From an uncultured Gammaproteobacteria bacterium (GTDB lineage: Bacteria; Pseudomonadota; Gammaproteobacteria; JADZEE01): a stretch of DNA of 44,315 nucleotides. The notes under the pieces are model-generated. The model was not told the origin of the DNA. It saw nothing but the letters and a program-made list of their open reading frames with translations, and ran no database searches. Made by a program: the position numbers and the translations under genes. The DNA is taken from positions 1 to 44,315 of the forward strand of contig CAYGQN010000001.1 in NCBI GenBank assembly GCA_964351795.1, written 5' to 3'. The stretch's first letter is position 1, and each line of letters begins with the position of its first letter. This document shows, piece by piece, positions 1-44,315 of this stretch.

Positions 1-1
1 C

Positions 2-988
2 CTCATCGGTGCCGCCGGCGTGGGCGGGCCGACCATCGCCCAGGCCTGCGCCACCGGCGCGCGCGTTATCAGCGCCGCCGTGCAGGAGATCAAATCCGGC
101 GCCGCCGACTGCGTGCTCACCGTGACCACCGACCGCACCTCCAACGGCCCGCACATCTACTACCCGGACCCGACCGCCCCCGGCGGCACCGGCCGCCACG
201 AGAACTGGGTGCTGGACAACTTCTCCCGCGACCCCTTCGGCGGCACCGACATGACCCGCACCGCCGAGAACTGCGCCGCCAAGTGGGGCGTGGACACCGC
301 CGAGCAGCACGCCGTGGTGGTACGCCGCTACGAGCAGTACACCCAGGCGCTGGCCAACGACCACGCCTTCCAGAAGGGCTACATGGAGCTGCCCTTCGAC
401 ATCCCGGATGCGCGCTTTCGCAAGACCATCGGCCAGCTGGATGGCGACGAGGGCATCAAGCCCAGCACCCCCGACGGCCTGGCGAGGCTCAAGCCCGTGC
501 TGGAGGGCGGCACCGTGACCTTCGGCGGCCAGACCCACCCGGCCGACGGCGCCGCCGGCATGGTCATCACCACCAAGGACACCGCCAAGGAGCTGTCAAA
601 AGACCCGAACATCCGCATCACCCTGGAGGGCTTCGGCCTGGCCCGCACGGATGTGTCTTTCATGCCCGCCGCCACCATCCCGGCCGCGCAGCGCGCCCTG
701 GAAGCCGCCGACATCCGCATCAAGGACGTGACCGCCATCAACTCCCACAACCCCTTCGCGGTGAACGACATCATCTTCGCCCGCGACATGGGCTGGGACG
801 TGATGAACATGAACAACTACGGCTGCTCGCTGATCTGGGGCCACCCCCAGGGGCCCACCGGCACGCGCTCGGTGATAGAGCTCATCGAGGAGCTGGTGGC
901 CAGGGGCGGCGGCTACGGCCTGTTCGAAGGCTGCGCCGCCGGCGACACCGCCATGGCCGTGGTGGTGAAGGTAGAGGACAAGCGGTGA
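2..988 (+). CDS. thiolase-family acyl-CoA acetyltransferase (5' end lies outside the window)
   Basis: The frame is open from the window edge to TGA at 986-988. The product has thiolase-like elements: AQACATGA around the nucleophile Cys, NSHNPFA, GCSLIWGHPQGPTG and C-terminal EGCAAGDTAMAVVV. Codons are GC3-rich like the backbone. Confidence 0.8.
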   Translation, partial: LIGAAGVGGPTIAQACATGARVISAAVQEIKSGAADCVLTVTTDRTSNGPHIYYPDPTAPGGTGRHENWVLDNFSRDPFGGTDMTRTAENCAAKWGVDTAEQHAVVVRRYEQYTQALANDHAFQKGYMELPFDIPDARFRKTIGQLDGDEGIKPSTPDGLARLKPVLEGGTVTFGGQTHPADGAAGMVITTKDTAKELSKDPNIRITLEGFGLARTDVSFMPAATIPAAQRALEAADIRIKDVTAINSHNPFAVNDIIFARDMGWDVMNMNNYGCSLIWGHPQGPTGTRSVIELIEELVARGGGYGLFEGCAAGDTAMAVVVKVEDKR

Positions 989-2505
989 GCGAACTGCCAC
1001 GTGTGTACCCCACGGTGGTGCACATGCTGGCCGACACCGCGGCCCGCGTACCGGACCGTGAAGCCCTGGTGTGCGGCGAGGACAGGCTGAGCTACGCGCA
1101 TTACCTGGGCAGCGTCGCCACCTTCGCCAGCGCCCTGCTGGCACGCGGCGCCCGCGGCCAGCGCGTGGCGCTGCTGCTGGGCAACGGCGTGGACATCTGC
1201 ATTGCCATGTTCGCCGTGCACGCCGCCGGCGCCACCGCCGTACCGCTGAACCCCATGTACACCGAGCGCGAACTCACGCTCATCCTGGAAGACGCCGACG
1301 TGCACGTGCTGTTGTACGACGAAGGCTCGCAGGCCGTGGCCGGGCAGGTGGGCAGCGCGCTGGGCATACCGCACCGCCTTGGCCTGGGCAGCCTGCCCGA
1401 CCGCCACCTGCTGGGCCTGGCCGCCAGCGAGTACCCGCCGCTGCCCGAACCCCTGCCGGCCCCGGAGGACCTGGCCACCCTGCAGTACACCGGCGGCACC
1501 ACCGGCCGCAGCAAGGGCGTGGAACTGACCCACGGCGCCATCGCCACCAACATCGCCCAGCGCGAGGCACTGCTGCCCACGCGCCTGGACTGCGACCGCG
1601 AACTTTCCGTGATGCCGCTGTTCCACGTATACGGCGTGGCCATGTGCCTGCACCTGGCGCCCTACTGCGGCGCCACGCTGGTGATCGTGCCGCGCTACCG
1701 GCCCGAGTTCGTCAGCGACATCATTGAACGCGAGGCCATCACCGTCATCGCCGGCAGCCCCACCCTGTACGCCGGCCTGCTGAGCTACCCGCCCTTCCAG
1801 CACGTGGACATGGCGCGCGTGGACATCTGCTATTCCGGCGGCGCCGCCCTGCCCGCCGAAGTGCTGCGCCGCTGGGAAGCGCGCAGCAGCGCCAAGGTGA
1901 TTGAAGGCTACGGCCAGACCGAGGCCGGCCCCATCCTCACCTTCAACCCGCAGGAAGGCATTCGCAAAGCCGGCGCCGTGGGCCTGCCGCTGCCACAGAC
2001 CGACGTGCAGATAGTGGACGTGGAAACCGGCACCAGGGTGCTGCCCCCCGGCGAGCGCGGCGAGATACGCGCCCGCGGCCCGCAGATCATGCGCGGCTAC
2101 CGCAACCTGCCCGAGGAAACCGCGCAGGCCCTGCGCGAAGGCTGGCTGTACACCGGCGACATCGGCGAGTTCGACGAAGACGGCTACCTGTACATCCGCG
2201 ACCGCAAGAAGGACATGGTCATCGTCTCCGGCTTCAACGTGTACCCGCGCGAAGTGGAGGAAGTGCTGTACCTGCACCCGGACGTGCGCGAAGCCGCCGT
2301 CGTCGGCATCCCCGACGACTACCGCGGCGAAACCCTCAAGGCCGTCGTCTCACTGCGCGAGGACAGCACCGCCACCCCCGAGACCCTGCGCGAGCACTGC
2401 GCAACGCACCTCATCAAGTACAAGGTCCCCGCCCTGGTAGAAGTCCGCCCCGACCTGCCCAAGACCGGCGCCGGCAAGATCGACAAGAAGCCGCTGCGGG
2501 GGTAG
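985..2505 (+). CDS. AMP-dependent acyl-CoA synthetase/ligase (long-chain fatty-acid CoA ligase-like)
   Basis: The GTG start at 985 overlaps the thiolase stop (GTGA). AMP-binding signature LQYTGGTTGRSKGV, then GYGQTE, GDIGEFDEDGYLYIRDRKKD and C-terminal PKTGAGKIDKK. The longer ORF starting at 283 overlaps the thiolase in another frame and was not used. Confidence 0.85.
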   Translation: MSELPRVYPTVVHMLADTAARVPDREALVCGEDRLSYAHYLGSVATFASALLARGARGQRVALLLGNGVDICIAMFAVHAAGATAVPLNPMYTERELTLILEDADVHVLLYDEGSQAVAGQVGSALGIPHRLGLGSLPDRHLLGLAASEYPPLPEPLPAPEDLATLQYTGGTTGRSKGVELTHGAIATNIAQREALLPTRLDCDRELSVMPLFHVYGVAMCLHLAPYCGATLVIVPRYRPEFVSDIIEREAITVIAGSPTLYAGLLSYPPFQHVDMARVDICYSGGAALPAEVLRRWEARSSAKVIEGYGQTEAGPILTFNPQEGIRKAGAVGLPLPQTDVQIVDVETGTRVLPPGERGEIRARGPQIMRGYRNLPEETAQALREGWLYTGDIGEFDEDGYLYIRDRKKDMVIVSGFNVYPREVEEVLYLHPDVREAAVVGIPDDYRGETLKAVVSLREDSTATPETLREHCATHLIKYKVPALVEVRPDLPKTGAGKIDKKPLRG

Positions 2506-2782
2506 GTTTAGCGGCGCGGCAGCGCCCCGTAACGAGACGGCATTCAGCAACCAGTTCTACAAGCCGCACGCACCGCGCCAAACACCTTAAGCGGCAAACA
2601 TCCTGGGCATTATGCAGCAGCGCTTTCCGAGGGTTAGGCTTTGGGCCATCGGGTTGTTGGATGATCCGCAGATTTCAAAGGTACTGCCCTCCACACTTGG
2701 TAGTGCGGCGTTCCGCAACAGCTTCGGGCGATACCGTTGTTGAGCCTTCGCGGCAAATAGTAAGCAGTTGATGCTCTTCCAG

Positions 2783-2811
2783 TTCCAAGTGGACTTGCAA
2801 CAATTTACAAT
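2783..2811 (+). promoter_or_regulatory. putative sigma70-type promoter of the methyltransferase (TTCCAA-17 nt-TACAAT), giving a nearly leaderless mRNA
   Basis: TACAAT at 2806-2811 lies 6 nt before the ATG at 2818. TTCCAA at 2783-2788 gives a 17-nt spacer. There is no properly spaced Shine-Dalgarno. This rests on pattern match only. Confidence 0.3.
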
Positions 2812-2817
2812 GCAGGA

Positions 2818-3543
2818 ATGCCCCGATGCTTAGTGAACACTGGTGATGCTATTTCCTGGCTGCAGAAACTCGACGATGCATCCGTAGATCTAGTAATAAC
2901 CGACCCACCCTATGAGTCCTTGGAAAAACACCGTTCGGTCGGAACGACCACACGCCTAAAGCATAGTAAGGCGTCAAGCAACGACTGGTTCGAAATCTTC
3001 TCAAATTCTCGCTTCGATGAACTTTTTTCCGAGTGTTTCCGCATTCTAAAAAAGAATCGACATCTATATCTATTTTGCGATCAAGAGACAATGTTCGTCG
3101 CTAAGCCCATCGCCGAGGAAATAGGCTTTAGGTTTTGGAAACCGCTCGTCTGGGACAAAATGAAGATCGGCATGGGGTATCACTATAGAGCAAGGTATGA
3201 ACTCATACTTTTTTTCGAGAAAGGCAAACGCAAGCTTAACGACTCGAGTATACCGGACATAATTCAAGTGCCGAGAATTCATCGCGGTTACCCAACAGAG
3301 AAACCAGTGGCCGTTTCCGAGGTTCTCGTGTCCCAAAGCTCTACCGCTGGAGAATTAATTGTCGATCCCTTCATGGGATCCGGTAGCGTGGGCGTGGCGG
3401 CGTTGACGCTAGGTCGCAACTTCATGGGCAACGATTTATGCGAAGAGGCAGTTACTGTAGCTATAGAGAGATTTAGGGAGATTCCGGCAACGTCGGTTAA
3501 TTCGTACAACTGGGGACACGAAACCTTGCCTTTAGATTTTTAG
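2818..3543 (+). CDS. beta-class N6-adenine/N4-cytosine DNA methyltransferase (N6_N4_Mtase-type), no adjacent endonuclease
   Basis: Motif IV (VITDPPYES, aa 27-35) precedes motif I (VDPFMGSGSVG, near aa 183-193). This permuted order is typical of beta-class MTases. TEKP lies upstream of motif I. G+C is much lower than the flanks. Confidence 0.85.
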   Translation: MPRCLVNTGDAISWLQKLDDASVDLVITDPPYESLEKHRSVGTTTRLKHSKASSNDWFEIFSNSRFDELFSECFRILKKNRHLYLFCDQETMFVAKPIAEEIGFRFWKPLVWDKMKIGMGYHYRARYELILFFEKGKRKLNDSSIPDIIQVPRIHRGYPTEKPVAVSEVLVSQSSTAGELIVDPFMGSGSVGVAALTLGRNFMGNDLCEEAVTVAIERFREIPATSVNSYNWGHETLPLDF

Positions 3544-3606
3544 CAACTGGTTTATCTGGCAAGAAATTGCGTCTTCCCATTCGCCAGGGTCCAAGAGGAT
3601 ATTGGA

Positions 3607-4683
3607 ATGGCATTAACACGCGGTGCTAGAAAGCTGTACGACTGGCTAAAGGATCAAAGCGCGGGGAGGGTTGTCCCGTTCGAGGAGGTTATGGCTATCA
3701 CCCGTTGGTCAGACGTCTCGCTTCGTACATATTTACGGAAGAACAAAGTCGCTCCGTTTCTCCAACCGCTTCAAGACCGCCAACTTAAGGTGCTCATGGA
3801 TGGCGCTGAAATTAGCGAAGCTTTCTTCGACGAAACCTTCACGCAAACGGCACCGCGAACAATATCGTTCGCTGCTGCGGACCAGCTTAACGGCGAGCAT
3901 GGCGAATACGAACTAATCGAGCCGCTTGGGAATGGAGCAGTTGGCCACGTTTGGTCCGCGAAGACTAGTGGGGAGACCACCTTGGTAGCGGCTAAGATAA
4001 TGCTACCAAGGCTTGATCTCTTGCAAGATTCGAAACTCCCAAACGTACGCGAGCGATTTAGAAAGGAGGCACGAAACGGCCAAGCGCTTACACATCCGAA
4101 TGTCGTTCGATATCTCGATCTAGGAAACATCGAGAAGAATCCGTTTCTGGTGATGGAGCTCGCAGATCGATCAATTGCTGACCTCATTAGGGAAATGAAG
4201 GTCGTTCCCGAGGAGGAAGCCGCGGAGATTGTCGACTGCGCTTTGAATGCTCTCGAATATCTACATTCCAAGGGGTGTCCACACCGGGACGTTAAACCGG
4301 CCAATTTGCTTGAGTTCCACGACACGATAAAGCTAGGCGATCTCGGAATTGTGAAATGGAGTGACTTCGATCCTGCCTTCACAAAAGGGGGGACGATTAC
4401 TCGTCAATCCGTCCAACTAGGATCGTGGTTCTACATGGCCCCTGAACAACAGGAATCTCCGCATGATGCGGTGGAAGCCTCCGACATCTACGCGCTCGCT
4501 GTAACGTGGATCGAAATGTTGGTTGGCACCTTACCGTCGCCGCAGGCCATTGGAGCGGTGGCTTACAAGATTAGGAATGCCGCTCAACCGATTCAGGAGC
4601 TAATCCAACGCATGCATTCATACGATCCAGCAGAGCGACCGCCAATTCAGGAGATTCGCGAAATCATTCAGACGACTTACTGA
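3607..4683 (+). CDS. Hanks-type Ser/Thr protein kinase with an uncharacterised ~100 aa N-terminal domain
   Basis: AGAGGA RBS about 8 nt upstream of the ATG. G-loop LGNGAVGHV, VAAK (Lys130), E in FRKEARNG, catalytic loop HRDVKPANLL (Asp228), DLG (Asp245), MAPE, DIYALAVTWIEM and DPAERP. Residues 1-100 match nothing I recognise. Low G+C; 63 nt downstream of the MTase on the same strand. Confidence 0.85.
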   Translation: MALTRGARKLYDWLKDQSAGRVVPFEEVMAITRWSDVSLRTYLRKNKVAPFLQPLQDRQLKVLMDGAEISEAFFDETFTQTAPRTISFAAADQLNGEHGEYELIEPLGNGAVGHVWSAKTSGETTLVAAKIMLPRLDLLQDSKLPNVRERFRKEARNGQALTHPNVVRYLDLGNIEKNPFLVMELADRSIADLIREMKVVPEEEAAEIVDCALNALEYLHSKGCPHRDVKPANLLEFHDTIKLGDLGIVKWSDFDPAFTKGGTITRQSVQLGSWFYMAPEQQESPHDAVEASDIYALAVTWIEMLVGTLPSPQAIGAVAYKIRNAAQPIQELIQRMHSYDPAERPPIQEIREIIQTTY

Positions 4684-4735
4684 AAATATTTTGGTTCAAA
4701 GCGGATCCTTAAAAAGCTAACGTCAGCCGCGTATA

Positions 4736-5371
4736 TTACATTTTGGCGGGATCTACTTTGTCTTGTTCACGGAATTTTTCCCGCAGTCTTATTGTACTCG
4801 GCAGTTGGCCGACACGAATTGGCGCACCGCCGATTGAATGGCAGTAGTGTTTCTCCCCATTATTCGGAATCACGCCGCCCTGGATAGCGAAAAGCCCCAT
4901 CAAACGATTACCCAAGTTGGTCGGATGCGCTTCTGGCATGTAGGAATAATGACCAAATAGATCGGCCAGGCTTTCGGCCATGTATTTTGGCCGACCATCA
5001 CCAGACTGGAAGCCGAGAATGTCCTCTGCATAACGGATCAATTCCGCGCATGCTGATTTCCCGTCAATTACCGGCTTGGGCGGATATACGTATAGGTGCA
5101 CAGCAATTTGCTCTGGCCAAACATAGACGTATTCGTGGAGGGCATTATCTCCGAGGCTAGGTGGCCTATTCAATATCCAATAGGGATGGCTATTAGACGC
5201 TTCAATTTTTCGTTGAATTTCGAATACCCCTTTATCCATCAATGTTGTAGGGGCATTGATAAGATACGATATTGTCGGATCTGTCGCGTCGCGGTCGGCA
5301 CTTACCGATGATTCGGCAGCTACCGCTAAGGCAAGCATGGCGGTTCCAAAATATCGGATTCGAATTAGCAT
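4736..5371 (-). CDS. hypothetical secreted protein (N-terminal signal peptide)
   Basis: 211-217 aa ORF; an alternative start lies at 5389. Signal-like N-terminus MLIRIRYFGTAMLALAVAAESS. Low G+C; convergent with the kinase gene. No family recognised. Confidence 0.55.
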   Translation of the reverse strand: MLIRIRYFGTAMLALAVAAESSVSADRDATDPTISYLINAPTTLMDKGVFEIQRKIEASNSHPYWILNRPPSLGDNALHEYVYVWPEQIAVHLYVYPPKPVIDGKSACAELIRYAEDILGFQSGDGRPKYMAESLADLFGHYSYMPEAHPTNLGNRLMGLFAIQGGVIPNNGEKHYCHSIGGAPIRVGQLPSTIRLREKFREQDKVDPAKM

Positions 5372-5730
5372 GGGAGCACCCGCCTCCATTTCTTAGCATT
5401 CACAACGGGGGCGACTAGAGCGCTCGCCTCGTGCGATTGGACGATAATATGCGCTTCCTTAAAGATAGGCTACATGCTCTGGAGTGACAGAATAAGATGA
5501 AAACGACGCACCCATTCACCGGGGTTCTCATCGTGTTAGGGTGTTGCTACTAGCTGTGGATGGCCTTTTAGACTTGCAGCTTCGCGATTTGATCGATGGC
5601 ATTATCCCTCGCTTTTAATTGGCCGGTCGGCGCATGATGTTTCGGCCTCAACATTGGTTAAAATCTCTTTTTCGGTTATGTGTTGGGCGTCTTCTTCCAA
5701 TTTCATTGCAACATTTGTGAGTTCTTAGTG

Positions 5731-6102
5731 ATGGAGAGCTGCAAGATCTTATTGCTTATCTTGGCTTTTTTTTCGCCGATTACCCACGCGGAACTGATGA
5801 AGGTTCAGGACTTGCGGGGATTGCTCGATCTCGGAGAAGGGGGCGAAGCTATAGTTACGGCCTATGTGCAAGGTGTCATCGAAGGCATGGTCGGATTGGA
5901 TTCACTGAGAAAAAAAGAGCGTAACTCCCCGTACGATTTCTGCAAGATGCATGCTGACCTAGGTAAAGGACAACCGGCGCAAGAGCATCCCGCCAGTAAG
6001 GCAAGGTTTCTTGTCATCACGTGGGAGAAGAACGGTTATCCGATGGACACGCTCGCGGTTGATATGGTCTTGGCGTTTATGACGCAGAAGTACGGCTGTT
6101 GA
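5731..6102 (+). CDS. small secreted protein, possibly Rap1a/Tai4-like immunity-type fold
   Basis: Signal peptide MESCKILLLILAFFSPITHA|ELM when started at ATG 5731; the ORF is open from 5680. The mature part (YVQGVIEGM...FC...LAVDMVLAFMTQKYGC) resembles the Y-x-x-G...C...A-x-x-x-V-x-x-A...C layout I recall for Rap1a-type immunity proteins. The family call is tentative. Confidence 0.5.
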   Translation: MESCKILLLILAFFSPITHAELMKVQDLRGLLDLGEGGEAIVTAYVQGVIEGMVGLDSLRKKERNSPYDFCKMHADLGKGQPAQEHPASKARFLVITWEKNGYPMDTLAVDMVLAFMTQKYGC

Positions 6103-6176
6103 TCCCGATATTTCTTTGACGGGATTTGTTAACCAACGTCGGATTTGGTCCTGTTAGCCAAAAAGCCCGTTGCAGC

Positions 6177-7649
6177 TCAGCCACCGCTGGCGGCCTCGAA
6201 GTTGGCCAGTGCTGAGCGGAGGTTTTCGAGGATCTCCTCCGCGAGGACTTCCGGTTCGGGCAGGTTGTCGAGGTCGGTCATGGAAGCATCGCGCAGCCAG
6301 AACAGGTCGAGGCTGGCCTTGTCGCGGGCCAGCAGTTCCTCGCGGTCGTAGGCGCGCCAGCGCTCGTCCGGGGTCTGCTCGCTCCAGGTGGGCTGGCGTT
6401 CGTGGCGGTTGGCCGGTTTGTAGCAGGCGACGAAATCTTCCAGGTGTGTGTAGGTCAGGGGCTTCTGCTTCAGGGTGTGGTGCACGTTGGTGCGGTAGTC
6501 GTAGTACCAGACCTTGCTGGTCTGCGGGTCCGGGCTGGCGGCACGGTTGTCGAAGAAGATGACATTGGCCTTCACGCCCTGGGCGTAGAAGATGCCGGTG
6601 GGCAGGCGCAGGATGGTGTGCAGATCAGTGGTCTGCAGGAGCTTGCGGCGGATGGTTTCACCGGCGCCGCCTTCGAACAGCACGTTGTCCGGAACGACCA
6701 CGGCGGCGCGGCCGGTTGTTTTCAGCATGGTGCGGATGTGCTGGACGAAGTTCAGCTGCTTGTTTGAGGTAGTCGCCCAGAAATCCTGGCGGTTGTAGGT
6801 GAGATCGTCGGTTTCCTGCTCGCCTTCGGCATTGGTGAAGCTCATCGAGCTCTTCTTGCCAAACGGCGGATTGGCCAGAACGTAGTCGAAGGTCTCGGCC
6901 GGCGGGGAGATGAGCGCATCGGCTGGAGATACCAATGTGTCGCCCGTCATTTCGCCGATACCGTGCAGGAACATGTTCATCAGGCACAGGCGCCGTGTGC
7001 CGGCAACGATCTCGTTGCCGAAAAAGGTCGAGTGCTTGAGGAAGCTTTTCTGCTCCTTGTCGAGGGCGTGATGGTCTGGGTCCGTCAGGAAGTCATGCGC
7101 GGCCAGGAAGAAGCCCCCGGTACCGCAGGCCGGATCGGCAATGGTCTTGCCGGGCTCTGGTCGCACACACTCCACCATGGCGCGGATCAGGGCACGCGGG
7201 GTGAAGTACTGCCCGGCACCTGATTTGGTGTCCTCGGCGTTGCGCTCCAGAAGGCCTTCATAGATGTCACCCTTCACGTCGGCGCCCAGCGTCACCCACT
7301 TGGTGCCGTCCACCATGTCGATCAGGCGGAACAGCTTGGCGGGGTCGGTGATCTTGTTCTGCGCCTTGGTAAAAATCTGCCCCAGCATGCCCTTCTGCTC
7401 GCCCAGCCTGCGCAGCAGCATCACGTAGTGGGCCTCCAGCTCCGCGCCACGGCGAGTGGTGAGGCTGGTCCAGTCGAACCCTGCAGGAATGCCAACATCG
7501 CGGCTGTAGGGTGGTTGTGCGTACTCATCGGCCATCTTCAGGAAGATGAGGTAGGTCAGTTGCTCCAGGTAGTCGCCATAGCCGACACCGTCATCGCGCA
7601 GGGTGGTGCAGAAACTCCAGACCTTCGAGACGATGGGTGCGGTACTCAT
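6177..7649 (-). CDS. hsdM: type I restriction-modification system, DNA methyltransferase subunit M
   Basis: N-terminus MSTAPIVSKVWSFCTTLRDDGVGYGDYLEQLTYLIFLKMADE is HsdM_N-like. AdoMet motif DPACGTGGF and catalytic LANPPFGKK. Start chosen at ATG 7649; an alternative ATG is at 7661 and the ORF is open to 7787. Confidence 0.93.
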   Translation of the reverse strand: MSTAPIVSKVWSFCTTLRDDGVGYGDYLEQLTYLIFLKMADEYAQPPYSRDVGIPAGFDWTSLTTRRGAELEAHYVMLLRRLGEQKGMLGQIFTKAQNKITDPAKLFRLIDMVDGTKWVTLGADVKGDIYEGLLERNAEDTKSGAGQYFTPRALIRAMVECVRPEPGKTIADPACGTGGFFLAAHDFLTDPDHHALDKEQKSFLKHSTFFGNEIVAGTRRLCLMNMFLHGIGEMTGDTLVSPADALISPPAETFDYVLANPPFGKKSSMSFTNAEGEQETDDLTYNRQDFWATTSNKQLNFVQHIRTMLKTTGRAAVVVPDNVLFEGGAGETIRRKLLQTTDLHTILRLPTGIFYAQGVKANVIFFDNRAASPDPQTSKVWYYDYRTNVHHTLKQKPLTYTHLEDFVACYKPANRHERQPTWSEQTPDERWRAYDREELLARDKASLDLFWLRDASMTDLDNLPEPEVLAEEILENLRSALANFEAASGG

Positions 7650-7725
7650 GTGGTTTTCCATGGTTTGATGACGGATTGGCCTGCATCCCCTAAAGGGCCG
7701 CAGACAACGGTCTGCTCGAACACTT

Positions 7726-7989
7726 TCACGGTTCATCCCCTGCTGGCAAATCCGCTGGAGTGAGATCCGCGGGTTCGATAAGCACACCGTTGCGAGAGAT
7801 TTCCGGGAAATTCACGTCCGGCCTGCGGGCGAATGCGACCACCACGTCACCCAGGCGCACGGTCGGGCGGGTGGCTTCATCGAGAATGCGATGAGCAGCA
7901 TCTTCAACGCTGATTCCATGTTCGGCGGCATACCGCCTGATGCGGCGATACAAACCCTCGGGGACGTTACTTATGGTCAGGGCTGGCAC
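7726..7989 (-). CDS. FitA/VapB-like ribbon-helix-helix (Arc/MetJ-type) protein, orphan antitoxin-like, embedded in the hsd operon
   Basis: PALTISNVPEGLYRRIRRYAAEHGISVEDAAHRILDEA...VRLGDVVVAF resembles the FitA-type layout I recall: beta-strand, two helices, then a VRLG tail. Probable GTG start at 7989; the ORF is open to 8025. No PIN toxin follows it. Confidence 0.6.
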   Translation of the reverse strand: MPALTISNVPEGLYRRIRRYAAEHGISVEDAAHRILDEATRPTVRLGDVVVAFARRPDVNFPEISRNGVLIEPADLTPADLPAGDEP

Positions 7990-8064
7990 AGCACGGCTCC
8001 TGCGGAAATGGCGGCAGGCGTCCATCTCACTGCGATGTCAGGGGAATGACAAGACAATGTCATA

Positions 8065-9627
8065 TTACGCAGTGGCCTTGCGTTTGCGACTGACGTTCGG
8101 GGCCTTTGCTCGCTCGGCCTTGATGCGAGCCAACAGTTCGGCGGCGGGTTCATCATCGGGATCCTGGGGGACGAGCCGACCGGAGAAAGCCTTCTTGAGT
8201 ATGGACTGGCGCAAGGCATCAGCGCGGTTCAGGGCGGCATCGATTTCAGCTTCCAGGGCATCGGCGGCTTCAAGGCGGTCGTCGAGGATACGGACGATTT
8301 CGGCTTGTTCGGCGGGTGAGCAAACAGGAAAGTGAAGTTCTTTCAATTGCGTAGTATTGATCCGCGGGCGCCCAACTCCATGAACAAGGTCCTCTATCTG
8401 GTAGAAGACCTGCGGGCTTTGAATGTAATAGTCCGCAAAGTTCTTGTCTGCTTCATCGCTGTGCAGCACGACGGCAAAGCAGTCTGCCTTGTTGATTGCC
8501 AGTGGAATGCTTTCTGGAACTAAGCAAGAGCGCACCGCATCCGTGACGAAAGATGAAACTACAATTGCTCCGGGGTAGACCGAGTGCTTTTTGATCATCT
8601 CGTATTTTTCTTCTGATATGAATGACCGTTTTTCTTCTAGAAATTCACCATACCCAATGTTTTCAAGGCGGATCACTCGGACACCGTTCTCGGTGTAGTC
8701 GCTGCTCTTTAGGTTGGATCCAAAAGGTCCGTCCGATATTGTCAGGTGGAGGTCACCAAACCTAACAGCGCCCCAAAGACTCGGAAATTTCGGGCGATCT
8801 TCTTCTGGAATGTGCTGCGGATTTATGGTTGCTCGCTGTTTCGGCTTTGGGGGCTTCTTGCCCTTCTCGCCATTGGTGCGCCAGTTGTCGAGGGCGTGTT
8901 GCCAGTCTTCGAGGGCGGCTTTGTAGCGGGCTTCGCGTTCAGACTTGATGCGGGCCAGGAGGGTATCGGGGTCTTCCAGTTTGTCGGCGTTCTGGGCGCG
9001 CCAGTCGGCGGTGAGGCGGCCTTCGAAGGCGGACTTCAGCAGGGACTGGCGGTAGAGGCCGAGGGTGGTGCGCGCGGTTTTCAGGCTTTCGACGCCCTTG
9101 TCGATTTCGGCGAACAGCGCCTCGATCTTCTCTACGATTCGGCGTTGTTCGCCCGGCGGCGGTAAGCCTAGCTCGTGGTCTTTGAGGACTGCTGCAGGGA
9201 CGCGCTTTTGGCCAACCGCCCCGGTCATACTCTGTTCAGCGTGGTAGCGAAACGCCTGGCTGGAAACCACGTGATAGATAAACTCTGGATAGACATCGGG
9301 TTCCGGCCTCAGCACGTGAAATTCTGTCGACCCGAAGCCGTATTCTCCTTTAATTTCCGGGACTATCGCCATTTTGCCGTTTTCCATGCACGGCGTTATC
9401 TTCGCGAACAGAACATCACCCTGCTTGAATGAGGTATAGCCCTGTTTTACTTCTGAAAACGTACGCGCTTCGGAAACGTCAATCCCTCCTGTTTTTGCTT
9501 CGACAGCGGCCATCGCAACGAATGACACAACTGTGTCCGATGGAATCTTGGACTTGTCTATAGGTGGATTGATTTTGCAAATCTGTGATAGCTGCGATAA
9601 GGCCCATCCGGGTGGTAACTCCGTCAT
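8065..9627 (-). CDS. hsdS: type I restriction-modification system, specificity subunit S
   Basis: Two target-recognition halves. Each is followed by a conserved helical spacer: EQRRIVEKIEALFAEIDKG...LLKSAFEGRL and EQAEIVRILDDRLEAADALEAEID...ILKKAFSGRL. The ATG at 9627 overlaps the hsdR stop (ATGA). Confidence 0.92.
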   Translation of the reverse strand: MTELPPGWALSQLSQICKINPPIDKSKIPSDTVVSFVAMAAVEAKTGGIDVSEARTFSEVKQGYTSFKQGDVLFAKITPCMENGKMAIVPEIKGEYGFGSTEFHVLRPEPDVYPEFIYHVVSSQAFRYHAEQSMTGAVGQKRVPAAVLKDHELGLPPPGEQRRIVEKIEALFAEIDKGVESLKTARTTLGLYRQSLLKSAFEGRLTADWRAQNADKLEDPDTLLARIKSEREARYKAALEDWQHALDNWRTNGEKGKKPPKPKQRATINPQHIPEEDRPKFPSLWGAVRFGDLHLTISDGPFGSNLKSSDYTENGVRVIRLENIGYGEFLEEKRSFISEEKYEMIKKHSVYPGAIVVSSFVTDAVRSCLVPESIPLAINKADCFAVVLHSDEADKNFADYYIQSPQVFYQIEDLVHGVGRPRINTTQLKELHFPVCSPAEQAEIVRILDDRLEAADALEAEIDAALNRADALRQSILKKAFSGRLVPQDPDDEPAAELLARIKAERAKAPNVSRKRKATA

Positions 9628-12374
9628 GCCGACATGGCCTCGTTCATCTCGGTCATGACGGCGTCCATGTTGTCGCCAAACAGAATGTACATCTTGCCGA
9701 GGCCACCGTGGCTGCCGAATGGGGCCATGTTCAGGTCGTCGCGTTCGATGGTGAACGAGGTGGCGAGGTGGTCGCGGATCATGCGCAGCCAGTCCATCTG
9801 TTCCTCGGTGAACTTCTCCCCTGCGCCGGAGTGGCGGTTCAGTATCCAGTTCTGGAAGTTGCGCCGTACCCGCTCGGAATGGCGGGTGAGGGTCTGGTCC
9901 AGTCCGGCAACCCTGCGGATCAGTGCCACCAGGGCGGTCAGGTCGCTGGCCGGATTGCTGCCCTTGTAGTCATCCAGGTGCGCATAGGCGCGCCAGACGA
10001 CCAGCGGGGCCAGGCGGGGGCGATCCTCGGTCAGCCGCTTCAGGACCTCCTTTACCATGGCGAACGTTACCTGCGCGCGGCGGGCCGGGGTGTTGAAGTA
10101 GATGGACAGCGCCTCGATCTGGTCGCGATTCTCGGCCAGGTACGCCTCGAATTCCTGTGCAATCTGTTTGGCGTTGCCTGCCACATCGCCGGCCCATTCG
10201 GCACGCAGGAGGGTATCGAGGTTGTCATGGTCTATCGTTTGCTCGTTGTCGCGGCGGATGGTGTCCATCAGGTTGATGAGCGGGCCGGTGAACACGTTGG
10301 CGGCGTGCTTGATTCGCTCTTCGCGCGCTTGCTGCATGGCGGCGTCATCGGGCTCGTGGTGGCCGGCCGCCTTGGCGTCGGCTTCCACCCTGTCCGGGTC
10401 GATGGCATCGAACAGGTCGCGCACAATGGCCGTCAGGGCTTTGCCGGCCTCGCTGCTGATTTTATCCTGATCTTCTGCGCCGAGCTTGTTGTCCAGCCGT
10501 GCCAGACGGGCCGCGAGGGAACTTACTGTTTCCTCGGATCGGTCGCCCATCATCAGCCCCATGGCGAGATCCTTGAAGGGGACGGAAGGCTTGGTGTCCA
10601 GCGGCTGGCTGGCCGTTTTGAGTGAACGGGTGACGCCCACGGCATCGACGATAACGTAGTGCGTTTTGGCCTGGGCTGAAGGTGACACCTTTTTCAGGTC
10701 ATCGGGTTTAAGCACCCGCGTGCCGCGGCCTTTCATCTGCTCGAAATAGTTCTTCGACTTCACGTCGCGCATGAACACCAGGCATTCCAGCGGCTTCACG
10801 TCGGTGCCCGTGGCGATCATGTCCACGGTTACGGCAATACGCGGGTAATAGTCATTGCGAAAGGCCGACAACGAGGATTTGGGGTTCTTGGCACCGTTGG
10901 TGATTTTGCGGCAGAAATCATTGCCCTCGCCAAACTCCTGGCGCACGGTCTGGATGATGTCGTCGGCGTGGCTGTCGGTTTTGGCGAAGATGAGGGTTTT
11001 AGGCAGTTCCTTGCGGCCCGGGAAAATCTCCGGCCACTTGGCGTGGAAGGCTCGGATCACCGTGCGGATCTGGTCTGGGTTCACCACAGAGCGGTCCAGC
11101 TGGGTGGCGGCGTAGGCCTGCTCCTCGTCCTGGGTCTCCCAGCGGCGCGCCCGGGTTTCGCGTTCGCGTTTTTCCACCAGTTGCTCGGCCTTGAGCGTTT
11201 CGCCACTTTGGGTCACCTGCGTTTCAATGAGATACACCTCGTTGCCCACGTTGACCTTGTCGGCAACGGCTTTCTCGTGGGTGTATTCACTCACTACATT
11301 CTTCTGGAAGAAGCCATAGGTGCGGTTGTCGGGTGTGGCGGTCAGCCCGATGAGGTAGGCGTCGAAATACTCGATAACCTGCCGCCAGAGCTTGTATATG
11401 GAACGGTGGCATTCGTCGATGACCACAACGTCGAAGTACTCAGGCGGCACTTTCGCGTTGTACACGACGGGTAACGGTTCCTTGCGGCGCCACGTTTGCT
11501 CGGCCGGGTTTGCATCATCCGCGCCTTCATTCAGTTCCTCGCCCTTGAGCGTGGCGTACATGCGCTGGATGGTGGAGATGACGACCTGGCTGTCCCCGGC
11601 GATGCTGGAGGACGCCAGGCGCTGCACGTTGTACAGCTCGGTGAACTTGCGGTTGTCGTCGTTCGGGATGAACGCCATGAACTCCTGTTCGGCCTGCTCG
11701 CCCAGGTTCCGGGTGTCAACCAGAAACAGGATGCGGCGCGCACCGGCGTGTTTGAGCAGGCGGTAGACCTGGGTGATTGCGGTGAAGGTCTTGCCGGAGC
11801 CCGTAGCCATCTGGACAAGCGCCCGGGGCTTGTCGGCCCTGAGCGAGCCTTCAAGGTTGGTGATGGCCCTGACTTGGCAGTCCCGCAGGCCCTCGGGGTT
11901 GAGGTACGGCAGGGCCGCGATACCCGCGCGCAGGCTCTGTGGCGCTTGCGCCCAGGCTTTCAGGGTTTCGGGGCGGTGGAAGCTGAAAACCTCGCGGGAG
12001 CGGGGATTCGGGTCCCGGGCATTCGTGAAGCGGGTAACCTGGCCGGTGCTCTCGTAGAGAAAGGGCAGCGGCTCTGCGTTTTTGACCCATTTCAGGCGGG
12101 CGTTGGCATAGCCTTCGGATTGTTCCTCGACGGAGGTCAGCCGCACGCCCCAGCTGTCCGGCTTCGCCTCCACCACGCCCACCGCCTGCCGGTCGGCGAA
12201 CAGCACGTAATCGGCCGGGCCGATATCGGTCTGGTATTCACGCACAGCGATGCCGGCGCCAGCGTTGAAATCAAGCGCATCCTTGTGCTGAACATGCCAG
12301 CCGGCGGCCCGCAGGCGTTCGTCTATCCGGTCTCGTGCCAGCTGTTCAGGCGTCTGGTTGATGTCTTCCGACAT
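9624..12374 (-). CDS. hsdR: type I restriction enzyme, endonuclease/helicase subunit R (EcoEI-like C-terminal domain)
   Basis: N-terminal HsdR_N-like region (RIDERLRAAGW...GPADYVLF...VVEAKP). Helicase motifs QMATGSGKT and VVIDECHR. The C-terminal FTEEQMDWLRMIRDHL segment resembles the EcoEI R C-terminal domain. Start chosen at ATG 12374 (MSEDINQ); the ORF is open to 12590. Confidence 0.93.
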   Translation of the reverse strand: MSEDINQTPEQLARDRIDERLRAAGWHVQHKDALDFNAGAGIAVREYQTDIGPADYVLFADRQAVGVVEAKPDSWGVRLTSVEEQSEGYANARLKWVKNAEPLPFLYESTGQVTRFTNARDPNPRSREVFSFHRPETLKAWAQAPQSLRAGIAALPYLNPEGLRDCQVRAITNLEGSLRADKPRALVQMATGSGKTFTAITQVYRLLKHAGARRILFLVDTRNLGEQAEQEFMAFIPNDDNRKFTELYNVQRLASSSIAGDSQVVISTIQRMYATLKGEELNEGADDANPAEQTWRRKEPLPVVYNAKVPPEYFDVVVIDECHRSIYKLWRQVIEYFDAYLIGLTATPDNRTYGFFQKNVVSEYTHEKAVADKVNVGNEVYLIETQVTQSGETLKAEQLVEKRERETRARRWETQDEEQAYAATQLDRSVVNPDQIRTVIRAFHAKWPEIFPGRKELPKTLIFAKTDSHADDIIQTVRQEFGEGNDFCRKITNGAKNPKSSLSAFRNDYYPRIAVTVDMIATGTDVKPLECLVFMRDVKSKNYFEQMKGRGTRVLKPDDLKKVSPSAQAKTHYVIVDAVGVTRSLKTASQPLDTKPSVPFKDLAMGLMMGDRSEETVSSLAARLARLDNKLGAEDQDKISSEAGKALTAIVRDLFDAIDPDRVEADAKAAGHHEPDDAAMQQAREERIKHAANVFTGPLINLMDTIRRDNEQTIDHDNLDTLLRAEWAGDVAGNAKQIAQEFEAYLAENRDQIEALSIYFNTPARRAQVTFAMVKEVLKRLTEDRPRLAPLVVWRAYAHLDDYKGSNPASDLTALVALIRRVAGLDQTLTRHSERVRRNFQNWILNRHSGAGEKFTEEQMDWLRMIRDHLATSFTIERDDLNMAPFGSHGGLGKMYILFGDNMDAVMTEMNEAMSA

Positions 12375-12714
12375 GCATCGGGCCTGACATTGCAGTGGTA
12401 CATGAATCATGGCCAGCGAGGCCTGCAAATGCAATTGACGCGTCAGTTGCCGTGCCGGCCAGGGTGGGAGGGTGGCTTCGAGATGCCCTTCGCGGGACGG
12501 CTGGACCTGGGCGGGGTCGCTACGCTCAACGGTCGGCGGAGCGCCGACGACGCCCTGGTCCCTGACGGCCGGCACCCGGCGCGGGTACAAGCTACTCCGG
12601 TTTGGGCGGCGTCGCGGAGAGTGCGGCCGGTTAGCTTGCAGAAGCTTCGCTCAGGCCGCGATACTTCGGGCAGGCTACGGAGCATTCGAACGAGCGCCTG
12701 GACGGAGCAAGTCA

Positions 12715-13632
12715 ATGGCCATACCCGACTATCAATCAATCATGCTGCCGCTGCTGCGTTTTGCAGGCGACGATGCGGTGCATCGCTTCCGCGAGGCAAT
12801 AGAGCATCTTGCCCAGCATTTCGAGTTGTCTGATAAGGAACGGCGGGAGCTTCTACCAAGCGGGAAGCAACCCACATTCGACAATCGGGTTGGCTGGGCA
12901 CGCACCTACATGACGAAGGCGGGTTTGCTTGCGTCACCGAAGCGCGGCCAGTTCCGCATTACGGAGCTTGGGAAGAAGGTGCTCGATAAGCAGCCGGCCG
13001 CATTGAACGTTGCTTATCTTGAGCAGTTTCCTGAGTTTATGGCCTTTCGCAATCTGCGGCACGACAAGAAGGATGTCGCTGCCCCAGCGAGCCCGGCCCT
13101 GCAACCAGAGGATTCCACTCCTGAAGAGACGCTTGAAAGCGCATTCCAGAGCCTGCGCGCAGAACTGGCCAACGACGTTCTCGCCGCCGTCAGGAACTGC
13201 ACGCCCGGGTTTTTCGAACGACTGGTGGTCGACCTTGTCGTTCGCATGGGATACGGCGGTTCCCGGAAAGAGGCAGGCCAGGCCATCGGGGGCTCCGGCG
13301 ATGGCGGCATCGATGGGATCATCAAGGAAGATCGACTGGGTCTGGACATCATCTACATTCAGGCCAAACGCTGGGAGGCCGTGATTGGCCGGCCGGAGAT
13401 CCAGAAATTCGCCGGCGCGCTGCAAGGTCAGCGGGCGCGCAAAGGCATCTTCATTACAACCTCATCGTTCTCACGGGAGGCACGGGATTTTGCGGGCAGC
13501 ATCGAGACGAAGATCATCCTGATCGATGGCGAAACGCTGGTGGAATACATGATTGAAAACAACGTCGGCGTCAGCGTGGAGGCAACTTACGAGCTGAAGC
13601 ACATCGACAGCGATTATTTCGTCGAGGACTGA
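12715..13632 (+). CDS. mrr: Mrr-family type IV (modification-dependent) restriction endonuclease
   Basis: Mrr_N-like winged helix (MAIPDYQSIMLPLLRF...FDNRVGWARTYMTKAGLL). Mrr_cat core with GDGGIDGII...IIYIQAKRW, a D...(Q/E)xK nuclease motif. Divergent from hsdR. Confidence 0.9.
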   Translation: MAIPDYQSIMLPLLRFAGDDAVHRFREAIEHLAQHFELSDKERRELLPSGKQPTFDNRVGWARTYMTKAGLLASPKRGQFRITELGKKVLDKQPAALNVAYLEQFPEFMAFRNLRHDKKDVAAPASPALQPEDSTPEETLESAFQSLRAELANDVLAAVRNCTPGFFERLVVDLVVRMGYGGSRKEAGQAIGGSGDGGIDGIIKEDRLGLDIIYIQAKRWEAVIGRPEIQKFAGALQGQRARKGIFITTSSFSREARDFAGSIETKIILIDGETLVEYMIENNVGVSVEATYELKHIDSDYFVED

Positions 13633-13883
13633 TGACGCTTAAATCAGGGGCATTTTGGTTTCGGACTTGCTCAGGAAGCCGGCCAAACGGCTCTGCCCAG
13701 TGGTTTCAAGTCCTATTTGAAAACGTAGAAGAAACAAGATTGAAATCCAGGGCGTAGTCCCGGAGGAGCATCCTGGCGACCGACCTCGATGGTCGCTTCA
13801 ATGTCGCCATCGGACCGGATCATCGGTTTCTAAAGGATATTTGCATTCTCGGTAATGGTCACTGACATATACCTTCTAGGGGA

Positions 13884-14339
13884 GTGCGGACGGTGGAGAT
13901 CTATGAAATTGCCAGGATTGTGGCCAGTGCTGCAACAGCGATCGGTGTCGCGATCGCAGCGTGGCAGATCTGGCGTAATGCAGAACAGACGAGGACGGCG
14001 TTCGAGGATTCACTGGCTAGAGAGTACCGCGATCTGATGCGCTCAGTTTCGTACAAGGCGTTAGTTGGACAACAGGTTTCTGATCAAGAGGCCGAAGCAT
14101 CAAGAGAAGCAGTGTATAACTACCTGGATTTCTGTAATCAGCAGATCTACCTTCGGATGAACGGTCGGGTTCGAAAGGCCACTTGGTTTGAGTGGCAACA
14201 AGGCATGAGGATCAATCTGAGCCTTCCCTTCTTCATGGAAGTCGCGCATGAAGTTTTTAAAGCCCTTCCGGGCATCTTCACAGAGTTGCAACGGCTTCAG
14301 GAAGCCGGCTTTTCGACGGACCCAGCGGATTGGAGATGA
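13884..14339 (+). CDS. hypothetical protein with a single N-terminal transmembrane helix
   Basis: GTG start. Hydrophobic segment IARIVASAATAIGVAIAAWQIW followed by about 120 aa of predicted helical, charged sequence. Intermediate G+C. No family recognised. Confidence 0.5.
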   Translation: MRTVEIYEIARIVASAATAIGVAIAAWQIWRNAEQTRTAFEDSLAREYRDLMRSVSYKALVGQQVSDQEAEASREAVYNYLDFCNQQIYLRMNGRVRKATWFEWQQGMRINLSLPFFMEVAHEVFKALPGIFTELQRLQEAGFSTDPADWR

Positions 14340-14341
14340 CT

Positions 14342-14526
14342 TGCGTTTACGGCAATGTGAATCTCTTGGCGCCCGGGTCTCATAGAGATGATGGCAATTG
14401 CACAGCGTCGCCCGCCTTGTCGTGGTCTGTCACTGCTATCGGGCAGAGGGCGACGTCATACGGAACATTTCAGCGCGCAAGACTACCCGGCCGGAGCGCT
14501 GGCACTACATGACGAGAACGCGATGA
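14342..14526 (+). pseudogene. brnT: brnT (DUF497-type toxin) remnant: 5'-truncated and internally frameshifted
   Basis: Frame 1 reads WQLHSVARLVVVCHCYRAEGDVIRNISARKTTRPERWHY then stop. This matches the BrnT C-terminal consensus (..VVVV.T.R.D.IRIISARKAT..ER..Y). The upstream part VYGNVNLLAPGSHRDDG is in another frame. In-frame stops occur at 14383-14391. The N-terminal about 35 aa are absent. The TGA overlaps the brnA ATG (ATGA). Confidence 0.7.
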
Positions 14527-14732
14527 GAAACGAATACGATTTTTCGAACGGAAAGCCCAACCCCTACGCAAAGCGGTTGAAGAAGCAGATCACCATCCGA
14601 ATTGAAGAGCCGACGATAGAGTGCTTCAAGGGGCTGGCCGAGGAGATGGATCTGCCCTACCAGACGCTGATCAATCTCTACCTGCGGGATTGCGCGCAAT
14701 CAGGGCGCAAACTCAACCTTAAGTGGAAATAG
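14523..14732 (+). CDS. brnA: BrnA-type (CopG/RHH-like) antitoxin
   Basis: MRNEYDFSNGKPNPYAKRLKKQITIRIEEPTIECFKGLAEEMDLPYQTLINLYLRD matches the EYDFS...I(T/S)IR(I/L)...YQTLIN pattern of BrnA antitoxins. The ORF-track start at 14388 reads through the brnT remnant and was not used. Confidence 0.8.
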   Translation: MRNEYDFSNGKPNPYAKRLKKQITIRIEEPTIECFKGLAEEMDLPYQTLINLYLRDCAQSGRKLNLKWK

Positions 14733-15037
14733 TCAACTTACGAGAGCCGGAGGAATCGCTCAAGTTGCTCTCCGGGGACCATAGCCATGGGTTCCATACA
14801 ACACGCAAAATGCTGATTACATTGGGCATTGAACCGCAGATTGAGCCCAGGCTCAGCCGACTGACAGTCCGAAAGATATTTGGACGGAACGTCCACGACT
14901 CCGCTATTGCAAAACCGGAAGTGCCGGCCGCCGTCAATTGGAGTTTGTCGCGATTCCCGCCTGGTGCCGCAACATACAGCACGCGCGCCTGCCGAGTTGT
15001 TGTATAACCGGGTTTAGCCGCTGTTCGAGGTCCGCTT

Positions 15038-15772
15038 ATGGATAGGTCCACACCGGTGCGCTGGGAGGCGATTCTGTCGCAGGTCGTCCGGAACAAGGAA
15101 GCTGCGCTGCGATGGGGGTTCCCGGAACCATGGGTTCAAACAGAGATGTTCACAGCGCTCGAAGGCCTGGCGGGTACGACCGGGTGGCAGCCCTTACCGA
15201 TGGAAGTACCGTACGTGACGCGTGCACCGGTGACCCTGCCCAAAGAGGGTCGTCGGGATTGGAAAAGCGAGGGTGCGGTGAAGTGGATCGACCTGTGCCT
15301 GCGTTCATCGTCCACGAATGAATGGTTATGGGTTGAATTGAAGGTGCGGCATGCAGGCGTGGGCGAACGGGCGCTCCGTGCGGCTCTCGATGCCCGAAAT
15401 GCATTTCGCAAAGATATCGTGGCCCTGCTTGCGCTCGACCCGGCGCGAACCGCAGACCTGTGGCGTGAACCGGACGGGGCAACGAGCGCCTATTGGTTCG
15501 AGGAAGCGCTCAAGCCTATATCAAGCGAACTACGCCGCGGACGCCACTTTTTCACCGCCATCTACCTTCATCTTGGCGGAGGCCTGGATGAGCCGGTTTG
15601 GGGTCGAAGCGCGCTGGACGAAGCCGTGGCAGCGTGGTGGAAAACCCGGACGGGCGTGGCTGGACGAGCGGTTGCGAACCCGGGCAGTGCCAGCATCGAA
15701 CATCATCAACTCATCAACACACATAGCGTGGTCGTCGCGAGCGGCGCCATCCCGAACCGGCGTCGGTGTTGA
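15038..15772 (+). CDS. hypothetical protein with a PD-(D/E)xK nuclease-like motif
   Basis: 244-aa ORF with GAGG about 8 nt upstream of the ATG. Ordered motif elements QTEMF (aa 45-49), VKWIDLCL (about aa 82-89) and LWVELKV (about aa 97-103) fit the E...D...ExK signature of the restriction-endonuclease fold. No family name recognised. Confidence 0.55.
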   Translation: MDRSTPVRWEAILSQVVRNKEAALRWGFPEPWVQTEMFTALEGLAGTTGWQPLPMEVPYVTRAPVTLPKEGRRDWKSEGAVKWIDLCLRSSSTNEWLWVELKVRHAGVGERALRAALDARNAFRKDIVALLALDPARTADLWREPDGATSAYWFEEALKPISSELRRGRHFFTAIYLHLGGGLDEPVWGRSALDEAVAAWWKTRTGVAGRAVANPGSASIEHHQLINTHSVVVASGAIPNRRRC

Positions 15773-15817
15773 CGGACAGATCCCATTGGGGCCCTGTCCC
15801 GCCGCAGGCCGCTGTGA

Positions 15818-15970
15818 TCCCGCCCGGCGCATGAGCAGGTCCCGCAATGGTGTCGGGTACAGTAGGCATGCATCGTAGATCACCGGAATGTTCGAGCTCA
15901 TTCATTCGTAGCCCGTTTGCAGTGCCTGGGCCTGCTCGGCCAGAGCATGGTCAGTAGCGGGTGTCGTCAT
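15818..15970 (-). pseudogene. remnant of a PIN-toxin / HTH-antitoxin pair (antitoxin 3' end plus toxin 5' end only)
   Basis: The 22-codon stub MTTPATDHALAEQAQALQTGYE (15902-15970) has an in-frame stop 7 codons upstream of its ATG. It is followed directly by ATG-SSNIPVIYDACLLYPTPLRDLLMRRAG (from 15901). That matches the N-terminus of PIN toxins (V.LDANVLYPAPLRDLLL.LA). Similarity is lost after about 28 aa. Confidence 0.5.
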
Positions 15971-16024
15971 GGAGGACTCCGGGGAGCTTCACACAGCATC
16001 AGGGGACAAAGCATCAACTGTCCG

Positions 16025-16418
16025 TCAGCTATTCGGCTGGCAGGATGAACGCAGCCATGCCGCGAGCGTGGGCTCATCGAGATTACCCGCCGCCAGTTGC
16101 TGGTAGACCACGACAGCTTCGGCTTCCGGGGCGCCCAGAGAGTAGCCGTTGATTTCCAGGAAAACGGCAGCGGTGGTCAATGCCATGCGCTTGTTGCCAT
16201 CCACGAAGGGATGGTTTCGTGCGAATCCATAGCTGTAGGCGGCAGCGAGTTCGAACAGGTCGGCATCGCCGCTGTAACTGGCCTTCTGGCGCGGGCGTGC
16301 CAGGTCGGATTCCAGCAGGGCCTCGTCGCGCAGCCCCCCCTAGACCACCGTGCTCTGCGATGAGCATCTGATGTTGTGCATGCACCAGTTCCGGTAACAG
16401 CCGTACCGGCTCAGTCAT
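16025..16418 (-). pseudogene. doc: doc (Fic-fold death-on-curing toxin) interrupted by a +1 frameshift in a G7 homopolymer
   Basis: N-terminus MTEPVRLLPELVHAQHQMLIAEHGGLGG. A run of 7 C on the + strand (16334-16340) shifts the frame. With 6 G the reading continues LRDEALLES...AAAYSYGFARNHPFVDGNKRMALTTAAVFLEINGY...AAWLR to TGA at 16025-16027 without stops. That reading includes the Fic motif HPFVDGNKR. Confidence 0.8.
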
Positions 16419-16639
16419 TTCGCCATTTCGTGAAGCGCGTTCCGGTACTTTTTCATGACCTTCTCGGCGGCATCGAGCTGTTCTTCGAAATCCTGCTGGT
16501 AGGGAATAAGTGTCAGGCCCTCCGCAGTTTCCAGGAGGAACAGCTCATCGCCCTTACTCGCGCGCAGTTTTGCCAAGGCCTCTTTTGGCAGGACGATGCC
16601 CATGGAGTTGCCGATAGCAGTGACTTTGACCTTATGCAT
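16415..16639 (-). CDS. phd: Phd-function antitoxin of the AbrB/MazE/SpoVT fold
   Basis: MHKVKVTAIGNSMGIVLPKEALAKLRASKGDELFLLETAEGLTLIP is a typical SpoVT/AbrB swapped-hairpin N-terminus. The stop overlaps the doc ATG (ATGA at 16415-16418). Start chosen at ATG 16639. Confidence 0.8.
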   Translation of the reverse strand: MHKVKVTAIGNSMGIVLPKEALAKLRASKGDELFLLETAEGLTLIPYQQDFEEQLDAAEKVMKKYRNALHEMAK

Positions 16640-16810
16640 TTGCAGCACCTCGATGTTATTACAAAAGTAATAACCCAGCGCAGCCTGCGCCATTGGCGAT
16701 GGTCAAGCTGGTGGGCGCCCGTGGGAGTAATGTCAACGCCTTGCGGGCGTTCGAATTATCCCGGCTTGTGGAAGTCCCGCGGCCCGACACAGGCCGGCGC
16801 GGCAGGACCA

Positions 16811-18214
16811 CTACCTTGCCGGGTCAATCGGCGTGATGGCCTCGCGCTGACCTTCGATGGCCTCCGCCACGGCCAGGCAGTCCAGCTCCGCCCAGGCGGG
16901 GCCGATGATCTGCACGGCCTGCGGCAGGCCGTCGCTGATGCCCACCGGCACCACGGCCGAGGGCAGGCTCAGGGCGCTGATGGCGATGGTCATGCGGCGG
17001 TCGTGCATCACCTGTCTGGAGCGCTGCAGGGATTCGAGATCCTGGTCGCACGGCATGGGCGGCTCGCAGGAGATGGGGGCGACGATGAGGTCGTAGTCCT
17101 GGAAGAAGTGCCCCCAGGCGCGCAGGATGCGCCGGCGGCGGCTGAAGGCATCGTGATAGCGGGCGGCGTCCACGTCGGCGGAAATCTGGCGGTAGTTGGC
17201 GAATGCCGTTGCCAGCCGCTCGCCGCAGATCCCGCCCACGGCGGGCGCAAGCCCGGTGACCAGTTCGTACACGCAGATGCAGCGCCACACGTCGGCGGCG
17301 TCCTCGATGCCGGGCGGCTCCACGTCCACCACCTCGTAGCCGGCCTGGCCGAGCAGGCGGCCGGCCTGCGCGATGCCGGCGGCCACATGCGCGCTTATCC
17401 CCTGGCCGGCCGGGTTGGTGACCAGGGCGATGCGGCGGATGTTCCCGCGCGCCGCCAGCGGCGCCGGCACCCACCACGGGTCGTTGTAATTGTGCGCGCT
17501 CATGGCCTGCAGGCCCAGGCGCACGTCGGCCACCTGCCGCGCCATGGGGCCGTCGGTGTTGAACATCTGCACGCCGATCCCGGGCTCGTGCGCGTCGGAG
17601 GGCTGGAAGTCCGCCACGCGGCCGAGGGTGGGCTTGATGGAAGCGATGCCGCAGGCCTGGGCCGGATCACGCAGGGAGCCACCGAGGTCGGTGCCGTGCG
17701 CCAGCGGCGCGATACCGGTGGCGATAGCGGCCGCGGAGCCGCCGCTGGAACCGCCCGGCCCGAGGGCCCGGTTCCAGGGGTTGTGCGTCACGCCCTGCAG
17801 TTCGCTGGTGGTTTCCCAGCGGCAGCAGAACTCCGGCGTGTTGGTGCGGCCGATGATGACGGCGCCAGCGTCAAGCCAGTTCTGCACGCTGTCGGAATTG
17901 CCCGGCGCGATGTTGTCCGCCAGCGCCGCGCAGCCATGCGTGGTGGGCTGGCCGGCCACGTCCACGTTGCCCTTGATGAGTACGGGAACGCCGTGCAGCA
18001 GGCCGGAGGCGGCGCCTTTGCCGCGCTGGCGATCAGCGGCATCGGCGGCGGCGAGCGCCTCCTCGGCGTGCCATTCGTACACGGCATTGATGGCCGGGTT
18101 CACCGCCTCCAGGCGGGCGAGGCAGGCCTGAACCAGCTCCCGCGAGGAGAAATCCCCGCGCTGCAAACCGGCCAGCATGTCGCTGGCACCCAGCCGCCAA
18201 ATCTCGTCGCTCAT
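16811..18214 (-). CDS. amidase-signature family amidase
   Basis: GGSSGGSAAAIATG signature. Conserved lysine context in VPVLIKGNVDVAG. High G+C like the backbone. ATG at 18214 (MSDEIW); an alternative GTG is at 18226. Confidence 0.88.
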   Translation of the reverse strand: MSDEIWRLGASDMLAGLQRGDFSSRELVQACLARLEAVNPAINAVYEWHAEEALAAADAADRQRGKGAASGLLHGVPVLIKGNVDVAGQPTTHGCAALADNIAPGNSDSVQNWLDAGAVIIGRTNTPEFCCRWETTSELQGVTHNPWNRALGPGGSSGGSAAAIATGIAPLAHGTDLGGSLRDPAQACGIASIKPTLGRVADFQPSDAHEPGIGVQMFNTDGPMARQVADVRLGLQAMSAHNYNDPWWVPAPLAARGNIRRIALVTNPAGQGISAHVAAGIAQAGRLLGQAGYEVVDVEPPGIEDAADVWRCICVYELVTGLAPAVGGICGERLATAFANYRQISADVDAARYHDAFSRRRRILRAWGHFFQDYDLIVAPISCEPPMPCDQDLESLQRSRQVMHDRRMTIAISALSLPSAVVPVGISDGLPQAVQIIGPAWAELDCLAVAEAIEGQREAITPIDPAR

Positions 18215-18498
18215 CCGCGCCGCCACTCGTCATCCACTCGGCCGGCAGTATAGCCCGCCGGGCAGAACGCAGGCGCGACCCCAGGCAGCAAGTCCGGTTC
18301 CGAGGGCAACAACCGGGTGAAGAACAAGCGCGAGAGGCTCGAAGCGATATCGGAGACCACTTCCACCCACTCAGCGAGGAAAGATGTCGAGTTTCCGTGG
18401 CTGCTGACAAGTCGAATCGCGCCCGCTGGCGACTGCGATGAAGATAGCGTCGGGCCGACCGGTATTGCCCTGAATCAGCCTGGGTGATGAACCCCGGA

Positions 18499-21400
18499 TC
18501 ATGAGCCAGCCTCGGCTTCGTTTTCCTCGCGTTGTCGATCCAGCTCATCGGCCAGCGCAGAACGCGGACGGGTCCGGCTGCCAATGAGCAGGTACAGGAC
18601 CGGGACCAGGAAAAGCGTCAGCAGCGTCGCCGCGAGCACACCGCCGAGGATGACCATACCCAGGATGCTGCGGGTCTCGGAACCGGGACCCATCGCCAGA
18701 ACCAGCGGCAGCGCCCCGAAGAAAGTGGCGATGGAGGTCATGATGATCGGCCGGAAGCGTACCTTGGCGGCCTCTTCAACAGCCTCGCGCACGCCGTTGC
18801 CGCGGTCACGAAGCTGGTTGATGAACTCGACGAGCAAGATCGCATTCTTGGCCATGATCCCGATGGCGAGAATGAAGCCAATCTGGCTGTAGATGTTTAT
18901 CGACCCGCCGCCGACAAGCAGCGCGAGCAAGGAACCGAAAATGGCAAGGGGCACACCGGCAAGCAGCACCATGGGCTGGATAAAGCTTTCGAACTGTGCC
19001 GACAGGACGAGATAAACGATCACCAGCGCCAGCGTGAACGCGAGAAAGAAGGCGCGACTGGAGCGCTTGTAGTCCTCGCTGGCCCTGAGCCACTGGATCT
19101 GGACGCCGGTTGCTGGCAATAGCGACTGCGCCACCTCCTCCAGCGCATTGACAGCGTCGCCAAGCGCGACGCCGCCGGCCAAGGAGCCCTTCAGTGTTAC
19201 TGCCGGCAGTCGGTCCACGCGCTGCAGCTCCGCCGCCCGGCCGATGACCTCCGTGTGAACCAGATCCGACAGCGCAACCAAGGAGCCACTGTCCGCACGC
19301 ACATAAACCTCGCCCAGATTTTCGGGCGAGGCGCGATCGGCGAGGTCGGCTCGTACCATGACCTCGTAGTTTTCCGCATCAATTGAGAAGTCTGTGATGT
19401 CCTCGCCACCCATCAGGATCTGCAAAGTTCGCCCGATTTCGGAAATGGGGATACCGAGCAGGGCGGCACGGTCGCGGTCGATGCGGATGCGCAGCTGCGG
19501 ATTGGTCGGATGATAGTCGAGCCGCAGCTGGGCCAACTCGGGCAGGTTTTTTGCCTCGGCCAGAACCTGTTGCGCAACTTTATGGAGTTGCTCGAGCTCC
19601 TCGCCGGTCAGCGCCATCTGAACCGGCTGCTGGGAGGTCGACCCACCCAGGCTCGGCGGATTAATGGCGAAGGCCTGGGCACCGGTTATGCGGGCGAGCT
19701 TCGGCAGCAGGGAGCGGGTCACCTCAAACTGGCTCATTGTACGATCGCCCCAATCCTTGAGCCGGAGGATGACGATGCCGGAGTTGACCGGCCCCTGGCC
19801 AGCGCTGCGCGGCGCGACGAGCGAGATCACGTGCTGCGCTGGACCATCGGCGTCGGTCAGGGGCTCCAGGACTTCCTCTACCTGACGCAGAATGTCGACC
19901 ATGTACTCGAGCGTCGCCCCCTCGGGGGCCGCCACCGGTATGAAGACCGCGCCGCGGTCCTCGCGCGGTGACAGCTCACGGGGCAGACTCTCGTAGAGCC
20001 AGGCCATGACAGCGACCAGTGCAACGGCCAGGACAAGAACCAGCCAGCGCACGGCCAGTACGCCTTTCAGAAGCCGCAGGTAGCCGCCCGCCAGTGCAGC
20101 GAACATCCGTGACGAGGGCTTGTAGAGGAAGCCGGACTTGACCCGGTCGGCGATGATGAGCTTGGAGCCAACCGTCACCCCAAGAGTCAGGGCAACGATA
20201 CTCGACAATCCCAGTGCAGCGCCCAGAGCCGCCGCAAACTGACCAAACAGGCGGCTGGCATCCCCGGTCATCAGGCCCAGCGGCGCGATGACCGCCAACA
20301 GGACGGTTGTGGTTGCGAGTACTGCGAAGGCGACCTCGGCGGCGCCCATGTCGGCGGCCAGCAGGCGCGGTTTGCCCTGCTCTGAATAACGAAACACGTT
20401 CTCTGCGACGACGATGGCGTCATCGACGAGCATGCCGATGGCCAGGATCAGTGCCAATAACGTCAGCACATTGATGGACATGCCCAGGACATAGAGGAAG
20501 ATGAATGCGCCGACAACGGACGCGGGTATCGTCGACGCAGGCACCAGCGTAGCCCGCCAGGAGCCCAGGGCCAGAAAGACCACCGCAACCACCATCCCCA
20601 CCGTCATCAGCAAAGTCAGTACGATCTGACGGATGGATGCTTCGACGAAAGTCGCGGCATCGAAGGCGATGGTCAAATCCACGCCGGCAGGCAGGCGAGG
20701 CCTGAGCGCCTCGATTCGCTCGCGCACGCCAGCGGATACGGCAACCAGGTTCGAGCCGGACTGGCGAACGACCCCCAGACCCACCGCATCGCGACCGTCG
20801 AATCGTACCGATGTCCGATACGTCTCCGGACCGTACTCCACATCCGCGATGTCCCCCAGCTGCACCTGTCCGTCGGCGCGATCGGCGATAATCAGTTCGC
20901 GAAACGCGTCCGGGCGCTTGAGCTCGGTCATCGTGCGCAGCGTCAGCTCGCGCGTATCGGAGACGATGCGCCCGGCCGGCAGCTCCAGATTACGCGTGCG
21001 AAGGGCACGCTCCACGTCGAGGGCGGTGACGCCCTTGGCAGCCATCCGGGCCAGGTCCAGATGAACCCGCATGGCATAGCGGCGCTCGCCACCGAACAGC
21101 ACCGTCGCAACCCCGGGCACCGTGGACAACGGATCGAGCAACACACGATCGGCCAGGTCCGACAGGGCCAGGCGGTCCAGAGTATCGCTGGTCAGCACCA
21201 CCCACATGACGACCTGCGCCTCCAATGAGCGCTGGGCAATCTCCGGCGCCTCGGCCTCATCGGGCAGATCGTTGCGCACCGTGGAGATGCGGTCGCGCAC
21301 ATCCGCGGCGGCCAGGTCCAGGTTCCGGTTCAGCGAAAACTCGATCTCAATACGGGCCCGACCGTCGCGGGAGCTTGCGCGGATGCGGCGCACGCCGTCG

Positions 21401-21621
21401 ATCCCGCTGACGGCCTCCTCAAGAGGCTCGGTGACCTCGCGCTCCACAACCTCGGCCGATGCCCCGGGATAGATGACCGTCGCCGTGACCGTTGGGTCAT
21501 CGATATCCGGATATTCACGTACCGGCAGGACCAGCAATGCGGCAATGCCCAGCACCATGATCAGCAGCGACAATACCGTCGCCACGACAGGGCGTGTGAC
21601 TGCCAGTACCGTCAGCCTCAC
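18499..21621 (-). CDS. RND-family efflux transporter, inner-membrane permease (AcrB/HAE1-like)
   Basis: 1040 aa. Typical N-terminus (TRPVVATVLSLLIMVLGI...LPVREYPDID), two large periplasmic loops, and repeated TM bundles including LALILAIGMLVDDAIVVAEN. The GTG start overlaps the adaptor stop. Confidence 0.92.
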   Translation of the reverse strand: MRLTVLAVTRPVVATVLSLLIMVLGIAALLVLPVREYPDIDDPTVTATVIYPGASAEVVEREVTEPLEEAVSGIDGVRRIRASSRDGRARIEIEFSLNRNLDLAAADVRDRISTVRNDLPDEAEAPEIAQRSLEAQVVMWVVLTSDTLDRLALSDLADRVLLDPLSTVPGVATVLFGGERRYAMRVHLDLARMAAKGVTALDVERALRTRNLELPAGRIVSDTRELTLRTMTELKRPDAFRELIIADRADGQVQLGDIADVEYGPETYRTSVRFDGRDAVGLGVVRQSGSNLVAVSAGVRERIEALRPRLPAGVDLTIAFDAATFVEASIRQIVLTLLMTVGMVVAVVFLALGSWRATLVPASTIPASVVGAFIFLYVLGMSINVLTLLALILAIGMLVDDAIVVAENVFRYSEQGKPRLLAADMGAAEVAFAVLATTTVLLAVIAPLGLMTGDASRLFGQFAAALGAALGLSSIVALTLGVTVGSKLIIADRVKSGFLYKPSSRMFAALAGGYLRLLKGVLAVRWLVLVLAVALVAVMAWLYESLPRELSPREDRGAVFIPVAAPEGATLEYMVDILRQVEEVLEPLTDADGPAQHVISLVAPRSAGQGPVNSGIVILRLKDWGDRTMSQFEVTRSLLPKLARITGAQAFAINPPSLGGSTSQQPVQMALTGEELEQLHKVAQQVLAEAKNLPELAQLRLDYHPTNPQLRIRIDRDRAALLGIPISEIGRTLQILMGGEDITDFSIDAENYEVMVRADLADRASPENLGEVYVRADSGSLVALSDLVHTEVIGRAAELQRVDRLPAVTLKGSLAGGVALGDAVNALEEVAQSLLPATGVQIQWLRASEDYKRSSRAFFLAFTLALVIVYLVLSAQFESFIQPMVLLAGVPLAIFGSLLALLVGGGSINIYSQIGFILAIGIMAKNAILLVEFINQLRDRGNGVREAVEEAAKVRFRPIIMTSIATFFGALPLVLAMGPGSETRSILGMVILGGVLAATLLTLFLVPVLYLLIGSRTRPRSALADELDRQREENEAEAGS

Positions 21622-22961
21622 CTGTCGCTACCACTGGCACCGTTCGACCCTGGCACCATCTGCCCGGGTGGCGCGCTCGCACTGTTATCCCTACCCGGTG
21701 CCGGCCCCGCTGAGTCGCCGGCCGATGGCCTTTGGTCCGTTTGCGGCCTGCCTCGGGGTCCCTGGCCCGTGCCGGATGGCGGTCTGACCCGCACGGTCAT
21801 CCCGTCGCGGAGACCTTGCAGGCCAGACACGACCACCCGCTCGCCGACCTCCAGGCCATCCCGGATCGCAACCCAGCCCTCGCGGCGGACGTCGGTCTCG
21901 ACGGGACGGCGGCTGACGACAAGATCCGGTCCGCGCCCGCCACTGTCGGCGGCGTGGGTTTGGCCGTCGGGCCCATCGGCCGAACTGGCGCCGGTTGGCT
22001 TGTGGCCTGCTGCCGCGCCGCCGTCCGATTCGCTGACGACATAGACGAGCGTATTCGGCCCCTCGGTAATGACCGCGGCTTCCGGGACCCGAACCACCTG
22101 TCGCTCCGCGACAATGAGCTCGGCGCGCAGGTACATCCCCGGCTTCAGCCGACCGTTCGCATTGTCGAACGAGGCCTCGACCGGCAGGGTGCGGGTGGCC
22201 TCGCTGACTTGAGTGCCGACGAAGGTCACTTGGCCACTGAAGGTCTGCTGCGGGAAGGCGGGAGTCGTTGCCTCGACCGTCTGGCCCAGCTCGACTTGGC
22301 CAACGGACTTGCCCGGCACGTCGAACAACAGGTCGAGGGAGCGGATTCGGGTCAGCTCCGCGATCGCGGTGCCGGGCTCGACAAAGGCGCCGGCACTGAT
22401 CATCCGGCGCCCCAGCACTCCGGCAAACGGAGCTTCGATGACCAGATTCGAGAGCTCTTCGGTGGCGATGCGCAGCGTCGCCCTGGCGGCATCGGTGCTG
22501 GCTTCGGCGAGGTCGATCTCGCTTTGGGAGACAAAGTCCCGCTGTTGCAGTGTCTTGCGGCGCGCCAGCGCTCGACTCTGCTGCTCGACGCGCGCAGTAG
22601 CCTCCTCGACGGCCGCTTCGGCACGCTCGCGCTCGAGCATCACAAGCACTTCGCCTTTGGGCACGGCATCGCCTTCTTCGAACCGAATGGAGGCGATGCG
22701 TCCGGCGGTCTGCGCGGCTATGGTCACGCGCTCCGGCGGCGTCAGTGTGCCGGTGGCGCTGATCCGATCGCTGATCGCAGCGCGCTCGGCCTGCGCCGTT
22801 TGCACTGCCGGGGGCGGACGTCCAGGTCCGTCACCGGCCTCGCCACCGAGCACTTGCGACCAGACCGCGCTGACCTGCTCTCGGTATACCCAGCCACCGA
22901 GGAATACCGCGGCGACGATGGCCGCTGCAGCCCATGACCAGATGCGCCTACCGCGTTTCAT
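21618..22961 (-). CDS. RND efflux periplasmic adaptor (membrane fusion protein) with low-complexity insert and tail
   Basis: N-terminal anchor, alpha-hairpin/lipoyl-like region (GTLTPPERVTIAAQTAGRI...GDAVPKGEVLVMLE) and beta-barrel region. Pro/Gly/Ser-rich insert (GGAAAGHKPTGASSADGPDGQTHAADSGGRG) and a C-terminal tail of about 60 aa. Confidence 0.85.
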   Translation of the reverse strand: MKRGRRIWSWAAAAIVAAVFLGGWVYREQVSAVWSQVLGGEAGDGPGRPPPAVQTAQAERAAISDRISATGTLTPPERVTIAAQTAGRIASIRFEEGDAVPKGEVLVMLERERAEAAVEEATARVEQQSRALARRKTLQQRDFVSQSEIDLAEASTDAARATLRIATEELSNLVIEAPFAGVLGRRMISAGAFVEPGTAIAELTRIRSLDLLFDVPGKSVGQVELGQTVEATTPAFPQQTFSGQVTFVGTQVSEATRTLPVEASFDNANGRLKPGMYLRAELIVAERQVVRVPEAAVITEGPNTLVYVVSESDGGAAAGHKPTGASSADGPDGQTHAADSGGRGPDLVVSRRPVETDVRREGWVAIRDGLEVGERVVVSGLQGLRDGMTVRVRPPSGTGQGPRGRPQTDQRPSAGDSAGPAPGRDNSASAPPGQMVPGSNGASGSDR

Positions 22962-23274
22962 GGTACCGAACAGTCAAAGGCCGGGACTGGTCGTGGATAC
23001 ACCGCGCGCCGACAGCAAACAGTGCGAAACCAATCATGAGCGTGAGTGCAAGGACAGCCCTGGGCGGATCGTAGCTCGTCAGTACGACAGCGATAAGATG
23101 GATGACCGGGATGACGGCCTGCCACAGCGCGCCCCACCATTGCGTGCCGATGAAGGGATCGACGACCTGACAGCCACCGCCAATGACAGGCAGGACGTCG
23201 AGAATCAGCATGTCAGCCAGCGTGAGGCCGAAGGTCATGCCGAGCCCGACGACACCAGGGAGGGCGGATAGCAC
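22948..23274 (-). CDS. small hydrophobic membrane protein, first gene of the RND operon
   Basis: 108 aa with about 3 hydrophobic segments and GC3-rich codons like the backbone. Its 3' end overlaps the adaptor start by 14 nt. GTG start at 23274 or ATG at 23238. No family recognised. Confidence 0.5.
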   Translation of the reverse strand: MLSALPGVVGLGMTFGLTLADMLILDVLPVIGGGCQVVDPFIGTQWWGALWQAVIPVIHLIAVVLTSYDPPRAVLALTLMIGFALFAVGARCIHDQSRPLTVRYHETR

Positions 23275-23358
23275 ACCAAGGACAACTACTCTGCCCCGGC
23301 GATTCGACCACTGACCGGAAAGGGGGTTTGCTTATCGATGATTCGTAATTCAGTCATT

Positions 23359-23415
23359 GAATAAACCGCCTTGTCCGGCCGCTCGCAGCGGAAGGTCCGG
23401 CTTGATCGGTCTCGG
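23359..23415. repeat. copy 1 of an imperfect ~57-nt direct repeat
   Basis: Begins with GAATAAACCGCCTT, identical to 23706-23719. It then aligns with one 1-nt indel through GCTCG.AGCGG and CTTGATCGG, with about three quarters of positions identical by eye. It lies about 85 nt upstream of the RND-operon start on the minus strand. Confidence 0.6.
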
Positions 23416-23705
23416 GATCCGCCAGCGACAGCCTGTTGCGGCTCGTCGAACAGGCCCCATTGCAGTGCCAACCGGCACGATGAGCGCACGGGTGGCATCA
23501 CACTCGTGCTTGTCCAGATTCCCCGGATTTGCCCGCGAATGACCCCATCCAGTTCATGAACCCGTCGAACCCGACTCCCAAATATTGTTGCCAGCTTGAG
23601 CCAACTGTTGCAAGCGCATTTTTTTCCAGATTCTCTGTAAAGAATGCACTTGGTGCCATCTCTTTCAAGCCCGTCCCCTGTAAGCGGATGTACGTTCAAG
23701 AAGAA

Positions 23706-23761
23706 GAATAAACCGCCTTTCCAGCAGCTCGGAGCGGGCGTTCTGTCTTGATCGGCATCGG
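23706..23761. repeat. copy 2 of the imperfect direct repeat (347 nt from copy 1)
   Basis: Same 14-mer GAATAAACCGCCTT at 23706-23719 and CTTGATCGG at 23747-23755. It sits next to an AT-rich patch (about 23560-23710). Confidence 0.6.
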
Positions 23762-24483
23762 CAGGCCGGGACGTTTGTAGAGCGGTTGCAGCCGCATTGA
23801 GCGCCCCTGACGCCATGATGGAACGGGTCACCTCCCGAGCGGGCGTCGCAGAGTAGCTGCTCCTGCGCATCGAGCGCGAAGTCCGTCGCCCTGATGGTAC
23901 TGACAGGCAGGCCCGCAATACATCAGGCGGCCAGGCCCGGGTTGCAGATCATGCGCAACCAACCCGGCCGGAGTCAGACACAGTTGGAGCCGGATACCCC
24001 GCAGCCCGTTGGGGTGCGTGGCCGTGAACTGTCGATTGACACGGTTGGCCGAACCTGCGGCTGACGCAAGCGCGAAACTGTCTTGCCATCGCCTCTACCC
24101 TGCAGGCCCCGAAGGCCTGTACCCCACCCCGGGGTGCAGCGTGCCGCGCCGGCGTCGAATCATGTCAAGCGAACGGCACGGGTTTTGCACCTCAGCTTGC
24201 CAACCGTGCTGCCTGGGAGGCTGGGGCTGATCATGTGGCGGGCGTCGGTGGTGTGAGTGCAGGCGTTGTCCCTGGACATCGACCTGATAGTCGATGGTTG
24301 GAACGATCGCCGGGTGTCCGGCCCGTTCCATTGAAGATTTCAGAGTAATCCGGGGCTGCCGCAGCATGCGACTCCGGCAATGGAAAATCCTGCGTTCCTA
24401 TTTCCAGGATCCGGGGAATCCAGCATGAATTTATTCATCGCCTCCTGCACGGGTCCCGACATTTTGCAAAAAAGGAGCTGCTG

Positions 24484-24990
24484 ATGACCCTTGAGTTTCA
24501 CCGATTCAAGGCTCGATCCCTGATCGTTGCCACTTCCCTGGTGGCCCTGTTGGGACTGAACGTGAGTGCAGGCACGAGCTCCGGCGCGGCCAGACAGGAT
24601 GGCACCGCGAAGGGCTTTCAGGAACTCCGGCAGGACTGGGGCGAAGCCATCGATACCCTCCAGGGCTATTCCGCGCACCAGCGCGACCAGGCCATGGCTT
24701 CGGCCCGCAAGACCCTGGATGCGATGGACCGGCAGATTGAACAGTTGGAGCGTCGGGCCGAGAAGCAATGGGGTGAGCTCAATCATGAGACTCGCAAGCA
24801 ACGGCGTGCCGCACTGGCTTCCTTGCGCCAGCAGCGCAACCGCCTGGCGGAATGGTACGGCGGTATGAAACATGGTTCCACAGAGGCCTGGGAAGAGGTG
24901 AAGGACGGCTTCGCATCCGCCTATGACAGGCTCGCCGATGCCATGGCACAGGCGATGGAGGAATTCGAGAGCGAGCCGGAGGGACAGTAG
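24484..24990 (+). CDS. secreted helical (coiled-coil-like) hypothetical protein
   Basis: AGGAG about 7 nt upstream of the ATG. Signal peptide ...ARSLIVATSLVALLGLNVSAG. The remainder is charged and helical (QIEQLERRAEKQWGELNHETRKQRRAALASLRQQRNRLAEW). Confidence 0.7.
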   Translation: MTLEFHRFKARSLIVATSLVALLGLNVSAGTSSGAARQDGTAKGFQELRQDWGEAIDTLQGYSAHQRDQAMASARKTLDAMDRQIEQLERRAEKQWGELNHETRKQRRAALASLRQQRNRLAEWYGGMKHGSTEAWEEVKDGFASAYDRLADAMAQAMEEFESEPEGQ

Positions 24991-25025
24991 ATGCGCAGGC
25001 GAATGACACACGGAAGGCATCAGCC

Positions 25026-25397
25026 ATGACAACAAAACTGAGCACCCGCGACCTGGTCAAGCACTACATCAACATCTCCGATACCGCCCTGGCAAGCCCG
25101 GATGCCAATCCACTCGTGAGCTTGTCGGAGTCGGTGATGACCAGGATGGTTTCAGGGCAAACCATCGATATCGAGGTGGTGGACGACGCCGGGGCAACCC
25201 TGGGTCATTACACCACCCGTTTTGTGGACGGCCGCTTCACGCCGGTGCAGGAAAAAACCGAGGACCCGGATAGGCGCTTCACGCTGAGCCGCTCTTTTCT
25301 GTCGGAGGTGGTGGAGAACGGCGACCATTACCTGGCTCATCCCGAGGACCTGGACTGGAGCTGGTTAGCCGGGGGCTGGATAAGGAGATACGCATGA
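25026..25397 (+). CDS. hypothetical protein
   Basis: 123-aa ORF. Its stop overlaps the ATG of the downstream dehydrogenase (ATGA at 25394-25397), which suggests translational coupling. No family recognised. Confidence 0.6.
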   Translation: MTTKLSTRDLVKHYINISDTALASPDANPLVSLSESVMTRMVSGQTIDIEVVDDAGATLGHYTTRFVDGRFTPVQEKTEDPDRRFTLSRSFLSEVVENGDHYLAHPEDLDWSWLAGGWIRRYA

Positions 25398-26761
25398 CCC
25401 AACGATCAATCAATCCTGCCACGGGTGAGCAGATGGAGGTCGTCCAGACCCTGGGCCGCGAGGAAATAGAACAGGCACTGCGCCAGGTGTCCACGGCTGC
25501 CCCCCGATGGGCGATCGAGCCCTTGACGGAACGCTGTGGGCTATTGGCAAGGATGGCGGGGTATCTGCGGGAGCAAAGTGGCGATCTTGCCCGTCTCATG
25601 AGCCGGGAGATGGGCAAGCTGGTAACCGAGGCCGAAGCCGAGGTGAAGAAATGTGCCTGGGTCTGCGACCACTACGCCGAACACGCTCAGACCTACCTGG
25701 ACGACAAGGCCCTGGAGTCAGATGGCAGTCGCAGCCTGCTGGCATTCCAGCCTCTGGGGACAGTGTTGGCCATCATGCCGTGGAATTTCCCTCTGTGGCA
25801 GCTCTTCCGCTGTGCGGCGCCCGCCATCGCCGCCGGCAACACGATGCTCCTCAAGCACGCCTCCAACGTGCCCCGGTGCGCCCTGGCCATCGAAGGACTG
25901 TTCCAGGATGTCGGGGCTCCGCCTGGACTGTTCCGCAGCCTGATCATCGACAGTGATCAGGCGGGGGATCTCATCGCCGATGCCCGGGTTCATGGTGTCA
26001 GCCTCACGGGCAGCGAGGCCGCGGGACGCAAGGTGGCGGCCCAGGCAGGGAGCCATCTCAAAAAGCTGGTTCTGGAACTCGGAGGCTCCGATGCCTTCGT
26101 AGTGCTGGAGGACGCCGACGTGGCAGAGGCGGCGCAGGTGGCGGTGAAGTCACGTTTTCAGAACTGTGGTCAGAGTTGCATCGCCGCCAAGCGATTCATC
26201 GTGGCGGAAGCCGTTGTCGAAGAGTTCATAGCCCGCTTCATAGAAGGGGCAAGCGCCCTCGAGCCCGGCGATCCCCTTGATACCGATACCACCCTGGCGC
26301 CCATGGCCCGCGAGGACCTGCGCGATGACCTCCACAAGCAGGTCACGGACAGCGTCGCAGCGGGTGCCGAGATACTCACCGGCGGCAGTGCAGTCAGCGA
26401 CCGGCCGGGCTGGTACTACGCCCCTACGGTGCTGGACAACGTTGGGCCGGGCATGCCGGCCTACCACGACGAGCTCTTCGGGCCCGTGGCCGCGATCATT
26501 CGCGCCCGTGACGAGGACGATGCCCTTGCCATCGCGAACGACAGCCGCTTCGGCCTTGGTGGCAGTGTATGGACCGCGGACACATCCCGGGGCGAAGGCT
26601 TCGCCCGGCGTCTTGCCTGCGGCAGCGCCTTCGTCAACGGCCTGGTGAAAAGTGATCCGCGACTGCCGTTCGGCGGCATCAAGGACTCGGGCTACGGTCG
26701 AGAACTCTCCCGGTTGGGGATCCGCGAGTTCGTCAACGCCAAGACCCTCTGGGTCAAATAA
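25394..26761 (+). CDS. NAD(P)+-dependent aldehyde dehydrogenase (succinate-semialdehyde dehydrogenase-like)
   Basis: ALDH motifs: WNFPLWQ, LELGGSDAFVV (catalytic Glu), FQNCGQSCIAAKRF (catalytic Cys), EELFGPV. Confidence 0.9.
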   Translation: MTQRSINPATGEQMEVVQTLGREEIEQALRQVSTAAPRWAIEPLTERCGLLARMAGYLREQSGDLARLMSREMGKLVTEAEAEVKKCAWVCDHYAEHAQTYLDDKALESDGSRSLLAFQPLGTVLAIMPWNFPLWQLFRCAAPAIAAGNTMLLKHASNVPRCALAIEGLFQDVGAPPGLFRSLIIDSDQAGDLIADARVHGVSLTGSEAAGRKVAAQAGSHLKKLVLELGGSDAFVVLEDADVAEAAQVAVKSRFQNCGQSCIAAKRFIVAEAVVEEFIARFIEGASALEPGDPLDTDTTLAPMAREDLRDDLHKQVTDSVAAGAEILTGGSAVSDRPGWYYAPTVLDNVGPGMPAYHDELFGPVAAIIRARDEDDALAIANDSRFGLGGSVWTADTSRGEGFARRLACGSAFVNGLVKSDPRLPFGGIKDSGYGRELSRLGIREFVNAKTLWVK

Positions 26762-26789
26762 ACCCACGCACAAACCCCAGGAGCCTGTC

Positions 26790-27455
26790 ATGGAACACCG
26801 CGTGAACCTTCTGATGTCCGAGTTCGTCACCCACGACGTGAAACGCTTTATTGTCACCCGCCCCGAGGGCTTCAGCTTCGAGCCGGGCGAGGGCGTGGAA
26901 CTGGCCATAGACCATCCCGACTGGAAAGACGAAAGCCGGCCCTTCACCCCCACCTCTCTCGCTGGAGATGGTGTCCTCGAGTTCACCATCAAAGGCTATC
27001 CCGCCCGCGAAGGCGTAACCGCGGCCCTCCATGACCTCGCACCTGGGGCCGGGCTGCTCCTGTCTGCCCCCTTTGGCACCATCCGCCACAAAGGACCCGG
27101 TGTCTTCATCGCCGGTGGTGCCGGGGTAACGCCTTTCATCGCCATTCTGCGCAGCCTGGCACGCGATGGGGCCGCCGGCGGACATCGCCTGCTGTTCTCC
27201 AACAAGACCCCTGCGGATGTCATCTGCGAAAAGGAGTTCCGCCACATCCTCGGCGACGATTGCGTCCTCACCTGTACCGACGAGGACGCGCCCGGCTATG
27301 CCCACCGACTTATCGACCACGACTTTCTGAAAGAGCATGTGACGGATTTCGACCAGAATTTCTATGTCTGCGGTCCGCCCGCTTTCAACGAGGCCGTGAA
27401 CGAGGCTCTCACGACCCTCGGAGCCAACCCCGATCTGCTGGTGTTCGAGGAGTAG
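26790..27455 (+). CDS. ferredoxin-NADP reductase-like FAD/NAD(P)-binding oxidoreductase
   Basis: CAGGAG RBS before the ATG at 26790. FAD-binding RPFTPTS, NAD-binding FIAGGAGVTPFIAILR, C-terminal FYVCGPPAF. The ORF-track start at 26652 overlaps the upstream gene. Confidence 0.85.
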   Translation: MEHRVNLLMSEFVTHDVKRFIVTRPEGFSFEPGEGVELAIDHPDWKDESRPFTPTSLAGDGVLEFTIKGYPAREGVTAALHDLAPGAGLLLSAPFGTIRHKGPGVFIAGGAGVTPFIAILRSLARDGAAGGHRLLFSNKTPADVICEKEFRHILGDDCVLTCTDEDAPGYAHRLIDHDFLKEHVTDFDQNFYVCGPPAFNEAVNEALTTLGANPDLLVFEE

Positions 27456-27642
27456 GGGCGGGGCGTCTCGAATCGACGCAGGTACCGAACCTGCACAGAA
27501 CAAGGATTCCTTCATCGCTTCCCGAAAGTGGGTCAGCGGCATGGAATTTTCCTTGATACCCGTACCTGTCACCTCATGCAATGACCGGCCAGCAGTGTAG
27601 CTGGCAGCGCTGTCGTTGCCTGTCTGTAAAGAGGAGAACATC

Positions 27643-28509
27643 ATGAACGGCAAACCAAAACCGCCCTTCCCGCCTCAGGATATGGAACCACCCGGCCTTG
27701 AGGACGAGATGACGCCAGGTCCTCGTTTCGAGGCGCCGGCCTACAGAGCGGCAGGGAAGCTCGAAGGCAAGGTTGCGCTAGTCACGGGCGGCGATTCCGG
27801 CATCGGGCGGGCTGTCGCCGTGCTTTTCGCCCGTGAGGGCGCTGACGTTGCATTGGTGTATCTGCACGAGGAACAGAAGGATGCGGATGACACGAAGAAT
27901 GAAATCGAGTCGCACAACCGACGCGTTTTGCTGATCCCCGGTGATGTCTCATCGCCGGATTTTTGCGCTGATGCTGTCGCCCGGGTTCTGTCCGGGCTGG
28001 GACGACTGGACATCCTGGTCAACAACGCGGCCTACCAGAAGCATCGCGCCGATGTGGCGGATGTTTCCGTGGAACAATGGGAAAACACGTTCGACACCAA
28101 CGTTCTCGGCTATTTCCTCATGTCCAAACATGCGCTGGAGCATCTGCCCGCTGGTGGCGCAATTATCAACACTGGCTCGATTACGGGCCTTGAGGGAAGT
28201 CCTGCACTTCTGGACTACGCATCGACCAAAGGCGCGATTCATGCATTCACAAAGTCGCTGGCCAAGAATGTTGTCGAACGCGGCATCCGCGTGAACTGCG
28301 TTGCGCCAGGACCTGTCTGGACGCCATTGAACCCGGCGGAGCGCAGCGATGAAGATATCAAGGATTTCGGTGCCGGCACGCCGCTGGGTCGTCCGGCACA
28401 ACCGGAGGAAATCGCGCCATCGTTCGTTTTTTTTGCAAGCGCTGCGGATTCAGGATACATCAGCGGCCATGTATTGCCCTTATTGGGCGGAGATACGACG
28501 GCAGGCTAG
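27643..28509 (+). CDS. short-chain dehydrogenase/reductase of the YghA/YdaD (general stress protein 39)-like type
   Basis: GAGGAG RBS. N-terminal extension PPQDMEPPGLEDEMTPGP, then KVALVTGGDSGIGRAV, NNAA and YASTKGA (YxxxK). Confidence 0.88.
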   Translation: MNGKPKPPFPPQDMEPPGLEDEMTPGPRFEAPAYRAAGKLEGKVALVTGGDSGIGRAVAVLFAREGADVALVYLHEEQKDADDTKNEIESHNRRVLLIPGDVSSPDFCADAVARVLSGLGRLDILVNNAAYQKHRADVADVSVEQWENTFDTNVLGYFLMSKHALEHLPAGGAIINTGSITGLEGSPALLDYASTKGAIHAFTKSLAKNVVERGIRVNCVAPGPVWTPLNPAERSDEDIKDFGAGTPLGRPAQPEEIAPSFVFFASAADSGYISGHVLPLLGGDTTAG

Positions 28510-28767
28510 CGCCTTTGATGATTCTCGCAAGTGGCGTGGCGCTCTCCAGGGCGCTCACACTGGTTGCGGTTGGAACAACTGGCAAAAAGCATCAGAGCGC
28601 CTTGCACCGGAGTGAATGGAAAGCCCGCGACCGTAGCGACCCCTGGCGCCACACGAAGACCGTGAGTGGATCACGAGACACACTGATGTGCCGTGAACCC
28701 GGCCAGTGACAGTCGGGCGGACAGGGGTGGCTCAGGACCAACAAGACGCAGGCCTGGCGTTCCATTG

Positions 28768-28803
28768 CCCCCCCTGCAGAGTTGGTAACCGTCTGCAGGG
28801 GGG
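28768..28803. terminator. strong hairpin between convergent genes (candidate bidirectional terminator, no U-tract)
   Basis: CCCCCCTGCAGA (28769-28780), an 11-nt loop, then TCTGCAGGGGGG (28792-28803): a perfect 12-bp stem. It lies 49 nt beyond the katG stop on the minus strand. Confidence 0.5.
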
Positions 28804-28851
28804 ATCCACATCCCTGACCGGCTTTGCATTCTCGATAATGTGCGCACGGCC

Positions 28852-31110
28852 CTATGTCTTGAGATCAAATCGGTCGAGCATCATGACCTTCGACCACGCC
28901 GCCACGAAATCCCTCACTAAACGCTGTTCTCCGTCCGCGCCACTGTAGAGTTCAGCAACCTGCCGCAGTTCAGCATTGGCACCAAAAATCAGGTCACAAC
29001 GGGTAGCGGTATACTTTTTCTCCCCACTGACGCGCTCGACAATATCGAAGAGCATCTCCTGGTCGTCCTTCGGCTCCCAGCGATAGTCCATTGACACGAG
29101 CACCTTGAAAAAATCATTTGTCAGGATGCCGCGGCGATTGGTGAACACGCCATGGTCCGAGCCGTCGAAATTCTGGTCAAGAACCCGAAGCCCGCCGGTC
29201 AGAGCTGTCCATTCCGGTGCGCTGAGCGATAGTAATGCTGCCCGGTCGAGAAAAATGTGTTCGGGCGCGACCTTATAGCCGACATCGGTATTGTGATAGT
29301 TGCGAAAGCCATCCGACACCGGCTCAAGCCAGCGAAAGCTTTCAACGTCTGTCTGCTCGCTGGTCGAGTCCATGCGGCCAGGAACAAAGGGGACGGTGAT
29401 GTCATAACCGGCATCGTGCGCTGCCTTCTCGATCGCCGCGGCACCGCCGAGAACAATCAGATCGGCCATCGAGATCTTTGTGCCGTCTGAGCCGGTACGG
29501 TCGAAATCCGATTTCACTTCCTGCAGCACCGCGAGGACGCGGGCAAGTTGTTCCGGATTGTTCACCGTCCAGTCTTTCTGAGGAGCAAGCCGGACCCGTG
29601 CGCCATTCGCACCGCCGCGTTTGTCAGTGTCGCGATAGGTGGAAGCCGAGGCCCAGGCCGCCGCCACGAGCTCCCGAACCGGCAGCCCGGTTGCGAGTAC
29701 TCTGGCCTTCAGGTCCGCAACATCATTCGGGCCGACCAGCACATGGTCCACTGCCGGGATCGGGTCCTGCCAGATGAAATCCTCGCCCACATCAGGACCA
29801 ATGTAGCGGGACTTCGGACCCATGTCGCGGTGGATGAGTTTGTGCCAGGCTTTCGAGAATGCCTCCGTGAAGTAGTCGAAATCCGCGAGGAACTTCTCAC
29901 AGACCTTGCGGTACTCCGGATCGACCTTGAAGGCGATGTCCGTGGTCATCATCATCAGCGCGTTCATCTGCCCCTCTACATGGGCATCCGGCGTCTTGGG
30001 CGCGTCGGGATCCTTCGGTGTCCACTGGATTGCGCCTACCGGGCTCTGCGTCTGTTCCCACTCGTATTTGAAGAGGTTTTCAAGGTATGAATTGTCCCAG
30101 CGCGTCGGATCGGGCGTCCATGCGCCCTCGATACCATTCGTCATGGTGTACTGCGCAAAGCCGGTGCCGTTGGGATTTTGCCAACCTAGACCCATGGCCT
30201 TGATTGGCGCGCCTTCGGGTGCGGGGCCGATATCCTCCGGAGAGGTCTTGCCGTGGGATTTTCCGAAGGCGTGACCGCCGGCCACGAGCGCGACCGTTTC
30301 CTCGTCGTTCATCGCCATTCGGGCGAAGCTCTCACGAATGTCGCGGGCCGCGTCCATCGGCTCACCGTTGCCGTAGGGCCCCTCCGGATTGACGTAGATC
30401 AGCGCCTGATGCGTAGCACCCAGTGGATTCTCAAGGTCGTAGTAATCAGATTTGACGTCACCTTCCCAGCGCTCATCACGGGTAACCATGCGGTCCGGGT
30501 CGGCGCCATTGTTGGATTTCCAGCCCTCGGGCCCCCAGTAGGTAGCGCGATCGGACTCCCAGGCATCGAGACGTCCGAAGGCAAACCCTTGCAGCGGCAG
30601 CCCCATGTCCTCCAGGGCGACAGTGCCTGCAAGCATCATCAGGTCGGCCCAACTGAGGCACGAACCGTACTTCTGCTTGATCGGCAGAAGAAGACGGCGA
30701 GACTTGTCAGTGTTGCCGTTATCCCACCACGAGTTGATCGGCGCGAAGCGCTGCAGACCCTGCCCCGCTCCACCGCGGCCGTCGGCGATTCGGTAGGTGC
30801 CCGCCGAGTGCCACGACATTCGAACCATCTGAGGGCCGTAGTGGCCGTAATCGGATGGCCACCAATCCACCGAGGAATTCAGCAAAGCGCGCACATCAGC
30901 CTTCAACTGCTCGTAGTCCACCTTCTCAAACGCCTTGGCATAGTCGAAGTCTGTACCGAGTGGATTCGCCTGGGGTGGATCCTGATGCAACAACTCCACT
31001 TTCAGCCGGTTCGGCCACCAATGATCCAGTTGCGGCTCCGAGCCGATAGCGCCACCGACGCGCGTTCCGCGAAACGGGCAGGCGCCCTGAGTTGCTTCGT
31101 GTGCTTTCAT
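28852..31110 (-). CDS. katG: bifunctional catalase-peroxidase
   Basis: 752 aa. [11 protein letters not shown] (distal His), [10 protein letters not shown] (proximal His), duplicated peroxidase domains. GGAGG RBS before the ATG at 31110. Confidence 0.95.
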
Positions 31111-32867
31111 TAGTCAGCCTCCGTTTTAGCTGTGTTGATTCCAGTCGAAATTTTTCGGGGGGCGCGTTGGATCACCTGAGTGAGGATTCCCACTGGTCAA
31201 TGTCGAACCCTGCTCCTGGCTGGCGATGCTCCAGTTGTCAGTCATGACGGGCGGGCCTCAAGGCCCGAGCCTCGCCAGAGTCGCTCTGCCCGGGTTGTAC
31301 GAGAGCGGCTATCAGGCGGTGTCGTTCGCTCTGGTTCCCGGCCGTACAAAGCGGAGCCAACTGGTCTGGCTCGCCAGTTGTTTCTCGCAGAGCAGCCGGT
31401 GTGATCGATACGCCTGTCCCCACGAAGCCTTGTCGGACCGATCTGTGACGTGGGCACCACAGCCGCCCGGCGGGCGCTCCGGCCCCGCGGCCGACATGCC
31501 CGCAACGGGCAGGCGTCTGCGTGTTTCGAGTCGTCGACCGTGTATCGCAGGCGCCCAGTGGTCCTTGCTTGCAGCCCCTACGCGATTGGTCCTTGGCACA
31601 AACGCATAGTCCGAGTGCGGGTTCGTGCGCCTGGATGGCAGTGCGGGTCCTGGGACAGCCGACCGTTCAACGGGTGGCTGCGCCGCCTCGGCCAGCAAGT
31701 GCCTGGCATAAAGCAATCGCATACTCGCTTGCGATGCAATCTGCGTGCCGGCCGCTTTGACCTGATGCGAGACCGCGGGCTACCGGGATCACCCAACCTT
31801 GTGCGCCGCTGGCATGAGAAGCTCAGCAGAGATCGGCAAAACATGACAGCCCGACCAGCAGGCGCTGGCGTGAGCCGAGTCCCGATGTGAATGCTGATTT
31901 TGGGCCCTGTTGCGAATTGCGTGTCGCGCTCCTTCGTTGACCGGGTACCTCTCCATAGGCTTATGAATTCCGGCCTCCGGGTCGCGCCACCAAGCGAGGA
32001 GATTGGCCAGGGCGCTTCTTTCCGTTTGCAATTGTGTGCTGTCCTTGCGTATCACGACGGAAGCCGCACATGCTTGCGACCGGAACAATCAACAACAGCA
32101 AGACCCGATTGTCCGGTACACGACCATGAACACCCTTCCGTCGAATGATGCTGGTCTACGATTACTCTTTGCGCAGGGATGGATTCTCATTGTGTAATCC
32201 CGCTGTGCTCCAGGCATTTTCTCCGCAACAATCCCCTCCGGCTGCGTGCGGCGCTGCTGGCTGCTCCTTCCCGCGATCGCTCGCCCAGCGCACCCTGTTT
32301 CCGCGCGGCACTCGAACTCCGATGGTGACCACCGCGTCTCGCATCGTCGGGAGATGGCGCTTATTGGGTTCTCCCGTGATGCTGAGAATTCAAGCTTGCA
32401 GCGCTGGGACGTGAGGCAGATTCTGCGGATGCCAGGGATGAGTCCCGGCGGACCATGTGACGAGCACGAAGCCTGCCCACGGCGCCTGGTACGGTTGAGT
32501 GGCTACAAGCCTTTGCCATGCTGGCAGCGCGCAGCTGCTTCAAACGAAAGACCGCCTTGCCATGTTCCGATGTCCGTCCTGCGTTGTTCGACCCTGATGG
32601 TCGACCATCTTGAATGCGGACGTGGATGCATCAATCCGCTGCCGTTGACAAGAATCAAAGCAGGATTAACCGGCGGCCTCCACGGTCTGCCGATAAAGGG
32701 CGGGACGGTAAAGCTTACAACCGCATGTAAAAATTACGCCAGTAAACCTGGAGGTTTACCGGCCAAGCGGGTCGTGCCCTGGGGCAGTGGTCCAGGAGGC
32801 GGTCACCGTGATGCTTCCGTTACCGTTGGAGTTACGACGCTTCAACGAGAAAGAGGAAACCAATACG

Positions 32868-33300
32868 ATGACCAAGGTCAGCATGCCGCTGGAAGCGTTG
32901 TTTGAAAAAGGCGAGGATGCAGATTCCGTCCGCGAGATGATCGCGTTCATGGCCCACGGTACGTGTGGCTGGATGCGACCTGCGTGAAGGTACGCGAGGC
33001 CGGCCGCATCGTGTCGGTGGCCACGATACTCGCCGTCGGCGTGAACGGCGACGGCCGTCGGGAGGTTGTAGGGCCTGGCCGTGGGGCCGTCGCCACCGTT
33101 CCCCGCCCATGCGCGCCTCGCTCAAGGTTCAAGTGGCGCCGGGTATAGCCCGCCGCCCATCCACCCGGCGGCCCGGCCGGGTGTGCATTGGTGGTGTTCG
33201 GGCCTGCACCGATCGCACGGGTGGCGACCTTCGGGCCGGGGCGCAAGCGGAAAACCGTATGCTGCATTGGTGCCGTGCAGCGCGGCTGTATCCACGGATG
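32868..33300 (+). pseudogene. degraded IS256-family (Mutator-type) transposase gene: internal deletion plus frameshifts
   Basis: AGAGGA RBS plus MTKVSMPLEALFEKGEDADSVREMIAFMA (N-terminal region). This joins directly to WLDATCVKVREAGRIVSVATILAVGVNGDGRREVVG, the YLWLDATY.KVRE...DGRRE core. About 150 aa expected between these two segments are missing. Downstream similarity (GLAVGPS..., GAVQRGCIH for WQRC..H) is scattered over different frames. The end coordinate is approximate. Confidence 0.65.
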
Positions 33301-33478
33301 ACGATCCTGTTCCCGGCAGCCGGGCGGCCAGCGCGACGCTCGCGGCGCCACGCGCTGACGGCGGGGCCGGGTCGGGGATGGATGCCGACCGCCGCCAGTG
33401 TCATGCTCCGGGCTCTCCCGTGCCAGGGCCTGGCGCCCGATGCACGCGCCCGTGTCACACCAAGCGAGGGAAACCAGC

Positions 33479-33838
33479 ATGAGCAACGACGACATCGCAC
33501 AGATCAAGGCAACGCTGCAGCACTATATCGACGGCGCGAAGGCCGGCAAAGGCGCGCTCATGAAGCCCGCATTTCACGACGACGCGACGATTTTCGGCTA
33601 CATCGGCAGCGACCTGTTCTGCGGCCCCATCCAGAAGCTGTTCGACTGGAACGACCAGAACGGCCCCGCCAGCGACATCGTCACCGATATCGCGGCCATT
33701 GATGTGGAGGGCACGGTGGCCACGGTACGGCTGGAATCGGACAACTGGACGGGCCTGAAATTCACGGACTTCTTCACCCTGCTGAAGATTGATGGGCAAT
33801 GGCAGATCATCAACAAGGTGTTCCACCTGCACGGCTAG
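33479..33838 (+). CDS. NTF2-like / SnoaL-type (putative lumazine-binding) small protein
   Basis: MSNDDIAQIKATLQHYIDGAKAGKGALMKPAFHDDATIFGY...VATVRLESDNWTGLKFTDFFTLLKIDGQWQIINKVFH matches the NTF2-fold pattern of that family. ATG at 33479. Confidence 0.75.
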   Translation: MSNDDIAQIKATLQHYIDGAKAGKGALMKPAFHDDATIFGYIGSDLFCGPIQKLFDWNDQNGPASDIVTDIAAIDVEGTVATVRLESDNWTGLKFTDFFTLLKIDGQWQIINKVFHLHG

Positions 33839-33917
33839 GGGCAGACGCATCGGGTCCCGGCCATGGCGGCTCGCCGGGCCGGGTCGCGCCGCAGGGGCGC
33901 GGGCGCGGGAGGAAGAG

Positions 33918-33951
33918 GTGCGGGGCAGGTGTTCGGGCACCTGCCCCGCAC
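33918..33951. terminator. strong hairpin between convergent genes (candidate bidirectional terminator)
   Basis: GTGCGGGGCAGGTG (33918-33931), loop TTCGGG, then CACCTGCCCCGCAC (33938-33951): a perfect 14-bp stem. It lies 9 nt beyond the stop of the minus-strand gene and 80 nt beyond the plus-strand gene. Confidence 0.55.
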
Positions 33952-33959
33952 AGACAGGC

Positions 33960-34754
33960 TCAGCGACGACGCCGGGCGACGCCTGCGCCGACGAGGCCGA
34001 CGCCGAACAGCGCCATGGCGGCCGGTTCCGGCACACTGGCGGAGCCGACGTTGGCCCAGTACGAGGTGTACTCCACCGGGTTGACGTTACCTAGGCTGGG
34101 ATCACCGAAGAAGTTGTAGGACTGCATGATCACCTCGTCGAACTGCGTGCTGCCGGTCGGCGTGGTGTCAGTGAACACGTCCACTCCGTTCACGCTGTAG
34201 ACGAAATCACTGCCATCCAGGGTGATCGACAGGCTGTTCCAGGCGTCGAAGTTCACTGCCACGCCGAGGTCCAGCCAGGTGGTGTCGTCCCAGATGCGGA
34301 AACGCGCGGTGCCGCCCAGGTTGGTGAAACCGATGATCGGGTACTTGGTGATGTTGCTGCCATCGCCCATCACACCCCACATGTCGGTGCGCACGGTGCC
34401 GCTGCCCTCGTCGGACCACTCCAGCGGGACGAACAGGTCCGCCGAGAGCGAATCCCCGGGGCCACCGGAGATGAGGTGCTTGCGGCCCTGCGTGTTGTAG
34501 AAGGTGCTGTCGAAACCGCCACCGCGGTTACCGAAACCCTCGGCCTCGCTGATGCTGATCCCCAGTACGTTGTCACGTCCCTGGAAGGTACCGACGTTTG
34601 CGAATGCGGCCGGATCGAAGCGGTCGGTGGTCCATCCCGTGGGCACATTCGCGAAATCCGGCATCAGTTCGATGGCGGCCGCGGTACCCGGAAGGAAGGT
34701 GGCGACGGCGACGAGCGACGCACAGAAGATGCTCGTGCTGGTATTTGCTTTCAT
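33960..34754 (-). CDS. PEP-CTERM sorting-domain secreted protein
   Basis: Signal peptide MKANTSTSIFCASLVAVATFLPGTAAA. C-terminus SVPEPAAMALFGVGLVGAGVARRRR has the VPEP motif, a TM helix and an Arg cluster, as in exosortase substrates. Confidence 0.88.
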   Translation of the reverse strand: MKANTSTSIFCASLVAVATFLPGTAAAIELMPDFANVPTGWTTDRFDPAAFANVGTFQGRDNVLGISISEAEGFGNRGGGFDSTFYNTQGRKHLISGGPGDSLSADLFVPLEWSDEGSGTVRTDMWGVMGDGSNITKYPIIGFTNLGGTARFRIWDDTTWLDLGVAVNFDAWNSLSITLDGSDFVYSVNGVDVFTDTTPTGSTQFDEVIMQSYNFFGDPSLGNVNPVEYTSYWANVGSASVPEPAAMALFGVGLVGAGVARRRR

Positions 34755-34897
34755 GGCTTGTCCTCAATTTTCCATCAGGTGCTGTCACGCTGCCCCGCGG
34801 GGGCAGACCGGCTACCGCGTTCCCGACTTGGGAACAATCGGCACCCGTCCACCACCTGCCAAGCAAACGGCATGCCGGTCTGACAACTAACGGAAAT

Positions 34898-35656
34898 TCA
34901 GGAAGTTGAGGGCTTTGAACGTTTGCTGCGCTGCGTATCTGTAAAAAACACTGACAGTGCGCGACACCGCGCCAGCGCATTGATGCCCGGGCCGCGGGCC
35001 ACCCACTCCGGTGGAATGTGTACGGAAGGATCCAGCTGGCTCACCGGGTTGATGCCGCTTTCGCGGATGCTCACCTGCATGGCCGTGGCCACGGTGCCGG
35101 GGCTCAGGCCCACCACGCGAATGCCCTGCGGGCCGTACTCGGCGTGGCCACTGGCCGTCAGCGACAGCACCGCTGCCTTGGTCGCGCAGTAGGCGCTCCA
35201 GCCTTCCAGGGCCTTGGTGGCCGCGCCGGAACTGATGTTGACGATGACGCCGCCCCCGGCATCCAGCATCGGCGCGATGGCCGCGCGCATGCCGTGGTAG
35301 ACACCCTTGAGGTTGATGTCCACGGCCAGCGACCACTCGCCCGGGTCCGCGTCGGCAAGGCGCGCGATGGGCTCGATGACGGCGGCGTTGTTGACGAGGA
35401 TGTGCAGGCCGCCGAAGCGGGCGAGCGCCTGCGCCACGGCGTGCTCGACATCGGCGTAGCGGGCGACGTCACCGGCGGCGGCCAGCGCGCTGCCACCGGC
35501 CGCCTCGATGTCCGCCGCGATGCGGGCGATGGCATCGCCACTGCGAGCCTGCAGCACGACGTTGGCGCCAAGGCCGGCAAAATGCCGCGCCACGGCCTCG
35601 CCGATACCGCGGCTGGCGCCGGTGACCAGCACCGTCTTGTTGCTGAACTGTGTCAT
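34898..35656 (-). CDS. short-chain dehydrogenase/reductase
   Basis: ATG at 35656 (MTQFSNKTVLVTGASRGIGEAV), NNAA, YCATKAA. The last about 30 aa (...GINALARCRALSVFFTDTQRSKRSKPSTS) look atypical for an SDR C-terminus, so the 3' end is uncertain. The ORF-track start at 36010 was not used. Confidence 0.8.
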   Translation of the reverse strand: MTQFSNKTVLVTGASRGIGEAVARHFAGLGANVVLQARSGDAIARIAADIEAAGGSALAAAGDVARYADVEHAVAQALARFGGLHILVNNAAVIEPIARLADADPGEWSLAVDINLKGVYHGMRAAIAPMLDAGGGVIVNISSGAATKALEGWSAYCATKAAVLSLTASGHAEYGPQGIRVVGLSPGTVATAMQVSIRESGINPVSQLDPSVHIPPEWVARGPGINALARCRALSVFFTDTQRSKRSKPSTS

Positions 35657-35778
35657 CGGTTCCCGCCTGCTGCCGAATGGTTTGCCATGGGCACAGCATA
35701 CTGAATCCGCGGAAAGCCCCGCCAGCCGGACGCCGCGCTGCTGCTGTGCGGCGCTGCGCAGCATCGAACGCGAGGCTG

Positions 35779-35913
35779 TTGGCGTCATCAAGAGCGGATG
35801 GGCGCGAAGTCTACGATGAGTTGCGGCAGCTCTCCGAACTGCGGGCCGACGGCACCCTGACCGAAGCGGAGTTCCAGGCCGAGAAGGCGAAAATCCTGGA
35901 CAGAACCGAATAA
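35779..35913 (+). other. SHOCT-motif small ORF or gene fragment
   Basis: The C-terminal YDELRQLSELRADGTLTEAEFQAEKAKILD matches the SHOCT short C-terminal domain pattern (L..L..L...G.IT.EEF...K..IL). Only a TTG (35779) is available as a nearby start. The upstream in-frame sequence is Arg-rich and not protein-like. Confidence 0.3.
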
Positions 35914-36059
35914 GGCATCCCGGGCCGCCGCCCGGCATTGCCTGCAGCGGCGGCCGGCCACCACGCGTTGCCGGGCGAGGAACCGCCGGGCAGCGCATCG
36001 GGAGCGGCACTTAGTTGTTATGATGGCTGCGGGGAAAACAGCCGAGAGGGAACTCCACG

Positions 36060-37034
36060 ATGACACCGCGTCGCATCCGCGCCCGTATTCTTGCCGTTTC
36101 TTTCGCCGCATGGGCGCTGCTGCCCGCGACGCTGCCTGCCGAGGGCACGGCCACGCGCAGCCCGGCCGCGCCAGACAACAGCCAGGAGATCGTCACCAAT
36201 GCCGGTGGCGTCACCGCGCTCAACCCCGGGCGCACCCCGGTGGTCTCGCAGGACAACTACACCTCGGTGACCAGCGTGGAGGTGGATGCGGACAACGGCA
36301 TCATCCGCGGCTACTCCGAATTCGACATGGACGCCGACCAGTTGCTGCCGGACGGTAGCGTCATCGGCTCTACCTCAACCGGCGTGCTGACGATCCAGGG
36401 CACGGCCGCGGCGGCGGCGCCTTTCGACATGACGCTGAACCTGGCCCTGGACGGGCAGTTCATCGTCAACGACGGCCAGCCCTCGCTGCTGCTGGTGGGC
36501 AACCTCAACGCCACCACGTTCAGCATTGCCGACCCGCTGGCCGGCACCATCTTCCAGTCGCAGCTCATCTTCGAGCTGACGCTGGCGGACGGCGTGTATA
36601 CGCCGAACACCCTGTTCACCGGTGTGCAGAGCCCGCTGGCGGGCTCGCAGTCCCCGTTCGCGGGCGCTTCGGCGACCGTCATCAACGATGTCCCCGGGGA
36701 CCTGGACGCCATCATCAGCCTGACCTTCAGCGTGCAGCCGGGCGACAGCATCCTCATCTCCTCGGTGGTGTCCGGCATCGCCACGGCGCAACCGGGTGAT
36801 GGCGCCATCGACGACAGCCTGGATGTGCGCGCTTCGGCCGGGGCGGTGGATTTCTCCAGCAGCGGGGTGCTCGGGATCGTGCTGCCCGAGGGCGCTTCGA
36901 TCATCGCCGACACCGCCGGCGACGCCGCCCTGCTGGCCAACATCGTGCAGGTGCAGCCGATACCGTTGCCGGCGGCGCTGTGGCTGTTCGCGCCGGCCCT
37001 GGTGGCCGTGGCGGGGCGCCGGCGCCGCGCCTGA
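36060..37034 (+). CDS. VPLPA-CTERM sorting-domain secreted protein
   Basis: Signal peptide ...ILAVSFAAWALLPATLPAEG. C-terminus VQPIPLPAALWLFAPALVAVAGRRRRA has the (V/I)PLPA motif, a TM helix and an Arg cluster, a PEP-CTERM variant. Confidence 0.85.
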   Translation: MTPRRIRARILAVSFAAWALLPATLPAEGTATRSPAAPDNSQEIVTNAGGVTALNPGRTPVVSQDNYTSVTSVEVDADNGIIRGYSEFDMDADQLLPDGSVIGSTSTGVLTIQGTAAAAAPFDMTLNLALDGQFIVNDGQPSLLLVGNLNATTFSIADPLAGTIFQSQLIFELTLADGVYTPNTLFTGVQSPLAGSQSPFAGASATVINDVPGDLDAIISLTFSVQPGDSILISSVVSGIATAQPGDGAIDDSLDVRASAGAVDFSSSGVLGIVLPEGASIIADTAGDAALLANIVQVQPIPLPAALWLFAPALVAVAGRRRRA

Positions 37035-37097
37035 GGTGCCGGCCGCGGGCGCGCATCATCCGTCGTGCGGCTCTGCCTGCCGCGCCGGGATCCGCTC

Positions 37098-37556
37098 ATG
37101 AAAAAGCGTTCCGTGACCATCCGGGCGGCGTGGATCTCCGCGCTGGCAGTGATCGCCTCGGCCCTCATCACCGGGGTGTTCCTGCTGCTGGACGAGCCGG
37201 CACCGGGCACCGCCGAAACCTCAGAGATCCCGCTGCAATCCCTGCTGCTGCAACTGCCGCCGGGCTCGAAGGTGACCATTCTTGTCGAGGGTGCCGGCAC
37301 GGAAGCAGGCGGGGCCCTGCAGGCGAAGTTCGAGAAGGTCATTGCCGGTCAGGCCACGCTGGAACTGGTGGAGCCGGCGCTCGTAGAGGGCATCGTGCAA
37401 AGCCTCGGCCCGCTCGATGAATCCGCACTGGCCCAATCGGCCTCGCAGTTGAACACCGTGGTGGACTACATCCTGCTGGCCCGCCCATCGGCGGGCAGCG
37501 TGGCTCTGCTGCGCGTGGCCACCGGGGAGATGCTTGCCGCGGCCGCCTTGCCCTGA
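37098..37556 (+). CDS. hypothetical membrane-anchored protein
   Basis: ATG at 37098 (MKKRSVTIRAAWISALAVIASALITGVFLLL), then a soluble domain of about 120 aa. Backbone-like codon usage. Confidence 0.6.
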   Translation: MKKRSVTIRAAWISALAVIASALITGVFLLLDEPAPGTAETSEIPLQSLLLQLPPGSKVTILVEGAGTEAGGALQAKFEKVIAGQATLELVEPALVEGIVQSLGPLDESALAQSASQLNTVVDYILLARPSAGSVALLRVATGEMLAAAALP

Positions 37557-37615
37557 TGCCTGCCGCAGCCCGGCAACACGCGCGCAGCGACTGCCGTCAG
37601 ACACGCATCAGCGCA

Positions 37616-39787
37616 TCAGAAACGCCATGACAGCATGGCCCGCAGCTGGCGCGGTTCCACCGGGTGCAGGTGGACATCCTCCACGCCGCCGCGTTCGGCC
37701 AGGCCGGCGCCACAGGCCGCCGCGGGATCCTCCGGCAGGCAGGAGGCGAAGAAATAGCTGATGTCCGGGTCCCTGGCATCCAGCAGGTTGAACACATCCA
37801 GTGTCAGCGTGAGCTGCTCGCCGAAGCGGTAGCCGGCGCGCAGGTTGAGCATGGTGGTGGCGTCGGCCTTCACCGCGCCGTCTTCGCTGAGCGGGCTGTC
37901 GCCGAAGTGTCGCAGCCGCAGGGCGCCGAACAGGCCGCCCGGCAGATCGAGGCTGGCACCGGCGGTGATGACCCGGCCCACGGCGTTCGGGATCTCCCGC
38001 TCGCGACCGGCCGTGAAGCGGGACTCGGTCAGGGCCACGTCGAGGTCCAGGGTCAGCCAGCGGTTGACGCGATAGAAGTTGGACCATTCCACGCCGTAGC
38101 GCCGCGACTGCCCGGCGGGTTCGGTGGTGCCGGCATCGCCGACGAACACAAGCTCGGAATCCAGTTCCAGGTACCACAGTGCCAGGGTGGACTGCAGCCC
38201 ATCGATCAGCGTCGTGCGCAGGCCGAGTTCAGTGCCGGTTGATTTCACCAGCGGATCCACCGGCTCGGCCGGACCACCGCTGGCCGGGTCCACGCGCGTG
38301 ACCGTGCCGCGCGCATCGTTGCTGTGGAACGCCTGGCCCACATTCAGGTACAGCTCGGTGCTGCGCCAGGGCCCGAGGATGAGGCCGGCCTTGGGGCTGA
38401 AGATGGTGTCGGCCTCGCTGCCGGTATTGGCGGCGAGCGAGCTGTTCACGTCGAAGCGGAAATGGTCCACGCGCAGGCCCAGCTCCAGACGCAGCCAGGG
38501 CGTGAGCCGCGCCTGGTTGGAGACGAACAGGCCGAGGCTGGTTTGCCTGGCCGAGTCGTCGCGCACGGCGCCCAGGAAGCGCCTGCCGCGGCTGCGTGAC
38601 AAGGCCACGTCGGCAATGCGGTCGTGGCGCAGTTGCAGGCCGACCCGGGTGCCGGAGGGCGCGCCGAGCAGGTCGTGGTCAACGGCCCAGGCCGTGTTCA
38701 GGCCGAGCATCCAGCGACGATCCTGCTGCGTGATCTGGTCCCCGTTGACGGGATCATCCAGGAAATAGGTGAAGTTGGAGAACAACGAGAAATCCGAGTA
38801 CACCGCGTAGACGTTGGCGTCGAACTGCGTATCCCCGCTTGCGCGGGCCAGCTCCAGGTTCGCGCTGTAGCGCGTGGTGCGCCCGCCAAGGCTGTCGTCG
38901 ATGCTGCCCAGGCGGGAGATTCGGCCGCGCTCGATGGCTCGCAGGGGCACCTGGTCGGTTGAATCCCAGTTCGCGTCGTAGGCCAGCAACGACAGGGCGT
39001 AGCCGGTGTCTTGCAGCTGGCCGGTGTACTTGAGCATCGCATTGAGCTTGTGGGCGTTCTCCTCCTGCACCCAGGGGCCGTCGTAGTGCTGGGCTTCCAC
39101 GGCCGCCAGCAGATCACCGGCGCCGAGCCTGGTCGAACCCGCCGCGACACCGCGGTAGAAGCCGTTCTCGCCCACCGACACGTTCAGGAGGGCATCGTGC
39201 AGGTGCCGGCGCGTGCGGTAGCGCGCGTAACCCGCGGAGGAGAAATCCCCCACGTCCGCGTAGTAGGGGCCCTTGCCGAAGGCGATGTCCTCCACCAGCT
39301 CGGGGATGATCGGGTTCAGGTCAAGATAGCCCTGGCCATGACCGTGGGTGGGCAGGTTCAGGGGCACGCCGTCGAGAAAGCCGGCGAAGTCGGTGCCATG
39401 GTCCAGGTTGAAACCGCGCAGGAAGTACTGGTTCGCCTTGCCCGTACCCGAATGCTGGGTAACAGCGGCCCCCGGCACCACCTCCAGCAACTCACCGCTG
39501 CGCAGCAGGGGCCGGCGCGCCAGGTCGGCAGCGCCGATCCGACCCTGCGAGGCCGAGCCGGCTGTGCCGGTGAGATCCAGGGCGCGGCCGCTCACGGTGA
39601 CCTGCTCCATCGCATCCTCGTGGCCGTGCACGGCTGCAAGCGTGAACACGGCGCAGGCGGTGGCAAGGGTACGCACCAGGGCGGCCGGCCGGCGCGGCGG
39701 ACGGGCGACGTGCGATGCGGCCGACGTGTCGGCCGGCAAGGTGGCTGCGCTGCGTACCGGTGAGGCCGGGGCCCGGTATCCCTGCAT
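37616..39787 (-). CDS. TonB-dependent outer-membrane receptor
   Basis: 723 aa. Plug-domain-like N-terminus (MEQVTVSGRALD...GAVTQHSGTGKANQYFLRGFNLDHGTD), beta-barrel repeats, terminal ...LRAMLSWRF ending in an aromatic residue. Confidence 0.9.
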   Translation of the reverse strand: MQGYRAPASPVRSAATLPADTSAASHVARPPRRPAALVRTLATACAVFTLAAVHGHEDAMEQVTVSGRALDLTGTAGSASQGRIGAADLARRPLLRSGELLEVVPGAAVTQHSGTGKANQYFLRGFNLDHGTDFAGFLDGVPLNLPTHGHGQGYLDLNPIIPELVEDIAFGKGPYYADVGDFSSAGYARYRTRRHLHDALLNVSVGENGFYRGVAAGSTRLGAGDLLAAVEAQHYDGPWVQEENAHKLNAMLKYTGQLQDTGYALSLLAYDANWDSTDQVPLRAIERGRISRLGSIDDSLGGRTTRYSANLELARASGDTQFDANVYAVYSDFSLFSNFTYFLDDPVNGDQITQQDRRWMLGLNTAWAVDHDLLGAPSGTRVGLQLRHDRIADVALSRSRGRRFLGAVRDDSARQTSLGLFVSNQARLTPWLRLELGLRVDHFRFDVNSSLAANTGSEADTIFSPKAGLILGPWRSTELYLNVGQAFHSNDARGTVTRVDPASGGPAEPVDPLVKSTGTELGLRTTLIDGLQSTLALWYLELDSELVFVGDAGTTEPAGQSRRYGVEWSNFYRVNRWLTLDLDVALTESRFTAGREREIPNAVGRVITAGASLDLPGGLFGALRLRHFGDSPLSEDGAVKADATTMLNLRAGYRFGEQLTLTLDVFNLLDARDPDISYFFASCLPEDPAAACGAGLAERGGVEDVHLHPVEPRQLRAMLSWRF

Positions 39788-39930
39788 GGTGAGCTGTCCC
39801 TGCGAGTGACTGGCAATAGTGCCGCAGGGCTGAGGCTTGCATCAACGTCGCCTGTTATGGCCAGCGATGCAGTCAGGACATCAGGGCATCGGCCTGCGGT
39901 GCCGCGCGCGGCGCCGATACCGGCGGGTGC

Positions 39931-40908
39931 TCAGAGCCAGCCGCGGCGCTTGAAGTACCACAGCGGCACCAGGGCCGAGATGACCATCATGACCAGCGCC
40001 CCGGGATAGCCGAACGGCCAGTCGAGTTCGGGCATGAAGTGGAAATTCATACCGTAGATCGAGGCGATCAGCGTCGGTGGCAGGAAGGCGACCGCGGCCA
40101 CTGAGAAGATCTTGATGATGGCGTTCTGCTCGATGTTGATGAGCCCCAGGGTGGCGTCGAGCAGAAAGGTGATCTTGCTGGTGAGCGAACCGGAATGCTC
40201 GATCAGCGAGCGGCAGTCGCGGGACAGGGTCTTCAGCCGCGCCCGCAGGTGCTTGTCGTCGCCGTGCATCTGGATGTAATGCCCGAGAAACCCGAACATG
40301 CGCTCCAGCGACACCAGGCACTCCAGGATGCTGGAGGTCAGGTCCCCCTTCCTGCCGATGGCCTCCAGCAGCGAACGGAAATCCGCCGCTGGCGCGGGCT
40401 TGCCATCCTGCTTGCGGCGGAACACCTGGCCGGACAGGGCGTTGATGTCGCGGCCGGCACGTTCGAGCACGTCGGCAAGCCGGTCGATCTGCAACTCCAG
40501 CAGAATCACCAGGACATCGATGCCGCGGCTGCCCGCCACCGGGGCGGCGGCGGCGCGCATGGGCAGGGTCTTGAAGGCGCGCGGCTCATGGTAGCGCACG
40601 GTCACCAGGCGATCCTCACTGAGCACGAAGGACACCGGCGCCAGGGTCGGTTCGTCGCCATCGGTATGCGAGGGCAGGGTGGCGGTCATGATGGCCGCGT
40701 CGCCGTCGTAGTACAGCCGCGAGGATATCTCGATTTCCTCCATTTCCTCGCGCGTGGGAATGTCCACGCCGAGCGCGGCCTCCACCGCGTGCTCCTCGGC
40801 CTTGTCCGGCGCCTGCAGGTCGAGCCAGACCGCATCGCGCAGGGCGGTTTCGGCGGCCGGTGCCGCTTTCAGGCGGCCGTGGTCATTGCAGTACAGATCA
40901 ATCATCAC
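39931..40908 (-). CDS. corA: CorA-family magnesium/cobalt transporter
   Basis: YGMNF signature before the last TM helix, two C-terminal TM helices, terminal WYFKRRGWL. Confidence 0.92.
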   Translation of the reverse strand: MMIDLYCNDHGRLKAAPAAETALRDAVWLDLQAPDKAEEHAVEAALGVDIPTREEMEEIEISSRLYYDGDAAIMTATLPSHTDGDEPTLAPVSFVLSEDRLVTVRYHEPRAFKTLPMRAAAAPVAGSRGIDVLVILLELQIDRLADVLERAGRDINALSGQVFRRKQDGKPAPAADFRSLLEAIGRKGDLTSSILECLVSLERMFGFLGHYIQMHGDDKHLRARLKTLSRDCRSLIEHSGSLTSKITFLLDATLGLINIEQNAIIKIFSVAAVAFLPPTLIASIYGMNFHFMPELDWPFGYPGALVMMVISALVPLWYFKRRGWL

Positions 40909-41394
40909 GCTGGGCTCGGTTGCGCGGGGGCGGCTTCGCCGTTACCGCGGGTTCAGGGAGTCGGGTCGCGCCCTGTGGCGCTGGCAGGCCCGCCCTTGCC
41001 GCCCCGTGTCGTCAGCACAGCAATCGCGGGCGCCGGGCGTGGCGCTCACGGCCCCGCCGCAGCGCTCCCAGGGGACCGGCGGGCGCCATGCGCGGGCAGA
41101 CCCGGCCGTCGACGGCGCGCGCGCCGGTTGCCACGGTACATGTTACCCGCGTTATCATGCTGCGCTGCGGAAGACGTCATTCGCAAGCGGTGCTCCGGCT
41201 CCCGCGCCCGTCACACACTGTGCGAAGCCGCAGGGCCACGCCCAGCGGCGCGCGAGCGCCGGCACGCTCGTCCCGATGACCACTCAGCCAGCAAACGGGT
41301 AGCCCATGATCAACCTGCTTGAACGGATGGCCCAATCGCGGCCTTTGCAGCACACACCGGGCGGTACACGCCTTCCCTGCCGGGGTTTGCGGCC

Positions 41395-42438
41395 ATGAGC
41401 GCGGCCGCCAAGCCGGTCAACCTCGCCCTGCAGGGTGGCGGTGCACACGGCGCGTTCACCTGGGGCGTGCTGGACCACCTCCTGGCGGACGGGCGCCTGT
41501 TGATTGCCGGCGTGTCCGGCACCTCGGCGGGCGCGATGAATGCGGTGGCGCTGGCGGACGGCTACACGCGTGATGGGCCCGAGGGTGCGCGGGTGGCGCT
41601 GGATCGCTTCTGGCGCAGCATGAGCGCGAGCGTCAAGGCCAGCCCGCTGCGGCGCACGCCGCTCGACAAGCTCACCGGCAACTGGGGCCTGCAGAACAAC
41701 CCCGTCTACCATGCCATGAACGCGCTTGGGCGGGTGGCATCGCCCTACCAGCTCAATCCGCTGAACATCAACCCGCTGAAAGACCTGCTGGAGCAGAGCA
41801 TCGACTTCGACATGGTGCGCAAGTGCACCGCGTTCAAGTTGTTCATCTCGGCGACGAACGTCGAGACCGGCAAGGTGCGGGTGTTCCCGCGTGAGCGGCT
41901 CACCGCCGACATGGTGATGGCCTCGGCCTGCCTGCCGAACCTGTACCAGGCGGTGGAGATCGACGGCGTGCCGTACTGGGACGGCGGTTACATGGGCAAC
42001 CCCGCCCTGTTCCCCTTCTACGGCAAGACCGGCACCAACGACACCGTGGTGGTGCAGATCAACCCCGTTGAACGCAAGGGCGCACCGCGCACGCCCGAGG
42101 ACATCCAGAACCGCATCAACGAGATCAGCTTCAATGCCAGCCTGCTGAAGGAACTGCGTTCCATCGACTTCGTGGATCGCCTGATCCGCGAGGGCAAGCT
42201 GTCCGCCGGGCAGTACAACCAGGTGCGCATCCACATCGTGCAGAACTGCCCTGAACTCTCGGCGCTCGGCGCCTCGTCGAAGATGAACGTGGAGCTGGAC
42301 TTCCTGCTCAAGCTGCGTGACCTCGGGCGCAGCACCTGCGCGGCCTGGCTGGACGAGCACTTCGATGCCATCGGCCACCGCAGCACCGTGGACCTGCGCG
42401 AGATGTTCGAGGCCACCGGCTCCGAGCACCAGGGCTGA
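41395..42438 (+). CDS. patatin-like phospholipase
   Basis: Oxyanion-hole LQGGGAHGAF, nucleophile elbow GTSAGA (GxSxG), catalytic Asp in YWDGGY. Confidence 0.9.
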   Translation: MSAAAKPVNLALQGGGAHGAFTWGVLDHLLADGRLLIAGVSGTSAGAMNAVALADGYTRDGPEGARVALDRFWRSMSASVKASPLRRTPLDKLTGNWGLQNNPVYHAMNALGRVASPYQLNPLNINPLKDLLEQSIDFDMVRKCTAFKLFISATNVETGKVRVFPRERLTADMVMASACLPNLYQAVEIDGVPYWDGGYMGNPALFPFYGKTGTNDTVVVQINPVERKGAPRTPEDIQNRINEISFNASLLKELRSIDFVDRLIREGKLSAGQYNQVRIHIVQNCPELSALGASSKMNVELDFLLKLRDLGRSTCAAWLDEHFDAIGHRSTVDLREMFEATGSEHQG

Positions 42439-42585
42439 GGCACCGGCCCGGCGCCCTGCCGCGTTGGCGTTTGTTGCACAACTGTCGCTGAACTGACCGG
42501 GGCCGGTAACAGGGCCCCGCTAGCCTCATCGGCTTTGGATCCGGCGCTGCCGGATCATCGCCAATCCGATGAGGGGAGTTCAGCC

Positions 42586-44217
42586 ATGACGATCACGAAA
42601 GACGGGGCAGGCACGCCCGCGCTGCAGAGCCCGCGGCGCCGGCAGCTGCTGGCCGGTGCGGCCCTGACGGGGGGCATCATCGCGGCGCCGGCCATCGCCG
42701 GGCCACTACGCAGCGGCTGGGGCGAAGAGAACCTCGCCAGCGATCTGTTCACGCTCGGTGTCGGCTCGGGCGACCCGGGCGCGCGCTCGGTGGTCATCTG
42801 GACGCGCCTGGCACCGGATCCCCTCAACGGGGGCGGCATGGGTGACAAGCCCACCGCCGTGCGCTGGCGCATCGCCACCGATCCGGCGATGAACAACATC
42901 GTGCGCGAAGGCTCCGTCATCGCCCATCCGCGCAACGGCCACGCCATCCGGCGGACGGTGTACGGCCTGATGGCCGATACCTGGTACTACTTCCAGTTCG
43001 AGCACCGCGGCAGCTTCAGCCGCATCGGCCGCACCCGCACCTTCCCGTCGCCGGGCACGATGCCCGCGGCCATGCGCTTCGCCCTGGCCTCCTGCCAGCG
43101 CTACGAAACCGGCTTCTACGCCGCCTACCGCGACATGGCGCAGCAGGATCTCGATTTCGTGGTGCACGTGGGCGATTACATCTATGAAGGCGCCGCCAGC
43201 CCGTCGGTGCCGGCCGAGCGGCGGCACAACGGCGCGGAGATCGTGTCGGTGGCGGATTACCGCAACCGCTATGCGCTGTACCGCCTCGACCGGGATCTTC
43301 AGGACACCCATGCCGCTTTCCCGTTCATCACCACCTGGGATGACCACGAAGTCGACAACAACTATGCCGCGCTCATCCCCGAGGATGACCAGACCGCGGC
43401 GGCTTTCCTCGAAAGACGCGCCAACGCCTACCAGGTGTACGCGGAAACCATGGCCCTGCGACCGTTCGTGCGGGCCCGGCGCGAATCCATGAACCTGTAC
43501 CGCCGCCTGCGCTTCGGTGATCTTGCCGAGTTCAACGTGCTGGATTCGCGCCAGTACCGCAGCGACCAGGTCTGCGGTGATGGCCTGGCCGCCCTGCAGG
43601 CCTGTGCGGACATCCTCGATGACAGCAACACCATGCTCGGTGATCGCCAGGAGCGCTGGCTGTTCCAGGGCCTGAGCCGGTCGCGCTCCGTGTGGAACGT
43701 GCTGGCACAGCAGGTGATGATGATGCAGTGGGACCTCGGTTCGGTGGTCGGCCCCGGGCTGAACGTGTTCAACGTGGATGCCTGGGACGGCTATCGCGTC
43801 GCGCGGAACCGTGTCATGCAGTTCCTGGACACCGCCGGCATCAGCAATCCCATCGTGCTCACCGGCGACATCCACTCGTCCTGGGCCGCGGACCTGAAGG
43901 CGGACTTCGATGATCCGGCCTCTGCCGGCGTGGGGGCCGAGTTCGTGTGTTCGGGCCTGACCTCCTCCTTCGGCGACGACAACCACGCTGCCGTGCTGGC
44001 CACCCTGCCCGCCAACCCGCATATCCGCTACTTCGACGGCCTGCATCGCGGCTATGCCATCTGCGAGGCCAACCCCAGCCACTGGGTGACCACCTTCCGT
44101 GCCGTGGATCGGGTGGCCGACCCGATATTCACGGTGCCCGCGCGGGACATCGCCGTGCGCGACCTGTCGGCCTGGAGCCTGAACAACGGCCAGCCCGGCC
44201 TGAACCAGGTGCTCTGA
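42586..44217 (+). CDS. phoD: PhoD-family alkaline phosphatase/phosphodiesterase with Tat signal
   Basis: GAGGGGAG RBS before the ATG at 42586. Twin-arginine signal SPRRRQLLAGAALTGG. Metallophosphatase motifs HVGDYIYE, WDDHEVDNN, LTGDIHSSW. Confidence 0.9.
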   Translation: MTITKDGAGTPALQSPRRRQLLAGAALTGGIIAAPAIAGPLRSGWGEENLASDLFTLGVGSGDPGARSVVIWTRLAPDPLNGGGMGDKPTAVRWRIATDPAMNNIVREGSVIAHPRNGHAIRRTVYGLMADTWYYFQFEHRGSFSRIGRTRTFPSPGTMPAAMRFALASCQRYETGFYAAYRDMAQQDLDFVVHVGDYIYEGAASPSVPAERRHNGAEIVSVADYRNRYALYRLDRDLQDTHAAFPFITTWDDHEVDNNYAALIPEDDQTAAAFLERRANAYQVYAETMALRPFVRARRESMNLYRRLRFGDLAEFNVLDSRQYRSDQVCGDGLAALQACADILDDSNTMLGDRQERWLFQGLSRSRSVWNVLAQQVMMMQWDLGSVVGPGLNVFNVDAWDGYRVARNRVMQFLDTAGISNPIVLTGDIHSSWAADLKADFDDPASAGVGAEFVCSGLTSSFGDDNHAAVLATLPANPHIRYFDGLHRGYAICEANPSHWVTTFRAVDRVADPIFTVPARDIAVRDLSAWSLNNGQPGLNQVL

Positions 44218-44261
44218 CATCTTCGTGCGCCTGCACGGTGGGTCGACCGGGCGCGACGGGA

Positions 44262-44287
44262 TTCGCGGCTGAAGCCGCTCCTACAGG
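44262..44287. repeat. REP-like palindromic unit downstream of phoD
   Basis: TTCGCGGCTGAAGCCGCTCCTACAGG contains the hairpin GCGGC-TGAA-GCCGC followed by CTCCTACAG. This is the layout I recall for gamma-proteobacterial REP elements (..CGCG-hairpin-GCTCCTACA..). Only one copy is in the window, so repetitiveness cannot be shown here. Confidence 0.35.
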
Positions 44288-44315
44288 AGGTGGCGAAGCG
44301 CTGCGGGGGTCGCGG

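What the first reader, a model, noticed from the sequence alone, without database searches (positions are those of the whole stretch)
2818..4683. Compact DNA methyltransferase + Hanks-type Ser/Thr kinase cassette: candidate two-gene defence module
Seen: two co-directional genes 63 nt apart in the lowest-G+C part of the island. Gene 1 is a 241-aa beta-class N6A/N4C methyltransferase (DPPY before FMGSGS), and no endonuclease-like ORF is adjacent. Gene 2 is a 358-aa protein. Its residues ~101-355 carry every Hanks subdomain with catalytic residues intact (Lys130 in VAAK, Asp228 in HRDVKPANLL, Asp245 in DLG, MAPE). The first ~100 aa are a separate domain I cannot assign; it could be a winged-helix or sensor domain. 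Established: eukaryote-like kinases act in phage defence. PglW works with the PglX methyltransferase in Pgl/BREX type 2, and Stk2-type abortive infection uses a single gene. Those systems are either large multi-gene loci or single genes. Inference: a minimal small MTase + small kinase pair is not among the described systems I know. Here it sits directly beside a type I R-M locus, Mrr and several TA loci, which is guilt by association. The kinase could be the effector, for example abortive phosphorylation of host or phage proteins, with the MTase marking self DNA or acting as a guarded partner.
Basis: partly seen in the sequence, partly recalled or inferred. Interest (0 to 1): 0.82.

Follow-up and report, generated by a model that had tools for sequence, protein, structure and literature searches.

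The report
Conserved DNA methyltransferase plus winged-helix kinase pair
A small DNA methyltransferase and a protein kinase carrying a DNA-binding winged-helix domain form a tightly linked, co-evolving gene pair that moves between distant bacterial phyla, appears to descend from a restriction-modification system whose nuclease was lost, and is a credible but untested anti-phage or addiction module that I did not find catalogued.

Summary
A 241-aa beta-class N6/N4 DNA MTase (2818-3543) and a 358-aa protein with an intact Hanks kinase domain (3607-4683) lie 63 nt apart in a low-GC island. The kinase's first ~85 residues fold as a winged helix (wHTH) with no Pfam or PADLOC match. The pairing is not chance. 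A 65-77% identical MTase is adjacent in 27 of 29 informative related loci from at least four phyla, against 0 of 80 generic-kinase control loci. Three of three reverse look-ups from the MTase found a kinase next door. Pairwise identities of the two proteins correlate at r=0.91. Deep-branching relatives add a PDDEXK_11 nuclease next to the MTase, giving a type II R-M plus wHTH-kinase; one nuclease copy is visibly decaying. Crown clades, including this window, keep only MTase and kinase. The same wHTH also heads PDC-S19 nuclease-like candidate defence proteins. The pair fails the membership tests for MADS, BREX type 2/Pgl and Stk2; PD-T4-6 similarity is limited to the kinase domain. Best reading: a methylation-linked kinase effector module for abortive infection or addiction, derived from an R-M system. 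Function and mechanism are inferred, not shown. A C-protein-like regulator role is the main rival.

The parts
2818..3543 (+). Beta-class DNA MTase, 241 aa. Motif IV DPPY at residues 29-32, motif I FMGSGS at 185-190. m6A activity is predicted from DPPY. Residues 21-60 are about 95% conserved across the family, which implies one fixed specificity.
   Evidence: Pfam PF01555 E=1.9e-34; PADLOC MTase_II E=1.5e-36; motif and conservation counts; only remote PDB relatives such as CcrM, DpnA and M.MboIIA.
3544..3606 (+). 63-nt intergenic spacer with a ribosome-binding site AAGAGGA at 3593-3599. No terminator, so the two genes are probably co-transcribed.
   Evidence: Sequence; terminator scan; no motif shared across loci.
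3607..3858 (+). N-terminal winged-helix domain of the kinase protein, residues 1-84. Topology H1-b1-H2-H3-b2-b3 plus helix 4. Invariant W13, W34, Y42, K45, K47, F51, G66 and the F74-x-E76-x-F78-x-Q80 motif. This is an uncatalogued family.
   Evidence: AF2 pLDDT 88.8. Foldseek hits are all wHTH regulators, but none reaches E<=1e-3. No Pfam or PADLOC hit at E<=10. Only 75 clusters match among 1.84 billion representatives. Homologous to the N-terminus of PDC-S19 proteins: hhalign probability 96.7%, E=3.6e-10.
3901..4671 (+). Hanks-type Ser/Thr kinase domain, residues 99-355, with all catalytic residues intact. The activation segment (residues 245-280) is long and highly conserved, and is modelled as disordered at 248-271.
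   Evidence: Pfam Pkinase E=3e-37; invariant catalytic residues; AF2 full-length pLDDT 84.2, pTM 0.79; Foldseek matches to Aurora A, PknB and PknI at E~1e-15; PADLOC mad6 2.2e-47 and PD-T4-6 6.7e-47, kinase domain only.
3607..4683 (+). Complete wHTH-kinase gene, 358 aa plus stop codon.
   Evidence: ORF list. More than 120 full-length family clusters at 51-80% identity, nearly all at 98-100% coverage.

Best explanation
The two genes form one mobile, functionally coupled module that descends from a type II restriction-modification system (beta-class MTase plus PDDEXK_11 nuclease) which had acquired a winged-helix protein fused to a Hanks kinase. In the crown clades, including this window, the nuclease has been lost and only the MTase and the wHTH-kinase are kept. 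Most likely mode of action (inferred): the MTase keeps a fixed short site on resident DNA methylated. The wHTH-kinase uses its winged helix to engage DNA, or the MTase-DNA state, and is held inactive while sites are modified. Unmodified DNA, from an incoming phage or plasmid or from loss of the module, then lets the kinase activate, probably by autophosphorylation of its long conserved activation segment. It would phosphorylate host or phage proteins and cause growth arrest or abortive infection. In that reading the kinase takes the place of the nuclease as the toxic arm and the MTase is the antidote and self-marker. Shown here: gene structure, intact catalytic motifs, the wHTH fold, conserved adjacency, co-evolution, relation to PDDEXK_11 loci, and defence-rich neighbourhoods. 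Inferred: defence or addiction function, methylation dependence, the kinase as effector, and every mechanistic step.
For: Adjacency: an MTase homologue at 65-77% identity lies next to the wHTH-kinase in 27 of 29 loci with upstream DNA. It is usually co-directional, but divergent in L105, L106 and L108, so linkage survives rearrangement. Control: 0 of 80 generic Hanks-kinase loci (1.1 Mb) carry this MTase. Reverse test: 3 of 3 MTase homologues on unrelated long contigs have a 359-375-aa kinase next door. There are 29 exact contig-length matches between the truncated top-120 lists. Co-evolution: r=0.91, Mantel 0/2000, over 22 unique pairs. Breadth: Gammaproteobacteria, Acidobacteriota, Cyanobacteria and Myxococcota. 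Catalytic residues of both enzymes are conserved. R-M origin: PDDEXK_11 (E~1e-40) lies beside the MTase in L004, L104, L106, L107, L115 and L123. These loci sit on deep branches of the MTase tree. L004's nuclease has lost its catalytic Asp and Lys while the MTase and kinase stay intact. The MTase is retained after nuclease loss, which argues that the kinase needs it. The same wHTH heads other candidate defence proteins, PDC-S19 and a PDC-S01-like ATPase, found in defence hotspots. The kinase domain is closest to defence kinases mad6 and PD-T4-6. Neighbours include TIR, PIN/Phd, NERD, HsdR, HigB and integrases; the window adds type I R-M, Mrr and antitoxins.
Against: There are no functional data of any kind. 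Genuine stand-alone wHTH genes occur in MTase+PDDEXK_11 loci (L107, L123), so the wHTH has a role without a kinase, possibly as an R-M controller. The wHTH-PDC-S19 relatives have no dedicated MTase, so the wHTH is not intrinsically a methylation reader. Close MTase relatives (60-68% identity) live as orphans on plasmids and a phage-plasmid, so this MTase can act alone, for example in anti-restriction. The family was not found on catalogued plasmids or phages. Defence enrichment of the neighbourhoods was not tested statistically. The tree is neighbour-joining without support values. Two loci (L103, L110) show no MTase in the limited flank available.
Confidence: 0.5

Rival explanations
1. Regulator model. 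The wHTH-kinase is a signal-responsive controller of the adjacent MTase or R-M genes, analogous to a C-protein. The wHTH binds an operator and the kinase modulates that binding or phosphorylates the MTase. In nuclease-less loci the pair would be an orphan MTase with its leftover regulator, perhaps an epigenetic switch.
For: Stand-alone wHTH genes sit in MTase+PDDEXK_11 loci at controller-like positions: L107 is wHTH then M then R, and L123 is M then R then wHTH. All fold matches are wHTH transcription regulators such as CymR, MarR, GntR and OmpR. There is a precedent for a kinase plus DNA-binding partner controlling an adjacent immune operon: CapK/CapS (PMC13373217).
Against: No operator-like motif is shared across loci, either upstream of the MTase or between the genes, although the recognition helix is invariant family-wide. 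Only subclade-specific promoter-like strings were found, and the window has none of them. CapK is an anti-sigma-type kinase, not a Hanks kinase, so it is not homologous. A full active kinase is conserved across phyla in loci where the only thing left to regulate is one small MTase. The same wHTH is fused to nuclease and ATPase effectors in single-gene defence candidates.
Confidence: 0.22
2. Guard model. The kinase monitors the MTase, or SAM availability, by protein-protein contact. It fires when a phage anti-restriction factor such as a DNA mimic or a SAM hydrolase disables the MTase. This would resemble the way PrrC guards EcoprrI.
For: Co-evolution at r=0.91 between the two proteins is what a physical complex would give. 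The MTase is retained after nuclease loss. In the trio loci the kinase would act as a backup to a normal R-M system. The PrrC-EcoprrI comparison rests on my own knowledge, not a tool result.
Against: No interaction was tested because no multimer prediction was available. A DNA-binding wHTH is not required by this model. The divergent gene orientation in some loci is neutral.
Confidence: 0.15
3. Coincidental neighbours. A PD-T4-6-like single-gene abortive-infection kinase and an unrelated orphan or anti-restriction MTase merely share a defence island.
For: PD-T4-6 models hit the kinase domain at E=6.7e-47. MTase relatives occur alone on plasmids.
Against: Adjacency is 27/29 against 0/80 controls. 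The reverse test gave 3/3. Mantel r=0.91. Linkage is maintained across phyla and through changes of orientation.
Confidence: 0.04

Closest known systems
MADS (methylation-associated defence system, mad1-mad8; bioRxiv 10.1101/2023.03.30.534895)
   Same: [quoted passage not shown]
   Different: MADS is an 8-gene operon with MAD6/7/8 mandatory, a specificity subunit and a bipartite motif. Here there are two genes and a 241-aa beta-class MTase with no specificity subunit. The NCBIfam MAD6 score is 109 bits against a cut-off of 460. The wHTH has no mad1 or other PADLOC match.
BREX type 2 / Pgl (PglX MTase + PglW kinase + PglY/PglZ)
   Same: An MTase and a Ser/Thr kinase cooperate in phage defence, and PglW also carries wHTH modules (PMC12839542).
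   Different: PglW is a 1400-1600-aa protein made of NERD-REase, a pseudokinase, a kinase and wHTH modules. The PglW models score only E=2.1e-13, or 40.8 bits against a cut-off of 990, over the kinase domain alone. No PADLOC hit of any kind, PglZ- or BrxC-like included, in the two ORFs downstream of the pair; from my own knowledge, PglX is a large gamma-class MTase.
PD-T4-6 (single-gene Ser/Thr kinase defence; Vassallo et al. 2022, PMC9519451)
   Same: A small cytoplasmic Hanks kinase found in defence islands. PADLOC PD-T4-6 models hit at E=6.7e-47. An MTase+PDDEXK_11 locus (L115) carries a closer PD-T4-6-like kinase (2e-68).
   Different: The hit covers only the kinase domain (profile positions 8-215 of 292). 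PD-T4-6 acts as a single gene, whereas this family carries a unique wHTH and is almost always linked to a specific MTase.
Type II restriction-modification (beta-class MTase + PD-(D/E)XK nuclease, optionally a C protein)
   Same: The MTase is a typical type II beta-class enzyme. Sister loci carry an overlapping or adjacent PDDEXK_11 nuclease gene. The selfish, mobile behaviour is also similar.
   Different: The window and the crown clades have no nuclease. A wHTH-kinase is the conserved partner instead, and no C-box-like operator was found.
PADLOC candidate PDC-S19 (DUF3644 + EC042_2821 REase-like)
   Same: A subset carries a homologous N-terminal wHTH (hhalign probability 96.7%) and lies in defence hotspots.
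   Different: The effector is nuclease-like rather than a kinase. These are single genes with no dedicated MTase. Only the wHTH is shared.

Membership tests
MADS | MAD6 equivalog-level kinase (NCBIfam NF047741, cut-off 460 bits) | tested here: not met
   109.2 bits, matched over two stretches (best stretch residues 195-355). The PADLOC mad6 hit covers only profile positions 50-312 of 659.
MADS | Mandatory MAD7 and MAD8 genes within an 8-gene operon (MacSyFinder model) | tested here: not met
   The operon is two genes. The two ORFs downstream of the pair have no PADLOC hit at all. Related loci share no further conserved gene.
MADS | mad1-like small HTH protein | tested here: not met
   The window N-domain has no PADLOC hit even at E<=10. 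Only the distant relative P0307 weakly touches mad1.
BREX type 2 / Pgl | PglW architecture: NERD-REase, pseudokinase, kinase and wHTH modules, about 1400 aa | tested here: not met
   NCBIfam BREX_PglW scores 40.8 bits against a cut-off of 990. PADLOC PglW E=2.1e-13, kinase domain only. The protein here is 358 aa.
BREX type 2 / Pgl | PglZ, BrxC/PglY and the large PglX MTase present in the locus | tested here: not met
   The MTase is a 241-aa beta-class enzyme. The two ORFs downstream of the pair have no PADLOC or Pfam hits.
PD-T4-6 | Match to the PD-T4-6 kinase models | tested here: inconclusive
   E=6.7e-47, but over the kinase domain only (residues 98-314; profile 8-215 of 292). This is barely better than generic PknB at 1.2e-40.
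PD-T4-6 | Functions as a stand-alone single gene | tested here: not met
   The family is linked to a specific MTase in 27/29 loci and co-evolves with it.
Stk2 abortive infection | Match to the Stk2 model across the protein | tested here: not met
   PADLOC Stk2 E=4.3e-18 over residues 145-297 only.
Type II R-M system | DNA MTase with catalytic motifs IV and I | tested here: met
   DPPY and FMGSGS are present; PF01555 E=1.9e-34.
Type II R-M system | Cognate restriction endonuclease gene adjacent | tested here: not met
   None in the window. PDDEXK_11 is present only in sister loci L004, L104, L106, L107, L115 and L123.
C-protein-controlled R-M / CapK-CapS-type regulator | Conserved operator bound by the DNA-binding module near its own promoter | tested here: not met
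   k-mer and palindrome survey of the upstream and intergenic regions of 22-27 loci found only subclade-specific strings and nothing shared with the window. This is a weak test because no binding data exist.
C-protein-controlled R-M / CapK-CapS-type regulator | Anti-sigma-factor (GHKL) type kinase with a STAS-domain substrate | tested here: not met
   The kinase here has the Hanks fold. CapK is described as anti-sigma-like.
Methylation-dependent defence in general | MTase methylates host DNA at a defined motif and methylation blocks the effector | not testable with these tools
   This needs a SMRT or ONT methylome and genetics.

The most novel reading that the evidence does not exclude
This is a 'signalling' restriction-modification system, descended from R-M, in which a DNA-reading Ser/Thr kinase has replaced the nuclease. 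Recognition of unmethylated sites by the winged helix would be converted into protein phosphorylation and abortive infection or post-segregational arrest, instead of DNA cleavage. That would make it the minimal two-gene form of methylation-gated kinase immunity, and a captured evolutionary intermediate between classical R-M and kinase-containing systems such as Pgl/BREX type 2 and MADS.
Probability: 0.3. Interest if true: 0.85.

Novelty: new variant of a known kind. Interest (0 to 1): 0.64.

Why it matters
Kinases occur in several methylation-based defence systems (Pgl/BREX type 2, MADS), but these are large loci in which the kinase's role is hard to isolate. A two-gene version would be the simplest tractable model for how DNA methylation state is coupled to a protein-phosphorylation response. 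It has one small MTase and one small kinase with a single DNA-binding domain, and it is widespread and strongly conserved. The sister loci, which have an intact nuclease, a decaying one or none, also offer a rare view of an R-M system exchanging its nuclease for a different toxic effector. The uncatalogued wHTH is shared with PDC-S19-type candidates and adds a new sensor or targeting module to the defence-domain vocabulary. I found no family-specific model for the pair in PADLOC v2, Pfam or NCBIfam, so automated annotation would call it at most 'type II MTase' plus a generic or PD-T4-6-like kinase.

Tried and rejected
(1) The genome-contig scan with the full-length kinase alignment picked catalytic-loop patterns and returned 80 generic kinases. 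The scan was wasted for synteny, so I reused those loci as a negative control.
(2) The mad1 lead: a distant wHTH relative (P0307) weakly hit mad1, but the window N-domain and its close relatives do not. Rejected.
(3) Operator search upstream of the MTase and in the intergenic spacer found only subclade-specific promoter-like or coding strings.
(4) Plasmid and phage collections hold no member of the kinase family, and PDDEXK_11 is absent from plasmids.
(5) Stand-alone wHTH P0247/L122 proved to be a frameshift artefact. L107 and L123 are genuine.
(6) CapK/CapS was considered as a homologue and rejected, because it has a different kinase fold. I kept it only as a conceptual precedent for the regulator rival.
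(7) The DefensePredictor and BREX-diversity papers were checked for a prior description; none was found. Searches for PDDEXK_11/PF20472 in the literature returned nothing.
(8) The wHTH-PDC-S19 relatives were checked for an adjacent small MTase, which would have supported a methylation-reader role for the wHTH. None was found.
(9) Cluster look-up for organism names returned no names, so the window's organism remains unidentified.
Full report
OBSERVATION. The first is a 241-aa protein at 2818-3543 (+). The second is a 358-aa protein at 3607-4683 (+), 63 nt downstream. A ribosome-binding site (AAGAGGA) lies 7 nt before the second ATG, and there is no terminator-like element between the genes. Gene 1 is a PF01555 N6_N4 DNA MTase (E=1.9e-34). 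DPPY at residues 29-32 precedes FMGSGS at 185-190, which is the beta-class order. Gene 2 has a Pkinase domain over residues 101-351 (E=3e-37). K130, E154, HRD226-228, N233, DLG245-247 and the APE Glu are invariant across 49 family members. GC content is 0.49-0.50 at 3-6 kb against 0.60-0.71 in the flanks. The two neighbouring ORFs, 4736-5389 (-) and 5680-6102 (+), match nothing in Pfam, PADLOC or NCBIfam, so no nuclease is adjacent here. By direct translation the wider island (about 2.6-16 kb) holds a type I hsdM/hsdS/hsdR locus. Pfam adds a FitA-like RHH antitoxin, Mrr (Mrr_N + Mrr_cat) and a BrnA-like antitoxin. Core genes follow: amidase, RND efflux and dehydrogenases.

THE N-TERMINAL DOMAIN. 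Residues 1-84 are as conserved as the kinase domain, with invariant W13, W34, Y42, K45, K47, F51, G66 and F74-x-E76-x-F78-x-Q80. AlphaFold2 on a 24-sequence alignment gives pLDDT 88.8. The topology is H1-b1-H2-H3-b2-b3 plus a fourth helix, which is a winged helix. Every Foldseek PDB match is a wHTH DNA-binding domain (CymR/Rrf2, MarR, GntR, OmpR, Z-alpha), with probability up to 0.99 and TM up to 0.57. None reaches E<=0.001. The domain has no Pfam or PADLOC match even at E<=10. A profile search of 1.84 billion cluster representatives finds only 75 clusters. It is therefore a rare, uncatalogued wHTH family. The full-length model (pLDDT 84.2, pTM 0.79) has only the activation loop, residues 248-271, disordered. 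The kinase domain resembles ordinary active Hanks kinases such as Aurora A, PknB and PknI.

IS THE PAIRING REAL? The kinase belongs to a full-length family of more than 120 clusters at 90% identity. These are mostly 354-374 aa and 51-80% identical, nearly all at 98-100% coverage. They come from Gammaproteobacteria, Acidobacteriota (Blastocatellia, Pyrinomonadaceae), Cyanobacteria (Leptolyngbya and relatives) and Myxococcota (Nannocystaceae). Three neighbourhood look-ups in three phyla each showed an N6_N4 MTase immediately upstream. I then ran a family-specific scan with the wHTH alignment. It gave 26 metagenome loci and 1 locus labelled viral.

Across all family loci, a homologue of the window MTase at 65-77% identity is adjacent in 27 of the 29 loci that have upstream DNA. 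It is usually co-directional with a short gap. In L105, L106 and L108 it is divergent, so adjacency survives rearrangement. My mis-aimed genome scan returned 80 generic Hanks-kinase loci (1.1 Mb), which I used as a control. None contains this MTase or the wHTH. In the reverse direction, three MTase homologues on long contigs absent from the kinase list all lie beside a 359-375-aa kinase. In addition, 29 exact contig lengths are shared between the two truncated top-120 lists.

Pairwise identities of the MTase and the kinase correlate at r=0.91 over 22 unique pairs, and 0 of 2000 Mantel permutations reached that value. Both enzymes keep their catalytic motifs: DPPY in 28 of 31 and FxGSGS nearly invariant. 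MTase residues 21-60 are about 95% conserved, which implies one fixed specificity. I conclude with high confidence that the two genes are inherited, transferred and selected as one unit.

RELATION TO RESTRICTION-MODIFICATION. In a minority of loci (L004/5, L104, L106, L107, L115, L123) a PF20472 PDDEXK_11 gene (E~1e-40) overlaps or abuts the MTase gene. That gives a canonical type II R-M pair plus the wHTH-kinase. Five of these nucleases keep the D...E-x-K core. L004's copy has a 17-aa deletion that removes the catalytic Asp, a second deletion, and ECK changed to ECN, while the neighbouring MTase and kinase are intact. In L104 the kinase is split by an insertion sequence.

On a midpoint-rooted neighbour-joining tree of the MTases, plasmid-borne orphan relatives form the outgroup. 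The nuclease-containing loci occupy deep branches, and the loci with only MTase and kinase form the crown clades that include the window. The tree has no support values, so this is suggestive only. The simplest history is that an R-M system acquired a wHTH(-kinase) partner and then lost the nuclease. Retention of the MTase after nuclease loss is the main argument that the kinase itself depends on the MTase or on methylation.

Two genuine stand-alone wHTH genes exist, and both lie in MTase+PDDEXK_11 loci (L107, L123). A third apparent case (L122) is a frameshift artefact. L115 pairs the same MTase clade and nuclease with a different, PD-T4-6-like kinase that lacks the wHTH.

OTHER CONTEXTS OF THE PARTS. 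Relatives of the MTase at 60-68% identity are solitary genes on mobile elements. One sits on 4.9-kb mobilizable Col plasmids of Raoultella, Klebsiella and E. coli. Another is on a Salinivibrio megaplasmid, and a third on an Aeromonas phage-plasmid that also encodes Lar. The wHTH is homologous to the N-terminus of a 44-cluster family with DUF3644 plus an EC042_2821 REase-like domain (hhalign probability 96.7%, E=3.6e-10). That family is PADLOC candidate PDC-S19, whose profile does not include the wHTH. Its members are single genes. They lie beside TIR and type III-like R-M genes, beside a SNIPE/T5orf172 nuclease, or in a P2-like prophage between the gpA and portal genes (the position of a described P2 defence hotspot, from my own knowledge), and none has a dedicated small MTase. 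A further relative fuses the wHTH to an AAA_14 ATPase. The wHTH is thus a portable N-terminal module of candidate defence effectors, but it is not intrinsically tied to methylation.

MECHANISM. My best-supported reading (confidence about 0.5) is a methylation-linked kinase effector module. The MTase keeps resident DNA modified at a fixed site. The wHTH-kinase engages DNA, or the MTase-DNA state. Unmodified DNA, or loss of the module, permits kinase activation, and phosphorylation of cellular or phage targets then causes arrest or abortive infection. In this reading the kinase functionally replaces the lost nuclease. Only the anatomy, linkage, co-evolution and evolutionary context are shown here. 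Every functional step is inferred.

The main rival (about 0.22) is that the wHTH-kinase is a C-protein-like, signal-responsive regulator of the MTase or R-M genes. The stand-alone wHTH genes in R-M loci support it, as does the CapK/CapS precedent (PMC13373217). Against it, I found no operator shared across loci despite an invariant recognition helix. CapK is also a different kinase fold. A guard model, in which the kinase monitors the MTase, is possible (about 0.15) and could not be tested without complex prediction. Mere co-location of two independent genes is effectively excluded by the synteny, control and Mantel results.

COMPARISON WITH KNOWN SYSTEMS. The kinase domain's best defence-library hits are mad6 (2.2e-47) and PD-T4-6 (6.7e-47). 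Both cover the kinase domain only.
- MADS membership fails. The NCBIfam MAD6 score is 109 bits against a cut-off of 460. The mandatory MAD7 and MAD8 genes and the 8-gene, specificity-subunit architecture are absent. The wHTH is not mad1.
- BREX type 2/Pgl membership fails. The PglW score is 40.8 bits against 990. PglW is a multidomain protein of about 1400 aa, and no PglZ or BrxC is present.
- Stk2 matches only partially.
- PD-T4-6 membership is inconclusive at the domain level, and fails on the stand-alone criterion.
- Type II R-M membership is met for the MTase but not for an adjacent nuclease in this window.

Seven literature searches and four papers read turned up no description of a small MTase plus wHTH-kinase pair. 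That library is incomplete, so prior description elsewhere cannot be excluded.

VERDICT. The finding is real and the pair is a genuine, widespread, co-evolving module. I class it as a new variant of a known kind, namely methylation-associated kinase systems and R-M derivatives. It has an uncatalogued wHTH and an informative evolutionary series running from R-M plus kinase to MTase plus kinase. Function is untested. Interest is 0.64. The most novel reading not excluded is a 'signalling R-M' in which a DNA-reading kinase replaces the nuclease. I give that a probability of about 0.3 and an interest of 0.85 if true.

Noticed in passing
L001 2749-5128; L113 3470-5894; L114 3670-5950: A second MTase-plus-effector pair sits immediately upstream of the MTase-kinase pair in three loci. 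It consists of a D12-class MTase (415-522 aa) with either a TIR_2 protein (293 aa, opposite strand) or a 305-aa protein with weak SIR2-like similarity. This may be another methylation-linked module.
   Followed up: no
window 7726-8025 (-): A FitA-like ribbon-helix-helix antitoxin gene lies between hsdS and hsdM of the type I R-M locus. The 5' extension of the hsdM ORF overlaps it. No cognate toxin was identified.
   Followed up: partly
window 12472-13632 (+): An Mrr type IV restriction enzyme (Mrr_N + Mrr_cat) lies right after hsdR, in the same island as a predicted m6A MTase. The MTase's product must therefore be tolerated by this Mrr.
   Followed up: partly
window 4736-5389 (-) and 5680-6102 (+): Two low-GC ORFs with signal-peptide-like N-termini lie between the kinase and the type I R-M locus. 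They have no family hit and no homologue in any related locus. They look like cargo of the same insertion, but their function is unknown.
   Followed up: partly
L118 5001-6311 (Serratia liquefaciens); L116; L117: wHTH + DUF3644 (+ EC042_2821 REase-like) proteins, which are PADLOC candidate PDC-S19, share the kinase's N-domain. They sit in a P2-like prophage between the gpA and portal genes (a known defence hotspot position, from my own knowledge), beside a SNIPE/T5orf172 nuclease, and beside TIR plus a type III-like R-M.
   Followed up: partly
L110 357-1481 (-) and 1594-2465 (+): The most divergent wHTH-kinase (37% N-domain identity) is head-to-head with a dCMP-deaminase + NUDIX fusion protein rather than an MTase. 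This is a defence-like nucleotide-manipulating partner.
   Followed up: no
L115 4726-7268: The same MTase clade plus PDDEXK_11 is paired with a different, PD-T4-6-like kinase (E=2e-68) that lacks the wHTH and is divergently transcribed. This suggests kinases were recruited to this R-M type more than once.
   Followed up: partly
L104 7986-10258; L004 5590-5967: Signs of decay. The L104 kinase is interrupted by an IS transposase gene. The L004 PDDEXK_11 gene has deletions removing the catalytic Asp and an ECK-to-ECN change.
   Followed up: yes
L003 7220-7801; L087; L091; L095; L112: Cyanobacterial loci share a conserved 193-aa gene directly downstream of the kinase, at 75-88% identity, with no Pfam or PADLOC hit. 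It may be a lineage-specific third component.
   Followed up: partly
L119 (NZ_CP074190.1, 4906 bp) and identical-size plasmids in Klebsiella and E. coli: A 65% identical orphan MTase is the only non-backbone cargo, apart from a RelE/ParE toxin and NadS, on small mobilizable Col(Ye4449) plasmids. This may be an anti-restriction use of the same specificity.
   Followed up: partly
It is probably a whole bacterial contig labelled viral, not evidence of phage carriage.
   Followed up: no
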